Below are positions 1-64,000 of a stretch of DNA of 64,000 nt, piece after piece. The DNA is taken from assembly GCF_006345805.1 (NCBI RefSeq), contig NC_042999.1, positions 60,884,001-60,948,000 of the forward strand, read 5' to 3'. Origin of the DNA: Octopus sinensis. Taxonomy: Eukaryota. Each line of letters starts with the position of its first letter. The stretch's first letter is position 1. The position numbers and the translations under genes were made by a program. The notes beneath the pieces are model-generated. The model had not been told where the DNA came from and did not search any database. It worked only from the letters and a program-made list of their open reading frames with translations.

Positions 1-841
1 CATATTGAAAATAAGGAAAAAAAAAATGAACAGTGAAACGATATCTAGGTTAAAGATAAAGAATGTTTTAAAACTTTTGTCGGTGTATAAAATGTAAGGT
101 AAATTCTGAAACTTCAGATTTAGGAGAAAGTCTTAATTTTATGATAAATTACAGAATTGCACACCTCAGGTCAGAGCTTGTTTAAATAAACTAAGATATG
201 AATTACCAATACATACTTCGTTTACAGATTTATCGATTTTTTGTTGACACTAATTGTAGATGAAATTTAAATAGGAACTGAACGTTAGCAGAAACAATGT
301 ATTATAACCATACAAACTAACTTGTGCATCCACATCTTCAAAAGTAACTGAATCGCAATAATGTGGAAAATGAGGATCTAAAATAAAACCAGAGTTATGG
401 GCTAGATATAGGTGTTTCTAGATAAGTTAAATTGATACCATACACCAACTGCGTACAAATCATTGAATACACTAGCATCATAACAAGTGATCTACAACTT
501 GATTGCCAATGAGATGAAAATCATGTACCGTGAGAGATTTATGACTTAGATATGAATCAGATTTACTGTTTCCAAGATTTGCAAGGCGGATGTCAGGAAG
601 ATAGTGACGTCCACTGATATTCATGCTGGGGAATTCTAATTAGTCAATTACCTAGAGAATTAGGCGTATGTAAGTAATTATTGAGTCTATTATAGTTTAG
701 AACTCACTGGATCAGCTGGTGAATAACAAAAAAAATATTAGTAGTAAATAGGTCGCTATTAAAGAAAATGTTGGTCGTTGACGTTGAGCGGCATAAGTGG
801 GCATTTTTTTTCCAGGTAAAAATGGAAACAGTATTATGTTG

Positions 842-1568
842 AACTGGTAGAAATGTTAGGAAACCGGGCGAAATGCTTAGCGGTATTTCGTCTGCCGCTA
901 CGTTCTGAGTTCAAATTCCGCCGAGGTAGACTTTGCCTTTCATCCTTTCGGGGTCGATAAATAAGTATAATCGACTTAATCCGTTTGCCTGTCCTTGTTT
1001 GTTCCTTCTGTGTTTAGCCCCTTGTGGGTAGTAAAGAAATAGGTATTTCGTCTGCCGCTACGTTGTGAGTTCAAATTCCGCCGAGTTCGACTTTACCTTT
1101 CATCCTTTCGGGGTCGATTACGCACTAGGGTCGATATAATCAACTTAATCCGTTTGTCTGTCCTTGTTTGTTCCCTCTGTGTTTAGCCCCTTGTGGGTTG
1201 TAAAGAAATAGGTATTTCGTCTGCCGCTACGTTGTGAGTTCAAATTCCGCCGAGTTCGACTTTACCTTTCATCCTTTCGGGGTCGATTACGCACTAGGGT
1301 CGATATAATCAACTTAATCCGTTTGTCTGTCCTTGTTTGTTCCCTCTGTGTTTAGCCCCTTGTGGGTTGTAAAGAAATAGGTATTTCGTCTGCCGCTACG
1401 TTGTGAGTTCAAATTCAACCGAGGACGACTTTGCCTTTCATCCTTTCGGGGTCGATTAAATAAGTACCAGTTACGCACTGGGGTCGATATAATCGCCTTA
1501 ATCCGTTTATCTGTCCTTGTTTGTCTCCTCTGTGTTTAGTCCCTTGTGGGTAGTAAAGAAACAGGTAT
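842..1568 (+). mobile_element. tRNA-derived SINE (family A, Meta-domain-like core), head-to-tail tetramer
   Basis: A-box-like TGGTAGAAATGTTAG, B-box GAGTTCAAATTCC, core GCCTTTCATCCTTTCGGGGTCGATAAA..AGTACCAG. Repeat units start at 883, 1043, 1212 and 1381 with the junction AAAGAAATAG|GTATTTCG. Confidence 0.85.
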
Positions 1569-2144
1569 GTAACAACCAGTTGGTGAGTTTGGCAAAGAGT
1601 TAAATCTGCGTCCATATGTAGTCTTAGGATAAGCCGGTGGAAATGTTTTCCACCAGTGCTTTGTGTTTTATTAATAAATAGTAAGATGGCTTAAACGATG
1701 ATGTAAGCGGAATGGAAGACTCATATTATGAGGAATGAGAAAGTAAATTGTGTTAATAAAAGTGTAGAAAATGGGAAGATGGGTGTGGCGGATAGGCAAC
1801 TTATATTTCCTCGCACATACGTATGCATTTACAGATATGTATACAAACACACGTGTATACATGCACACACAAACACAGACGCAAACACACACACACACAC
1901 ATACACACACAAACACAGACACACACACATGCACAGACATATGCCTATGGAGCCGTATGTATGCACAGGTGTTGGACAAAATGATGGATAGACATAGCAT
2001 CATAATTTTAAATTACCTATAAAACCGTCAAAAGCTTGTCTATTGTTGTTTTTTGATATGTTATTAGTGTTGTTTTTTATGTTTGGCTAAAATTGCTGCT
2101 TCTTTTCAGATATCATCAGAAAAAGGAAATTAAATTTCTTTAAA

Positions 2145-2228
2145 ATGGCATATCTATTATACTTTCAACCAGGTCAAATTGTTGGTGCTCGTATGCCAGG
2201 TGCTAACGTAACGAAAACAGCCGAAATA
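2145..2228 (+). pseudogene. Tc1-like transposase N-terminal fragment
   Basis: MAYLLYFQPGQIVGARMPGANVTKTAEI resembles the Tc1 N-terminal HTH (L..F.RGQIVGAR..G.S...A); truncated before a (CA)n tract. Confidence 0.55.
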
Positions 2229-2303
2229 ACCAGCAGCACATATGTAGTTATATTCCTGAAGTTGTATACACACACTCACTCACACACACACACACACACA
2301 CAC

Positions 2304-2347
<44 letters not shown>

Positions 2348-2348
<1 letters not shown>

Positions 2349-2572
2349 TCTTTACTCTTTTACTCTTTTACTTGTTTCAGTCATTTGACTGCGGCCATGC
2401 TGGAGCACCGCCTTTAATCGAGCAACTCGACCCCGGAACTTATTCTTTTGTAAGCCCAGTACTTATTCTATCGGTCTCTTTTGCCGAACCGCTAAGTAAC
2501 AGGGACATAAACACACCAGCATCGGTTATCAAGCAATGCTAGGGGACAAACACAGACACACAAACACACTCA

Positions 2573-2624
<52 letters not shown>

Positions 2625-2778
2625 GACGGCTTCTTTCAGTTTCTGTCTACCAAATCCACTCACAAGGCTTTGGTCGGCTCGAGGCTATAGTAGAAGACAC
2701 TTGCCCAGGGTGCCACGCAGTGGGACTGAACCCGGAACCATGTGGTTGGTAGACAAGCTACTTACCACACAGCCACAC
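2348..2778 (-). mobile_element. tRNA-derived SINE (family B, CORE-like) with internal (TA)n microsatellite
   Basis: Minus strand head TGGCTGTGTGGTAAGTAGC..GGTTCAGTCCC, CORE-like CCCTGGGCAAGTGTC, internal (TA)n, tail GACTGAAACAAG(TAAAAGAG)n. About ten copies in the window. Confidence 0.85.
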
Positions 2779-3206
2779 GTATATAAATTAAATTAGAAAT
2801 AAAACCAACATTAGGCAAATCAAACAGTGAAAAACATAAAGCAAAACATAAAAATAAAAATAATCGATTTGCCTAATAGTGATTTAACTGTAATTTAATT
2901 TATATTTATACTGTGAAATTAGATTTAATCCTAAATCTAATTTTTCCCAGTAAGTTTGGATTTACTCCCTAATATTATTATTATATATACGTATATATAT
3001 TTTTTCTTCACTCGTTTATTACTGCTCTTATTTTATAATTTTTACTCATGTCCATTGTCCGGAATTCTTTCGTCACATATCTGTGACACCTTTTGCGACA
3101 GTTTTCTTATTCCTGTGTCTTCTTGCTCTACTTACTCCATTTTGTTCTTCTAAGGTGTGTATCCTTACGTGCGCATGCGTTTGTGCCCTAGTTTGTGTGT
3201 GTGTTT

Positions 3207-3237
<31 letters not shown>

Positions 3238-3735
3238 GCTTTTGTGTGTGTGTGTGTGTGTGTGGCATAGTGTTTTTAGCAACAGTGTGGCCTTCCTCTC
3301 AGCAGCCCTGTCTTCATACCCCATGGTGCAGCTGCTGTACTAACATCCGAAAAGCATGGTACACTTCCGGTATTCTGTGTATGCGTGTTCGCCCACGGTT
3401 ACTCCAACATGGTAGTTGTTGTTGTTGTTATTATCATCCTTCTCACCGCCGCTGCTGCTGTCGTTGTTAATCATGATATTGACATTGATGTGGCTGTCCG
3501 TGAAATTTCATGAGTGTGTGTATGGGTTCGATTTTGTGTATTGTATCTATCCGCGGTCTTTATATATAGTCATTCATTTATTCTATCTACCTCCATATCT
3601 TATATCTATACCGGGTATAATACAAATATATCTATATATTTGTTTCTTTATTTATTCATCTACTTATTTATTTTTATGCATCTACCTCTATTTCTCATAA
3701 ATATCACAAGTAAGCGCATGTAGGTGTAACACAAA

Positions 3736-3772
<37 letters not shown>

Positions 3773-5147
3773 GCATACATATATATACACACAATTATAC
3801 ATACCTGTATATGTATGCGTATGTATACCTATCTATTTATCATGATATTTAAATTTATGTATGTATGTATGCATCTATCATGATATTATCATGATATTTA
3901 AATTTTTATTTAAATATACATACATACATTTACACACAATTATACATACCTGTACTTGTATGTATATTTGTATGTGCATGTATACCTATCTATTTATCTA
4001 TATATATATGTGTGTGTGACTGAGCGTGCATGAGTGTATCAGTGTGAGGACAGAAAGTGAGAGAGATAAAGAGAGACAGAAACAGAGAGAGAGAGAGGAG
4101 GAGGAGGAGGAGGAGGAGGGAATTGTCACACAGGTAGATAGAGAGATCGAAAGTAGACATTGTTCCGAACTTTTAGCAGAAAAAAACACAGAATTGATTG
4201 AAAAACCTTTAAAAACATTCCATAGAGGTCCAGGCGAACGATGTTAATTACTCGCCTCCCCCAAATATTTGTAACCATGTGCCAATCTTTGGAAAATATC
4301 ACATTTAAGAAGGCATCATCAACATCATCGACATCATCATCAAAATTATCATCCACTCCTACCATAATAATAATTATTATCATCATTACTATTTCTCATG
4401 TTCTCGTGATTTTGAAAATATATTTAATCAACCTGATATATTTAATCAGATAATATAATTTTCTACACAAAAGTTTTATATTTCTCATATTTTTTATTAC
4501 ATATTTCCGTCGAGATCTTCTGTAATGTGATAAGATAAATTTTGCAATATCTTCTTTTTTTTTCATTCTATTTGTTGGCAAGTTATGAGGCCAAGAATGA
4601 TATAGAAGAAGAACGGAGATGTTTTGACGTATATGTCACTTACATGAACAACGAAGGCGTTATATTGTTTTAATTATATTTCTAAAATAATGCAACTAAT
4701 ATCCTTACAGCATTAATTACACATTCCGGCTTGCTAATGATTAGAACAAAATTTAAATTTTAAGCGAAAAATAAAGACGATGGAAGAAATAACGCCTCTG
4801 AAGCTATTCTTTGCTGCGTCAATGAATAAATAAATAACACAAATAATAGGCATACAAAATAATTTCTCATAAAAGGTTTGTTATTTATTTTTTGTTGTCT
4901 TCGTTTCTGATTTTTCCTTTTTTTTTTACTGCAATTTTAAAATATGGGTCAGATGCTGATTTAAAAGTAAGTGTAAACTAGGTGAACATTCTGAAAAATA
5001 TTGGATTCTGTGTTTCCTTGGAAACCGATTATATTGTAGAATATGCCATCCTCCATGTGTACATGAATTTATTAATATGTGATGTGTGTATGCGGAGTTT
5101 ATCTGCATTCATCTATCTTTATACCTATGCATGGATGTATACATACA

Positions 5148-5179
<32 letters not shown>

Positions 5180-5262
5180 CATACATACATATATATATAT
5201 ATATTTATACATATATATATGTATATATATATATATGTGTGTGTGTGTATGTGTGTGTATAC

Positions 5263-5293
<31 letters not shown>

Positions 5294-5400
5294 TAGTTTG
5301 ATAGATAATTGGATACATACATACATACATATATACATATATATACACACACATATGTATATATATTTTATTAATAAAGTTGCAAAGACATCACCAAAAC

Positions 5401-5433
5401 TGTTACTCAGAGTTTCACGTTCCCGTTCATCGG

Positions 5434-5436
<3 letters not shown>
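5401..5436 (-). ncRNA. Minimal type I hammerhead ribozyme motif (PLE pLTR fragment in (TA)n)
   Basis: RNA UGU-CCGAUGA-ACG GGAA CGU-GAA-ACUC U GAGU-A-ACA: stems I, II and palindromic III; GUA cleavage triplet; U4C core variant. Confidence 0.7.
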
Positions 5437-5471
<35 letters not shown>

Positions 5472-5473
<2 letters not shown>

Positions 5474-5632
5474 GGTCCCGGGTTGAGTCGGGGTTAACCA
5501 CAGTAAATAAGGTACTCAATACATTGCAGAGTAAATTAATTTATTTTATAGAAGGAGCTTCTACATGACTAGAACTGTTTCATTTGAATGAAACAGTTCT
5601 AGTCCTGTAGAAGCTCCTTCTATAAAATAAAT
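5472..5632. repeat. Short insert with near-perfect palindrome (PLE-like inverted pLTR fragment) between (TA)n tracts
   Basis: ATTTATTTTATAGAAGGAGCTTCTACATGACTAGAACTGTTTCATT is followed directly by its reverse complement (one mismatch); both arms begin just before a GAAAC motif. Confidence 0.75.
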
Positions 5633-5641
5633 ATATATATA

Positions 5642-5672
<31 letters not shown>

Positions 5673-6059
5673 CATACATACATTCATACATACGTTCATG
5701 TAAGTATGTGTGGCGGGGAGACATATATATATATATATATATGTGAGTGTGAGCGAATATAGGTTTTCAGTAGTAACTTTTCTGCTATTTCCAAATATTC
5801 CCGAGAAGAAATAGTTGAAAAAATATTTAGGAAAGGAAAGATCTGAGAGAGGAAGGGAAAGATCTGATTCCAAAAATAGTAAACGTCAGTTAGGGCTTAT
5901 ACATTCATCAAATTCCGCTTGTTATATGTTATATAATTATACATTCAATCTTCGTCTTAACGGGTCGCTTTCTTTTCCTAGGGTAGGACACTGGATGTTT
6001 CAGAATTACCGATTAGGCATACGTGAAACTACACGCATATGTTTGCCATTACGCATCTT

Positions 6060-6675
6060 ACTTCTTTATTGCCCATAAGGAGCTAAACATAGAGGGGACA
6101 AACAAGCACAGACAAAGGGATTAAGTCGATTACATCGATCCCAGTGCGTAACTGGTACTTAATTCATCGACCCCGAAAGGATGAAAGGCAAAGGCGACCT
6201 CGGTGGTATTTGAAATCAGAACGTAAAGACAGACGAAATACCGCTAAGCATTTCGCCCGACGCGCTAATGATTCTTATTTTTTTATTTCCCACAAGGGGC
6301 TAAAGACAGAGGGAACGAACAAGCAGAGACAAACAGATTATGTCGATTACATCGACTCCAGGGCGTAACTGGTACTTAATTTATCGACCCTGAAAGGATG
6401 AAAGGCAAAGGCGACATCGGCGGAATTTGAACTCAAAACGTAACGGCAAGAGAAATATCTATTTCTTGACTACCCACAAGGGGCTAAACACAGAGAGGAC
6501 AAACAGATTAAGTCGATTATATCGACCCCAGTGCGTAACTGGTACTTATTTAATCGACTCCGAAAGGATGAAAGGCAAAGTCGACCTTGGCGGATTGGAA
6601 CTCAGAACGTAACGGCAGACGAAATACCGCTGAGCATTTCGCCCGGTGTGCTAACGATTCAGCTAGCTCGCCGCC
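6060..6675 (-). mobile_element. SINE family A trimer
   Basis: Three reverse-complement copies of the 842-1568 unit; imperfect flanking duplication TTTGCCATTACGCATCT / TTTGTTATTATGCATCT. Confidence 0.85.
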
Positions 6676-7789
6676 TTTTGTTATTATGCATCTGTAGTGC
6701 ATTGCTATGTATTTTTGTATGTATGTATGTATGTATGTATGTATGTATGTATGTATGTATGTATGTATGTATGTATGTATGTATGTATAAGCAGAACAAT
6801 GAATTTTTCTCTTTTATAAACACGACTCAGGCAGTAATTATAATCTTTAAACATGTGTATGGAGATAGGTACATAACAACATGTACATACTTGAAATACA
6901 GTCATGCTCATTAACAGACACAGACATGTACTCACGCACACGTAAGCATCTGCATACATTGAGGGTGCATACGTATACAAACGTATACACTCACCAATAT
7001 ACATTCACAGACGTACACATATTTAGTGGAAGTAAACTCATCTTCCTATACGGCCACATCTAAGAGAGCTGCGACAATGAAGGAATCAGCTACGCGAGCG
7101 ATCGATGTACTGCGACTACGACGATTTCTGGTACACATTCCGCTTTTTCTCAGGTTTGCTGAAACTAAAGAATTGGTGGGGTTCACTGTCTCAGGCGCTT
7201 GTAACACACCAACCACCTCAAGGATTACGATCCGTTATGAAACGACTGGTTCTTTTTTGTTTTGTGGTTCTAAGATATTGAGACCAATGAATATCTTAGG
7301 ACCAGAAAAAGAAAATGAAAATGAAGATATAGATTGAAAGGTTTTGTGTCCTGTACACGAACAACGCTCAATAGTAGGACCTTCTTTGTTGACGACTGCC
7401 AGAAAAGGCGTCGATCTGAAAAGGCCAAAATACTAAAGATTCCTATAGAACCAGAACCGAAGATTATTATCTTCGAAAACCCATACCACTCGCATTCACA
7501 CAGCATTTCTATATTCTGCTATATTACTGGCAGTTATTAAAAGAACCTTCATATTATTTGTGTCCCGCTATCAATTCTAAATATTTCCAAACATCATATT
7601 AATCGAAATCTGATGAAGGTCACTCATCTCTATGTGTTTCTGATGTTAGATTTGGAATATGTAAAATGCAAGAATTCCTACCACAATCTTCTGTGTATCA
7701 CAGAAATGTCATGATGTAAAGTGCAAAGAGGGAAGCAGATAATGCTCATCCGTGGAAAGAAAAACCTACGGAAAAGACCACGGTAACCT

Positions 7790-8810
7790 TGATCAATAAT
7801 GTTACACGTTACCACATTTGTTTGCAAAAAGGTAACCCTCTGTTTTAAATTTTTCTGGGCTCATAAGATTATGCTCAAGGTGGCTTCGTCATTCATACAT
7901 GCCAGCCTTGCTACATTCACCCATCTTTTTTTGAAACATTCTCAAGACAAAATACTTGCCTCTCTACTCTCACTTTCCTTTTCAAGTGATACTTGAAGAA
8001 GTTGGTGAGAGATTGACCAGAGAGGAAATTGTTTGTCTCCAATCCTTGATACATTCTTTCGCCATAGCCACAAGAATGATGAAAATAGCTCTTCCTTCTC
8101 GTTTGAAAGAAGGAGGCGTGACAATATTGACGATAGACTTGGCTGATAAACCGACTCGTCCCACACGTGACAGCAGTCGTTCGACATAAGCCCACAGGTC
8201 GGAAATTGTTGAAAACTGCACGAGTGTGTGCAGAACGGTTTCGTCGCTCTGACCGCATCTCGGGTAGGTCGGCCCCGTGTTTCTCGAGCCGTGTCTGTAG
8301 AGCTTACCCCGAACGGGTAGCGCTTCTCGGTAGCACTGCCAGGCCAGGGATCTCTGGAAGTTGTCCATTGGCCCCTGCCCGAAAGTCGTCCTGAACGGGT
8401 GGGTCAAGTATTCCTCGTCGACATCCAGGTTCGCCCCGAGATCGTCGTCGTACCTCCCCTCCACTAATCCTCTATAGAATGCTTTGGTTGTGTTGAAGTC
8501 ACTCAAGGTCGACTCGGGACGGCATAGTTGCTTGAGAGCAACGCGACACTCGCGGTGCCATTCGCCCTTCCTCGGCCTCTTTTTGATCCACGAATGCAGG
8601 TCGGTCATGGAGACGAGTTGCGGGAAAGCGTGCCTCACAAACGGCGTTCACACCTGTTCACCGTCGTCTACGTAGAGCCTGAGATGTCGTAGTCTCAGCG
8701 CGTGTCTGCGCATCATCAACCACGGCATACCCAGTCGTATTTTTAATGGGTGTTGACAGCAAATGGATCGTCTGACCACAGTACTTATCGTAAAGGGTCT
8801 CCTTTCACCA
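7790..8810 (-). mobile_element. Tx1/L1-clade LINE, 3' part of ORF2 (degenerate)
   Basis: LGMPWLMMRRHALRLRHL and LAWQCYREALPVRGKL..PRCGQSDETVLH (C-terminal zinc-knuckle region of L1/Tx1 ORF2); frameshifted. Confidence 0.75.
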
Positions 8811-8814
8811 AGCT

Positions 8815-9070
8815 TCTAAGGAGGCGTAAACAATTCAACGTCGATCGTCAAGTGATTTTGGGGGACAAACACAAACACAGATACGCACGTATTTATTCAC
8901 GCACACACACACACACACGTGTGGTTATTTCAGATTTCATATACCAAACCAGCTTACAAGGCTTTGATCACCCCATGGCTTTTATAGAAAACCGTTGCCC
9001 AAGGTGTCCTGCAGTGGCGGTGAACCTAAAACTATGTGGTTGAGATGCAAACTTCTTACCACAAAGCTAC
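8815..9070 (-). mobile_element. Degraded SINE family B copy
   Basis: GGGGACAAACACAAACACA..CAAGGCTTTG..TTGCCCAAGGTG..CTTACCACA, matching 2348-2778. Confidence 0.65.
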
Positions 9071-9539
9071 CCTTTTACGGATTTGAAATAAATATAAACG
9101 AAACGACTCAATCACAAGCATGGAATGTTCGGGATAATTACTAATGCTGCATATTTGTATTGGAAAGAATTTACTTTGAAGACTAATGAAATATAATATC
9201 TGTCTTTAGAAAATTGAGCTTCTGTAATTTCAAGATAATTCTGATTACTATTGGTGATAAACAAATCCATTGACGCCGATAAATTCTGCATTTTGAAATG
9301 ATGTCAAGTAAGAAAACCGCGCTATATCTAGGTCCTCATTTGTTCTCTTAAGTTGCTAATGAGCCTGCTTTGATTGCTGGAGACGTTTTTAAGAGATAAT
9401 CGGAAATTTATAACATTTATTTACATCAGATACACATCTAAGCAATTACAAGTATGTAACGACTGTAGAATTGGAAATTGTAGATATATATACATACAAT
9501 GATGCACTCCTAAGAAACAGTCAGAGGCTTTACTATCAT

Positions 9540-9890
<351 letters not shown>

Positions 9891-10990
9891 AAAACTGATT
9901 CCTCATCCTTATACCGCAAACACCACACACAAATATTCAACAACCAACAGCAACGAAAACAACAACACAACCACTTACACAGACATACATAGAAGCCTAC
10001 AACATACCCCTACCCCCTTCTGATTCTCCAGAAATTTCGTCGGAAGACGAAACCAGTGAGGAATGGCAAATAGCTAGAAGAGGAAGGAAAAAAAGCAGAA
10101 AAACAACCAAACCAAATGCAAACATACAAAGCAGGGGGATATACATCTCCAGAAGACATTTGGAAACCCACCACAAGCAACAGCCACACCAACACCACAA
10201 AAATATATTCAACAAACATGCTCACATCTATAGACACCAAAAACACAATTTTGATGGAATACATCAAATCAAAAACAAACATAACAGAAGATGACATAAA
10301 AACAAACAATTACCCATTCACAACACCACCGGATCACATCAAAATACTACATATCCCCAGAAGTCTGCACAACACACTAACATGCATTTTCCCCGGTGCG
10401 TTTTGTAAATGCCAAAAATACCTCACGAAGAAGCTTTACTGCGATCTCCTCGAGGACAAACCAAAGGAGGAGAAAGCAAAAACTTTCGAGCAGTAAGTAA
10501 CCCTCTGTTCCTTTTGCTTGTATTTTAATTCACTAGGATTATGATCAAGCTTGGTTGTGTAAATGCGCGTGGTGTCCCCTTGGAAACAAGGGTACCTCTT
10601 AAATAACATAAAGTCACACAAGTTAGAAATCATAGCCATAAGTGAGACCAGACTCTACAATCCCCGGGCCCTAAAGACCATGTTTGGCAGACAGTTCAAC
10701 ATTTATTTTCCCCACTGTCTGCCGAGAATGGGCGGTAGTGGCATCGAGGTACTATTTCGCAAGAGTCTTGATCTCAGAGTAAAGACAGTATTCGTAGACC
10801 CGGAGGGTAGAATGTTCGTCCTGGATGTCGACGGCAGCAACGGGTGAGCTTTTCGACTCGTTTCAGTCTACGCACCGCCTTTAACAGGTCGGGCGGATTT
10901 CTTTCGACGTCTAGAAATATTCCTGGGAGCGTATCGTCCTTTACTCTTAGTGGGGGATTGGACACGCATGTAGACTACGTCGGCAGATAT
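9891..10990 (+). mobile_element. Tx1/L1-clade LINE 5' part: ORF1 remnant and AP-endonuclease domain
   Basis: MIKLGCVNARG, KLEIIAISETRL, GIEVLFRK, DPEGR, FRLVSVYAP, LLLVGDW are APE motifs; frameshifted and truncated at the mariner insertion. Confidence 0.8.
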
Positions 10991-10998
10991 AGCTAATA

Positions 10999-11523
10999 TT
11001 TGGTTGTTCGGAAAGTTCGTGCCGATTTATAGTAACTGACATTTCGTCTTATTTTAGGACATGGTTGAGTCCATAAAATAGGATTTGACTACACCTCCCT
11101 TTAGAGCACAGTTTAAGCTATCTTTTCTGTAACCCTTTAAAATGGAAGATAAGAAAGTTCATTTTCGGCAGTTGATGCTTTGGGAACCAGACAAAAATTG
11201 CTGCAGCTCGGCTGGGATGTGTTACCCACCCTCCATATTCACCAGATATTGCTCCTTCGGATTTCCACCTATTCAGGTCTCTGCAGAATTGTCTTAAGAG
11301 TAAAAATTTCAATTCCTTGGATGACGTAAAAAGATACGTTGATGAATTCTTTGCCATGAAACAACCTCAATTCTGGGAAGAGGGTATTTTCAAGTTAAAG
11401 GATGGATGGAGACGCATTGTGTAGCAAAATGTTTCATATTTGATTGATTAAAAGTATAATGGCAAGTATTTATTGAGTTTTTCTTTCCTTTAAAAATCGG
11501 CACGAACTTTCCGGACAACCCAA
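10999..11523 (+). mobile_element. Internally deleted mariner element
   Basis: TIRs TTTGGTTGTTCGGAAAGTTCGTGCCGATTT / AAATCGGCACGAACTTTCCGGACAACCCAA, TA flanks, internal HPPYSPDIAPSDFHLFRSLQN. Confidence 0.9.
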
Positions 11524-11881
11524 TACCAATACAGTTAATAGAATGGTGAGAATAAGCCATTGATGAGACAATAAAATACTGTATAATATATATATATATA
11601 TATATGCCTCGGCGACAGAGTAATGGATCGCTGATGATGTTTGTTTAAATTTGAAATCAGCGAAGATTCCATCTCGCTTATCGAAGGGAGCGAGCTTGTC
11701 TCCCTCGACAACTATTAGAAAAGTGCTCTTACGTTGCTAAGAGTTATTTTGATTCTTATTTCTAGCAATGCTGGTGCTTTCTAACATCCTCTGTCACTTT
11801 AGTGACAACTGTACCTGTTCCCTATCAGTTCGAAATTGCAAACAGCCACCTTAATAATGTATATATTTATGTGTGTTCACA

Positions 11882-11912
<31 letters not shown>

Positions 11913-11913
<1 letters not shown>

Positions 11914-12066
11914 CTCAAAATAAGCAATAAATATATCCAAGGTAGTTATTTGTTGCTTATTTTGATTATAATCACCCCATATGATTTATATGGATAATAC
12001 CATACTAAATTTTGTTGCCTTTAACTTAAGTACCATATTCATCTGAATCTAAATTTTGCTGAACTT
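11913..12066 (+). repeat. Short (TA)n-embedded insert with terminal inverted arm; second copy at 40741-40921 (opposite strand)
   Basis: CAAAATAAGCAA..TTGCTTATTTTG hairpin; AATCACCCCAT.TGATTTATATGGATAATACCATAC..GTACCATATTCATCTGAATCTAAATTTTGC is shared with the reverse complement of 40741-40850. Confidence 0.7.
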
Positions 12067-12084
12067 ATATATATATATATATAT

Positions 12085-12235
12085 ACTTTATTTAAAGCAG
12101 CAGAAAATTCAACAAAACCTGTTACTCTGAGTTTCCCGTTGTCTTTCTGCTGCTTTAAATAAAGCATATTATTCTACCACTGGTATTTGAGTACTCTTTT
12201 TTCCACCTTGTTTCACATTTATGTGTTTACTCCGG
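12085..12235. repeat. Asymmetric inverted pLTR fragment related to the 5371-5436 hammerhead element
   Basis: TTTATTTAAAGCAGCAGAAA / TTTCTGCTGCTTTAAATAAA arms flank GTTACTCTGAGTTTCCCGTT (antisense partial hammerhead); (TA)n on both sides. Confidence 0.7.
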
Positions 12236-12260
12236 TATATATATATATAATATATATATA

Positions 12261-12329
<69 letters not shown>

Positions 12330-13489
12330 ATGTATGTATGTATGTATGTATGTATGTATGTATGTATGTATGTATGTATAAATAGAAACTAACTTATTCT
12401 TTTCATATGAAATATAAAGTTGATGCTTACCTTAACATAGATAGTGCACTAAATCTAAAGTCGTAGCACTAGGGTGATTGGAAAAGTTCAAATCATAGCT
12501 GGTATGTATTGTAGGACATTTCGAAACTTTAAAAAATATATATATACACAATAAACTATATAGATGTTATTAAATAAATAAACTGTAGGAATGACAAAAC
12601 AAACACATTTCTTTGTCTTAAACACAGAAAAAGGATGTTTGTATAGGTTGAAGTTGCTGATCCATGGATAAGAAATATTAAAAGCGAATAGTCGTCAAGT
12701 AGTTTTCGGGAGCATTTTACCTGGCCGCGTGGTAGGTGTGGTAGTCGGGCATGTGATTGGCCACGTGGTTGGTTGTATAGCTGATGACGTCCAATCATAT
12801 TGATTGATAGTTTAGTTTTAGAAATAGTCATGTGCTTGTACTGTTATCAGTTACATCCTTGTTTTTTTTTTATTTTGTCTTATATTTTATTTTTTTTTGC
12901 AAAACACTATCAGCAGGTAGCTCGGCCTTAGGCTAATCACCGAGAGTTGGCAGTGCTGTTGATGACATTCATTCCATTTGACAGGTATCAGCGGGCGGTT
13001 ATTCACGTTGAGAAACCACGTGGTTCGAAGTGCTTCTAATGACGTTCTCTCTTATAACTGGCAGAAGTTTTGTATACAAATTTAATATCCTGGGGCAAAC
13101 GGTTTTTTGTATAAGGTGACTTCGTTAGATTTTTGCACAATATGCAGGGAAATTCCATAAACAGGACATATATGTGTGATAGGTATTTATGTATATGTAT
13201 GTCTGTCTGTCGGTCTGTCTGTCTGTTTGTATGTATGTATGGATGTATGTGCATATATATGTGTGTTTATGCGTGAGTATATGCGTGTGTCTTTGTAAGT
13301 TGAGGTGAGGAGCATGTATGTAAATGGTAGATGGCGTTGTAAAAAGATAACAAACCATGAGTTTATTTATATTGCAATGCTTTTTTACGCGTACTAACAA
13401 GCCTGGTGGTTGTAAAAAAAGGTGAAATTGCTAAGAATGACTACAAGTAGCCGTATTTGCATACACACACTCACATGTATAATACATAC

Positions 13490-13510
<21 letters not shown>

Positions 13511-13524
<14 letters not shown>

Positions 13525-13581
13525 CCAAAGTGTAAGTACGTATCTCTCTTTCTCTCTCTCTTTCTATATATATATATATAT

Positions 13582-13616
<35 letters not shown>

Positions 13617-13670
13617 AGAGAGAGAGAAAGAGAGATACGTACTTACACTTTGGTCTCTCTCTCCTCTCTC
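13511..13670. repeat. Foldback inverted duplication centred on a (TA)n tract
   Basis: GAGAGACCAAAGTGTAAGTACGTATCTCTCTTTCTCTCTCTCTTTC-(TA)n-its reverse complement. Confidence 0.9.
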
Positions 13671-13780
13671 TATATATATATATATTTATAAATAAGGATA
13701 AGATCGTTCATTTAAATATCGATCTTATCAAGTAGCCAGCATGGGAATAAAAACCTTCAAAGGTAATAATTATTATTAAA

Positions 13781-13968
13781 ATTATAATTTAGGGTATCTA
13801 AGAGATACCTCCAAGCAGGAAATAGCAGCCAAAACTTGACTCTAAAACCACATTAAAACTTCATACAACGTCAGGTGCTGTATGAACATCCAATGTGGTT
13901 TTAGAGTCAAGTTTTGGCTGCTACTTCCAGCGTTGAAGTATCTCTTAGATGCCTAAATTTTAATTGTA
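13781..13968. repeat. Palindromic (MITE-like or inverted pLTR) element with about 85-bp arms
   Basis: ATTTAGGGTATCTAAGAGATAC..GCAGCCAAAACTTGACTCTAAAACCACATT..TTCATACA versus TGTATGAA..AATGTGGTTTTAGAGTCAAGTTTTGGCTGC..GTATCTCTTAGATGCCTAAAT. Confidence 0.8.
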
Positions 13969-14051
13969 TATATATATAAAATTGGGACAAGAACGCAAAA
14001 CATCCAGATAGACGATACAAAGAAATCAAGGACAGGTCATTCGGAGTTTTT

Positions 14052-14130
14052 TCCTCAGTCGAGTTCCAGATTATCTTTGCAGTTTCGGCTGGTTATACTC
14101 AAGATTGCTCCAATCTGGCTATCCCCAAGG
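14052..14130 (-). ncRNA. Candidate rearranged (non-circularly permuted) hammerhead ribozyme, degenerate 5'-truncated copy
   Basis: GGAUA-G-CCAGAUU-GGA-GCAAU-C-UUGAGU-AUAAC-CAGCC-GAA-ACUGC-AAAGAU-AAUCUGG-A-ACUCGA-CUGAGGA. Homologous to 44125-44266 with compensatory changes; lies in an insert at about 13978-14235. Confidence 0.65.
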
Positions 14131-14231
14131 GAAAACTAAGATAACTTCTCCACTGGACTTTCTACCTTTCTACCCTTTACGGATTCTCTTTTGGACATTT
14201 ACCCTCCACCTGCACCTCTCCTACCTGTGTA

Positions 14232-14297
<66 letters not shown>

Positions 14298-14663
14298 TAC
14301 GCACACACTCACAGAAACACATATAGATGTGTGTGAGAGTGTGTACTGTGTGTGTACAGATATACACATAGTGAGATAACTTGGCACCAGGGACGCATTA
14401 CATTTTACGGTGTATTATCAATAATTGTTTGGTATGTTCACACGATGGTGGTACTAAATCTTAAATAAAAGACCATACAGTATATGTATATTTGAGCATA
14501 TATATAAGCACTTACACTTAACGATAACATAGTACACACAGCAAAAACATAAAAATATACACGGACACACCTATATATATCAATATATGCACAGTCACAC
14601 GCACAAATACATAGATACATCCATCCATCCATACATACATACATACGCATATATATGTATATA

Positions 14664-14715
<52 letters not shown>

Positions 14716-15509
14716 CATACATACATACACACATATATATTTACATACATACATACGTACATACTTACATAAATATATTCACAAAATCAAAAATATTCAC
14801 CAGTACATAAGACAACTTCCATTTGCATCGTCAATAAGAATATAATTATAATTGATGATACGAATCGGAAATAAAATCTGCCATTTAAAAAAACAAAAAT
14901 ATATTTGACCTTTATTTTCTTCCTACACATGAAACTTATTTTTAATGCATACTGATGCAAGAGTCACCAGCGTAATCATATAAGTGCAAGTTTAATGTGA
15001 ACTCAAATATTTAATGATTCGGTCGTGGAACGTCAGATTGTATTTCTGTGCCATTGTGTTGTTTTTGACTTTTTTTTATATTAGTTACTTTCATCTATTC
15101 TCTACATGCTTCTAACTACCTGGTATGTATGTATGTATGTATGTATGTATGTATGCATGTATGCATGTATGCATGTATGTATGTTTATACACACAAATAC
15201 ATACATACATACATACATACATACGTACGTACATACTTCGTATCTTTAGCCTCATTTAGAAATCTATTGAAATTCAAGAGATTTCAGTGAATAGATGCGT
15301 GTATGTACATAGCTGTATATATATATAAATATGCATATAAACACACACACACATATATACACGTACGCACACACATACATGCACATACGCATATATGTAA
15401 AGTTATATACATATATGTTATAAATGCAATTATATATATACGTACGCATCTAAGTGCAAAATATAATGGACGGGGAAGGTGAAAGATTACATACACACAC
15501 ACATATATA

Positions 15510-15570
<61 letters not shown>

Positions 15571-16279
15571 GATGTATCTATATATATGTATATGCATGCA
15601 TATGTACATGTATGTATATAAATTTATGTATTTTTAAAAGTAAATATATGCTTTAATGTACATAACATGCATTTGAAACGGGAAACACTCAACGACAAAT
15701 TCATTTAACAGATGGCAAATGTTTCTGTTTTTTGTGGGCTGGGGATGCCTACCGCATCATTACGTTGGTGATTTTGTCAGAGGAATTCTCCTTAATGCTA
15801 AATGCCGGTTAAGTTTAATTTAATTATTAAGATATCTCCTACGAATTAAACTTCAATTCGATATGCAAGCTTTGGGTAGCTTAAACTCTACATAGCATTC
15901 GTAATCGAAAACTAGACGTGGTATCAGGATACACAGATATGTTTTGAATAAAAATTTGTCTCCTCTGTCCCAGATATCGTGCCATCCACTTGTATCAATG
16001 CTATTTATGCACTACTCAAGTCTTCCGACGGTACAATACACTTGAACACTCATTCAGCTGTAGTTGATAAAGTTGGTTGTAGCTTGTTGAATGTAGGAAC
16101 TCGTAGTAATGATTAACGGATCAAGTTTAAGCAAAATTTTACAAGGAACATAGCAAGTTGCAAAAGTGGTAGGTGGCGCTCTATATCTTACTTTTTATAG
16201 TAGCATCGACTTCCAATTGTCCATTATTTGCATTAACTCTTTTTTCTGTAATTTTTCTTTATTTGCAGTACAATGTTAG

Positions 16280-16620
16280 TAATGAATAGACAATCCGAAA
16301 CAATGATCGTCCATGTTCATAGGAGTTCGATCTTGACAAAGGCTGATCTGCACACCAGTACTTTTAAACATATTCTTGGGAAACAATACAGGACGTATCG
16401 CAAGGATTCCCCTCTTTCATTTTCATCATATGACATACCTCTAACAGCTTGTGCTTTACGGAAGATATCGATTGAATGGAAAACAGGGAAGCACATCCCG
16501 TGACTGAGGAGGAGATTGGCAGTCAGATCATAAATTGCAAGATTGGCTAAAAGCCCCAGCTAGGCAACTGTAACCAAGATCAGGACAATTTATGAAGACG
16601 GATTGGGAAAGCATAGCACC
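16280..16620 (+). mobile_element. Old RTE-clade LINE 3' remnant
   Basis: Degenerate GRIAR (cf. GHIAR) and QLVLYG..GKQG pattern typical of the RTE C-terminus; many stops. Confidence 0.4.
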
Positions 16621-17489
16621 TCAATAACAGACACAGAAGTAAGCTTTGGCTTTGCTTCAGTTGTCATGAAGAAAACAAATGCCAAATGGAAAGCAGTTTT
16701 ATCAATGCCCTCATGAATCACAAACAGTGCAAAAAACCCTAGCAACTTAGGACCAACAAAGAACATACCTGCGAGGTTTTCAATCATTACGTTCTTCGTG
16801 TTAGGCTCTCTAGGGTTTATGCCTCTCTTCCATAGTTATATATGAGTTTGTGTGTGTGTGAATAAGTTTGTCTTTGAGTCTGCATGTATTTATGTTTGCA
16901 TGGGCTTTTTTCACTTGGGATGCTTCAACAAATTTATATGCCCTAGTCTTTGTCCTACTCTTGAAGTACAGTGTATACTGCTTGATAAGACGCACAGTTT
17001 TTTTACTCCTGAATGTAACAAAATTTTGTCATGCTTCTAATGCGACTGTAATATGGATGACAACCAAGTGTATCAGTGTATGATAAAAAATAATAGTCCC
17101 CCCTCCCAAAAAAAACTTTTCCCACAAAAATTGGCTTGTTGTACGCAAGAGTGTTTCTTGTTTTATGCGAGAGTGTGTACGATATTCCTAGTGATGACTG
17201 AAAGACACTGCTTTTATCTTTCTCTACTTCCTGCTTCTCTTTTCTTTATATTGCTGTGTTATTTTCTTTCTCTCTTCCCTTGTGATACTTTTTTTCCTTT
17301 TTCTCTCTACTTCCCTTGAACGACACATAAAACATTCGTCCTTCTCTTCTCTCTACGCTCATCCGTTCTTTCTTTTCATCTCCCACATTTTAAAAATTTA
17401 TTCCTTTCTTGAGCGTCACCCTAATAAAATCTTATTCATATTGTAGCACGAAACCAGCAAGTACATTTTGCTCAACAAATATTTATATT

Positions 17490-17612
17490 ATCGAACCCGT
17501 AATGATGAATGGCAAATTCGCCCTCCACAGAATTTGAACTCAGAAGTTAAAAACGGACGAAAGACCGCTAAGCAGTTTACTTGGCATGCTAACGATTATG
17601 CCAGCTACCCAC
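17490..17612 (-). mobile_element. SINE family A fragment
   Basis: GATGAATGGCAAATTCG..GAATTTGAACTCAGAA..CCGCTAAGCA. Another fragment lies at about 21920-22060. Confidence 0.65.
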
Positions 17613-17686
17613 CTTCATCAACCTCATAATAATAATCCTGAACGTCCTTTTTTCTTTTTTTCAGTTTTCATTTTTTATTTGTATAC

Positions 17687-17721
<35 letters not shown>

Positions 17722-18923
17722 TGTATGTATGTATGTATGTATGTATTATGTATGTATGTATGTATGTATGTATGTATGTATGTATGTATGTATGTATGTA
17801 TGTATGTATGTATGTATGTATGTATGTATGTGTGCGTTGGTGTACATGTGTGTGTGTATGCGTGTGTGTGAGTGTAAAGCGGTCGATTGAGGTAGATCTT
17901 CATGAGAGAGGGCTTGCCATTGATGAGGTCACAAATGGTGACGAAAGGAGTTTCACAACCTAATTTATTGATTTACCGCATGATTTAACAAACAAGCGAT
18001 TAGTTACTTGGTTAAATAACCAACCAATTGACTCACAATAAAGATACAAAACTCTACTACTATGTGTTTTTATCATTGGCGTCTGGAGCCCCTCGAGATG
18101 TTACAAAATATATTTTGTACCACAAGCTCGCATCAAGAATCTAGCAAACTAAATGCAAAAATGAAACTGTCGATAATTGATATAGAATCTTATAAATTAC
18201 TTAACGGCCGTAAATTATTTTAAGTGTCATAAGCGGTCATAAGCATTATGATGTTTAAAATCCCTAACTTTAAAAGCATCGTTTTGGTTATTTACCTTAT
18301 CTAAGTAAGGATGCAAATTATGAAATTTTTAGTCGTTCCGAAAATTGGTAATGAGAAACTTGTTACAATATCGGTGACAAGCATCAACTGGTGTAATGCA
18401 AACACATACACACTCACTGATATACACACATACATGAATATACATACATAAAACACCAGCAAACAGAAACACACACACAAGCCAACATATACGTGGGTGT
18501 AAGGATGATAGACATAAAATTGTCACAAAACTTTTGACAGTAATTCAGGAAGATTGTTGGTTTCTCCCTTTCATCGTTCGTTTTCATATCTTTTTCCTAT
18601 ATTAACATGGCTTCTTTCTACTTCAGATATTAATTCATACCTCCTATAATGTAGTCTTTCTAGAGTCATTTGAAGGTTTTCCACCGATCTAATTTTATGT
18701 TAATGCGTAATTATACAGTATAAATACACTAACAAGACCCATACAACTTTACACCGTATTTCAATAATATAGAGACCTGATGTTGACGTTGATGGATATT
18801 AATTTTCTGATAAATTCAGTAAACTTAACTCAGAGATATATTCTGATACGTTATCGATTATGATACGCAGATGCCCACTTCTACATACACACACATGTAT
18901 ATGCATACACGCATATATATATA

Positions 18924-18976
<53 letters not shown>

Positions 18977-19138
18977 CATATATTTATATTTATATACATA
19001 CATACATATGTAAAGTAGAGAGAGAGAGAATCAGAAAGAGAGAAAGAATATGACATATATAGATATTTGTGTATTTGTATACATATGTATATACATACAT
19101 ACATTCATGCATACACACACACACATACACACACACAC

Positions 19139-19231
<93 letters not shown>

Positions 19232-19233
<2 letters not shown>

Positions 19234-20858
19234 GTTGCGGCCAAAATGTTCAGAACGGCATTGTTTTCGTCAGAAAAGTAAGTATAAGTTTTTATCATAG
19301 TGATTTTCTATTCTATAATTTTCACAGACAATAAATACAATATTAATTGTTATTGTCTGAAATTTTTGTGTAATTTGAGAGGATAATACAAAAGTTATGG
19401 ATGATTTAGTGATTTACTGCAAAACCCATGGCGGCCAAAATGATCAGAACGGTTTAAAAAATAACAAAATAATCAAAAATGACAGAGAATACTGGAATTA
19501 TTTAATATTTAGTGTGAAACCCTTTAGCTTCAATCACACTCTGACATCTTCGACTGCATGAGGAAATTAAATTTTCAATTTCTTGCTGGGTGATCTTATT
19601 CCATTCTTCCTGAAGGGCATTCCATAATTGCTCAGTTGTTTTAGGATTTCTGGCTTTCGAACGTTCTCCTAGAATATTCCATACATTTTCAATAGGATTG
19701 AGATCTGGGCTTTGAGCAGGCCAATCCATAACAATAACCTTTTCAGCCTTGAGGAAGTTCATGACCACCTTAGCCTTGTGACATGGGGCATTGTCCTGCA
19801 GGAATATGGGTGGTCGCTTAGTTGAATTTCTCAGCACAGGCAAAACATGATCTTTTACAAGTTGTTTATAAACTTCTGCATTTACCTTTCCATGTAATCG
19901 CACCAAAGGGCCCACACCATCTCCAGATATCATCGCCCAAACGATGACACTTCCTCCACCGAATTTAACACTAGTCTTAAGGCATTTAGGCGACAATTTT
20001 TCACCTACTTTTCTACGAACGTACATTTTCCCATCTGAGCCAAATAACATAAACTTAGATTCATCACTGAAATGCACCGTTTGCTATTTTTCTTGAGACC
20101 ACAACACATGTTCGGTTGCAAAGGTAAGACGACACTTTTTATTCTTGGAGCTGATCAGTAACTTCACTGCAGATGCTCTTGCTTGTAGGTCATGTTCAAC
20201 TAAACGACGAGACACAGTTATTCGAGATAAAGTTTTCTTCAATACAATGCTCATTTTCCGAGAAACAGCAGCAGCAGTTTTAAATCTGTCCTTTTTAACC
20301 AACTTTACCATAGCACGATCTTCTCTCTTGGTCGTTTTTCTTGGCCTACGTGTAAACTTTCTTGCTTCACATGAACCACAATCATCCTAGACCTTAAGAA
20401 TACCGTGTACAACACTTTTTGACTTGTTAACAATTTTTGCAACAGATCCAATACTTAAATTATCCTTCCTTCGAAGCTTAATAATCTGCTGACGAATTGG
20501 TAACCGAGTAAGTGGCATTATATTAACAAAGTACACTGCAAATATTCTTACTAATGTTTAGTAAACGAACCGTCATGTAAACAAATTCAAAACATTAGAG
20601 TTCGCCGGTTAAATATACTAAAACACGGAGTAAAAGCAACCGTTCTGATCATTTTGGCCGCCATGGGTTTTGAAGTAAATCACTAAATCATCAATAACTT
20701 GTATTATGCCCTCAAATGACACCAAAATCTCAGGGAATAGCAAATGATATCGTCTGTATTGTCTGTGAAAATTATAGAATATAACACAACTTTGATAAAA
20801 AATTATATCTACTTTTCTGACGAAAACAATGCCGTTCTGAACATTTTGGCCGCCGTTG
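19232..20858 (-). mobile_element. Tc1-family DNA transposon with long IR/DR-type terminal inverted repeats
   Basis: TIRs of about 225 bp (19232-19455, 20637-20858), each with two direct repeats GGCCAAAATG(T/A)TCAGAACGG; TA flanks. Confidence 0.95.
19502..20518 (-). pseudogene. Tc1 DD34E transposase, one reading frame with two in-frame stops
   Basis: MPLTRLPIRQQII.. through FSDESKF, QDNAPCH and SPDLNPIENVW (34 residues between D and E). ORFs 20084-20311 and 19502-20077 are in frame with the ATG at 20518. Confidence 0.92.
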
Positions 20859-20974
20859 TATATGTATGTATGTATGCATGCATGCATGTATGTATGTATG
20901 TATGTATGTATGTATGTATGTATGTATGTATGCATATATGTATGTATATATATATATATAAATATACATATGTA

Positions 20975-21118
20975 TACAGTGGCCTTTTAACAAATCCACT
21001 CAAAAGGTTTTGGTCTATCCGACACAGTGGTACAAGGCACTTGTCTAATGTGCCATACAGTAGGACTGATTCCGGACCTACGTGACTCAGAAGCAAACTT
21101 CTCACCACACAGCCACGA
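20975..21118 (-). mobile_element. SINE family B 5' half
   Basis: CAAATCCACTCAAAAGG..CACTTGTCTAATGTGCCA..CTCACCACACAGCCAC. Confidence 0.65.
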
Positions 21119-21146
21119 TATGACTACACACACATACACACACACA

Positions 21147-21180
<34 letters not shown>

Positions 21181-22058
21181 TACAAAGATTTTACATGTGT
21201 GAGTATGTATGTATTCGTACATTTGTGTAAAGTAACAGGGATTTTACGGGAGACATGGCAGCTGGTTTATTTGATAAATTATATGTAGAAACATTTAGCA
21301 AGAATTAAATATCCAACTTGAAGCCTTTCGTTTTCCTGATATGACAAGAATAAGCAACCCTGGTGAAAATATAAAGAGAAAGGGGAATTACTAATTTCGT
21401 TATAGGTTTGGTATTTCGAAGCAATAAAAATTTAAAGATGGCTTCCGTTACATGTGTGAAATTTACTGCTGAAATTTGTGTTGCTTAGGCTGCTATGTCT
21501 CAGGAAAATGTTGGCATGTATTTGGGAAGCAAACGGGAAATAAAGAATTTTCTGTGGAATATTTGTAGTTACCTTTAATGCAAAATGTTCTTTCACGGCG
21601 ACATTGATATTTAAGCAAGTACTGACACTGTTAACAGCATACTTGCAGATTTTTCTGTCAGAACGCAAATAGAAATAACTTATAGTGAAAATAGTCTTAT
21701 ACATCTCTCTGACATTTCCGCACATCGACCATGCCGGGTTTACTTTATTCAATCCCGAAAGTATCACTGGAAGATTTGAGTTCAGCATCATTTGAACCCA
21801 TGGACATATAGATTCACAACAATAATGCAAAACATTCTATCCAACGCTCTAAACTTCTGCCAATATCCCATCTTTTCTATATAGCTCTCACATTTTGTCA
21901 CAAGGCCACCAATTTCGCCCCCGGTACTAAACTGCTACTTATATTACCGACCTCGTGAAGATGAGGGGCAAAATCAACCTCGGCAGAATTTGAACTCAGA
22001 GCGCGAAGACGGACAAAATGACGCTAAGCATTCCGCCCGCCCTACTAATGAGCCTTGC

Positions 22059-22109
<51 letters not shown>

Positions 22110-22112
<3 letters not shown>

Positions 22113-22470
22113 TAGAGGGAAACCACTATGTGGACATCCTTATGCTATGATCTACGGAAAATTATGTAAGTAAAATTACGTAATATGTTAATAATGAAAC
22201 ATGTATACGAATAATCCATATTTTTATTGCTTTTTCTTTTGTCTTGCTCGATTACGTTTTGGTTGTTTTGCTAAATTTTTATTGAGAACATTTCTTAGTG
22301 GTAAGACCATAGCGGATCTATTTCTAGCATAAGGGTGTCCACATAGTGGTTTCCTTCTAATATGTATATAATACAATTTTACTGAACCTTCAGTTATTTT
22401 TATATGCTAGACCACTGGTGTGAAATCGATGTTAAATAAATTAAAATCTAATTCCTCACCCTCAGTTTAA
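22110..22470. repeat. (TA)n-embedded insert with about 40-bp inverted arms
   Basis: ATTAGAGGGAAACCACTATGTGGACATCCTTATGCTA (22111-22147) and TAGCATAAGGGTGTCCACATAGTGGTTTCCTTCTAAT (22325-22361). Confidence 0.75.
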
Positions 22471-22605
22471 ATTTATATATATATAAGTAAATAAATGGAA
22501 TACTTAGGGCGCTACGTCCTTGATACTTGCGTGAATTTTGTTACCCTGGTAACAGTTTATTGAATTTTCGATGTTAACGGTAAACAAATGATAATTCATT
22601 CATCC

Positions 22606-22672
<67 letters not shown>

Positions 22673-22699
22673 AATGATTGAGTGTGCGTGTGTGTATGT

Positions 22700-22990
22700 G
22701 CAATGGCTGAGTGGTTAAAGTGTGGGGATCACCATCATTGGGTAAGTGAATTCGATTCCCGGACCGGGTTGTATGTTATATTCTTGAGCAAGAATAAATA
22801 AAATTTATTTTACGTTGCTCTAGTTCACTCAGCTATAGAAATGAATTGCAACGTCACTGATTCTAAACTATATCGGTCTTTGCCTTTCCCTTGGATAACA
22901 TTGGCGGTGTGGAGAAGGGAGGCTTGTATGCAAGGGAGGCTGCAGTCTTCACAACCTGGGACTTTGAAGACTGCTTAAATGCAAGAAAGT
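22700..22990 (+). mobile_element. tRNA-derived SINE (third family)
   Basis: A box TGGCTGAGTGGTTAA, B box TTCGATTCCC, body TCTTGAGCAAG..CACTCAGCT..AAATG; related 3' segment at about 54020-54065. Confidence 0.6.
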
Positions 22991-23160
22991 ATACTAGTCC
23001 CTTAATATTTGATATTCAATTATTCATCTATTCAATAAGACAATCAATACTTCATTTCAATTTACTATATATACTATTTATACTATATATTGTATATTCT
23101 ACATAAATATTATAAAGAATATAAATGAAACAAAAAAAAGAGTTGGAATTCCTTTGAATA

Positions 23161-23202
<42 letters not shown>

Positions 23203-23204
23203 AC

Positions 23205-23235
<31 letters not shown>

Positions 23236-23925
23236 TGTATGTATGTATGTATGTATGTATGTATGTATGTATGTATGTATGTATGTATATATGTGCGTAT
23301 GTATATAATATAACATAAATAAAATAAAACAAAATATCATTGTGTTATTATTTTGCTAAATTGATGCTGCAGAGGTGTTTTCTAAGATATTAGTCTATTA
23401 TTTTCTTTGGGGATACATAAAGAACTTAGTACGAGTTTATTGCCAAAGGTAAGTATTTGAAAAATTGATACAATCGTAAGCTTATTCAAGTAACTAATAA
23501 GAACCTGACCAGATACGAAATCTCCAGATTGTTAGAAGCAATTAAGAGGAAACAAGATTCCGAAGAAAAAAATAAAATAAAATAAAATCTTCTACTAAGC
23601 AACATATATTTCTTTGATTATGTTTCTGATTGCATTCAGCAAGTCTGTATCTTTCAGAACCGTTCGCTTTGATCTTTCCATTGAAACAGCGCAAATCACA
23701 CAAACGACGTTAATGGACTTGGAGGACGGATAACCTGGTTTTCGCTTTCAGTCAGTCAGTCAGCCATTCTCAATTTACTAATGTCATTTGGAAGAAGGAG
23801 GAGGAGTAGAAGAAGAAGAAGAAGAAGAGGAAGAAGAAAACACGTTGTTATCATTGTTATATTTGCTGCAAATACACACATTGTGGTACACACATTGTGG
23901 TACACACAAACACACATACATGCAC

Positions 23926-23957
<32 letters not shown>

Positions 23958-24137
23958 ACATACATACACTCACACGCACAGAAAGGAAAACATAAGCACC
24001 AATACATATGTGCGTATGCATGTGTCATTGTATATGGGTGCACATACGTTTAGAGAGAACTGCAGTATATATGTGTCTGGGTTTGCCTGTGTGTATGTGT
24101 GTAGATATACATGTATGCACATACAGATATAAATAGG

Positions 24138-24179
<42 letters not shown>

Positions 24180-24988
24180 CACATACATACATACATGCAC
24201 ATGTGCTCTTTATAACAAACGAGAGAAAATAGTCAGTACATTGATTAAATCAAATATTTATACATTTATTGGTTTGACGCTACTGTTACTTAAAGTTCCA
24301 AATTAACACAATCAATCAAATGCTTAATGAAAACTATTCTCTAATCCACGATGGCGGGGCAGCCTCTCCATTCCATGGAGAACAACAAATAAAGTGAGTA
24401 GTCTGTTGTAGCCGCAGTCGTTGACATTTGAGGGAAGACGTTCTTGTTAAGGGTACCATATTCTTTGAAGATGATGTATGACAAAATATTGACATTGCAG
24501 CATTAACTTTTACAGAAATTCACTGCCAAGTTATCCATATAAGTTTCTAAATTAAGCCTTATAGTACAATGCACTTCTAAGATAATATGCTTTCTAATAT
24601 GGGACCACGATTACGTTGCTAGGTGTTAATATTTCGACATGGTTTGAGGCGTCGAATTCTAGCTTATTGAATGAGTTAATTATGTAGTGCAGTTTCAGTT
24701 ACTTCACAAAATGTGCGATATGTTTGACTTGTGCAAAAATTTGAAATACTTTAACGAAAACACTCGCTAAATGAATATAATATATGAAGATGATAAGTTT
24801 CTTGGATATAATACGAAATACGAAACACAAACACTGGTAAAAATACAGCATACCTATCACAACCTCGCCATATAAGAAAAACTATTCTACTAGAAACTCT
24901 AAACATATCATGACTATACAGCGTGAAGAGCATGTTATCCGTTTTCCAAGATCATTTACATCTAGACTCTTATCGAATAGAAATATAT

Positions 24989-25595
24989 ATTTCTTTATTG
25001 CCCACAAGGGGCTAAACATAGAGGGGACAGGACAAACAAGGACAGACAAACGGATTAAGTCGATTACATCGACCCCAGTGCGTATCTGGTACTTATTTAA
25101 TCGACCCCGAAAGGATGAAAGGCAAAGTCGACCTCGGCGGAATTTGAACTCAGAACGTAGCGGCAGACGAATTACCTATCTCTTTACTACCCTCAAGGGG
25201 CTAAACACAGAGGGGACAAACAAGGACAGACAAACGGATTAAGTTGATTATATCGACCCCAGTGCGTAACTGGTACTTATTTAATCGACCCACGAAAGGA
25301 TAAAAGGCAAAGTCGACCTCGGCGGAATTTGAACGCAGAACGTAACCGCAGACGAAATACCTATTTCTTTATTACCCACAGGGGGCTAAACACAGAGGGA
25401 ACAAACAACGACAGACATAGGTATTAAGTCGTTTACATCGACACCAGTGCGTAAATGGTACTTAATTTATCGACCCCGAAAGGATGAAAGGCAAAGTCGA
25501 CCTCGGCGGAATTTGAACGCAGAACGTAACCGCAGACGAAATACCACTAAGCATTTCACCAGGCGTCTTAACGTTTCCACCAGCTCGCTGCCTCT
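24989..25595 (-). mobile_element. SINE family A trimer with 21-bp target-site duplication
   Basis: TSD TCTTATCGAATAGAAATATAT at 24968-24988 and 25596-25616; internal junctions match those in 842-1568. Confidence 0.9.
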
Positions 25596-26106
25596 TCTTA
25601 TCGAATAGAAATATATTGAACAAACTGTCCCAAATATAATAGATTAGCAGCTGGGAGTATTTTCAGCATCAAGCTTAAAGACAGACAGCAAACTTCTGTA
25701 AATAACACCAAACATAATGATATAAATCACATGGGAATCTGATACTTCCCTCAGATTTATAAATGTACCCAGCACCTTCCTTACATACTCAGAAAATACT
25801 TTCTCACATCTATTTCCCGTCCATGAGTCAGTTTCAGATATGAAAAAATCCCAACAGGGCATGCAAAATTTCAAACACAATTTTATTTATGAATATAATA
25901 TATTGCTCATTACTGAAGCAGTAATTACTAAAAATTATTGTTTTCATTCAAAACTTGATTTCCCATTGGTTACGTTTTATTGTCTCTTACCCATCCTCTT
26001 TTTTCCCTTCCAAATGTTTTTATGTTTTGTTTTTTTATATTAAGTGATCGCTATTTTTTCCAAAGACTTCTTGGAATCAATTCTCTTTTTCTGTTTCCTT
26101 TTTATA

Positions 26107-26582
26107 TATTTTTTTCTTTATTACCCACAAGGGGCTAAACATAGAAGGGACAAACAAATGGATTAAGTCGATTACATCGACCCCAGTGCGTAACTGATAC
26201 TTAATTTATCGACCCCGAAAGGATGAAAGGCAAAGTCGACCTCGGCGGAATTTGAACTCAGAGCGTAACAGCAGACGAAATACGGCTACGCATTTCGCCC
26301 GGCGTGCTAACGGTTCTGCCAGCTCGCCGCCTTCTGTTTCCTTTTTATATATATTTCTTTACTTCCCACAAGGGGCTAAACGTAAAGGGGACAAACAAGG
26401 ACAGACAAAATGGATTAAGTCGATTACATCGACCCTAGTGCGTAACTGGTACTTAATTTATCGACCCCGAAACGATGAAAGGCAAATCGACCTCGGCGGA
26501 ATTTGAACTCAGAACGTAACGGCAGACGAAATACGGCTACGCATTTCGCCCGGCGTGCTATCGATTCTGCCAGTTCGCCGCC
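26107..26582 (-). mobile_element. Two full SINE family A copies separated and flanked by the same target sequence
   Basis: TTCTGTTTCCTTTTTAT at about 26089, 26332 and 26583. Confidence 0.85.
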
Positions 26583-27440
26583 TTCTGTTTCCTTTTTATG
26601 TAGGCAGTCTATGCATATTTACAAGAACACAGCAAGATCTCGTGCAGCGGCTATGGTTCAATTTTTTATCATTAACTATATACCATTAATATAAGAACGT
26701 CTATATTAGTCTTATGTGATTGGTAATGAACAGAATATTATACATTTGCAATTTTTCTCTTGCAACACCCATGCAGCAACACACGGTTCCATGAAATATT
26801 ATTACTCACCACATGCGCCTACTGAAAAAAATTTAAAAAAAAACACTAAGCAGTAATTCTTATACCAGAAACCATAGAATTTGAGACCCATTCACTCATT
26901 TGCTTTGCCTGTTGGGAAACACAAACATTCACTACTATTTAAATGTCATTTTGTATTTCAAAGCTCTCATTATGATACAGAATTCCCTTGTGCACATATA
27001 ACCTAATCGTGATTCATCTTTACCAGGTGCGGAGAAGCGTTTCTCTATTTATCTGTGAAATTTCTAACTATAAAAAGTTTTACACTAACACGTGCTCATT
27101 GGGCTCCTTACAATATCATGTATTTTTTTTCTGATGATTAATCCTCTTCGTGTTCTTAATTAGCAGTGGAGTAGAAAATAGTAAATTTAAACCAGGGATA
27201 GGCTTGTACTTCTCCTTATACAAATGTTTGGCTTATAAACGAAGAAAAGCGTCCCAGTTTATTCGAATTCAACTGGGTATGTAACTTAATAAAAGTTTTC
27301 TTTAGTAAACCACAATGGTTTCAATACATCTGAAGTCCTTCGTTCAATGTTAAACAAGATCATTAGCATTTAATGGAGACTAAGTTTCCACTCTTCTTGA
27401 AGTTTCATGAAAAGTTTTCATACAAAAGCTCGAAACACTG

Positions 27441-27920
27441 TTTACTCTTTACACTTTTACTCTTTTACTCTTTAACTTGTTCCAGTCATTTGACTGCGGC
27501 CATGCTGGAGAACAGCTTTTAGTCGAGCAAATAGACCCCAGGACTTATTCGTTGGAAGCCTAGTACTTATTCTATCGGTCTCTTTTTGCCGAACCGCTAA
27601 TGTACGGTGACGTAAACACGCCAGCATCGGCTGTCAAGCGATGTTGGGGGGACAAACACAGACACACAAACATACATACACACACACACACGCATACACA
27701 TGTATATATATATACATAGAAGTGACACATATATATATATATATATACATATATACGACAGGCTTCTTTCAGTTTCCGTCTACCAAATCCACTCACAAGG
27801 CTTTGGTCGGCCCGAGTCTATAATAGAAGACGGTTACCCAAGGTGCCACGCAGTTGGACTGAACCCGGAACCATGTGGTTGGTAAGCAAGCTACTTAACA
27901 CACAGCCACTCCTACGCCTA
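27441..27920 (-). mobile_element. SINE family B, full length
   Basis: Same head, CORE-like body, internal microsatellite and tail as 2348-2778. Confidence 0.88.
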
Positions 27921-27952
27921 CACATCAAGTTTTATTCAGAAAGTTCAACACG

Positions 27953-28155
27953 TATAGGCGTAGGCGTGGTTACGTGGTAAGAAGCCTGCTTCCCAATCAC
28001 ATGGTTCTAGGTTCAGTGCCACTGCTTGGCATCATGGGCAAGTGTCTTCTACTATAGCTCGCCTAAGGGGCCGATCAAAGCCATGTGAGTGGATTTGGTA
28101 GAATGAAACCGAAAGAAGCCCCTCGTATATATATACATATATATATATATAATAT

Positions 28156-28211
<56 letters not shown>

Positions 28212-28450
28212 CACACATATATATATATGTGTGTGTGTGTGTGATACATATGTGTGTGAGTGTTTGCGTGTAGTTGTCCCTCACCACTGCTTGACAACCG
28301 TCGTTGGTGTGTTTACCTCCTCATAACCTAACGGTTCGGCCTAAAAAAACCCGACAGAATAAGTACCAGGCTTTAGAAATTCGACTAAACAAATTGCTGG
28401 GGGTGATTCCCATAGCATAGCCGCGGTCTAATGACTGAAACAAGCAAAAC
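27953..28450 (+). mobile_element. SINE family B, full length, head-to-head with the previous copy
   Basis: GGCGTAGGCGTGGTTACGTGGTAAG..GGTTCAGTGCC..GGGCAAGTGTCTTC..GACTGAAACAAG. Confidence 0.85.
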
Positions 28451-30019
28451 ATATGAGTTACACAAGAGAATACTTTTAAAATTCTAACTTAAACATTTAT
28501 ACTCGTATCAACATATGGTCTCCGAACATTTACCCGCTGCAGAGTTCATTTCATTTTATTTTGAATAAACAAGACATTTTCCTTTATGGTTCTTGTGTTG
28601 AATATAATTTTCTGGTTTACATTTCTATTTTGTTCATAATATTCGGTTTTTAAGCAATCAGTTCTCTGAATTGTGTTTTTTTTTTATTATCACACATAAT
28701 CCATGTTTCCGTTATTGAAATTCTCTGACGATTGCTTGCGATTCTGTCTCTATTAGTTACCGAAACTATAGCACTTCCATTTGAGTAATTCAAATATGTT
28801 CTAGAGTCTGTGGTATCTACTTTTCATGAATCATATTGCCGAATTTAATTGTTATATAGTTTCATGTATGTATTACTGTTTTAGGAGACATTTCTATTGA
28901 TTCAGTTTCTCAATGTTTTCATTAGAGCAGGGGTCGGCGAACCGGAGTAAATTACCCCAAATGGATAAAAATATAATTCTTGGGTGTAATGAGGACTCAT
29001 TAGACATAAGTTAAATTATATAAAAAACGTGCTCTTTGTTACGACAGAAATTGTTCTTCCGGCAACACTGTATATATCCAATGTAATGGCCGTGTAAATA
29101 GATTCATATAAATTGATTCAATAAAATAGATTGATTAAACCTTTTGAATTCGAAGAATCTAAGATTTTCTTCCTTTCAAATCAAGGAGGTAAACGTCCGC
29201 GTTAATGATTAGAGGAACAGAAGATATATATATTTTTTAATTTCCTCTTACAAGCTAGAATAAAAATAAGGATTCTTCCGTCCTTTTCTCAAACTGCTGA
29301 AGTAGACCCCGCTGCAACCAAGCGATAACGTCGTGGTATTAAGCGAATTTTTGCTTCAGGCATATTGTTCACCAGGCTGTAAAAACCTTATGTCGCTTCC
29401 CCTACACCCACCTCACACCTACTTCAGCTCTGGCTTACTGTGTCACCATGTGTGACTGCTTCACAACTTCTGGTCTGTTAGCAAAGTTACCGAAATTTGT
29501 CTCAATCAGGAACGTTACAATCGGCACACTCTAAAAATAGATGCTCGATGCAATCGCCTCATCTACTATAACTAGCCGCTAAATATCAGTCTTCAACGCA
29601 GAGGATTAGTTCCGGTTTGGCTGTGTTTGTCCATAGCCATTATTTAGACAACTGCAATAGCAAAAAGACAGCAAGGACAACAACAGGAAAAATACCTGCA
29701 TTCGTTATGAAATCTTCCTCGAAGCATCGAGGATTCTTTTACAGGTATGACCTGTACAACTCTTATAGAGAATTAACGAAGAGATCTTTTTATCTGTAAT
29801 TCATTAAATAAATATCCGTCCGTGCACATCTGACCTTCACGATACACCAGAATCATATTTTATTTTATATTACCCATTGAGATTATATTGATATTCTTCA
29901 TCTATAACACCACCAGCAGAATCTTCTTACTGTTCCACAGTAAGAACCACTTGGTTCTTTGAATTGCGATGTTCTTCGTTTTGATTTCTTTTTCTCGTTA
30001 TAAATAATGAGTTATCATG

Positions 30020-30670
30020 CTTTGACTGGATTTTAGGGATCGACCAATGATTCATCCTATGTGATAACTCTGCTGAAAAAGTCCTCCTCGTTTCTTTGGC
30101 ACATTGCCAAAAGAGCTTGCGAGTACTTGACTCGCTCCTGCATCTGAAAATGTGCGAACATCCGGGGAATCCATCTTGCAGTCAACTTCCGCATATGCAA
30201 ATGGTCGTATATGATTTTTTTTTCCACGGACCCTACACTTATCTTCACTGGTTGTCGAATAGTTATGCAGCGATCCTCTAGAATGGCGGTTCCCACTTTA
30301 TGAATGGTGTTGTCATCAATGGCAGAATGTGGTTGTCCAGGAATAGGAGCAGTTTCCAGCGATGTCCGACTACAATTGAACTGGTGATGCCAGTGCTTGA
30401 CTACGTTGTATGATGGTGTATCGCCACCATAAACTTCTTTCATCTCATCGAATGTCATTCTTGGTGTAGACCTTTCAAGTATAAGAACCTGATCCCTGAT
30501 CGGCATCCAACTGCCTCCGTTATCACTCCTTAGTCCACGACAGCAGCCGTAAAAGCTAAACGAATACTAGTGGAAAACACCAATTTGCAATATGACATGT
30601 AGAGACATGTATAATTACACTTTCCGTTTCCTGTGATGACCGGAAGTGGATCAAGGGAAAGCCTCTCATG
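30020..30670 (-). mobile_element. mariner 5' half (degenerate transposase)
   Basis: EMKEVYG..VKHWHHQF..LHMRKLTARWIPR..FFSRVIT*DES (WVPR and first catalytic D motifs). Confidence 0.85.
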
Positions 30671-30688
30671 TGTGTGTAGATATGTATA

Positions 30689-30746
<58 letters not shown>

Positions 30747-31066
30747 GCATATATATACAAATTGAGAGAGGGGTTGTAAATGCAACCCACCATGGGATGC
30801 CATATATCCAATATACTGCTGTACCCAACAAAGTTAATACATAAATGTTAAGAATTGCGATATATATATATTTATATATATATTAATAAAAATGGTAAGA
30901 CAACAAAAGAATGAAAGTTACCTCGATATTATGTAAATAGAGGAATTTATCTGTAAATGTAATATGGCTACCGAATAAGTGTCACATATTACATTTACAG
31001 ATATTATATATATATATATATATATGGACAAACTAACGTTTGTTTTTCTATAAGCGCTGAAATGAG

Positions 31067-31478
31067 TATATAGATACAAATACGATAATTTATTCTCGAA
31101 CGCAGAGACACCGTTAGAACAGTAGAAACACTGGATAAATTACCCTTACGAAGCTTAAAAGTTTGTCAACAAATAGTCATAAGACTGGAACCCTTAGAGA
31201 TTCCGCTTATAAAAAAAAAAAATGTTTGTTTATATTTATATACTCGTGGTTGCACATTAGCTTTAAAAGGACCTAAAAATCAGATTAATTTAGCGTGGGA
31301 CAGTTTAGCATGAAGATAGAGCATTTGGTCGAACCCTTCAAGAAATATAGGTTCGAGTCCCATCACTATTTGTTGACAAATTTTTCCGCTTTGTAAGGGT
31401 AATTCACGCAATGTTCTCGCTGTTCTAACGGAATTTCTGCGTTCGAAAATACATTATCATCTTGTTTGTATCTATATA
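31067..31478. repeat. Diverged inverted repeat (about 130-bp arms) with a tRNA-like B box; probably two head-to-head SINE-like copies or a MITE
   Basis: TATATAGATACAAA..CGAACGCAGA..CCGTTAGAACAG..AATTACCCTTAC..TTTGTCAACAAATAGT and its reverse complement; GGTTCGAGTCCC at about 31349. Confidence 0.7.
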
Positions 31479-31699
31479 GTATTATTAAGGGATATCACTC
31501 CTACGCCCACAACATAATTAGTATGTTTTCATTTTAATATGAAATATGAGTATGACAACACCGGCAGGGTTATTTACTTACATATGTACAGCTATGAACA
31601 TAGCAGTTCAATGGCTTTCTTTATGCTTCTTTATATTCATCCATCTTTTCCATGTGCGTGGGTGTGTGTTATGTATGGAGGTATAAACGTGTGTTATTG

Positions 31700-31730
<31 letters not shown>

Positions 31731-32139
31731 GTGTATGTGTGTGTGTGTGTGTATGAATGAGCGTGTGGTTTATGCCCTTTTTATTTTTTTAACAAAATAA
31801 AGCGTATGAGATAATATTTCTCATATAGCATTCGATGATTTAACATTATGTGTCATATCAACAATTAGCTGCTCGAAGCAATAATCCATCACTTTGTTCA
31901 TTTTGATTCCCAATATATATTTCATCAGAATAAAATTCATACAGTGTTCCACCAGTAACAGACTATGTATGTCAATGATGACGAAGAGATATCATATATC
32001 GTTCCTTATTTCTTCAATTTTCTCGGCGTTCGAGTTTTCGCTCGCTCCACCTCTATGCGCTTATTTTAATACTATTATTATTCTTTGTTTTCTTTCTTTT
32101 CTTCCCTTGAGTTATCTATGCAACGTCTCAGCTCCTGCT

Positions 32140-32570
32140 CGCATCTTAGAGTCACAACACCTTTCTCACACCCGTGTGTTGTTCCAAGTATGCTGCCAAC
32201 CGTGAACGTTCTATAAAGTTTGGTATTTGCGGTTTTTCACGCCAGAATATTACTGTCTTGGGGCTGGTACCAAGTGCTCCGATCGAAATTGGTAACACAC
32301 TGACTTTTGAGATTCCATGGATGCATTTCACGTCCAAGACTTGGTATTTCTTTTCTCGTACTCTCTCTCTTCAGAATAATCTGGTCTGCTACGACGATGA
32401 AGGTTCATAATTTGGAACACTCCGAGGAAGAGTGATGGTTGGTCGCTTATGCTTCAGCTTTTCATCAATGTATATTTGCATATCCCATGTGAGTTTCACT
32501 TGGTAATTCCTTGCTAGTGGCAGAGGTTGTTTCTCATATCACTTGTTTGACCATTCTAGAGCATATGTCC
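32140..32570 (-). mobile_element. R4/Dong-like non-LTR element 3' remnant (restriction-like endonuclease)
   Basis: WDMQIYIDEKLKHKRP..EKKYQVL..VLPISIGALGT..VRKVL. Confidence 0.7.
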
Positions 32571-32574
32571 AACA

Positions 32575-33530
32575 CAGGGATCACCAAACTACGGCCTACC
32601 ACTGCACTGTAGCTTTTGTGTAAGAACGTGCATTGAGAGTTCATTCCTGCAGCGATCGTGTTTTAACTTGCATTGCGGTATTTAAACATTCTTTTTCCGA
32701 GAATGCTTGCTGAAATGGAATCTGTCACTCGCACAAGTAACAAAATCCTGCATTCGATGGCAGAGCGAGGAAAACCGTTTACTGACAGCAGCAACTTCAC
32801 CAAAGATTGTATGATGGAAGTTGCTAATGGCTTGTGTCTTGAGAAATTTTGGAATTCTCCGACTTTTAGCAAGTTCATTTGTGCAGAGAACAAGAACTTG
32901 GAGAGAAAATAGTGCTATAGATACGCGAGAAATCTAGGAACTTCTTGTGGCATTATCTAGCGAATACGTCACAACTTCTCGTGTTCATTTGTGGGGTCAA
33001 TTTGAACTTTCAAATCACAGAAGTGTTGGTGTCCGTTTGCAACAACAACTGGAGAAGACATTTTCATATGAGTGCCGAAAACTTTCAGTGGAATCATCTT
33101 CAAAGTGTTACACTTGATGGAGGAAAATACATGGCTGAAGTGAGGGAAGGTCTAGTGAGGCAGACCAAGACAGAGTTGGAAGGTTTTCATCTCCCGGGCG
33201 CTCGGTTTATACACTGCATTATACATCAGCAAGCACTCAGTGAGAAAGACTAGGATATTTCTTGTCTGCTGAAACCAGTTGTTTCTGCGGTGAACTTCAT
33301 TCGAGGTCATGCACTTGGTCACCACCAGTTCTACGCTTTTCTTGTAGAAATTGATTCTGAATTCTTGACTTAACTTATCACACACGAGTGAGGTGACTCA
33401 GCTACGGCAAAGTCCTGTTTCGCTTTTGTAAGCTCCGAAGAGAAATAGATATTTTTCTCACCAAAAGTATAGTTGATCCACTTCTATCAGATCCTACATT
33501 ACTGTCAAAGTTGTCACTTTTCATAATTTC
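32575..33530 (+). mobile_element. hAT (Charlie/SPIN-like) transposon remnant
   Basis: Start CAGGGATCACCAAACT; peptides RGKPFTD, SQLLVFICGV, VTLDGG, FIHCIIHQQAL, VRxLSYGKVL; many disruptions. Confidence 0.85.
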
Positions 33531-35065
33531 TGTTGTTGATTTTCCTCATAACTGTATTACTGGAACATGTTTTTGCATATGTTGGCTACTTCGTAATTTG
33601 AAATCGTATTGGTTTTCTAACATTCTTTACAAGATATATTTTTTATAGTACAACTGATATTTCGTAATACATATCTAGCTTTCTAATACGCTAACTTCTT
33701 CCCTGTATTTGTGGTAAATATAAATTTTTTGTGTGAGATTTTGCATGTTGTATTTTCTCAAACTTTCATTATTTTCCTGTCTATTGCTGCTAAATTTTTT
33801 ACTGTCTAATTGAAAATAATATTGCTATAACTCATAAGTGTGTCGGTCAGATTACTATACTTTTTGAGGGCGCTCAGCTCTGTAATAAGCATAAAATATA
33901 TACGTCTCTAATATTCTTTCTTATTTTTCGTTTCAATATGTGTGCTGCATACAGTCTAGATCATTAATTTTAAAGTACACCCTTGTGAGTGTTTGTATAA
34001 TTGTCTTATCTCAATTTATGTACCTAGTAAATCCTTATAGTTTTAAGCAATACTTTTTACATATGATCTGCAGTAGACAACTTGAATACATCTATATAGC
34101 AAGGTGGTTATTTCCATTATCATAGCATTTTTGCTAGTCTACATTTCTGTAAACATATTGGATGAATTTCTCATCATAAAATACAAAAGGTTTGGATAGG
34201 TTTTAGAAAGACCTTTTCTTGTTCTGTGACTGTAAAATTGGTGTCATTTACTCATTACATTGTATGTAGCTATGTAGGTTATTCCTAACCACACCATTGT
34301 AGTTATAACTAATATGTCTGCGATCACATGTGGGAAGCTGCTAAAAGACTTTCGTATACAATCAAGGCTATTTCCCAGAGAATTCGTTCTCTTGCAGTTC
34401 TCGCTTATGTCTTCCCTAATCGATAACTGATCTGTACAGCCAGGTGATCTTTTTCAATATCCTATTTGCTTTTTCGAGAGTGGCTTTAATGTTTGTCTTT
34501 GTTTTGTTTTTTTTTGTTTTTTTTTTGTGTGTGGCTGTGTCTATATCTTCACTGTGAATTAGTTGCGCTTAAAAAATGCTAGGTTTTAGAATAAGTTATA
34601 AAACCACTATGTTGATTACTAATTCCTTTTCCTGATAACATCATGGCAACATAATTTCATAATCGAAATATATTCTCGGAGAAAATATAAAACAATTGTT
34701 GACGTTTATCATACTGACACCTCTTTAAAGTATGTCAAAACACTGGCTGTCACAAAGCCTCTTGTACTAAAGAATTGGGAGTCGTGTGAGTGTACATTTA
34801 TAATAAAGAATGAAATATTTTCCTGTGAAGAAACACAACAGCGATTAGCATAGTCACGTCGGAATCTGCCGAAATGTATTAAAATTAAGCATGCGATGAT
34901 CGTTGTAATTCTCGATGTTCACTTTGCAAATCACTATTATATAAGTATATGTACGTATATATATATAACGGGAAGCTTTATGAAAATAGACAAAAGACGA
35001 AGGCAGGTGGAAAACAAACAAACAATTGTATTAGTATGGCGCTCAGGAAATATAAATAAAACAAG

Positions 35066-35103
35066 TCTTTAACGTTTCGAGCCTACGCTCTTCAACAGAA
35101 AGA
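35066..35103 (-). ncRNA. Minimal hammerhead motif of the PLE 3' pLTR
   Basis: UCUUU-CUGUUGA-A-GAGC GUAG GCUC-GAA-ACGU-U-AAAGA; perfect 5-bp stem I, palindromic ACGU stem III, A6U core variant. Confidence 0.75.
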
Positions 35104-35272
35104 TACACAGAGAGAAAAAAAACACAGAAAGAAGGAGAGAAAAAAAATGCGTGCAGTAACTAACGAATCAACATGGCGATCTGATTTCGGCCAGAGGTCA
35201 AAGATCAAACATGAGACGCGAGAGCGAAATAAGGGGAGATAATAGGGTTGATAATAGGGTTGAATGACCAGC

Positions 35273-35615
35273 TATTAGTGCGTAGGAGGGGTCTGGACGT
35301 GTGTATGTATAGGGTTGGTGTATGTATTAGTATGTATTAGTATGTATAAGGGTGTGTGTGTGTGTGTGTATGAGAGAGTATTAGTGCGTAGGATAGGTCT
35401 GGACGTGCGTATGTATGGGGTTGGTGTATGTATTAGTATGTATTTTTATGTATTAGTACGTATTAGTATGTATAAGTGTGTGTGTGTGTGTATGAGAGAG
35501 TATAAGTGCGTATGAGGGGTCTGGACGTGTGTATGTATAGGGTTGGTGTATGTATTAGTATGTATTAGTATGTATTAGTACGTATTAGTATGTATTAGTT
35601 GGTGTATGTATTAGT
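35273..35615. repeat. Three about 110-120-bp tandem repeats in the PLE 3' region
   Basis: Unit AGTGCGTAGGA..GTCTGGACGTG.GTATGTAT.GGGTTGGTG(TATGTATTAG)n. Confidence 0.85.
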
Positions 35616-38600
35616 ATGGCACATCATATATGATGTGATGTGTAAAGTCGTGCGGTGTAGTGAGGAGAAGAGGAGGGGAGAAGAGAGGGGAAGGGGAGGG
35701 AAGAAGAGGGGGAGGAGAGGAGGGGGAGGGGGAGGGGGAGGAGGAGGGGAGGAATGAGGAAAGAGGGAGAGGGGGAGAGAGAAGGGGAGTGAGGGAGCAG
35801 AGGGAAGAGGGAAGGAGGGAGGGAGAAAGAGGGAAGAAGGGAAGGGGAGTAGGGGTGAAAGGGTGAAGGACTGAAGAAGTAGGGGTCGGGGGGGAAGGAT
35901 AGGTGAGGAGGGGGGAGAGGGGGTTAGATGAGGAGGGGGGAGAGTTGAGACCAAATGGCGTATAAGAGCGAAGAGAGAAGATTAATTCCTGTTCACGGCG
36001 CAAACGGGAATCCGGATGGCCTCTGTGTAAGGACAAACCGAACACAGATAGGTGTTGCAATGAGTGACCGGTGGAGCGGAAATGGCGTGAGACCGGTGTG
36101 TCGTTTGCAAGTTGGATGTCACGAAGGTGTTCCGCGAACCGGTCAGCCAAGCGGCGTCCCGTTTGTCCGATGTACAAGGAATTGCAGAGAGAGCAAGAGA
36201 TGCAATAGATAATATTGCTGGAGTTGCAGGTGAAGGAGTGGATGATGGGATAGGGTCGATGGTGGGTGCTAGTGAGGCGGGTGGTGTTGGAGAGGTAAGG
36301 GCAAGTGCGGCAAGGTGAGCGGGAGCAGGGGAACGAGCCGGGTTGGGAGGTAGGGTCAGGGAAGGAGCTATGGACCAAAAGGTCTCGAAGGTTGTGGGCT
36401 CGTTTGAAAGAGGGGAGGGGTCGGTTAGGGAAGAGGTGTGAAGTGGACGGGTCGGACTGGAGATGACGGAAAGCTCGAAGAATGGTGCGTTGGAGACGTA
36501 GGGTCGTGGGGTGGTAAGTGAGGGGAAAAGGGAGGCGGGAGACTACAGGGCGGGTTCGGGGAGAGAGAGCAGATACACGGTCCAAGGACCGTGCTCTGGC
36601 AAGGGCGGTGTGGATAGTAGTGAGGGGGTATCCACGTAGGGTGAAGCGGTGAGCCATACGTTGAGACTGAGTCTCAAAGTCATGGTCGTCACTACAGAGC
36701 CTACGTAGACGGAGGAATTGGGAATAGGGGATGGAAAGCTTGGTGTGTTCTGGGTGGGAGGAAGAGAAGTTGAGGTATGAGTGTGAGTCTGTGTGTTTGT
36801 AGTGAATGGAGGTGGTAAGAGTGGAGTGAAGAATGCTAACCGAAATGTCGAGGAAGGAGACAGAGGTGTTGGAGATAGTGGAAGTGAAGTGGAGGGCGGG
36901 ATGGAAAGATTGGACGAAAGAGAGGAAGGAATCTAGATGTTCACGGGAGAGTGAGGTGGCACCGATAATGTCGTCAATGTAACGACCATATAGTTCAGGA
37001 GTGGGACCAGTGAAATTAGAGAATATTTGGGCCTCAACATAGCCAACGAACAGGTTCGCATAGTTGGGGCCCATTCGCGTTCCCATGGCCACTCCCGAGA
37101 CCTGATGGTAGAACTCACCCGCGAACGAGAAGCAGTTCAGAGTAAGGACAAGTTCGGCCAGACGAATGAGTGGAGGTGTCAGGTACAGGGTTAGAGCGGA
37201 GGTCAAGAAAGTGTCGAAGGGCCTGCAGTCCTTCGTGGTGAGGGATAACAGTATAGAGGCTTTGGATGTCCATAGTAAAAAGGATTTTGGAGGAGCCGGG
37301 AGGAAATGAGAAAGAGTTGAAAAGCCGGAGAGCATGGTTGGTATCGTGGATGTGGGAGGGAAGAGATGCCACTAGGGGGGCAAGGATACGGTCGAGGTAT
37401 TTAGAGATGAGCTCCGTGGGGCAGTTACAGGCGGAGACGATGGGGCGGCCAGGGTTGTTCGGTTTGTGGATTTTGGGGAGGAAGTAAATGGTGGGGGTAC
37501 GTGGGGTTCGCACAATTAGGTTGGATGCGGTGCGGGGGAGACGGGAGGACGCGATGAGGTCGCGGACAGTAGAGGATACCGTCTGTTGGTAGCTACGTGT
37601 GGGGTTAGAGGGCAGAGGGGAATAGAAGGAGGTGTCATTGAGTTGGCGGAAAGCCTCGGCCCTATAGAGGTCCGCGCGCCACACCACTACAACTCCACCC
37701 TTGTCAGCCGGTTTGATGATAATGTCAGCGCGCCGTTGGAGGGAACGAAGAGCCAAGAGCTCAGCCGGGGAGATGTTGAGGCGGCGTTGGCGCCTGAAGA
37801 AGTTGAACCGCTCCAATGCACGCTGACAAGCGCCCGCGAAAAGATCCACTGCTAGGATCTTGCCAGGGGCAGGCGTCCACGGGGATGGTCGGCGGCCCAG
37901 GCCAGTGAAGCAGTCCTCTTCGTTGGGTGTGGGTGGCGTGTCGTGGTAATGCGCACCCAACCGGACACGGCGCACAAAGCTGTGGACATCAACTCGCGTC
38001 TGGAATTCCTTACAGGATGGAGTGAGGGGAATGAAACGCAGACCCCTACCAAGGACGGAGCGTTCAGCCGCAGAGAGGGGAAGATCGGGGGGAATGGTAA
38101 CAACAGACGGAAGTGGAGAAGGGGTGGCTGGAATAGAAGTAGGAGGGGTGGTAGGTCTCGTGGAGGTCTGAGGGGGTGGTTGGGGGGGCAGTAGGTTTAG
38201 GTGTAGGTGGATGGAGCCTATCGGGAGGGGAGAAGGGATTGTAGGGAGGGGCAGTGGGGTTAGGTGTGGGTGGATAGAGCCTATCGGGAGGGGAGAAGGG
38301 TGGTGGAGGAGTTGGGGTAGTGGCGTCGGGTAGGGTGGAATGGAAGAGTGATTGGAGTTTACGAAGTTTGGTATCAGAAAGAAATTGATGGAAGAGTTGA
38401 TTCAAATGGATAATGAAGCGTAGCGTGTTTGGAGCATAGAGAGGCGGCAGAGAGGAGAAGAAGGTGGAGAAAGCAGGAGGAAGAAGGCGGTTGATGGCAT
38501 GTAGTTTGGAGAGATTGGAGCGAATGGTGGCCCGCATAATGCGGTAAGATGTGGTGCGGAGTATGGGTAAGATGGAAGAATCCGAGTGGAGAGCAGGGTG

Positions 38601-38800
38601 GAAGTGGAGGCGGAAACCTTTAGGGATGAGTCGGTGATGTAGGCAGCGGCTTAGGAAAGAGACATGGCTAGAGAAGCGGGTTTTTTAAAAAAGAAGTAGA
38701 GAGAGATCAACGGACGGCTGAAGGCAATATACAGGAAAGAACGGAGATGATCCTTCAAACGGTGATGGAGGGTGAGGAGGTAGGACCTAGGATCCGGCAT
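35611..38800 (-). pseudogene. PLE polyprotein (reverse transcriptase, Cys-rich linker, GIY-YIG endonuclease), frameshifted
   Basis: PADKGG, LPKIHKPNNPGRPIVS, LFTMDIQSLYTVIP, GVAMGTRMGPNYANLF, RYIDD, CSRSPCRTC, IIYCISCSLCNSLYIGQTGR, PFGLN (near 35945). Split over ORFs 38651-38851, 38064-38537, 37115-37975 and 35611-37335. Confidence 0.93.
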
Positions 38801-39209
38801 GATGGGATAGCGAAAAAAAAACAAACGTTCGAAAAAACAAAAAAAAATCAAAAAACAAAAAATTATCGTATGAAAAAAAATAGAAAAAAAGGGGATAGCG
38901 AAAAAAGGGGAAAAAACAAACCTTCAAAAAAACAAAAAAATAATAATCGTATGAAAGAACTAGATAAGTAAGCGATAGGGGCAGAAAAGACGGGGCAAAT
39001 GGAAAAGGGAAAGAAAGAAGGGAAGCAGAGAGAGGGGGAGGCAAAAAAGGGGGGTGCAGGCAGAGGAAACAGAGTATGGACATCCAGAGAGGGAAGAAAG
39101 ACGGAAAGGAGAACAAAAATGCAGGAAAATATGGAAAGCATGAAATGAATGTAAAAAAAGTGGTAATATATGAGAAAATAAAAATACAACAATAATTATA
39201 TATATATAT

Positions 39210-39367
39210 CCCTTCCTTTTCCTATGTTTCTGACGAAGCACTCCGCTCGAAACGTTAAATCCTCCTACTTTCTTTCCTTTCCTGAGCGTCCAATAACACT
39301 CTATACTTGTTCCACGTCCTCGCGTTGTTGTGTTTTCTCTTTGTGTTTTCATGTTTGAATCAACTTT
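39210..39367 (+). mobile_element. Diverged pLTR-like segment with hammerhead motif (39226-39260), inverted relative to the adjacent PLE
   Basis: GUUU-CUGACGA-A-GCACUCCGCUC-GAA-ACGU-U-AAAU; shares CGAAACGTTAAA..TTCCTGAGCG..TTCCAC with the 3' pLTR. Confidence 0.7.
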
Positions 39368-39381
39368 ATGTATGTACATAC

Positions 39382-39426
<45 letters not shown>

Positions 39427-39435
39427 GTGTGTATG

Positions 39436-39467
<32 letters not shown>

Positions 39468-39772
39468 CGTGTGGTTTCGGTCGTTCTGACTGCTTCTTCT
39501 AGCGTGTAAAGCTGCCTCTTAAAGGTAGCTTCTCTTGTATTTAAATGTACACTATTTTATATTGAGAATATGTTGTCTATTGACTTTTTTTATCGATATT
39601 AGGCAAGTGGTAGTGAAATTTCAATAAAAATATCTTTTACGTATATGATTTTAGCATTTTCAGAAAATTAGTTCGACTGAAACTGCGCTTGCGCGGTGGA
39701 TTTAGAAAATTATAATATATAATCATGAGAGTCGTGTTTTCTCTAAATTATGTTAATGTTATGGCACGGCCA

Positions 39773-39826
39773 CTGATGAGAATCTCGCCTGGCAAATTAT
39801 TTTATTTGCTAAATAAAATTCGAAAC
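39773..39826 (+). ncRNA. Truncated hammerhead motif with extended stem II
   Basis: CUGAUGA-GAAU..UGGCAAAU UAUUUU AUUUGCUA..AUUC-GAAAC, then cut off by (TA)n. Confidence 0.5.
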
Positions 39827-39877
39827 CTATATATATATATACATATGTATATGTGTATATATTTATATATATATTTA

Positions 39878-39915
<38 letters not shown>

Positions 39916-40916
39916 TATGCATGTATATATATATGTGTATGTATTATATGTATACATGTACATGTATACGCACACACACACATCTGTTGGAATACTTTGT
40001 AGATATAGATAGATGGATATATATATATATATACAAACATACATTTGAATAAATGTAATTAATATTACAACATTAATACCTTATGTATTCTAAATTAGCC
40101 ATCTCGCATTGCTAATTGATGCATATTCAAATTGATATTTTACAATATTTAAGTTGACTATTTCTAATAACCGTTATTCCTAACAAAGTTCTACAATTTC
40201 TCCTATCATAATTAAATTTCTATGAGAATCACATCCTGCCGCCGGCTGTATAGACTTATTAGTTCCATATTCTTCACTTGTACAGTATTGTTATCAGACT
40301 CAATTTTCGCATGAAAATTCCAAAATGTCGCTCTGATTTACAAAAAAAATCTACATCATACAAATATTAATAGCACATGTTGAAGTAAAATTGTTAAGAA
40401 TTTCGTATATAAATATTAAATTTAATTAGACATTATACGATTGCGAATACATTCTTGGATTCGTGTTCATAAATTGACTAATTAAAATTCATATTTTTAA
40501 TTATAATCTTCAGTATTTTACTTTACCATATCAGTATGCTACAGCTTTTTCCAAAATCATAATAGGTTTAAAATTTTAGAAGATAAGTATTTAATAAATA
40601 TAAACACAACAAAACAATGATGGGAGGGGGTATAAACACAGGCACAAATACACACACTCATACACATACTCACACACCCACATTCATGTTTGTTGTTTGT
40701 TCCTTCTCAAGCCATACCTGGTTCATAATCAGCCAGTTTCCCGCAAAATTTAGATTCAGATGAATATGGTACTTAAGTCAAAGGCACCAGAATTTTGTAT
40801 GGTATTATCCATATAAATCAAATGGGGTGATTACAATCAAAACAAGCAACAAGTATAGAGTAGTACAATTGTTTTATACTACTTCCTTTTATTAAACACT
40901 GTAAATATTACATCAG

Positions 40917-40965
<49 letters not shown>

Positions 40966-42326
40966 AAATATCTTTATGAATGCCTTGGGGATTATGTATA
41001 TGCTCGTACTCAAACACTCACACATAACCACTTATGCTTGTATGTTGAAGTGTCTACTACAAATGAATATTCAGGATTTGGTGGAAATATATAAGTTATT
41101 TATTCACACAAGCAGATTGGTAAGGAATAACAGTATTCGAGGCACATGCAACGTAGTAGACACAAGTTTCAAATGATTGAGGACATCTTAGGCTAAAATG
41201 AAATATTGTTATATGAAAATTTCAGTCAATGTTATTTTGGCTGATCAAGCTCTTATGCAAATAGCTTTGCTTCAATTTCTTTTCATGCATTTCACTTTTG
41301 AAAAATTGCATCAATGTCATCAACATAACTCTTATCAAATATCGCTCGCATATGACACATATGAGGCTGGCTATGTCACAGCTGGCTCCGTAGAAACTTG
41401 CCGCTGAGATGAAAATTTGAAGTAATATAAATCATTTATCATCTTCTTTATTATAACTTGCGAATTCGTAGGATCGATGAAATACTTTTGTTTAATAACA
41501 GATACTGTATTTCATATTTTCAGATCTGTCAGTAAATACACGTAGAGAGATATATATTTAAGTGAAATTTGAAATAAGTACATGTTAGCTTGTAGTGATG
41601 GAGAAAACTATAAAATGTGGAAAACTGTAGCCGCTTCTTTAAGCTTGATGTATAGCCATGCAAGAATACTGAAAGGTGACTTGAGATCGACTACTGCATG
41701 GAAAGTATCCGATTTCAGGAGAAATGCATTCAATGCATTTTATCTATGGTTTAATCTACAAAAGCAACTCCCACAATGTAATAATGTATTGAACGTATAC
41801 ATGTACGAACATGCATTTCGCTCATATCTACATATAACTGCGTGCGCAGCCATATATATGCTGATGATGATGATGTGTTATTATATTTACTTGATGTGTC
41901 AGGCACGGAGAGCTTACTCATGGACAAACCAGGCCTTTTGCTGAGACTAGTGTGCTAGATGCCTATAATGCTACGTTTAAACTGATGAAGGTCAACATCT
42001 GAGACAAGCGGAAGAAACAGATTCCAGAAGAATGATATTGAGGGTAATAAGAACTGAAAATGGCGGTGTTATAAGGCGATGTTACCAACTGACAGGAAGC
42101 TTTGGATCAATCTCGTAAGCTTTGAGTAGTGAAAATGAGAAGGTTTCGAAAGGCGCAGGAGTGGCTGTGTGGTAAGTAGCTTGTTTACCAACCACATGAT
42201 TCATGGTTCATTCCCACTGCGTGGCACCTTGAGCAAGTGACTTCTACTATAGCTTCGGACCGACCAAAGCCTTGTGAGCGGATTTGGTAGACGGAAACTG
42301 AAAGAGGCACATCGTATATATGTATA

Positions 42327-42451
<125 letters not shown>

Positions 42452-42638
42452 GTGTGTGTATATATAGAATGGTTGTATACTGTCAATCTAACAAGAACGT
42501 GACAGTAGGGGGTACACCACCGCTGTATAGCCCTAGGAAGCATCGAACGCCTCCTGATAGCTTTGACACATTTTTTCCCTGTGTCCTTATATACATATAC
42601 GAAGGGGAGACAAACACCCCCGGCCGCCGGAACTGCAT

Positions 42639-42682
42639 CTAGGGACATCGTGTTTCAGGATCGTTGTCCTTCATCGGCCTAG
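42639..42682 (-). ncRNA. Type I hammerhead ribozyme (complete motif)
   Basis: CUAGG-CCGAUGA-AGGA CAACGA UCCU-GAA-ACA CGA UGU-C-CCUAG; all three stems pair, GUC site, U4C variant. Confidence 0.85.
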
Positions 42683-42777
42683 AGTAGCAGACACCGGTCA
42701 GCTGGTGATATTTGCCTCGACTTCGTAATTGTATATATATATATATTCAGTGAAGTTTATTCACTGATTATCAAAAT

Positions 42778-43283
42778 AAGAAATATTGAATTTCTAAATC
42801 TCTCGTAGAGACATGTACGGTGGTGGGGCGATAGAATGGTTGTATACTGTCAATCTAACAAGAAAGTGATAGTAGGGGGTACACCACCGCTGTATAGCCC
42901 TAGGAAGCATCGAACGCCTCCTGATAACTTTGACACATTTTTTTCCCTGTGTCCTTATATACATATACGAAGGGGAGACAAACACCCCCGGCCGCCGGAA
43001 CTGCATCTAGGGACACCGTGTTTCAGGATCGTTGTCCTTCATCTGTGTCCCTAGATGCAGTTCCGGCGGCCGGGGGTGTTTGTCTCCCCTTCGTATATGT
43101 ATATAAGGACACCGGGAAAAAATGTGTCAAAGCTATCAGGAGGCGTTCGATGCTTCCTAGGGCTATACAGCGGTGGTGTACCCCCTACTGTCACGTTCTT
43201 GTTAGATTGACAGTATACAACCATTCTATCGCCCCACCACCGTACATGTCTCTACGAGAGATTTAGAAATTCAATATTTCTTA
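42778..43283. repeat. Near-perfect inverted duplication (about 240-bp arms) of the hammerhead-bearing pLTR-like element
   Basis: 42778-43017 is the reverse complement of about 43046-43283; a third copy lies at 42466-42730; the inversion centre falls inside the ribozyme core. Confidence 0.92.
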
Positions 43284-43701
43284 TATATATTATATATATA
43301 TATATATATATAATATATATATATATATAATATATATATATGTATGTATATATGTTTGTGTGTCTGTGTTTGTCCCCTCACCATCGCTTGACAACCGATG
43401 GTGGTGTTTTTACGTCCCCTTAAATTTGCGGTTCGGCAAAAAAGATCGATAGAATAAATACTGGGTTCCAAAGAATAAGTCCTGAGGTCGATTTGCTCGT
43501 CTAAAAGGCGGTGCTCCAGCATGGCCGCAGTCAAATGACTGAAACAAGTAAAATAGTAAAAGAGATATGATATTAAAATAGCTGACAAAATCGAGAGCTT
43601 TGTTGCTAGCCATGTAACAAAATTACCTTCATTGAAATACTTTGATGAAAACGTTCAACAGATGAGACGTAATGAATAAAAATTCCATACATTCCGCCAA
43701 T

Positions 43702-43741
<40 letters not shown>

Positions 43742-44062
43742 GAGAGTGGGTGAGTGAGAGTGAAAGAGAGAGGCAAGAAGAGTAAAGCTTTCAGAGAATC
43801 TTTTGTTCATGCTTCGGATGACTATATTTCCTATTCTTTAAATTATTCCTACTGATTCGATTGTAAGATGCAGTTCGCTGATTCTCTCCCAACTGGACAG
43901 TGTTTACCACAATTCCCGCCCCTAAGTGAACTTGGATCCTAGTAGCTTACCAACTGGAGAACACAGACCGGTACCTATCAGTTTGGGTTACTCTTGATTT
44001 AAACTGTTCATTTTCTCTCCATCCCTTCTCTCTTTGTGTGTATATATATATAAATATATATA

Positions 44063-44480
44063 AAAGTACAAAATGGGACAAGAACGCAAAACATTCAAAT
44101 AGACGATACAAAAGACGGACGGGTCATTCGAAGCCTCTAATCTTCAGTCAAGAACCGGATCATCCTCGCAATTTCGGCTGATTAATCTTGAGATTGCTCC
44201 GATCTGGCCAGCCCTAAGGAAAAACTAAGCTACGAGCATTAGATATTTTGGAAAAAGGATCGAATGTATACGAAACAAGGACAGAAAAACGGACAATGTT
44301 ACACGAATATAAATACAATAAACAATAATAATAATAATAACAGGACAAAAACAACAGCCTTCTTTCGACTTTAGACAGTTCAACTTAGCTGGCGTATTTG
44401 AAAAATAATGCCTTACGGCAGACGAAAAGGTGGATGTTGTGGCGCTGGTCAGAAGCCGAAAGGCTATAGTTGACATAAAT
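44063..44480 (-). mobile_element. Non-coding PLE-like element in (TA)n carrying the rearranged hammerhead
   Basis: Homologous to 13978-14140 (TGGGACAAGAACGCAAAACAT..TAGACGATACAAA..GGTCATTCG); flanked by (TA)n; no credible ORF. Confidence 0.7.
44125..44266 (-). ncRNA. Candidate rearranged (non-circularly permuted) hammerhead ribozyme
   Basis: CAUUCGA..-GGCUG-G-CCAGAUC-GGA-GCAAU-C-UCAAGA-UUAAU-CAGCC-GAA-AUUGC-GAGGAU-GAUCCGG-U-UCUUGA-CUGAAGA-..UCGAAUG. Confidence 0.75.
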
Positions 44481-44482
44481 AC

Positions 44483-44546
<64 letters not shown>

Positions 44547-44960
44547 TATAGATCCATATATACACATATATATGTGTGTGCACGTGTGTGTGTGTATGTA
44601 TGTTTGTTTGAATTTATTTATATATGTATATATTATGTTTTTTTTAGAAGTCTATAAAATCATTTTATCTCAGAATTGTCTACGATATCATATCTTCCAA
44701 TGGTGTATACGGATGGTGGTTTTAATTTAATAGCGTTTCAATCGGTTACGCTGTGTATATTTGTACCCGGTGTTTGTCATAATCCTTTAGTATTTACCTA
44801 CATTCGCGATATACCTCAAGCACACGTACACGCATATAATCATGCATAAAGAGATACATATACACATATGTATGTGTAGATATATATATATACACACATA
44901 TATGAAAGCAATCAAATATATATGTGTATTTGTATGTGTATACATATATATGCATATTTA

Positions 44961-45009
<49 letters not shown>

Positions 45010-46037
45010 GCGTGTATGTATATATATATATAATATATATATATATAGGACACTATAAATACACTCTCTGCCTCCTCTCTCTTTCGGTTTCTTCTTTCTC
45101 TTTGTGTTTCTTTCTATTTTCTCTCTCTTTCTCTCCCCCATCTCTCTCTCTATATATATACACAGACACTATAGATATTACTTTAGTTTTCATTGGTGTG
45201 TGGTCATTTTTATGAAAATTCCTTTTAATCTCGACAAGTGTTCATGACATAACCCCATTCGGAGTTAACTATACCAAATCAATATCTTCAAAACTATACC
45301 TTTAATACGAAAATGTCTACGCACATACATATATGCGTACATATATTTACATGAATACACACGCATAGATATACGTATGAAAATTTATACAGAGCGGGAG
45401 AAGATAAATAAGCATGTGTTCATTTATGTATGTATGCGTATGTGTGCATAGACTATTAGTAATGTAGAGTGGTAGTTATTCTTTTACTATCGTACACACA
45501 TATATACGTATATGTGTGTTCGATAAACAGATTCATGTGTATATACTCCATGTGTAAAAATTGCTATTTGTACTAAATTCTATGTATCGAGACCGATTTC
45601 TCGCTTTTAATGTTCAATATAAGTGTTTAAATGCTAAAAATATATACAGAAATAAAAAACAACAACACAAATACATTAAACACTCGACCACATTCGAAAA
45701 TAAATGATATTGTGAAAGTAGTTTTATTTTCGTTTACTGAGTTACTGACAAATAGACACGAAGTCCATGCATTCGACTCCCCGTCTATTTGTGGAAATTG
45801 TGTTTTGGATTTCGGTTGTATGAAAACGAGCTGTTTCAATGCTGCCAATAAACGTGAGTGGCGTGATGTATTTTAACGAGATACTTGCACCTCACAAACA
45901 TAATCATTCTCTGACAATACATCTCACACACAAATTCGCTTACACTCACACTCATATTCATGTATATACACACACACATATATATGAGTCTATACGTACG
46001 TACATACGTACGTATTTTTTCGAATTTCATTGATATA

Positions 46038-46072
<35 letters not shown>

Positions 46073-46104
46073 CTTATTTATTTATTTATTTATCTGTGTT
46101 TTAG

Positions 46105-46233
46105 GTGTCAATAAAAACATTGTTACTCTCTAACAAAAAGGATACTGAAAGTGACTTCGAAAATTCGGCTAGCGAAGCCATAACGATACTAGCACACATT
46201 TTATTGCATTTTGATTTATATATTTCTGTAAAG
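46105..46233 (+). other. Possible isolated exon (129 nt, phase 0-0), unknown gene
   Basis: Acceptor TCTGTGTTTTAG|G, donor AAG|GTAAAG, open frame VSIKTLLLSNKK..DLYISVK; no recognisable domain. Confidence 0.3.
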
Positions 46234-46799
46234 GTAAAGTTTTATACAGTGGGTTCAGTTTTAGCGCATAATAATTTGGTTTTATAGTGTGTGACGATCT
46301 AATGACATGGTGTTATGGAGAATTTTTATTGATTAAATCTGGTTTGTGCTATTACATGAAATCCATTCATACAAGCAGACCTATGTAATAAAATATGTAT
46401 ATTTACGTGCGTCATCTCCAGGTCATAGAGGTTTTAAAAAATCCATTTACGTTCAAAGGTGTATGCTGGTCAGCATATATGTCACTCACTTAAGTTGTTA
46501 TTGTTGGGTATCAATGGTATATTTAACTTTTTAATTTGAAAATGTGGATATTGAATCTGAGAGCTACTTTTAACTAGTAGAAAAGTTTAAAGGAGCAAAA
46601 AACATAAAGCAATATGATGCTGTGGATTTTTGTAGGCCTTATTGTCAGAGTAATCCTATAGAGTTGACATTTTAAAATGGTTACGTTCAGTCTTGAAATA
46701 TGGGAGTTGACCGGTTCTATGCAGAGAATTTGGCCGGGCTTAGACCGATGAAATTTTTGACAGGTGCGATATCATAATCACAGAACATCTTAAGACTAC

Positions 46800-46843
<44 letters not shown>

Positions 46844-46859
46844 CGAAAGATACAAAAAT

Positions 46860-47560
46860 CAGCAGGGTTATGTACCCACGGTCCTAGAGCTCCATAGAAG
46901 ACGGCTGAAGGAAAGAAAATATCCAGTAATGTATAATGCAAATATAAACTAACCAAATGGGGATACAGCTGGAGATCAGTGTACAATACATTCTCACCCT
47001 GGACAATCGTCTTTGAGTCTGTATCGAGCCAAGTGTCACCGATGTGGAGATAGAGCAACACTGGAGAATGTTCTGATAGCTCACATATCATCTATGGCAG
47101 TATATACCTGGTGCCACGAGCAAGTTTTAACCATCGTAACTCATGCGCTATAAGAGCACTGCAGCAACAATAAGATGAACATGGTCAGCATGAGACATCT
47201 TTGTGAGGCACCTATGAGATACCTATGGCACGTGATTTTGTAGGTGGATCCATTTGGCAACGAAATCGTTAGAACTCTGTATAGAGTCAGCAGAATTAAG
47301 AACCAAAACTTCTCCAAGGTTATGAAAGTTAGCTGCAGAGAAAAATATTCAGGAGTGTACAGTGGAGAATGAATCTAACCGGAAAGTGATACTTCAGGAG
47401 GTCAGTGTATGATACATGTTCCCCCTGGTCATTTGTCATTTGGATTGTATCAAGATAAGTATCATCGATGAAGAGACAGGCAGTGCTGGAGAATATTCTG
47501 ACAGCTTGTATTCTATCAATTACAGCATATAAATGAAATGGTATAATAACGCATAATATT
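46860..47560 (+). mobile_element. Two tandem, diverged HERO/NeSL-like non-LTR remnants (zinc-knuckle region)
   Basis: RSVYNTFSP..KCHRCGDRATLENVL..YTWCHEQVL and a second copy RSVYDTCS, matching the SVYD.LPSP..CxxC..TLEHIL..Y.WRH.QVL pattern. Confidence 0.6.
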
Positions 47561-48756
47561 TGAGAATAACGTTGGAATCTTCCTGTCAATAATTTAATAA
47601 AACATACATTAAATTAATACGACATAATGTTCTGGGAAATGAAGTCAAATTAAGCGCAGTAGTCGAAGTCAATTGGTCAGGAGATGTGTACATCATTTTC
47701 AAATTTAGTTGAGTAACAAAATATTCAATGCTGAACTGATGGAAAATTTACAGTAATTCTATCCGGAAGAGAAATCTAGATTACAAAATATGACTGACCG
47801 AACACATTGATACATAATTATCCACTTCAGTAATAATCATAGAGTGCTGGTGTCTCACAAAACCGAAAACAACTGGTCTAGAGCACTTGGAAAATCATTG
47901 TCAATACGTATTGTTCAATAAAATATATGTCAATTAAATATTCAATAATTTATCATGTAATCAGTGCATCTACACCATATATCTTTTATGTAGCTGAACG
48001 TATATCTGAAAAAACTGATCCACGTAATAAACGACCTCTGCAAAAGTACATATCTATGCGCGTGCTCAATAACCATATCTATGCACGCTTATATGCGAAC
48101 ATTTCTACATGCTTATATGCATATCAGGCATATATGTGTGTTTGCGTGTGTTTGTGTTAGTATACATATATATGTACGTAATACATACATATGTCGATAC
48201 ATACATACACACACATACATACGTCAATGCCTATTCTCTTGATATTGTGATGACCTTCTTACTGAAAGTGGCACACTTTTGAAGAATTCCTAAAATAAGT
48301 CAGGACATTGCACACATAGTTATATACAGAAGGAAATGAAAATGGATATATATACATATATATATATATATACATTTTGTGTTTATACCAATTTGATATC
48401 TTGAAAATCGTGATCAAAGGTTTTTATGAGATTCTGATACTTATATCAGAGCTTTGTTTCCATAAAAATACATTTTTACCTGTATTTCCCAAAGTATCGA
48501 ACATTATTTTTCGTTTCCTTCCTACGAACAAGTATGACCTAGTTATATGTATGTATGTATGTATGTATGTAGGTATATATTTCTTTTTTCAGTTATTAGA
48601 TTGTGGCCATACTGGAGCACTTATGTATATGTATGCCAGTATATATTTATATATATAATATATATATATTATATATATATATATATATACATATATCTGT
48701 GTGTGATTTTGTGTCTACGTATGTATGCATGTATTTAAACATTTGTTTACAAGCTA

Positions 48757-48820
<64 letters not shown>

Positions 48821-49116
48821 AGAGATGCAGAGAATGTTCAATTGCTTTAAACTTTATTTGCATTGCCTGCAACCTTTGTGTAATCGCTTCATAATTCATG
48901 GTACCTCAATAAAGACGAACACATTATTGAATACTTAGTTCTAATATCTTAATGGAAAAGTTATAGCATTTTTTTAATACATTATAATCATATAGTTCAC
49001 TAATGTATTTACTAATAGCTTTGCGTTTGATTTATTGCAAATTCGATCAGTAATGATAGAAACACATCTACTACATATAAGCGACCATAAGAACTACACA
49101 CATACATACTTAGCTA

Positions 49117-49118
<2 letters not shown>

Positions 49119-49209
<91 letters not shown>

Positions 49210-49271
49210 GTATATATATATATATGTGTGTGTGTGTATATATATATAAATGTATATATATATATACATAT

Positions 49272-49330
<59 letters not shown>

Positions 49331-49364
49331 CATATATATATACGTACACAAATACGTACACGCA

Positions 49365-49400
<36 letters not shown>

Positions 49401-49789
49401 TATACATGAAATTTTGTGTAGGTATATAAGCATATATGTGTATGGTTGTTGGTGCATATACATATATACATATTAAAATGTATGTGTCTGTGCGAGCGTG
49501 TGTGTTTATGCATGTGTGTGTGTGTGCTTGTATTTGTGTGGCTGTCTATGTTTCTACGTAAGCGCTGTAGGTGCGTATACATTCAAATATGTGCGTTCTT
49601 GTGTTTGTTTACTCTTTTAGACTATTATGAATTGAAGCTATATATATGCACGTGTTTTTCAATAGTACACTTTCTTGATCTTTCTCACTCTACCAATCTA
49701 CCTATTTTCTTTTCTCGCTCGCTCCCACCCTTTATCTTCCATTTCCTACTTTTTATATACATACCTAAATAAATACACATACACACACA

Positions 49790-49835
<46 letters not shown>

Positions 49836-49836
49836 T

Positions 49837-49876
<40 letters not shown>

Positions 49877-49989
49877 CATTCAAACATATTAACATGCACA
49901 CACACAAAAGAACACATCGCACAAAGACAAACACAAACACACACACATGTATATATATATACATACACATATATATATATATACATATA

Positions 49990-50062
<73 letters not shown>

Positions 50063-50812
50063 GTGATGGTGTGTGTGTTCGTGTGCATGGTTGTATTACT
50101 CATTCAACTGTACAATATTCGCCTAGAAGTACACAAGTATACGTCTATCTATACGGGGATGTTTGTGTCTGAGTTTTGTCTGTTTGCGTTTGTGCGTACA
50201 GACAAGTAAACACATTATAAGCATGCATACACACATACTTACTTATGTCCATACAATACGTATAGACGTAATTATTTATCTTGACGTGCAATTAAAATTT
50301 TATTCCGGAACTGACCGGCATATACAGTTCGTAATAGAAACAAAACATTTGTCACAATTTTGTTTTTATTATTACTCTTATAAATTTCTATATTGCAACT
50401 GATAGAGACACCCCACCTCACCATACAAATCCACGTTCACCAGGCTCTGACTTAAAAGTGGGAGTCTAATTTTCCTATTGAGTACACACGTGTGTGTGTG
50501 TATGTGTGTATTCATGTATATATGTATGTATGTATGCATTATGTATCTATGTATGTATCTATCTATATATATACATATATATATATGTATATCTATCTAT
50601 ATATGTATATATACATATATATATATGTATATCTATCTGTCTATATATATGTGTATATACAAATATATTTATATTTATATACATATACACACACAAACAC
50701 ACACACACAAACACACACACACACAAACACGCACACACACACACACACGCAGACACACACACACGCAGACACACACACACGCAGACACACACACACACAC
50801 ATATATATATAC
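49119..50812. repeat. Dense microsatellite cluster (TA, CA, GATA)
   Basis: Direct reading; source of many spurious YIYI/HTHT ORFs. Confidence 0.95.
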
Positions 50813-51089
50813 CTTAATGAAAATTAGAGAAGTTAAATACTTTAACACATATATGTGTGTATATATACAAATAAATTTAGATTAAGTCGAAAATGGAAAA
50901 ATCTTGATCAACAACAATTGATTACCATCGATTATTATTTTTAATACTAAACATTATCCAATCTAACAATGTCCAACAGTGATGCCAAATAAAATTCTGA
51001 GAATAATATTCGTCAAATTGTGTAAGGCATCCGATCTGGAACATGTAACTTCATCAGAGTAAAGAAAAAACATAAACGAAAAGAAAAGA

Positions 51090-51181
51090 GGAAGAGCCTC
51101 GAGAGGAGGCCTGAAGCCTTTCACTGTAAAATGGCATGATTCAAATATATTAACCCTCGTTCCTCCTCTCGAGGCTCTTCC
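51090..51181. repeat. Perfect 20-bp GC-rich inverted repeat with 52-nt spacer
   Basis: GGAAGAGCCTCGAGAGGAGG (51090-51109) / CCTCCTCTCGAGGCTCTTCC (51162-51181). Confidence 0.85.
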
Positions 51182-51543
51182 ACTTCTCTTTCACAGTTCA
51201 AATTCACGAAAGTGTAGATGTTGATCCCTAAGTCCTAAGATACAATCCTGTGGAAAGTCACGTATGGTTGTAGCGTTACTACAGTAAATAACCAGAGACA
51301 ATTGCGAACGTATCGAAGTTTCGTAAGAGAATGATAATGGAGGTGGCTATTAAGGAATAAAGGGAATGAAAAACAAATACAAAGAGAAGAATGTAAAGAT
51401 AGGGAAGCAGGAAGTACAGAAAGTGCAGGCGGAAAGCAAGAATTGGTGTGAAGGATAAAATAAGGTATATAAAAATATAATGTACGAAAATAAACAAGAT
51501 GAAAATATAAACATGTCGTCTATATCATCGTTTCATTAATCTA

Positions 51544-52385
51544 TACCCTTCACATTTTTCCTATCTGTCTCCGATGACAGAATATCCCATGCTTTGGGAT
51601 AACCCAGAAACAGTTGTAACTTTTTCCTATAGTAATTACGTACATGACAACAAATATTTGTCTTGCCTTAGCGTTTGTTGTTGTATTTAACAATAATATG
51701 TATATGTATATATATACATATACGACGGGCTTCTTTCAGTTTCCCTCCATCTAATCTGCTCAGAAGGCATTATAATAGAAGACACTTGCCCAAGGTGCCT
51801 TGCAATGTGACTGGACGGGGAACCATGTGGTTGGTTACAAGCTACTTACCACACAGTCACACCTGCACCCATATATATATATATATATAAATATATATTA
51901 ATAAATGAAATAAAACATATGCATATATATAAACATATATGTACGTACCTACCTCTACATGTACATATACACGCATATATGAGTACAGGACACTAAAAGG
52001 ACGTCGAACACAAAGAGAAAGGAAAACATAGACACAAACCAAAGGAACAGGACATTTTTTTAAAAACAACAAAAAATGGAGTACAGGACAATTGACACAA
52101 CGAAAAAACCCCTTCTTCAGTCGCTAAGGTTTCATCTACTCTACGTTTCGAAGGATAAAAGCGAGACGTATCTTCGACAAGAAACTTTCCTTCCTGCGAA
52201 AAGCAAATCAATTAAAATTCTGAGATCTTTTCGCAGAGGGGTAAAAAATGGTAAAAAAATGGTAAAAAAACAGGACACTAACGACAGTACAAAAATATAA
52301 ACAGTAAGAAAACAGTAAAAAAATATATATAACAGTAAAAGACAGGACAGGGAAAACAAGATAAGAAGGGCTGTATATATATATG

Positions 52386-52416
<31 letters not shown>

Positions 52417-52431
52417 GTATATATATATATG

Positions 52432-52478
<47 letters not shown>

Positions 52479-52489
52479 TATACACATAT

Positions 52490-52543
<54 letters not shown>

Positions 52544-52870
52544 GTGCAGGTGTGCCTGTGTGGTAAGTAGCTTGTAACCAACCACATGATTCCCCGTTCA
52601 GTCACACTGCAAGGCACCTTGGGCAAGTGTCTTCTATTATAAAGCCTTCTGAGCAGATTAGGTGGAGGGAACTGAAAGAAGCCCGTCGTATATGTATATA
52701 TATATATATATACATATACATATTGTTGCTAAAGAGAAAACAAACGCTAAGGCAAGACAAATATTTGTTGTCATGTACGTAATTACTATAGGAAAAAGTT
52801 ACAACTGTTTCTGGGTTATCCCAAAGCATGGGATATTCTGTCATCGGAGACAGATAGGGAAAATGTGAAG

Positions 52871-52874
<4 letters not shown>
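51544..52874. repeat. About 330-bp inverted duplication (degenerate hammerhead pLTR plus half SINE B) flanking a central insert
   Basis: 51544-51871 and 52541-52874 are reverse complements with scattered mismatches; CCGATGA..ATCCCA TGCTT TGGGAT..GAAACAGTTGTA at 51571-51618. Confidence 0.9.
52108..52242 (-). ncRNA. Candidate rearranged hammerhead ribozyme, second sequence family
   Basis: ACCCCU-CUGCGAAAAG..CUUUUCGCAG-GAAGGA-AAGUUUC-UUGUCGAAGA-UACGU-C-UCGCU-UUUA-UCCUUC-GAA-ACGUA-GAGUAGAU-GAAACCU-U-AGCGA-CUGAAGA-AGGGGU. Confidence 0.8.
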
Positions 52875-52925
<51 letters not shown>

Positions 52926-52952
52926 GCTGTGATGTTCATAAAAATATTTCTT

Positions 52953-52987
<35 letters not shown>

Positions 52988-53539
52988 TACTTTATACTAC
53001 GCTGAATTCTATCTTAGTGTCAGTGAGTGGGTATTTTGACATATGTATTTTTACGTGGAATTTTACGTGGGTGTATAAATGTAAATATGGATCGATGACT
53101 ACAAGGTTTACATTTCTCGTCATATATTCCTTTTGTGCTCTCATTCACCAATTATTCAAAGACAATGGGGCCACATCGATATATCATTTACACATTTCCC
53201 TAAGCAATAATATGTCCAAATTGATTTCTGTTGCCTCCCTCGAGCAGTTGCTATAAGTTTAACTTTCACACTTTAAACCTTGAAGCAAATGTAATGACTG
53301 TCTAATTATATATGAAGAGTACAGTTTAATGCCTGCAACTTGCTCACCAATGGATAATGTAAATTAATGCCAATTACGACAATTGTGCTTGTCACAATTC
53401 AATCCAGCTTCTAGGTTACGGAATATTTGATTAAAGAGAAACGCTTGTAACGCTCCTTGTGTTTGGAAGTTTCTGACTAGGATATGCCACTAAGCCGATA
53501 TTATCTTTTTCACTGTATTATATAAACACATACATCTTT

Positions 53540-53757
53540 TACTACTTTATTTGTTTCAGTCATTTGACTGCGGCCATGTTGGAGCACCGCCTTTAATCGA
53601 ACAAATCGACCCCAGAACTTATTCTTTGTAAGCCTAGCAATTATTCTGTCGGTCTGTTTTGCCGAACCGCTAAGTTACAGGGCCGTAGACACACAGACAT
53701 CGGTTGTCAAGCGACGCTGAAGTCGGAGCTACTTACCACACAGCCACTCCTACGCCT
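53540..53757 (-). mobile_element. SINE family B with internal deletion
   Basis: 3' half joined directly to the first about 30 nt of the head (GCTACTTACCACACAGCCACTCCTACGCC). Confidence 0.8.
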
Positions 53758-54799
53758 AAACGTATATTATATATCTAGCATGACTAAAACGCAGATTTGG
53801 TAATTCACAGTTTAGAATATCATGTGATATATGTTCCGTCTCCTTGCGTTTTGATTTTTATCCCACTGCTGTCTATTATGACTCTTATTCTTTCAGAGTC
53901 TATAAAAAAATACCAATCGTAACTGTTAGTGAACTGGACAGGGCACCCTGCAGTCGGGTCTTTGCATGTTAAATATAGTGTCTGCGACGACACTGATGTT
54001 CCGCCGCATCGGCCCAAATCGCTGTCATTTTCTTTGGATGACATCGTTGGCGTGGAGAGAAGAGAATTTTAAGCAGGCATAATTATCAATCTTTCTCAAA
54101 AATTTTGTTCAATCATACACATATTGGGAAGACTAGACAATGTTATTATTCAAATAAAATTGACAACCTCTCTCATAGCCCGCTTAAAATGAAAATATCT
54201 TAGTAAGCAACTTGTCATCATAAAAATTTTGCTTACTACACAAACTGTTGAAAGGAAGTAAATAAGTATAATCCTATTATTGACAACCAATTTATTAAGT
54301 ACAAATTGAACTGGGGGGGGGGCAGAAATGTAAGGATGTTAAAAGCTTTGGACACAAGCTCTTTCTCACAATTAACCAATTCCTTACTCTTTTCCTTCTA
54401 CATGAAGTATTGATGGCCGATCAAGTACCATACCTCTCTCACGAGTGTAGCAGTTTATTTACTAAAGATTTAGTAATTTACAAAACCGACTGTCGATAAT
54501 AAGTGCCAAAACTTCTTTACAGACTAGATGCTGATGAGGTGTGCGTAGATGGACCAATATTCAGTGCAGCTAAGGACAGGCTAATGAAGAGATTGATTCT
54601 GCTATTTAGACCACTATCAGCCCTTCTTCATGATCAAAGTTCTCCAAACTGTAAACAACTCGTCTTTTCCCGAACAGTGTGTCTCTAGAGAAACATATTT
54701 TTTCTTGTGGTAATTTACTGTTGTTTTATTTCTTTGTGAGCAGATATGGCAATAAACTTTTAATCACATAACTGTTAATGTTGGTCGTGTTCGGACACA

Positions 54800-55945
54800 C
54801 GCATTATTCCAAATGCATTGCAGTACTCTTAACTTGAAGCGTGATGTACTTTATTACCTTATCTACGTGATTTTTTGGTTTCAATAACAAAAGAATTTGT
54901 TTCAAGGGTGATTTGGCGGTTACAAATTTGCAAATCTTACTAGTTGGCTACGCATATCTATACGAGTTTATTTAATTTCCATGAGTAAACGAGGCACAAA
55001 TTTTGTTTTTTTTTTCATTGGTCATTCCTCACTTAAGATTCGTTGGTGGCATCTCCAGGATACACCGGTCATACTAGTGAGGACACACTGTCAATTGTTT
55101 GGCAACGGCCCTCCAAGATTAGTTCATGAATTTTCGTGATGTTCTCGTTCATTCAAAAGATTGATCGACGCCCTGAACGAGGGTGGTCTTCAAGCGGGAA
55201 GTGACCATTTCTAAAGCGTGAAAACCACTCGTAAACTCGTGTTTTGTTCATGGTAGTGGCAGGAGTGACTGCGTGGTAAGTAGCTTGCTTACCAACCACA
55301 TGGTTCCGGGGTCAGTTCTACTGTGTGGCACCTTGGGCAACTGTCTTCTACTATAGCCTCGGGCCGACCAACGCCTTGTGAGTGGATTTTGTAGATAGAA
55401 ACTGAAAGAAGCCTGTCGTATATATGTATATATAAGTGTGTCTGTATTTGCCCTCCACAAAAAAAACATCGCTTGACAACAGATGCTGGTGTGCTTACGT
55501 CCCCGTAATCTAGCGGTTCGGCAAAAGAGACCGATAGAATAAGTACTAGGCTTACAAAGAATAAATTCTGGGCTCAATTTACACGACTAAAGGCGGGGCT
55601 CCAGCATGGCTGCAGTTAAATGACTGAAACAAGTAAAAGAGTAAAAGGATTAAAGAGTAGTGGAATTGTGAGCTGTTTGAGGCATGACAACTTTTATGGC
55701 CGCCGTTTTCCCCAGCAGAAAACAGATTATCACGGAGGCACTTTGTTCCATCATTTCAGCCATCGCAAAAATCGCCGAAAAGTGAAGAAGCACTGCATAA
55801 CAAAGACGCTCCACGTAGCAGTATGGCGGACAAGCAGAACGCCGGTCGGCAGACTGATACCTGAGGATTGCATCAAGTGGCTTCAAGCGGCGGATGCCTG
55901 AACTACAAGTGGATTGTCCTACAGAGAAAGTTTCCGGTTACTTTT
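54800..55945 (-). mobile_element. Degenerate mariner element interrupted by a SINE
   Basis: End GAGGAGGAATTCAAAAGTAACCGG; MEQSASVIICFLLGKTA.. continues past the SINE as VYEWFSRFRNG..LED.PRSGR..KFVPRLL. Confidence 0.75.
55252..55650 (+). mobile_element. SINE family B, full length
   Basis: Complete head, body and (TAAAAGAG)n-like tail. Confidence 0.88.
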
Positions 55946-58166
55946 GAATTCCTCCTCTCTTTTAGCAGATATTTTTTTGCAGTAATTTGAAGGCTACTCC
56001 TGTAAAATCTCTAAGATTATGATTTGTCTTATAAGCGAGAAAAGGGATACAAAATCTAATGCGATACGTTTGTCTACACAAAAATATTTCGTAAAGAATT
56101 GATGAGGTATACAACAACGGATCCTAAATTAACGTACCATTGTGTCTCTGAAAAGAAATTCTCTTGTCGGTTCTTTATTCTATTCATAGGGTCTCATTCC
56201 AAAGGAACCTATAAATACATTCATAGAGTGCAACTTCATTTTGTTCTAAAACGACAGAATAAGATGATTCAATTTGTATTTTAGGATATTAGATGGGAAC
56301 ATAAGGAGAGGCGCAATGTTGTAGATAATATAGAGTGTGTGTTCTGTGTCTACACGTGTGGGGAGACAGTCACAAAGTCATTTAACTGTGTTGATGTTTA
56401 GCTCAACATTAATAAAATGTACTTTAACTTCTAACAATAGCGAACCACTGTCAATGAGAGAAGGGGTTTTCTTTTCAAGTACTAATAAGATTGTGAAACA
56501 GAAATTACAGGTGCTGATGTATATCTGAGTATGCGAAAATTAAAACCTGCATTGTACCTTACTGTATAGTAATACTTATCATGTTGCTAATTTAGTTTGG
56601 TATGAGGCACAATCTATGGTGAATTTGATAGGGATGAAACAAATTTGGAAAGAGTAAAATATAGAAAGAATACTAAAAGATATACAATATCAAGGTGAAA
56701 TATATATTACTTTTAAATTGAAAAAGAAGTTAAATCAACTGATACAGGCAACGATATGCAAAACATAGTTTGAAAATCTGAACATATTTTCATCTGAATG
56801 CTATCTTTCAAACAAATACTAAATAAATCTTTATTAAAAGAAAAAAAAGTAATTTCGTGCTGAATTTCAGTAGTTCAATTATTTCTATCTCTAAAGCATA
56901 GTAAGTTTGGTAGTTTTTCATTTCTTTCCCTATTTCTATCTATAGGTCACGAGAAACCTATTAAAGAACAACCTGATTTTATCTTTTTTGACAATTATTA
57001 ATGTTATGCCTCGTCGTGTCGTTTATATATTACTTTCTACTTAGCAATCGTCTTATCATTGTATATTTTTCCATGCTCCTTTTATCTTTAATTCATGTCT
57101 AAGTATTTTATTTCCACGCGTGACTCTACCTCATTTATTTTGATATATGTGTCCTGTTTTCTTTTTCACTAATTTGATTAGAGCGTATCGTGAAACAAAT
57201 TCCCCCATACCCTTGTATGCCCAAACTCCCTGGCAATATCATAATTATAATGCATCATTTCTCGGAAGATATTTCTTGAAACTTTAATCTCGACTAGCTG
57301 ATGCATTTCTTATACATCAGCTTTATACCTAATTACGCACACTAGTAAGAACTATGAGAGAACATCAACGTCATAAACACTTGGACATCACTGCCTGAAT
57401 TCCTAGATCTCACAGACCTAGTTACCTGATTTCCATGGACTGACTTAATCAAATGAATGGGGTGCCAGTCAGTTGCGGGGTTAAATATTTACAGCTGAGT
57501 GAACTGAGCCAGTAATTTTTCAAACACAGACAAAAGACAGAGACGAGCGACTAGAATACCCTGCTTTCGCTTACGCACGCAAAGTAATTCTGTTAGTATC
57601 ATTTCTTTTGACAATATCTGTATCCATGAAACATGTAGCAATTACTTATTAGTTGTGTTATGCACCACTGTTCTTCCAATATACATGTTCGTTATTATCA
57701 ACGATTATTTTCGTTAAGATGTTGCTGGATATTTACAGATGAATTATACGAATATCGGAATCAGAATACCTGCTTAATTTATGTATTCAACTAAAAACAA
57801 ATAAACACAGTTTCCGGAAACAACAAATGAAGGTTCATTAAATATTGGTGATCTTTACAAATATTTCGTAGAGTCAAATATAATATTAACCTAGTGTGTT
57901 TAATTTAGCAAGCAATGCGAAGAGAAAGTAAATATTTATACATTTGAGTTTATACATGTTAATGAAACAACACGTAATATTAAAGGGGTGGAGTTTAAAT
58001 GAGGATATGCATATATTGAAATAAATTTGCATATGAATGCTAACTGATTATTGTAAACAGAGGTGCCGGCTGTAAATATGAAATTATATATAAATATGAC
58101 GAATACATGCACACTTACATACATACATATATACATACATGCATACATATATATATATATATATAT

Positions 58167-58212
<46 letters not shown>

Positions 58213-58260
58213 TGGGGTAAACTCATACGTGCTTTTAAACATGTGAGCATGTATATGTGC

Positions 58261-58322
<62 letters not shown>

Positions 58323-58326
<4 letters not shown>

Positions 58327-59552
58327 GTCATCCCATAAGTTCTGTCCGAATTTAGATATAAGAAAACAAGTGATTTAATTGAAATTTAATCATCAATGTA
58401 TTTTCCATGATTATCTATGACTTCCTTCCATCTATTTACAATCTTTTTAATCCCATCAATGTAAAACACTTCTGGCTTCAAAGCGAAGAACTTTGAAATG
58501 TCAGTTTCGATCTCCTCCTGGCTTGCGAAAGTTATGTCCCCCAAATGATTCTGTAAACTACGAAACAAATGGTAGTCTGAAGGGGCCAAATCGGGAGAAT
58601 AAGGTGGATGAAGAATACTTTCCCAACCAAGCTCTTCAATCTTCTGTGATGTGATCTTGGCAGTGTGGGATCACGCATTATCCTGAAAAAACATCACTCC
58701 TTTTCGATTCACTAAAGCGGCGAGTCTTTTTTTCTTCAAAGCTTGGTTCAAACGCTCTAATTGCTGACAGTAGACTACTTGAGCATTGATTGTTGCATTA
58801 GGTAGTAACAATTCAAAGTGAATTACTCCTTTGCAATCCCACCAGATAGAGAGAAGAACCTTTTTACCATGAAGTTCCATTTTCGGTTGTGGTTGAGCTT
58901 TTTCCCTTTTACCAAGCCACAGTTTATGACTTTTAACATTTCGATAGAAGATCCATTTTTTGTCTCCAGTCACAAGTCTATCCAAAAAGGGTGAAATGAG
59001 TTCGCGAGAATGTAGCGAAGAGCAGATGTCAACTCAGGATTTGCGGTTGCTTTCGGACAATTCATGAGGCACCCATTTTCCAAGTTTAAGAACCTTTATT
59101 GCCACTTTTTCAACTGATAATGCAGGACTTTCGTCAGGTAATGCCTCAAGGAGATCATGATCAAGCTCAACTGGGCGTCCTGTTCGATCTTCATCTTCAA
59201 GGCTGAAATCTCCACTTCTGAATTTTGACACCATCTTCTGCAAGTTCATTCATTGAAGCGTTCTTTCCCATAAACTGAGTGTATGTTTCGAGTCTCTTCA
59301 AGTTCAGAGTTTCCTTTTTTTGTACTTATAAACATTATGTGCCTCAAATGCTCATTGGATACTTCCGTGTTAGAAAGGGCTTTAATCAAAGAAATTTTAA
59401 TTCTATTAATCTGTAAAATAATATTTAATTTGTTTAAATGTACACAAATGCATAAAAATAAATTTTAATTTTATTAGACATTCTAAAGTACTAGTAAATA
59501 TCCTTCAATTTTAAAAAAGCTAAAATCGGACAGAACTTATGGGATGACCTGA
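58323..59552 (-). mobile_element. mariner DD34D element with both TIRs, transposase pseudogenised
   Basis: TIR TCAGGTCATCCCATAAGTTCTGTCCGA at both ends, TA flanks; WVPHELS, VTGDKKW, QDNA, YSPDLAPSDYHLFRSLQN. Confidence 0.95.
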
Positions 59553-59594
59553 TATATACACGCATATGTACGTATACTGAATAATGATAATAAT

Positions 59595-59803
59595 CCTTCC
59601 TACAATAGGCACAAAGCCTGAAATTAGAGGAGGGGACTAGTCGAGCACATCGACTCCAGTGTTTCACAGGCACTTAATTTACTGACTACCAAACGATGAA
59701 AGGCAAATTCGACATCGGCGGAATTTGAACTCAGAACGTAATGATAGATGAAATATCGCTAAGCATTTCGCCCGGTGTGCTAAGGATTCTGCCAGCTCGC
59801 CAC
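59595..59803 (-). mobile_element. SINE family A-related copy
   Basis: GATGAAAGGCAAATTCGAC..GGAATTTGAACTCAGAACG..CTGCCAGCTCGCC. Confidence 0.8.
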
Positions 59804-59828
59804 CTTTCTAATGATGATGATGATGATA

Positions 59829-59884
<56 letters not shown>

Positions 59885-59885
<1 letters not shown>

Positions 59886-61160
59886 GAGGTTTAAGATGTA
59901 GGGGACGTTTAAGATGTAGGGGACGTTTAAGATGTAAGAAGGAAAATACAGAGCTCCGAAATCTATCCACAAACATCGAAAACAAGGACACCCTATGGAG
60001 CCAAAGATTTACTAACAAAGAATTGGACTATATCCGAGTAAGTAATACGAATTGAAATTTATTACTATTTTCGAAACGAAATGATGTATTTTGACTCGAT
60101 ATTATCTTCACCTCTAACACAACACATGTAATCATGCGTGGAACAACACGATCATCCCCGACCTCAAACACCATGTACAAAGGAACTACGAAGAAATTAA
60201 ATGCCACCGATACTATTCAACCCAAGAATAATAATCGAGCTGTACGTACATTAAACCTACAACAAAAAATGTACGAAAAACTACACGTGCGAAATAATGT
60301 GACAACAGAAATAAACGGACCGGTACCCTACGAAAATGACGACCGTCAAAATAATGGGCCGGACGTTGTACCTCATGTCCCGCAATTAAAACCCAAAAGA
60401 CGTAAATGGACACGTGAGGAATACATTTCTATCTTACACGCATACTTCACAGCAATGCTCTACCCACAAAATGAAAATACAACAACACATACATATAAAA
60501 TATGGAAGGAAAATAATAGAGATATAGACTTGGATACAGCAATGAACCCTAATAAATTAGCTAACGTACGAAGATACATTCTCAAAGCCAAAAAAATATC
60601 AGAAATAGAAATAGAACATTTAAAAGAAAAAATACACCAGGAAAATGTAGATAGAAGCCACACAACAATGCCCAATAATATAAACACTGAAACTGTAAAA
60701 CACGAAGACAAACGCAACATTCCCAACAAACACGATGTAAACAACGAAGGGGAGCCTAATGATTATGATAATATAAAAAATAAAATAATCAAAGAACTGT
60801 ATCAATACCGGCAGATGACAACGTGTCTCTAAAAGAAATGGAGAAACTCTCAAAATACAAAGACCTGGAAATAGAGGTAACTAGAATGTGGAACCTGAAA
60901 ACAGAAACAATTCCTATCATAGTAGGTGCATTAGGCATGATAAAAAAATATTCAGACAAATACATAACAAAAACACCAGGACTTACAAACACATATAACA
61001 TACAGAAAATTGCACTACTAGGCACTGCACACATCCTACGCAGAACACTTTCCATACAATAACCATCAGAGCATCACAACAAATCACAGCACATACCCAA
61101 GGCACACAGAGCTGCGCTCGGTAGTGAAGTGAAAGCACGCTATAAAAATAAAACTACTGA
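59885..61160 (+). mobile_element. R4/Dong-like non-LTR element, internally deleted (no RT), inserted in (TAA)n
   Basis: N-terminal KRRKWTREEYISILHAYF (60134-60832) joined near 60799 to the C-terminal RLE VSIPADDNVSLKEMEKLSKYKDL..IPIIVGALG..QKIALLGTAHILR; (TAA)n on both sides. Confidence 0.88.
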
Positions 61161-61236
61161 ATAATAATAATAATAATATTATAATAATAATAATTATTAT
61201 AATAACAACATTAACAACAACAACAACAACAACAAC

Positions 61237-61283
<47 letters not shown>

Positions 61284-61310
61284 TAATAATAATAATAAGA
61301 AGAAGAAGAA

Positions 61311-61344
<34 letters not shown>

Positions 61345-61345
<1 letters not shown>

Positions 61346-62160
61346 GTAAAGCAAAGAGCGCGATTCGATTGTAAGTTATTTTATTAGTTGAACGATATTT
61401 CAACAGTACGTCTGTCTTTGTCAAGTGGAAAATAAGAAGTGATAAAAATTCAAACTTATAGAAATTTAAACGTAAAGTATGAACGAGAGCAACCAGCGTC
61501 CACACGTTGATAGAATGATATCACCAATTTTTAAGTTACAATTGTATAAAAGGCGAAAAGAAAAAGACAGAAAAAACAGAAAACAGATGACGACAGAAAA
61601 AAGGAAAGGAAAAGAGAGAAAGAAGAATATTTGATCAAACAGTTTTGTATAAATTTGATGATATTCTCCTGCCATCTTATTCCTTCCTCCAGGGCGTAAT
61701 GTTAATATCCCACAAACATATTTCTCCTCATAGATTCTGAGGAGTGAAAATTAAGCAGATTCAGAATATTTTCTGAGAATATGTACTTTCAAGTCTTCTT
61801 CAAAATTGCAGCCGCTTGAAATGAAATATTCAGCAAGTTCTGTCGAACTACTGTTATTGTGCCTGACGTCGAATCTGTACCCATTAAACCTTTTGTTTAA
61901 TTGTTCTGTTGTACAACCAACATAAATTAAATTGTGTTTCATGCATTCTGCAGCGTACACCAAATGGGAATCTTTGCATGTTCCACCTTCTGTATAAATC
62001 ATAACATTTCTGTTATGATTTCTGAAGGAATTCACTTCACTCATGTTGTTGCACAATGAACAGGGCTTGCCTCTCTTACAGTTGTTCTTTAAGAACTTGC
62101 TGAAAATTTCGCTTTTGTTTTTATGTTTTCGTTTCTCATTGTGTTCAGTTTTTTTTACGT
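61345..62160 (-). mobile_element. 5'-truncated Penelope-like element (GIY-YIG end plus 3' pLTR with variant hammerhead-like motif at 61391-61427)
   Basis: CKRGKPCSLC..CKDSHLVYAAECMKHNLIYVGCTTEQLNKRFNG; CUUGACAAAG-ACAG ACGUA CUGU-UGAAAUAUCGU. Confidence 0.8.
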
Positions 62161-62180
62161 CCTGTACTCATATATGCATG

Positions 62181-62224
<44 letters not shown>

Positions 62225-62340
62225 GTAGGTCTTGTACATATATGTATGAATATATGCATATATTTATATATTATTTATATTATTATATGATCAAACGCCA
62301 CGCATTCTTTTCCAAGTAAGTGTATATATATATATAATAT

Positions 62341-62397
<57 letters not shown>

Positions 62398-62402
<5 letters not shown>

Positions 62403-63570
62403 CATTCCATATATAATGTTTTTTATACTTCTTTTATTTTTCAAAATTAAGATAAACAAAATTCTCTTTTATCCTAAAATATACTCACTTTCATATTCTA
62501 CAATGTTCTTCCATTTATCTGGTAGAATTGCAAGCACCGTCTTCCAAATTCCACTTGTCCGTGGCGAAAAATACTCCTCTAGTACTGAACCCACCTCGTC
62601 TACAGAATTCATATTTTTTTCTATCCAAATGACTTTGAAGACAGCGGAATAATTTATAATCAGATAGGAAAAAGTCCGGCGAAAATGGTGTGTGGGGCAT
62701 CGTTTCCCATTCAAACTGCCCCAGCCTTTGGAATGTTATCCTCATAGTGTATGGCCAAGCATTATCCTGATGGAAGAACACTTTTCGTCTTGAAACCAAA
62801 GATGGTCGTGTTTCGTCTAGCGCTGACGTAAACTTCTCAAGCTGCTTGCAGTACATCTCCTTTGTTATCATTTGGTTTGGGTTTCAAGGTTCAATGTTCA
62901 AAGAGCACGCTTTTTATATCCCATCAAACAGATAACAACACCTTACGTGGATGAAGACCTTATTTAGCCTGGGGTGCCCGTGTTTCTCCTTCCCCTACCC
63001 ATTGTCTGTGGTCAGTACTTAAGATTTATATAGACAACTGATTTTTTATCTCCAATCACTATTCGGTCCGAAAAATCTTCATTCGTGAGACATGACAGCA
63101 AAGACGAGCACACATTCACTTTCTACACGCGATTAGACTCGGAAAGTTTGTGAGGAACCCATTGACCCAAATTGCTGACTTTCCCAATAGCACACAGTTA
63201 TGGATGAATGGTTGAATGACCAAATCCAAGCTTCTCTGCTAGTTCAACAGTTACGATGGGATTTTCTTCCACCAGGGTTTGCAGGACGTCCTCGTCGAGC
63301 TCCACAGATCTTCCAGGACAAGGATCGTCTTCTAGGTTGTAGCTTCCAGCTCGGAATTTCTGGAACTGCTTATACTGATTGTCCCATCCCCATATACTAC
63401 ATTAATATTCCTCGCACTTTCCGTCGCCTCGTACCCTTTATTGACCTCGTAAATCAAAGTATGCCAAATATGCTCCTTTGTCAGTTCCATTGTAGCTTTG
63501 AAGAAATAGCTGTGAAAATCGAAGTAGATGTGCTACACACTGAATCACTTAAACAAGGAGAGATATATAA
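62398..63570 (-). mobile_element. Degenerate mariner element
   Basis: LGQWVPHKL, FFHQDNAWPY, HTPFSPD..SDYKLFRCLQ; left end TAGGGTCATTCCATAT. Confidence 0.88.
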
Positions 63571-64000
63571 ATAAATGCAATACATGTGTACCTCTTAACC
63601 TTGAAAAGTTAAACTAAACGTTCGATGGAATTGTCCTTTCCCAGAAATGTAAGTTTATAAGTATTTTTCCTGCGCGTGTTCTTTCTAAAAGAAATTCTAA
63701 ACTAAATATCAGCCTAAATGTTGCTATACCTCTTATCTTTTTAACTCATTCTCCATATTTATTTTTACCCATTTCTCTTTCTTTGTAATTCGACATAGTT
63801 TCCGCTTAGTGGTTTTTGTTTTGTATTTGGTTAGATTTAACCTTCTTTCCATGTACATTTATCTCTAACAGTAGCCTTATAACAATACGTTTGGAGTATG
63901 CTCATAATATTTATTCTAAGTTTTCCAATGACAAAAGTTAACATGTCTGCTGAGATGGTGTCGCTGTTTGTTTCATCGTTATCACGAAGGCAGTGGTCCG

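What the first reader, a model, noticed from the sequence alone, without database searches (positions are those of the whole stretch)
14052..14130. Third copy provides direct compensatory mutations
Seen: compared with 44141-44219, stem I changes from UCAAGA/UCUUGA to UUGAGU/ACUCGA (A-U to G-C, A-U to U-A, C-G to U-G). The extra helix changes from CCAGAUC/GAUCCGG to CCAGAUU/AAUCUGG. The core changes only at the tolerant N7 position (CUGAAGA to CUGAGGA). Stems II and III carry uncompensated mismatches, and the 5' closing strand is truncated. Inference: the ancestors were selected for the fold, and this copy decayed after insertion.
Basis: seen in the sequence. Interest (0 to 1): 0.75.

Follow-up and report, generated by a model that had tools for sequence, protein, structure and literature searches.

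The report
Open-core rearranged hammerhead in Naiad repeats
This is a worn, shortened copy of a jumping repeat whose subfamilies keep the pairing pattern of a hammerhead RNA with its parts in scrambled order and its core opened at an unusual point; the RNA likely cuts itself, which would explain why Naiad retroelements were reported to lack a hammerhead.

Summary
Confirmed, with corrections. Window 13967-14144 (minus strand) is a 5'-truncated, decayed copy of a non-coding Penelope-type repeat subfamily (fam14, at least 2,168 copies); 44141-44219 belongs to a sister subfamily (fam44, at least 6,932). Fixed differences between them touch 7 stem positions and break no pair (three double changes, one repaired mismatch); private changes break 36 of 53 pairs. 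The C-G to U-G change is CpG decay, and the stem II 5' strand is mutated, not truncated. The fold has hammerhead core words in the non-circular S-G-C order of Eckert 2023, but the strand carrying G10.1 lies upstream, so the core is opened between A9 and G10.1, a link that paper assumed unbreakable. At least five families in this genome share the layout with different stem sequences. One matches the published octopus Naiad 3' end and lies next to a Naiad endonuclease remnant. By eye, 9 of 52 published Naiad ends show this form, 6 type CSG, 1 SGC-like. Self-cleavage is untested, and no coding parent of fam14 was found. This scan noted the same fold before in two other genomes.

The parts
13967..14144 (-). 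5'-truncated copy of repeat subfamily fam14 (3' end of a non-coding Penelope-type unit of about 760-820 bases), ending in a (TA)n tract
   Evidence: 87-89% identity to longer copies L033 and L282; fixed 3' end and variable 5' ends; at least 2,168 copies
14120..14124 (-). stem II 5' strand carrying G10.1, placed upstream of everything else; two private mismatches in this copy
14112..14118 (-). extra helix (stem I-II interaction helix), 5' strand
   Evidence: pairs with 14066-14072; one double change and one repaired mismatch versus fam44
14097..14108 (-). block S: stem III 3' strand (14105-14108), U16.1-C17 (14103-14104), predicted cut between 14103 and 14102, stem I 5' strand (14097-14102)
   Evidence: register with core; the cut is predicted by analogy, not observed
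14079..14091 (-). block G: stem II 3' strand (14087-14091), GAAA (14083-14086), stem III 5' strand (14079-14082, one private mismatch)
14073..14078 (-). predicted kink-turn: 3-base bulge then GA, facing GA at 14109-14110, joining stem III to the extra helix
   Evidence: consensus met here, in fam14, fam44 and in 8 of 21 representatives
14066..14072 (-). extra helix, 3' strand
14052..14064 (-). first part of block C: stem I 3' strand (14059-14064) and CUGANGA core (14052-14058); no stem II strand follows it
14045..14051 (-). purine-rich strand that may pair with the U tract at about 14130-14137 (possible closing helix P0; not established)
   Evidence: 4 one-sided changes keep it between fam14 and fam44, but the cross-family test is not significant
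44041..44470 (-). copy of sister subfamily fam44; motif at 44141-44213 with core and stems I-III intact
51893..52374 (-). copy of unrelated family fam52 with the same layout; motif at 52114-52193

Best explanation
The stretch is a decayed, 5'-truncated copy of a non-coding Penelope-type repeat whose source elements kept a pseudoknotted hammerhead-like fold that likely cleaves its own RNA. Shown: the strands run 5' to 3' as stem II 5' strand, extra helix, block S, block G, extra helix partner, stem I 3' strand plus CUGANGA. This is the non-circular S-G-C circle opened between A9 and G10.1. Inferred: the extra helix, bent on to stem III by a kink-turn, ties stems I and II together and holds G10.1-C11.1 under the A9.G12 pair without a backbone link, perhaps helped by a closing helix after A9. 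The RNA of tandem units would be cut after the AUC triplet, trimming read-through or multi-unit transcripts, which a Penelope-type reverse transcriptase and GIY-YIG endonuclease supplied in trans (likely from a Naiad) would copy into (TA)n sites. After insertion the copy drifts; this one lost two stem II pairs and one stem III pair and is predicted to be inactive.
For: Fixed fam14/fam44 changes break 0 pairs at 7 stem positions, private ones 36 of 53. Of 146 descriptor hits in the fetched loci (copies not independent), 134 have a stem II of score 4 or more from the upstream strand and 7 from the strand after CUGANGA. Across 21 family representatives own strands pair better than swapped strands for stem I, upstream stem II and the extra helix (0 of 10,000 permutations each; the extra helix was not used to pick them). 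The two core words in this order and spacing occur 34,555 times against 5,085 for the reversed control. Family E matches the published Naiad_Obim/Ovul 3' end by eye and follows a Naiad endonuclease remnant in cis in L272. By eye, 9 of 52 published Naiad ends from ctenophore, coral, box jellyfish, acanthocephalan, clam shrimp and octopus show the same opened layout with unrelated stems. SGC and CSG forms with the same extra helix cleave in vitro (PMC10085705). Position 9/10.1 often carries an extra base in Penelope hammerheads (PMC4209133). Weak hint: 5' ends of copies are commoner just after the predicted cut (30 of 155 at 0 to +26, 9 at -27 to -1).
Against: No cleavage data. All tested hammerheads cited here keep A9 within two bases of G10.1 (PMC10085705). 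The closing helix P0 is not significant (own -3.75 versus swapped -3.37 kcal/mol, p=0.14; a shifted control window does as well). Nested folding gives unremarkable energies (z -0.91, 0.87, -0.21) and does not recover the pseudoknots. The 5'-end excess is significant only in fam44 (20 versus 6; fam52 5 versus 2, fam14 5 versus 1), peaks 5-14 bases after the cut at an AT-rich linker where joining to (TA)n could explain it, and first units of tandems rarely start after the cut (1 of 5 in fam44, 0 of 14 in fam52). No coding parent was found for fam14 or fam44. In one Penelope-type element, hammerhead cleavage was dispensable for insertion in vitro (PMC11167929). Pattern-picked copies carry the core by construction.
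Confidence: 0.65

Rival explanations
1. The fold is selected but no longer catalytic: a hammerhead-derived scaffold that the element's protein binds or that positions reverse transcription.
For: The core is open at A9/G10.1, and P0 is unproven. Hammerhead cleavage was not needed for insertion by an Anolis Penelope-type protein in vitro. An abundant Neptune-type family in this genome shows no hammerhead at a shared place in 30 3' ends.
Against: U16.1-H17 with H never G, both core words and their exact register with stems I and III persist across families whose stems differ completely, including published Naiads that my patterns did not pick.
Confidence: 0.15
2. It is an ordinary type-SGC hammerhead with a switch: G10.1 comes from the second base after CUGANGA, and the upstream strand is an off-state competitor.
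For: 16 of 21 representatives have G at the second position after the core (read); fam51 can form 5 pairs there; the swap test for this pairing gives p=0.058.
Against: fam14 and fam44, the families of this finding, have no such G and no downstream pairing; nor do the coral, box jellyfish, acanthocephalan or clam shrimp ends by eye. The upstream strand covaries strongly.
Confidence: 0.08
3. The motif cleaves only as a dimer, across tandem units, or with protein help, like minimal Penelope hammerheads.
For: Units occur as same-strand tandems about 760-890 bases apart; fam14 stem I strands contain a palindrome; minimal Penelope hammerheads act as dimers or need the protein.
Against: All three stems and the extra helix can form within one unit, with stem III of 4 pairs; no tandem junction or splice signal brings G10.1 next to A9.
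Confidence: 0.1
4. The covariation is an artefact of CpG decay and chance in a high-copy repeat.
For: One double change and the wobble change are CpG-type transitions.
Against: The A-U versus U-A double transversion, the simulation with CpG bias, the shuffles and unrelated families.
Confidence: 0.02

Closest known systems
Type-SGC hammerhead ribozymes (HRIMA-1 and variants) and type CSG; Eckert et al. 2023, PMC10085705
   Same: Core words, S-G-C block order, short linker from stem I to stem II, extra helix joining the other sides of stems I and II, at least two pseudoknots.
   Different: Here block C is broken: the stem II 5' strand and the extra-helix strand lie at the 5' end, not after CUGANGA. 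A kink-turn is predicted in several families. It lies in an animal genome in thousands of copies; that paper found SGC and CSG only in metatranscriptomes and metagenomes.
Naiad Penelope-like elements and their 'HHR_core / HHR_half_core' entries; Craig et al. 2021, PMC8557442
   Same: (TA)n targets, partial tandems, fixed 3' end; family E here matches the Naiad_Obim/Ovul end by eye.
   Different: That paper reports no canonical hammerhead and leaves half cores unexplained; fam14, fam44 and fam52 units carry no ORF and have no shown Naiad parent.
Minimal type I hammerheads of Penelope-like elements; Cervera and de la Pena 2014, PMC4209133
   Same: Hammerhead in the terminal repeat of a Penelope-type element, many covarying families, extra base tolerated at 9/10.1.
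   Different: Those are nested type I motifs with a tiny palindromic stem III; one sits in this window at 39230 for contrast.
Animal non-LTR retrozymes (preprint 10.64898/2026.07.22.740005, passages)
   Same: Non-coding tandem units with one hammerhead each, derived from Penelope-like elements.
   Different: Defined there by type I hammerheads; this motif would be missed by those descriptors; circular RNA not shown here.

Membership tests
Hammerhead ribozyme | CUGANGA, GAAA and U-H (H not G) core | tested here: met
Hammerhead ribozyme | Stems I, II, III in exact register with the core and covarying | tested here: met
   met in family majorities; this copy has 3 private mismatches
Hammerhead ribozyme | A9 linked to G10.1 directly or through at most two bases | tested here: not met
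   no stem II strand after the core in fam14 or fam44; upstream 134 versus downstream 7 of 146 hits
Hammerhead ribozyme | Site-specific self-cleavage after H17 | not testable with these tools
   needs an in vitro assay; only contigs were on offer
Hammerhead ribozyme (Rfam types I-III) | Match to an Rfam model at gathering score | tested here: not met
   0 matches in the window
Type-SGC hammerhead | 5' to 3' order S, G, C | tested here: met
Type-SGC hammerhead | Extra helix joining stems I and II | tested here: met
   own -6.75 versus swapped -3.51 kcal/mol over 21 representatives
Type-SGC hammerhead | Uninterrupted block C at the 3' end | tested here: not met
Naiad Penelope-like element | ORF with N-terminal GIY-YIG endonuclease and C-terminal RT in cis | tested here: inconclusive
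   none found beside fam14 or fam44 copies; an endonuclease remnant precedes the family E motif in L272
Naiad Penelope-like element | (TA)n targets, 5' truncation, partial tandems with a tail | tested here: met
Non-LTR retrozyme | Type I hammerhead in each tandem unit | tested here: not met
   the motif is not type I
Non-LTR retrozyme | Circular RNA of unit length | not testable with these tools
   no raw RNA reads
Kink-turn | 3-base bulge followed by tandem GA/GA between two helices (consensus recalled, not from a call) | tested here: met
   met in this copy, fam14, fam44, family E; 8 of 21 representatives

The most novel reading that the evidence does not exclude
Naiad retroelements across animal phyla use non-circularly permuted hammerheads (CSG, SGC and a fourth, open-core form cut between A9 and G10.1). 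The open-core form is catalytically active without that backbone link and drives tens of thousands of non-coding tandem derivatives in this genome.
Probability: 0.55. Interest if true: 0.85.

Novelty: new variant of a known kind. Interest (0 to 1): 0.72.

Why it matters
If it cleaves, it overturns the assumption that the CUGANGA-to-stem II link of the hammerhead cannot be interrupted, moves non-circular permutations from a few environmental sequences to a very common animal repeat, and answers why Naiads seemed to lack hammerheads. The test is cheap: one transcription assay on an intact natural copy. The copy flagged here is itself a dead relic; its value is the subfamily comparison.

Tried and rejected
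Rfam scan: 0 matches. A nested type I reading using the GAAU and GUC words 3' of the core: no stem I partner. Splicing or a tandem junction joining A9 to G10.1: no GU donor after the core and an AG before G10.1 in only some families. Closing helix P0: beats shuffles (3 of 300) but not swapped partners (p=0.14; 0.16 and 0.20, where three anchors were misplaced) nor a shifted window; left open. Single-sequence folding: uninformative for a pseudoknot. Parent search: a Neptune-type family with intact 781-residue ORFs has no such motif at a shared place in 30 3' ends; 8 wide-spaced or paired fam14/fam44 sites held no Penelope-type ORF; only 2 Naiad endonuclease remnants were found. Sequencing runs: no RNA holder listed; four guessed-RNA contig sets were laid and cannot show ends or strand. 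Look-ups of earlier findings by place and by sequence were empty. Paper searches that did not show this layout in print: (open-access library only; most hits seen as listings). Supplements of the 2026 preprint are closed, and I did not open those of PMC10085705; they could hold related motifs.

Full report
Observation. The window lies in a 2.7-Gb animal genome, G000. The copy spans 13967-14144, ends in a (TA)n tract and is cut off 20 bases 5' of the motif. A profile of 73 related copies finds only two members in the window, this one and 44047-44291. A third site with the same layout but unrelated sequence lies at 52114-52193. Rfam gives no match.

The two copies belong to two subfamilies: a 24-base word with one mismatch allowed occurs 2,168 times for fam14 and 6,932 times for fam44. 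Of 93 distinct copies, 36 clustered as fam14 and 43 as fam44; the other 14 fell in small clusters and were left out of the next counts. Between the two majorities 13 of 73 motif columns differ. Seven are in stems and none breaks a pair: three double changes and one repaired mismatch. The core differs only at N7. With CpG bias, 13 random changes leave all pairs and the core intact in 1 to 3 of 10,000 runs. In 28 of 30 fam14 loci picked only by the 3' word (two duplicates dropped), private changes hit core, stems and loops at 3.9%, 6.0% and 5.6% of non-CpG sites and break 36 of 53 changed pairs. The three mismatches of this copy are private (0 of 22, 1 of 22, 0 of 28). The C-G to U-G change is recurrent CpG decay, not a subfamily mark. 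One double change could itself come from CpG decay on both strands; the double transversion cannot.

Anatomy. From 5' to 3': stem II 5' strand, extra-helix strand, block S (stem III strand, U16.1-C17, stem I strand), block G (stem II strand, GAAA, stem III strand), extra-helix partner, stem I strand, CUGANGA. S-G-C is the non-circular order described by Eckert et al. (PMC10085705; parts 3-5 of 8 read), with the same extra helix joining stems I and II. That paper assumes CUGANGA and its stem II strand cannot be separated by more than one or two bases. Here nothing after the core pairs with the stem II 3' strand in fam14 or fam44; its partner lies 21 bases upstream of the cut. The layout is therefore the same circle opened at a fourth place, between A9 and G10.1.

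Generality in this genome. The two core words in this order and spacing occur 34,555 times, against 5,085 for the reversed control. Sampling gave at least five groups with different stems. Among 146 descriptor hits, which include many copies of the same families, stem II scored 4 or more from upstream in 134 and from downstream in 7. For 21 representatives anchored by hand (5 family majorities, 16 single copies), own strands beat swapped strands for stem I, upstream stem II and the extra helix in all 10,000 permutations; downstream stem II gave p=0.058 and the closing helix P0 p=0.14. Relatedness among representatives makes swaps conservative for P0, and hand anchoring favours upstream stem II. 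A kink-turn consensus (recalled definition; lead from note e1-8668580) joins stem III to the extra helix in 8 of 21, including fam14 and fam44, whose fixed differences include two bulge bases. The descriptor hits 2 window sites and none in 300 shuffles.

Host elements. fam14, fam44 and fam52 units are about 760-890 bases, pyrimidine-rich, without an ORF, with a fixed 3' end in (TA)n, variable 5' ends and same-strand partial tandems: the pattern of non-autonomous Penelope-type elements. Family E matches by eye the 3' ends of Naiad_Obim and Naiad_Ovul in the supplement of Craig et al. (PMC8557442), which points to an octopus, and in L272 it follows a Naiad endonuclease remnant in cis. Craig et al. 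(passages; metadata) report that Naiads lack canonical hammerheads and list eight half cores. I read by eye the last 380-520 bases of 52 of 54 Naiad consensus sequences. Nine show the opened layout (Bfor with a 2-pair stem I, Amil, Aacu, Anas, 2_Movir, Plae, EuTe, Obim, Ovul; Esco is a degenerate tenth). Six nematode ones show type CSG (1-3_Nbra, Hcon, Hpol, Asuum). Smim is SGC-like, and 4_Dst has G then an intact C with S not located. In the other 34 I saw no such motif in the part shown. Several opened forms have a short Watson-Crick helix right after A9 and a hairpin before G10.1 (EuTe, Amil, 2_Movir). None of this was scored by script. A coding parent for fam14 or fam44 was not found.

Mechanism. 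Shown: the order of strands, their covariation, neutral decay of copies. Inferred: the extra helix and kink-turn clamp stems I and II so that stem II docks under the core without the A9-G10.1 link; the RNA cuts after C17; a Naiad-type protein in trans copies it into (TA)n. Penelope hammerheads often carry an extra base at 9/10.1 (PMC4209133, passages). A weak hint: among 155 copies picked by 3' words, 30 begin 0 to 26 bases after the predicted cut and 9 in the 27 bases before it. Against this, only fam44 is significant (20 versus 6, p=0.005), 16 copies begin 28-54 bases before the cut, the peak sits on an AT-rich linker that can join (TA)n, and first units of tandems mostly start further upstream. 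Cleavage was dispensable for insertion by another Penelope-type element in vitro (PMC11167929, passages). Sequencing runs offered only contigs.

Novelty. It works like a type-SGC hammerhead but fails the contiguous block C test, so I do not file it as one. Eight searches of the open library showed no paper linking Naiad half cores to permuted hammerheads; a 2026 preprint on animal retrozymes (passages) uses type I models only. Two earlier notes of this scan reached a similar reading in other genomes; I had the layout and the Naiad link before that call (notes), and they are not independent support. Verdict: a dead copy that documents selection on a new variant of the hammerhead fold; catalysis likely but untested.

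Noticed in passing
window 35611-38684 (-), 35073-35095 (-), 39230-39260 (+): Penelope/Poseidon-type element with RT and C-terminal GIY-YIG; ordinary minimal type I hammerheads at its 3' end (core mutated) and in an inverted repeat copy upstream.
   Followed up: partly
window 13777-13968: A 190-base inverted repeat (83% arm identity) abuts the 3' end of the fam14 copy; MITE-like, origin not checked.
   Followed up: no
window 13490-13689: 200-base palindrome holding, in both arms, a word like the tail that follows the fam14 3' end in tandem copies; possibly a relic of an inverted insertion.
   Followed up: no
L241-L248, L211-L240: Young Neptune-type family with several intact 781-residue ORFs and no hammerhead of either kind at a shared place in 30 3' ends; a candidate trans partner or a second hammerhead-free Penelope group.
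   Followed up: partly
L272:5200-5800 (-): Internally deleted Naiad: endonuclease remnant followed within about 270 bases by the family E 3' end; a model for how non-coding units arise.
   Followed up: yes
supplement of PMC8557442: Bivalve, hemichordate and some Clytia Naiads end in a different conserved, structured motif without hammerhead words; possibly another ribozyme class.
   Followed up: no
L246:430-1190 and L210:4940-5540: Inverted pairs of motif-bearing units inserted in TA tracts just upstream of Neptune-type ORFs; probably shared target preference.
   Followed up: partly
window 61751-62167 (-): Isolated GIY-YIG fragment with a zinc-finger-like linker, Neptune or Naiad type; no relatives among fetched loci.
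   Followed up: partly
window 19502-20386, 30057-30566, 58671-59033, 62515-62883 (-): Tc1/mariner-like transposase remnants (names recalled from the translations).
   Followed up: no
window 841-1568, 6056-6788, 24976-26602: Tandem arrays of a 170-240-base SINE-like repeat.
   Followed up: no

What the first reader, a model, noticed from the sequence alone, without database searches (positions are those of the whole stretch)
44125..44266. Same rearranged hammerhead topology in a different primary sequence
Seen: this element shares almost no helix sequence with 52108-52242, yet the helices recur in the same order with similar spacing. They are II GGCUG/CAGCC, extra helix CCAGAUC/GAUCCGG, III GCAAU/AUUGC, AUC triplet, I UCAAGA/UCUUGA, GAA and CUGAAGA, and a closing helix CAUUCGA/UCGAAUG. 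The hairpin before stem II is only partly preserved here. Mainly the catalytic nucleotides are conserved between the two families. Inference: the structure is under selection across deeply diverged element families, which argues against chance complementarity. Predicted cut between 44192 and 44191.
Basis: partly seen in the sequence, partly recalled or inferred. Interest (0 to 1): 0.88.

Follow-up and report, generated by a model that had tools for sequence, protein, structure and literature searches.

The report
Split-core scrambled hammerhead in Naiad retroelements
Thousands of copies of a jumping-gene tail in this (likely octopus) genome carry the catalytic letters and helices of a hammerhead self-cutting RNA in a scrambled and split order, and many copies begin right at the predicted cut, so this is likely the ribozyme that this retroelement group was thought to lack.

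Summary
Observation confirmed. The minus strand 44266-44125 holds every hammerhead core letter and helices I, II and III in the non-circular S-G-C order. The stem-II strand is detached from CUGAAGA; a closing helix and a hairpin bridge the gap. The window scan gives 2 hits, and 60 shuffles give 0. It is the tail of a (TA)n-inserting repeat with 700-850 bp tandem units, about 11,700 pattern matches in a 2.7 Gb genome, with covarying helices. By eye, the same fold ends ten published Naiad Penelope-like consensuses (ctenophore, cnidarian, octopus, other records), a clade reported to lack hammerheads; six nematode Naiads carry intact type CSG. Genomic 5' ends pile up just 3' of the predicted cut (41 of 156 copies; 85 junctions at the cut versus 14 two bases upstream), which is indirect evidence of cleavage in vivo. 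Cleavage itself is untested, a start site at the same place is not excluded, and the mobilising partner was not found. The published type SGC is known only from metatranscriptomes, with CUGAnGA joined to stem II. The scan earlier noted rearranged hammerheads in Naiad-like elements of other genomes. New variant of a known kind.

The parts
44061..44474 (-). 5'-truncated copy of repeat family A (tail of a non-autonomous Penelope-like unit of about 850 bp), flanked by (TA)n on both sides
   Evidence: shared extent 44035-44474 with genome copies; 3301 first-look candidates, top 40 at 95-97% apart from the self-match; unit in L018
44253..44266 (-). P0 5' strand (closing helix: distal CAUUCGA 44266-60, proximal CUUUU 44257-53)
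44214..44251 (-). hairpin H abutting stem II; intact in the family majority, weakened here by three private changes
44209..44213 (-). stem II 5' strand GGCUG (position 10.1 onward), detached from A9
   Evidence: 98.6% of cells paired in 28 sequences, first pair G-C in 28 of 28
44201..44207 (-). helix X 5' strand (inferred equivalent of the stem I-stem II interaction helix of type SGC)
   Evidence: 4 of 7 pairs change on both sides; compare PMC10085705 Fig. 1C legend
44186..44197 (-). block S: stem III strand GCAAU, C17 at 44192, predicted cut 44192|44191, stem I strand UCAAGA
   Evidence: 5'-end pile-up
44168..44180 (-). block G: stem II strand CAGCC, GAA, stem III strand AUUGC
   Evidence: C11.1-G12-A13-A14-A15.1 invariant in 28 of 28; these letters were part of the retrieval pattern for most rows
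44155..44161 (-). helix X 3' strand
44141..44153 (-). split block C: stem I strand UCUUGA plus CUGAAGA; N7 is A, U, C or G across subfamilies
44125..44138 (-). P0 3' strand, starting 2 nt after A9
52108..52242 (-). same architecture in family B with different helix letters and zero-nucleotide junction linkers

Best explanation
The stretch is the tail of a high-copy, (TA)n-inserting repeat whose RNA holds the hammerhead core letters and helices in S-G-C order with stem II detached from A9, and it likely folds into a self-cleaving hammerhead that cuts at 44192|44191 in a likely non-autonomous Naiad-type Penelope-like element. Shown: letters, helices, covariation, copy number, tandem units and the 5'-end pile-up. 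Inferred fold: core, P0, hairpin H and stem II meet in a four-way junction that replaces the A9-10.1 bond. Stem II would stack on the A9.G12 pair as in ordinary hammerheads, P0 would stack on H, and helix X would clamp stems I and II as in type SGC. Inferred role: cutting of tandem or read-through transcripts sets RNA 5' ends about 130-150 nt upstream of the element's fixed 3' end. Reverse transcription of the 3' product gives the many short copies that start at the cut; uncut or re-ligated templates give longer and tandem copies, so cleavage is partial. This window copy has an intact core but a weakened hairpin H and may cut poorly.
For: Descriptor versus shuffles: 2 hits versus 0 in 60. Pattern counts 9433 + 2226, reversed-pattern controls 1 and 0. 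Covariation, A-like: 90% of cells paired, 14 of 44 pairs change on both sides, slid controls 21-51%. B-like: 93%, 6 of 36 pairs. Shuffling only the 85 nt upstream of stem III reached the observed score in 0-13 of 200 trials per family, 10 families. A third family N (364 matches, control 0) has the same parse and lies 0.9-1.4 kb downstream of a reverse-transcriptase C-terminal piece in 7 of the 30 best loci; a 48%-identical relative of that piece matches Pfam RVT_1 at E 1e-4, below the curated cut-off. By eye the same order and helices end ten Naiad records in the supplement of PMC8557442. 5' ends: 41 of 156 A-like copies start at cut 0..+15, 5 at -10..-1 and 5 at -50..-11; TA junctions exactly at the cut versus two bases upstream 85 vs 14 of 100 listed, while only 1 of 77 intact copies has the triplet that would blur this; family B 24 of 28 loci at or 3' of its cut; downstream baseline 123 versus 550 minus-strand junctions. 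A one-nucleotide insertion between A9 and G10.1 is tolerated in a viroid hammerhead (PMC3705267 passage).
Against: No cleavage assay and no raw RNA reads. CUGAnGA is not contiguous with stem II, which PMC10085705 assumed to be required. Stem II itself shows only 1 two-sided change within A-like and none within B-like sequences; its support comes from between-family differences. Most truncated copies start 5-13 nt 3' of the cut, partly at TA-like microhomology, not at the cut. Family N 5' ends are inconclusive (4 downstream, 2 ambiguous, 5 upstream of 11 loci). About 70% of copies extend past the cut. My full descriptor is permissive (any parse in 31-81 of 200 shuffles). No RT-encoding locus contiguous with an A or B tail was found, and cephalopod Naiads are described as long inactive although these families look young. 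Covariation counts are not corrected for relatedness, and I chose the aligned copies to span subfamilies.
Confidence: 0.8

Rival explanations
1. Ordinary type-SGC hammerhead: stem II forms with the strand 3' of CUGAnGA (GGCU after a 5-nt insert in A, GGGG after 1 nt in B), and the upstream strand is peripheral.
For: A 3-4 bp candidate exists in 12 of the 13 parsed cluster majorities and in family N. It keeps block C closer to the published rule.
Against: The insert length wanders (1, 4, 5 or 6 nt), the pairing often needs two G.U pairs, and it drops to 1 bp in one subfamily. The same strand pairs longer in P0 (up to 15 bp). The upstream stem II is 5-6 Watson-Crick pairs in all three families. 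In the coral and Clytia-position records the strand after A9 is not complementary to the stem II strand (by eye).
Confidence: 0.07
2. Conserved structured RNA signal that does not cleave (for example an RT-binding element or decayed ribozyme); the 5'-end pile-up marks an internal transcription start site or an RT stop.
For: Penelope and Chlamys-3 have their start site in the pLTR. Most copies run past the site. An earlier scan note reported hammerhead-like words without signs of cutting in a moss element (not checked).
Against: All catalytic letters and an NUH triplet are kept while N7 and H17 vary. The step falls at the hammerhead position in two families of different sequence. By the time RT reaches stem I its partner strands have already been copied, so a structural stop there is unlikely (inference).
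Confidence: 0.1
3. The active form is a dimer or trans complex between two tandem units, as for minimal Penelope hammerheads.
For: Units occur in tandem. Dimeric cleavage is reported for Penelope hammerheads (Lunse 2017, seen only as a reference title).
Against: All six helices close within 142 nt of one copy. Taking blocks from neighbouring units still leaves stem II detached from A9.
Confidence: 0.03

Closest known systems
Type-SGC hammerhead ribozymes / HRIMA-1 (Eckert, Friedrich, Weinberg, Weinberg 2023, PMC10085705; read parts 3-6 of 8 and passages)
   Same: Block order S-G-C; short linker from stem I to stem II; a helix joining the other strands of stems I and II; full core letters.
   Different: There CUGAnGA is contiguous with stem II, which the authors assume cannot be interrupted, and examples come from metatranscriptomes, none from genomes of known organisms. 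Here the ring is opened between A9 and 10.1, two extra helices (P0, H) bridge it, and it sits in an animal retroelement at about 10^4 copies.
Type-CSG hammerheads (same paper; two metagenomic examples)
   Same: Same non-circular ring of blocks; by eye, six nematode Naiad records carry an intact CSG form at their 3' ends.
   Different: CSG keeps block C whole and has no P0/H junction.
Naiad clade of Penelope-like elements, 'HHR_core' and 'HHR_half_core' notes (Craig et al. 2021, PMC8557442; passages and supplement excerpts read)
   Same: (TA)n insertion, 5' truncation, tandem and inverted arrangements; the fold sits at the 3' end of Naiad_Obim and Naiad_Ovul, whose motif matches 364 places here.
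   Different: The paper reports no canonical hammerhead and did not resolve the fold. Families A and B are non-coding and show no detected DNA homology to Naiad RT loci beyond the fold.
Non-LTR retrozymes and minimal type I hammerheads of Penelope pLTRs (bioRxiv 10.64898/2026.07.22.740005, parts 1-3 of 5 read; Cervera and de la Pena 2014 seen only as cited)
   Same: Non-autonomous tandem units of several hundred bp with one hammerhead per unit, derived from PLE tails.
   Different: Those carry type I (C-G-S) motifs; the type I descriptors used there would not match this topology.
CChMVd (+) hammerhead with extra A10 (PMC3705267, passages)
   Same: An insertion between A9 and G10.1 is compatible with cleavage.
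   Different: One nucleotide rather than a two-helix domain that holds the RNA ends.

Membership tests
hammerhead ribozyme (class) | core C3-U4-G5-A6-N7-G8-A9, G12-A13-A14, A15.1-U16.1, H17 | tested here: met
   the core letters were part of the retrieval pattern, U16.1-H17 were not
hammerhead ribozyme (class) | stems I, II, III flanking the core, with covariation | tested here: met
   stem II variation mainly between families
hammerhead ribozyme (class) | site-specific self-cleavage 3' of H17 | not testable with these tools
   indirect only: genomic 5'-end pile-up; family N inconclusive
hammerhead types I/II/III (Rfam models) | circular block order C-G-S | tested here: not met
   order is S-G-C; no Rfam hammerhead match at E<=10
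type-SGC hammerhead (Eckert 2023) | order S, G, C with a short stem I-stem II linker | tested here: met
type-SGC hammerhead (Eckert 2023) | helix joining the other strands of stems I and II | tested here: met
   helix X, 4 of 7 pairs change on both sides
type-SGC hammerhead (Eckert 2023) | block C uninterrupted (CUGAnGA directly followed by the stem II strand) | tested here: not met
   0 bp directly after A9 in family A; stem II strand lies 62 nt upstream of C3
Penelope-like element, non-autonomous derivative | fixed 3' end, variable 5' truncation, partial tandem units, 5' inversions, (TA)n targets | tested here: met
Naiad clade | ORF with N-terminal GIY-YIG and C-terminal RT in the same element | tested here: not met
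   A and B units show no such ORF and no contiguous RT locus; family N, which shares the fold, lies behind an RT C-terminal piece. A and B are called Naiad-type by fold, not filed as Naiads
non-LTR retrozyme | type I hammerhead in each tandem unit | tested here: not met
   one motif per unit, but not type I
non-LTR retrozyme | circular RNA intermediates | not testable with these tools
   only assembled contigs were available

The most novel reading that the evidence does not exclude
A fourth, split opening of the non-circular hammerhead ring: the catalytic CUGAnGA strand and stem II are uncoupled and rejoined by a four-way junction. It is an active ribozyme and the ancestral 3'-tail ribozyme of Naiad retroelements from ctenophores to octopuses, with intact type CSG in nematode Naiads as a sister permutation. 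Non-circular hammerheads would then be abundant in animal genomes, and the junction could act as a switch that lets some transcripts escape cutting.
Probability: 0.62. Interest if true: 0.93.

Novelty: new variant of a known kind. Interest (0 to 1): 0.86.

Why it matters
It would overturn two published statements. The first is that the CUGAnGA strand cannot be separated from stem II, which fixes hammerheads at six permutations. The second is that Naiad retroelements lack hammerheads. It would move non-circular hammerheads from rare metatranscriptomic finds to about 10^4 copies in one animal genome and several phyla, and supply a natural series (split-SGC, CSG) for studying how such permutations arise. 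The genomic 5'-end pile-up also gives a direct handle on what ribozymes do in Penelope-like retrotransposition, which Craig et al. call unclear. A hammerhead with a junction at A9/10.1 would offer a new insertion point for ribozyme engineering.

Tried and rejected
Rfam: the top 150 of 382 whole-window matches shown were microsatellite-driven, none a hammerhead; the local scan gave one chance match. Nested MFE of the window copies does not show the fold. The plus strand has no CUGAnGA here. RNA evidence: no RNA holder was on record, only guessed-RNA contigs. Depth was highest over 44142-44189, but this is also the most conserved part and contigs cannot show ends, so I give it no weight. A lay of DNA runs did not complete. 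The pattern was mis-specified (0 hits) and was replaced. Family N 5' ends were inconclusive. Partner search: 50 loci around a Naiad-like RT piece showed no contiguous A or B tail; a B-like motif 2.3 kb from one RT remnant is separated by unrelated repeats. The Penelope-like element in this window shares no detected DNA similarity with A or B units. Pfam did not recognise the short RT pieces. Exact A/B motifs are absent from the Craig supplement (line breaks may hide matches). Literature searches found no description of this split form or of permuted hammerheads in Naiads; subscription journals are largely not covered, the supplement of PMC10085705 was not read, and bioRxiv supplements are closed. 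Four of 17 cluster majorities did not parse fully (one deletion variant, three with damaged helices); 82 single copies were not parsed.

Full report
1. Observation. On the minus strand, 44266-44125 reads, 5' to 3': closing strand P0, hairpin H, stem II strand GGCUG, helix X strand, stem III strand GCAAU, C17 (44192), stem I strand UCAAGA, linker UUAAU, stem II strand CAGCC, GAA, stem III strand AUUGC, X strand, stem I strand UCUUGA, CUGAAGA, P0 strand. The element at 52108-52242 has the same order with other letters. A descriptor for S-G-C order finds just these two in the window. In 60 dinucleotide shuffles it finds 0 (stems >=5 bp), 1 (>=4 bp) and 0 full architectures. Rfam gives no hammerhead match locally. 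The window copy's nested MFE is unremarkable, as expected when three helices cross.

2. The carrier. Both motifs are in dispersed repeats of a 2.72 Gb genome: 3301 and 2333 first-look candidates. One pattern spanning GAAA to CUGAnGA gives 9433 + 2226 matches against 1 + 0 for the reversed control. Copies have a fixed 3' end about 100-250 nt past the core, end in (TA)n, are variably 5'-truncated, occur as tandem units of about 700-850 bp and sometimes carry 5' inversions. These are the features described for Penelope-like elements (PMC8557442 passages). The units show no recognisable RT or endonuclease ORF (output partly cut). The genome is inferred to be an octopus, because a motif from published octopus Naiad consensuses matches 364 places with control 0.

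3. Conservation of the fold. Of 17 clusters with two or more copies, 13 majorities parse into all six helices. In the family A majority the hairpin H is complete, and nested folding recovers P0, H and II. This window copy carries three private changes in H and fails the full descriptor. In 28 A-like copies chosen to span subfamilies, 90% of cells pair and 14 of 44 pairs change on both sides (stem I 3 of 6, X 4 of 7, III 2 of 5, II 1 of 5); slid controls pair at 21-51%. In 15 B-like copies the figures are 93% and 6 of 36. These counts are not corrected for relatedness. N7 and H17 vary while the core holds, but the core letters were in the retrieval pattern. Shuffling only the upstream 85 nt reached the real score in 0-13 of 200 trials per family, though some parse was found in 31-81 of 200. 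A and B share a GAUGA linker and are probably homologous.

4. Link to Naiads. Craig et al. report that Naiads lack canonical hammerheads, but flag eight families with GAAA 35-50 nt to either side of CUGAnGA, including Naiad_Ovul. I read supplement excerpts around CUGAnGA hits by eye; this is not a complete or computed survey of the 54 Naiad records. Ten records show the split order with their own helix letters: Bfor (ctenophore; stem I only 2 bp), one record at the Clytia position, the three Acropora records, two records in part 12, one in part 19, Obim and Ovul. Esco and Adux look degenerate. In Acropora, for example, stem II is GGCUCC/GGAGCC, and an 8-bp P0 starts directly after A9. Six nematode records (three Nbra, Hcon, two assigned by file position) show intact type CSG instead. 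In this genome the octopus Naiad motif (family N) parses the same way and lies 0.9-1.4 kb behind an RT C-terminal piece in 7 of the 30 best loci. No RT locus contiguous with A or B was found, so their mobiliser is unknown.

5. Indirect evidence for cleavage. If the RNA is cut, copies reverse-transcribed from the 3' product should start at or just after the cut. Among 156 A-like copies retrieved by a pattern lying wholly 3' of the cut, 41 start at 0..+15, 5 at -10..-1 (three of these read as TA joined to the first base after the cut) and 5 at -50..-11. All but one of the cut-start copies are single short copies. TA junctions in the first 29 listed loci fall 26 after the cut and 3 well before it (this sample overlaps that). 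Junctions exactly at the cut versus two bases upstream, with the same local letters, number 85 versus 14 of 100 listed. Only 1 of 77 intact copies has the AUA triplet that would blur this test. The stretch +16..+42 has 123 minus-strand junctions against 550 for -20..+10. The two anchors cover 96 and 122 of the 156 copies, so density just after the cut is roughly seven times that further downstream. Family B gives 24 of 28 loci at or after its own cut and 3 of 32 at +6. Family N is inconclusive. Caveats: many starts lie 5-13 nt inside, some at TA-like microhomology; a start site at the same place is not excluded; about 70% of copies extend past the cut. RNA-run contigs add nothing on ends.

6. 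Mechanism. Shown: sequence, helices, covariation, repeat anatomy, 5'-end distribution. Inferred: core, P0, H and II form a four-way junction, with linkers of 0 nt in B and N and 0-2 nt in A-like families. Stem II would stack on A9.G12 as in the standard fold (recalled from the hammerhead crystal structure), P0 would stack on H, and X would play the part of the SGC interaction helix. The other stacking choice would be inactive and could explain partial cutting; published SGC rates are also slow, 0.007-0.19 per min. Cutting would set 5' ends in tandem transcripts; uncut or re-ligated RNA would give the longer copies. The main structural rival uses a strand 3' of A9 as stem II. It gives at most 4 bp at shifting offsets and fails in one subfamily.

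7. Relation to known systems. The order and helix X match type SGC, but the uninterrupted block C of that type is not met, and published SGC came from metatranscriptomes only. It works like a hammerhead and is best called a split-SGC variant; membership in the class awaits a cleavage assay. Searches found no paper on this form. The scan's earlier notes record rearranged hammerheads in Naiad-like elements and a CSG example in other genomes; I could not check whether those are split.

8. Verdict. Real, conserved, probably catalytic; new variant of a known kind; interest 0.86.

Noticed in passing
window 34960-39300 (-): A Penelope-like element with a frameshifted RT-like ORF and C-terminal GIY-YIG (Pfam E 0.003, below cut-off; CxxC linker, Neptune-like by recall). 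It has a minimal type I hammerhead-like motif near 35097-35070 (C3 reads U) and an inverted copy on the + strand at 39230. No detected DNA similarity to A or B; a possible but unshown mobiliser.
   Followed up: partly
PMC8557442 supplement, nematode Naiad records: Six records carry a clean type-CSG hammerhead by eye, a type published from only two metagenomic sequences.
   Followed up: partly
PMC8557442 supplement, bivalve Naiad ends: Twister-like motifs at the 3' ends (recognised from recall of the consensus); agrees with earlier scan notes.
   Followed up: no
PMC8557442 supplement, parts 16-18 (spider records by position): S-G-C core order with different peripheral helices, possibly another variant.
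   Followed up: no
L030:2800 (+) and 670 (-); L125, L179, L318; L133; L113: Several families of ordinary type I hammerheads in this genome.
   Followed up: no
L047:994-1147, L163, L210: 5' inversions whose breakpoints lie 4-8 nt after the predicted cut.
   Followed up: partly
window 13967-14143 and 62114-62280: Older fragments of family A and family B without the core.
   Followed up: no
window 51720-51860 and 52560-52700: Family B copy sits between two oppositely oriented copies of a common SINE-like repeat.
   Followed up: no
L307:3435-4394 (-): A 320-aa open RT frame of a more divergent Naiad-like family; no S-G-C motif found within 3.4 kb downstream.
   Followed up: partly
window 19502-20083 (-): Open frame resembling a Tc1/mariner transposase fragment (recognised from recall).
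   Followed up: no

What the first reader, a model, noticed from the sequence alone, without database searches (positions are those of the whole stretch)
52108..52242. Hammerhead catalytic core in a scrambled, pseudoknotted strand order (rearranged ribozyme candidate)
Seen: the minus strand has every hammerhead core element with perfect helices: stem III UACGU/ACGUA, GUC triplet, stem I UCGCU/AGCGA followed by CUGAAGA, and stem II GAAGGA/UCCUUC followed by GAA with the conserved G10.1-C11.1 pair. The order is II(5')-extra helix(5')-III-C-I-II(3')-GAA-III-extra helix(3')-I-CUGAAGA. This is not a circular permutation, so it is not type I, II or III. The A9-to-stem II link is bridged by two more helices: ACCCCU/AGGGGU closing the molecule, and a 10-bp hairpin CUGCGAAAAG/CUUUUCGCAG ending at G10.1. 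An extra helix AAGUUUC/GAAACCU braces the pseudoknot. Known: PLEs carry hammerheads in their pLTRs, and some natural non-circularly permuted hammerheads have been reported; I cannot check whether this topology is among them. Inference: a self-cleaving ribozyme that standard type I/II/III descriptors would miss, cleaving between 52165 and 52164.
Basis: partly seen in the sequence, partly recalled or inferred. Interest (0 to 1): 0.92.

Follow-up and report, generated by a model that had tools for sequence, protein, structure and literature searches.

The report
Split-core hammerhead ribozyme in animal retrotransposons
This is very probably a self-cutting RNA (a hammerhead ribozyme) whose catalytic core is broken open and re-closed by two extra helices, a layout we could not find in print, and it appears to be the ribozyme that a widespread group of animal retrotransposons was thought to lack.

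Summary
The helices are real; one has an A-C mismatch. The core runs S-G-C, as in type-SGC hammerheads (Eckert 2023), but the A9-G10.1 link is open. The stem II 5' strand lies upstream, and two helices (P0, P1) close a perfect four-way junction. That is none of the six published permutations.

Nine sequence families in this genome keep this structure with different letters. The first four pairs of each helix pair in 9 of 9 families, against 8-16 of 72 cross-family combinations.

The window copy is a 5'-truncated piece of a 909-nt tandem, (TA)n-targeting, non-coding retroelement. One sister family lies downstream of Naiad-like reverse transcriptase remnants (3 of 30). Read by eye, published Naiad Penelope-like consensuses from octopus, corals, a hydrozoan and a crustacean carry the same form, although Naiads are described as lacking canonical hammerheads.

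Genomic copies begin just 3' of the predicted cut about ten times more often than elsewhere (18 of 80 within 13 nt), as expected if cleaved RNA was reverse-transcribed. Cleavage itself is untested.

The parts
52108..52242 (-). Whole split-core hammerhead candidate (135 nt)
52237..52242 (-). P0 5' strand (closing helix of the four-way junction)
   Evidence: covaries across families
52194..52236 (-). P1 hairpin (10 bp), stacked end to end on P0; its last base is followed directly by G10.1
52188..52193 (-). Stem II 5' strand (G10.1 = 52193), displaced upstream of the cleavage block
52181..52185 (-). Bracing helix X 5' strand (equivalent of the stem I-II 'I' helix of type SGC)
   Evidence: Eckert 2023 text
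52160..52170 (-). Block S: stem III 5' strand, GUC triplet (predicted cut after C52165), stem I 5' strand
   Evidence: 5'-end pile-up
52142..52155 (-). Block G: stem II 3' strand, G12-A13-A14, stem III 3' strand
52129..52133 (-). Bracing helix X 3' strand
52114..52125 (-). Truncated block C: stem I 3' strand and CUGAAGA (C3 52120, G5 52118, G8 52115, A9 52114)
52108..52113 (-). P0 3' strand, directly after A9
51899..52374 (-). 5'-truncated copy (monomer positions 417-909, 93.5% to the L009 unit) of a 909-nt tandem non-coding retroelement, flanked by (TA)n on both sides

Best explanation
A functional hammerhead ribozyme of a previously undescribed topology, used by Penelope-like retroelements (Naiad clade and non-coding derivatives) to cut their RNA. 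Structure (shown by sequence and covariation): stems I, II, III and a bracing helix assemble the normal core from strands in S-G-C order. The backbone is open between A9 and G10.1. A9 runs into helix P0 and hairpin P1 runs into G10.1 with no spare bases. Inferred: P0/P1 stack as one arm and stem II with the A9-G12 pair as the other arm of a four-way junction, leaving the active site intact. Chemistry (inferred from the intact core): ordinary G12/G8 hammerhead cleavage after GUC at 52165, giving a cyclic phosphate and a 5'-OH. Role (inferred): it cuts tandem or read-through transcripts into 909-nt units. The two ends of a unit can pair through about 22 bp (P0, II, X, III), which would favour re-closing into a circle. 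A Penelope-like RT/GIY-YIG enzyme acting in trans primes at (TA)n from a fixed point 267 nt 3' of the cut. On a cut linear RNA it runs off near the cut, giving the pile-up of short copies. On a circular or uncut RNA it passes the site and gives long and tandem copies such as the window's.
For: Helices exact and beyond chance. 8 of 10 sequence clusters give a consensus with a zero-slack junction. With A and B separated, nine families pair the first 4 bp of I, II, III, P0 and P1 in 9 of 9, against 8, 12, 16, 13 and 10 of 72 cross-family combinations; P0 flips from CCCCU/AGGGG to GGGG/CCCC; flank shuffles reach each family's score in 0-2 of 1000. A stem II read directly after A9 has 0-1 bp in all 8 passing clusters. 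Element anatomy: fixed 3' end in (TA)n in 28 of 30 loci, variable 5' ends, head-to-tail junctions in 6 of 30. 5' ends joined to TA repeats (minus-strand counts): 105 of 551 in the window -18..+13, against 14 of 337 at -42..-12 and 13 of 317 at +87..+117 (Fisher p about 1e-11 and 3e-11). Of the first 80 listed copies, 18 start at +2..+13 and 8 at -1..-78. With a family-E-type anchor, 23 of 23 loci start 3' of the site (counted by eye). A family-I ribozyme lies 0.7-1.1 kb downstream of 3 of 30 Naiad-like RT remnants, with none upstream or antisense. The same form is in published Naiad consensuses, read by eye. A natural extra base between A9 and G10.1 is tolerated in CChMVd (PMC3705267 passage).
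Against: No cleavage assay, and no usable RNA evidence. Within families, paired positions do not mutate less than unpaired ones (for example 0.035 vs 0.012 in C and 0.24 vs 0.27 in H), so selection is visible only between families. Most copies of the older families fail the strict descriptor (H 0 of 23, J 0 of 8, I 1 of 12). Pairs III.1-III.3 and C11.1 were imposed by my search patterns, and the descriptor chose the registers of II, P0 and P1. The families are not phylogenetically independent (A, B and E share their 3' tail). One cluster (F7, n=3) gave no hit. In a nested-only ensemble II, III and X have pair probabilities of 0.03-0.07, so folding into the pseudoknot is not shown. The 5'-end peak is spread over +2..+13 and probably on to +41 (not normalised), not exactly at +1. 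No coding partner was found for family A.
Confidence: 0.86

Rival explanations
1. Plain type-SGC hammerhead: stem II forms from the bases after A9 (AGGGGU with AUCCUU, one extra C before G12), and P0, P1 and the upstream GAAGGA are incidental.
For: In the window family this 6-bp helix with two G-U pairs can be drawn, and type SGC is experimentally proven.
Against: In families C, H, F and G the bases after A9 give at most 1 bp with the strand before GAAA, even with 2 nt of slack; I gives 2, E and J give 4. The upstream strand gives 4-6 bp in all nine. Its modelled energy is worse than P0 (-3.8 vs -9.1 kcal/mol; pair probability 0.00 vs 0.85). The bracing helix sits directly after the upstream strand, as it should if that strand is stem II.
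Confidence: 0.04
2. A conserved structured RNA element of hammerhead origin that no longer cleaves, or cleaves only with protein help; it serves as an RT recognition or stop signal, and the 5'-end pile-up reflects RT stalling in the pseudoknot.
For: No assay. The peak of 5' ends is broad and lies inside the pseudoknot. Core insertions can impair hammerheads (Perreault 2011 passages).
Against: The excess stops at the predicted site and is at background across the most stable helix, P1 (14 of 337). In the published Naiad consensuses read by eye, the core bases are intact from ctenophore to crustacean. Other Naiads carry twister-like or CSG-type motifs at the same place, which points to a need for cleavage rather than for one structure (by eye).
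Confidence: 0.07
3. The active form is built in trans or across tandem units (stem II 5' strand and P0 supplied by a neighbouring unit), as with dimeric Penelope hammerheads, and not within one 135-nt stretch.
For: The element forms tandems. Dimeric cleavage is known for minimal PLE hammerheads (Lunse 2016, seen only as a reference title).
Against: All partner strands lie within 135 nt in one unit, with a zero-slack junction in 8 of 10 clusters, and single-copy Naiad 3' ends hold the full set.
Confidence: 0.03

Closest known systems
Type-SGC hammerhead (HRIMA-1) and type-CSG hammerhead, Eckert et al. 2023, PMC10085705
   Same: Same core bases, same cyclic strand order, short stem I-to-II linker (4 nt here, typically 3 there) and a helix bracing the far ends of stems I and II.
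   Different: Block C is interrupted at A9-G10.1, which that paper assumes cannot happen. Two extra helices close a four-way junction. It lies in animal genomic DNA at high copy, whereas their SGC/CSG RNAs were not found in genomes of known organisms.
Naiad clade of Penelope-like elements, Craig et al. 2021, PMC8557442
   Same: (TA)n targeting, head-to-tail and inverted copies, motif near the 3' end. Family I matches the 3' end of Naiad_Ovul and Naiad_Obim.
   Different: The paper reports no canonical hammerhead in Naiads, only 'HHR_core' and 'HHR_half_core' flags. The window's family A has no ORF and no shown sequence link to a Naiad.
Metazoan non-LTR retrozymes (Cervera and de la Pena 2020, PMC7229834; Li et al. 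2026 preprint 10.64898/2026.07.22.740005)
   Same: Non-coding tandem units with one hammerhead each, proposed to move via circular RNA with PLE help.
   Different: Those carry type I hammerheads in units of about 300 nt; this unit is 909 nt with the split-core form.
Minimal type I hammerheads of other PLEs (two are in this window)
   Same: Same core, same position near the element's 3' end, TA targets.
   Different: Canonical C-G-S order, a short stem II hairpin, no pseudoknots.
CChMVd (+) hammerhead with an extra A between A9 and G10.1; pseudoknot (PK) hammerhead, PMC11300833
   Same: The first shows that this backbone position tolerates an insertion. The second has an added helix.
   Different: One base, not a chain break with two helices. 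In the PK hammerhead A9-G12 and G10.1-C11.1 are described as one short stem, with no break reported in the passages read.

Membership tests
Hammerhead ribozyme (class) | Core C3 U4 G5 A6 N7 G8 A9, G12 A13 A14, A15.1-U16.1, H17 | tested here: met
Hammerhead ribozyme (class) | Stems I, II and III around the core, supported by covariation | tested here: met
   III.1-III.3 and C11.1 were fixed by the search patterns
Hammerhead ribozyme (class) | Stem I-stem II tertiary contact | tested here: met
   helix X, 5-8 bp with different letters in 9 of 9 families
Hammerhead ribozyme (class) | Site-specific self-cleavage after H17 | not testable with these tools
   indirect only: 5'-end pile-up
Types I, II, III hammerhead | Circularly permuted, pseudoknot-free three-way junction | tested here: not met
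   strand order; no Rfam hit
Type-SGC hammerhead | Block order S, G, C with short I-II linker and 'I' helix | tested here: met
Type-SGC hammerhead | Block C intact: stem II 5' strand directly after CUGAnGA | tested here: not met
   0-1 bp in exact register in 8 of 8 passing clusters
Non-LTR retrozyme | Non-coding tandem units, one ribozyme per unit | tested here: met
   909-nt unit, tandems; longest Met-ORF 108 aa
Non-LTR retrozyme | Type I hammerhead | tested here: not met
Non-LTR retrozyme | Accumulates as circular RNA | not testable with these tools
   only contigs of runs guessed to be RNA were available
Naiad Penelope-like element (window's family A) | N-terminal GIY-YIG plus C-terminal RT ORF in cis | tested here: not met
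   no ORF in the unit; no PLE protein match in cis within about 1.5 kb in 211 loci using a Neptune-like query, which may miss Naiad RT
Naiad Penelope-like element (window's family A) | (TA)n targeting, head-to-tail and inverted copies | tested here: met
Naiad Penelope-like element (sister family I) | Ribozyme in the 3' UTR downstream of a Naiad-type RT | tested here: met
   3 of 30 RT remnants; their 3' ends match the published Naiad_Ovul and Naiad_Obim ends by eye. The RT was not placed on a tree.

The most novel reading that the evidence does not exclude
A seventh natural hammerhead topology, the first with a chain break inside the catalytic core repaired by a four-way junction. It is active, present from ctenophores and corals to crustaceans and cephalopods, and numbers thousands of copies in this genome. 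Naiad retroelements, said to lack hammerheads, would then carry an interchangeable set of 3' ribozymes (split-core, CSG, twister and possibly an unrecognised class), and genomic 5'-truncation profiles would record ribozyme cut sites in vivo.
Probability: 0.68. Interest if true: 0.92.

Novelty: new variant of a known kind. Interest (0 to 1): 0.87.

Why it matters
The 2023 permutation scheme rests on the three core blocks being uninterruptible, which allows six forms. A natural, covarying, high-copy form with a break at A9-G10.1 would overturn that and would be the first non-circularly permuted hammerhead tied to animal genomes in the papers I could search. It would remove the stated puzzle that Naiad elements proliferate without hammerheads, and make the role of ribozymes in Penelope-like retrotransposition testable in that clade. 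It shows that descriptor and covariance-model searches miss a large class of animal ribozymes (no Rfam hit; hundreds of exact-pattern hits). The junction at A9-G10.1 is also a natural site for grafting aptamers. Everything can be tested with a 135-nt transcript.

Tried and rejected
Rfam scans: whole window, only microsatellite-driven miRNA matches among the 150 of 238 rows shown; the locus itself, none. Nested folding gave no signal.

Inactive register GAAGGG/UCCUUC, which would swallow G8 and A9: possible on paper, pair probability 0.00 against P0.

Cluster F3 (L033, L035, L036, L039) matched the pattern but not the structure and belongs to another repeat; left out. F7 (n=3) and 37 unclustered segments of 235 were left out of the nine-family table. 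Pattern one search gave 16 hits against 15 control: no clear new family.

Looking for a coding parent of family A: tblastn with the window's Neptune-like protein found only an unrelated opposite-strand copy in L004. Twenty 6-8 kb upstream stretches of families I, J and one other locus showed one decayed RT fragment (L217) in the part of the output that was visible; the output was cut. Pfam did not name that fragment. The inverted/tandem counts are swamped by microsatellite matches except for F1 and F10.

Expression: no RNA holder listed. Four runs were laid as contigs only, with no end information. The lack of listed differences inside the ribozyme there is biased by how L009 was chosen and is not used. 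One search's position table had an off-by-one error and was redone; only its count-based tests are used. Earlier scan findings: none.

Literature: ten searches found no description of this form. Weinberg 2015 (hammerhead variants with added helices) and Hammann 2012 are not held and were not read. The Eckert supplement was listed but not opened, and bioRxiv supplements are closed, so prior mention there or in subscription journals, Dfam or Repbase notes is not excluded.

Full report
Observation. The 5'-to-3' order is P0a, hairpin P1, IIa, Xa, IIIa, GUC, Ia, a 4-nt linker, IIb, GAA, IIIb, Xb, Ib, CUGAAGA, P0b. The only correction is helix X, which has five contiguous pairs and then an A-C mismatch. 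P0a abuts P1, P1 abuts G10.1, and A9 abuts P0b, with no unpaired base at any of the three places. A descriptor for this layout gives one hit in the window, with the cut after C52165, and none in 300 dinucleotide shuffles. With the S-G-C core held fixed and the flanks shuffled, 137 of 5000 shuffles pass the minimum and none reaches the real score. Rfam has no match at the locus, and nested folding recovers only P0, P1 and part of stem I.

Relation to published permutations. Eckert et al. 2023 (PMC10085705; I read parts 1, 3, 4 and 5 of 8 and further passages; supplement not opened) divide the core into blocks S, G and C. They assume the blocks cannot be interrupted and so list six orders. The motif here has their S-G-C order, their short stem I-II linker and their bracing helix. 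But block C stops at A9, and its stem II strand with the adjacent bracing strand lies 5' of block S. It is the same cyclic strand order as SGC and CSG, opened at a point inside the core and clamped by P0 and P1. Geometrically (inference) this is a perfect four-helix junction, with P0 on P1 and stem II on the A9-G12 pair. A natural single-base insertion at this position is tolerated in the CChMVd hammerhead (review passage, PMC3705267).

Comparative test. The 161-nt region has 2164 first-look candidates in G000; 17 of the 40 scored are identical, one being the window itself. Pattern searches that excluded this family found many others: 15 hits vs 7 control, 16 vs 15, 62 vs 40, 594 vs 25, 463 vs 17. 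From 235 distinct core segments in the fetched loci, 10 clusters of three or more held 198; 37 stayed unclustered. Eight cluster consensuses fold into the same layout with a zero-slack junction, one (n=3) does not, and one (n=4) is another repeat. Splitting the largest cluster gives nine families. The first four pairs of stems I, II, III, P0 and P1 are paired in 9 of 9 families, mostly with 3-4 different Watson-Crick pair types per position. Strands taken across families pair in only 8, 12, 16, 13 and 10 of 72 cases. Helix X has 5-8 bp in all nine. Flank shuffles reach each family's II+P0+P1 score in 0-2 of 1000. In family C, P0 is GGGG/CCCC, the reverse of the window's, and the bases after A9 cannot pair with those before GAAA, which excludes plain SGC. 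Caveats: III.1-III.3 and C11.1 were imposed by my patterns; the descriptor picked the registers; A, B and E are relatives; individual old copies are mostly decayed; and paired positions are not better conserved among copies within a family. Selection therefore shows between source lineages, not on inserted copies.

The carrier. The window copy (52374-51899) is the 3' 493 nt of a 909-nt unit without a long ORF. In 28 of 30 loci the element ends at the same point in a TA repeat, 267 nt 3' of the predicted cut. The 5' ends vary, and 6 of 30 loci show seamless head-to-tail junctions. This is the anatomy of Penelope-like elements and non-LTR retrozymes (PMC7229834 passages; 2026 preprint abstract and passages).

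The Naiad link. Craig et al. 2021 (PMC8557442 passages) state that Naiads target (TA)n and lack canonical hammerheads, while flagging 10 'core' and 8 'half-core' cases. In their supplement I read by eye the last 420-450 bases of 45 Naiad consensuses; none was run through a script. Eleven show the strand order found here. The junction is clean in Naiad_Obim, Ovul, EuTe, Amil and Anas. There are small deviations in Aacu, Naiad-3_Chem, Naiad-2_Movir and Bfor. Esco is decayed, and in Plae P0 and P1 were out of view. The species behind Bfor, Chem, Obim, Ovul and Esco were seen in the metadata (ctenophore, hydrozoan, cephalopods); reading EuTe as a clam shrimp, Amil/Aacu/Anas as Acropora corals and Movir as a box jellyfish is recalled. 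Six nematode Naiads show the CSG order instead, and several others show twister-like motifs at the same place (motif identity recalled). In G000, of 30 loci found with a decayed RT fragment lying upstream of a family-I copy, 3 have a family-I ribozyme 733-1082 nt downstream in the sense orientation, and none has one upstream or antisense. Their 3' ends match Naiad_Ovul by eye, which is also my basis for calling the host an octopus. For family A itself no coding partner was found. A young Neptune-like element, such as the one at 39400-34960 in this window, is an alternative driver.

A fossil trace of cutting. If cut RNA is reverse-transcribed from a start 267 nt downstream, copies should begin just 3' of the cut. 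Counting minus-strand loci (one row each) where a TA run lies within 30 nt of an anchor, the share is 13 of 317 for +87..+117, 105 of 551 for -18..+13 and 14 of 337 for -42..-12 (Fisher p about 1e-11 and 3e-11). Only 7 of the 105 are shown to keep the GUC, at the main subfamily's spacing. Among the 33 loci in the 100 rows listed, 29 start 3' of the site and 4 start 5' of it (my count). Without any TA requirement, the first 80 listed copies give 18 starts at +2..+13, 8 at -1..-78 (two of them internal deletions) and 54 running further (binomial p 3e-10). A family-E-type anchor gives 23 of 23 starts 3' of the site (by eye), and family C gives 2 of 2, one exactly at +1. The window +11..+41 is also high (131, not normalised) and -107..-77 is low (19). 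Stalling of RT in the pseudoknot could mimic this, but the rate is at background across P1, the most stable helix.

Mechanism, shown and inferred. Shown: the secondary structure, its conservation by covariation, the retroelement setting and the step in 5' ends at the site. Inferred: hammerhead chemistry at GUC, coaxial stacking at the junction, processing of tandem transcripts to unit length, possible circularisation helped by about 22 bp that clamp the two ends, and mobilisation in trans by a Penelope-like enzyme. Sequencing runs gave no usable RNA evidence.

Novelty. Ten full-text searches found no report of a hammerhead broken at A9-G10.1, or of rearranged hammerheads in Naiads or cephalopods. 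A November 2026 paper cites only Weinberg 2015, Eckert 2023 and Forgia 2023 for variants with extra helices or other permutations (PMC13725137 passages and reference list). Forgia's passages show none like this, nor do those of Perreault 2011 or the PK hammerhead paper. Weinberg 2015 could not be read. Other papers opened gave nothing relevant (PMC8370743, PMC6765202, PMC5737381 passages). I file it as a new variant of the hammerhead class, not a member of type SGC, and give 0.86 that it is an active ribozyme of this topology.

Noticed in passing
window 34960-39400 (-): Neptune-like Penelope element with RT and C-terminal GIY-YIG in frameshifted pieces, ending in (TA)n, with a minimal type I hammerhead-like motif at 35095-35074 (UUGAAGA variant).
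   Followed up: partly
window 39230-39253 (+): Second minimal type I hammerhead-like motif, in an inverted pLTR-like piece of another PLE family.
   Followed up: no
window 51539-51898 and 52514-52879: The insertion is flanked by a 368-bp inverted duplication (94% identical) of host DNA that includes a repeat fragment, possibly made during insertion.
   Followed up: no
window 62114-62226 (+): Diverged (77%) fragment of the same element's 3' tail, without the ribozyme.
   Followed up: no
PMC8557442 supplement, Naiad-1/2/3_Nbra, Hcon, Hpol, Asuum 3' ends: Nematode Naiads appear to carry type-CSG hammerheads with long helices; Eckert 2023 had only two metagenomic CSG sequences. Read by eye; pairing checked in detail for Hcon only.
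   Followed up: partly
PMC8557442 supplement, Naiad-1_Movir, Bpla, Mphi, Scon, Mmer 3' ends: Twister-like motifs (identity recalled, not tested) at the position where other Naiads have the hammerhead.
   Followed up: no
PMC8557442 supplement, Naiad_CGi, Sglo, Olur, Tgra, Pmar, Naiad-1_Skow, Naiad-1/2_Chem 3' ends: A third conserved structured motif (roughly CGGGUG ... GCU(C/U)ACUC ... CACCUG) at the same position, which I could not assign to a known ribozyme; candidate self-cleaving RNA.
   Followed up: no
PMC8557442 supplement, Naiad_Smim and Naiad_Ptep 3' ends: Spider Naiads show S-G-C core order with other helix arrangements; possibly further variants.
   Followed up: no
L033, L035, L036, L039 (cluster F3); a copy also in L001: A repeat with GAAAC and CUGAAGA motifs that does not fit this structure; not resolved.
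   Followed up: partly
L184, L190, L194 (family E subgroup): UU after A9 in place of A, giving an imperfect junction, so some slack at the junction may be tolerated.
   Followed up: no
window 19502-20083, 30057-30566, 7982-8647: Transposase-like and non-LTR-like open frames (likeness recalled, not searched).
   Followed up: no
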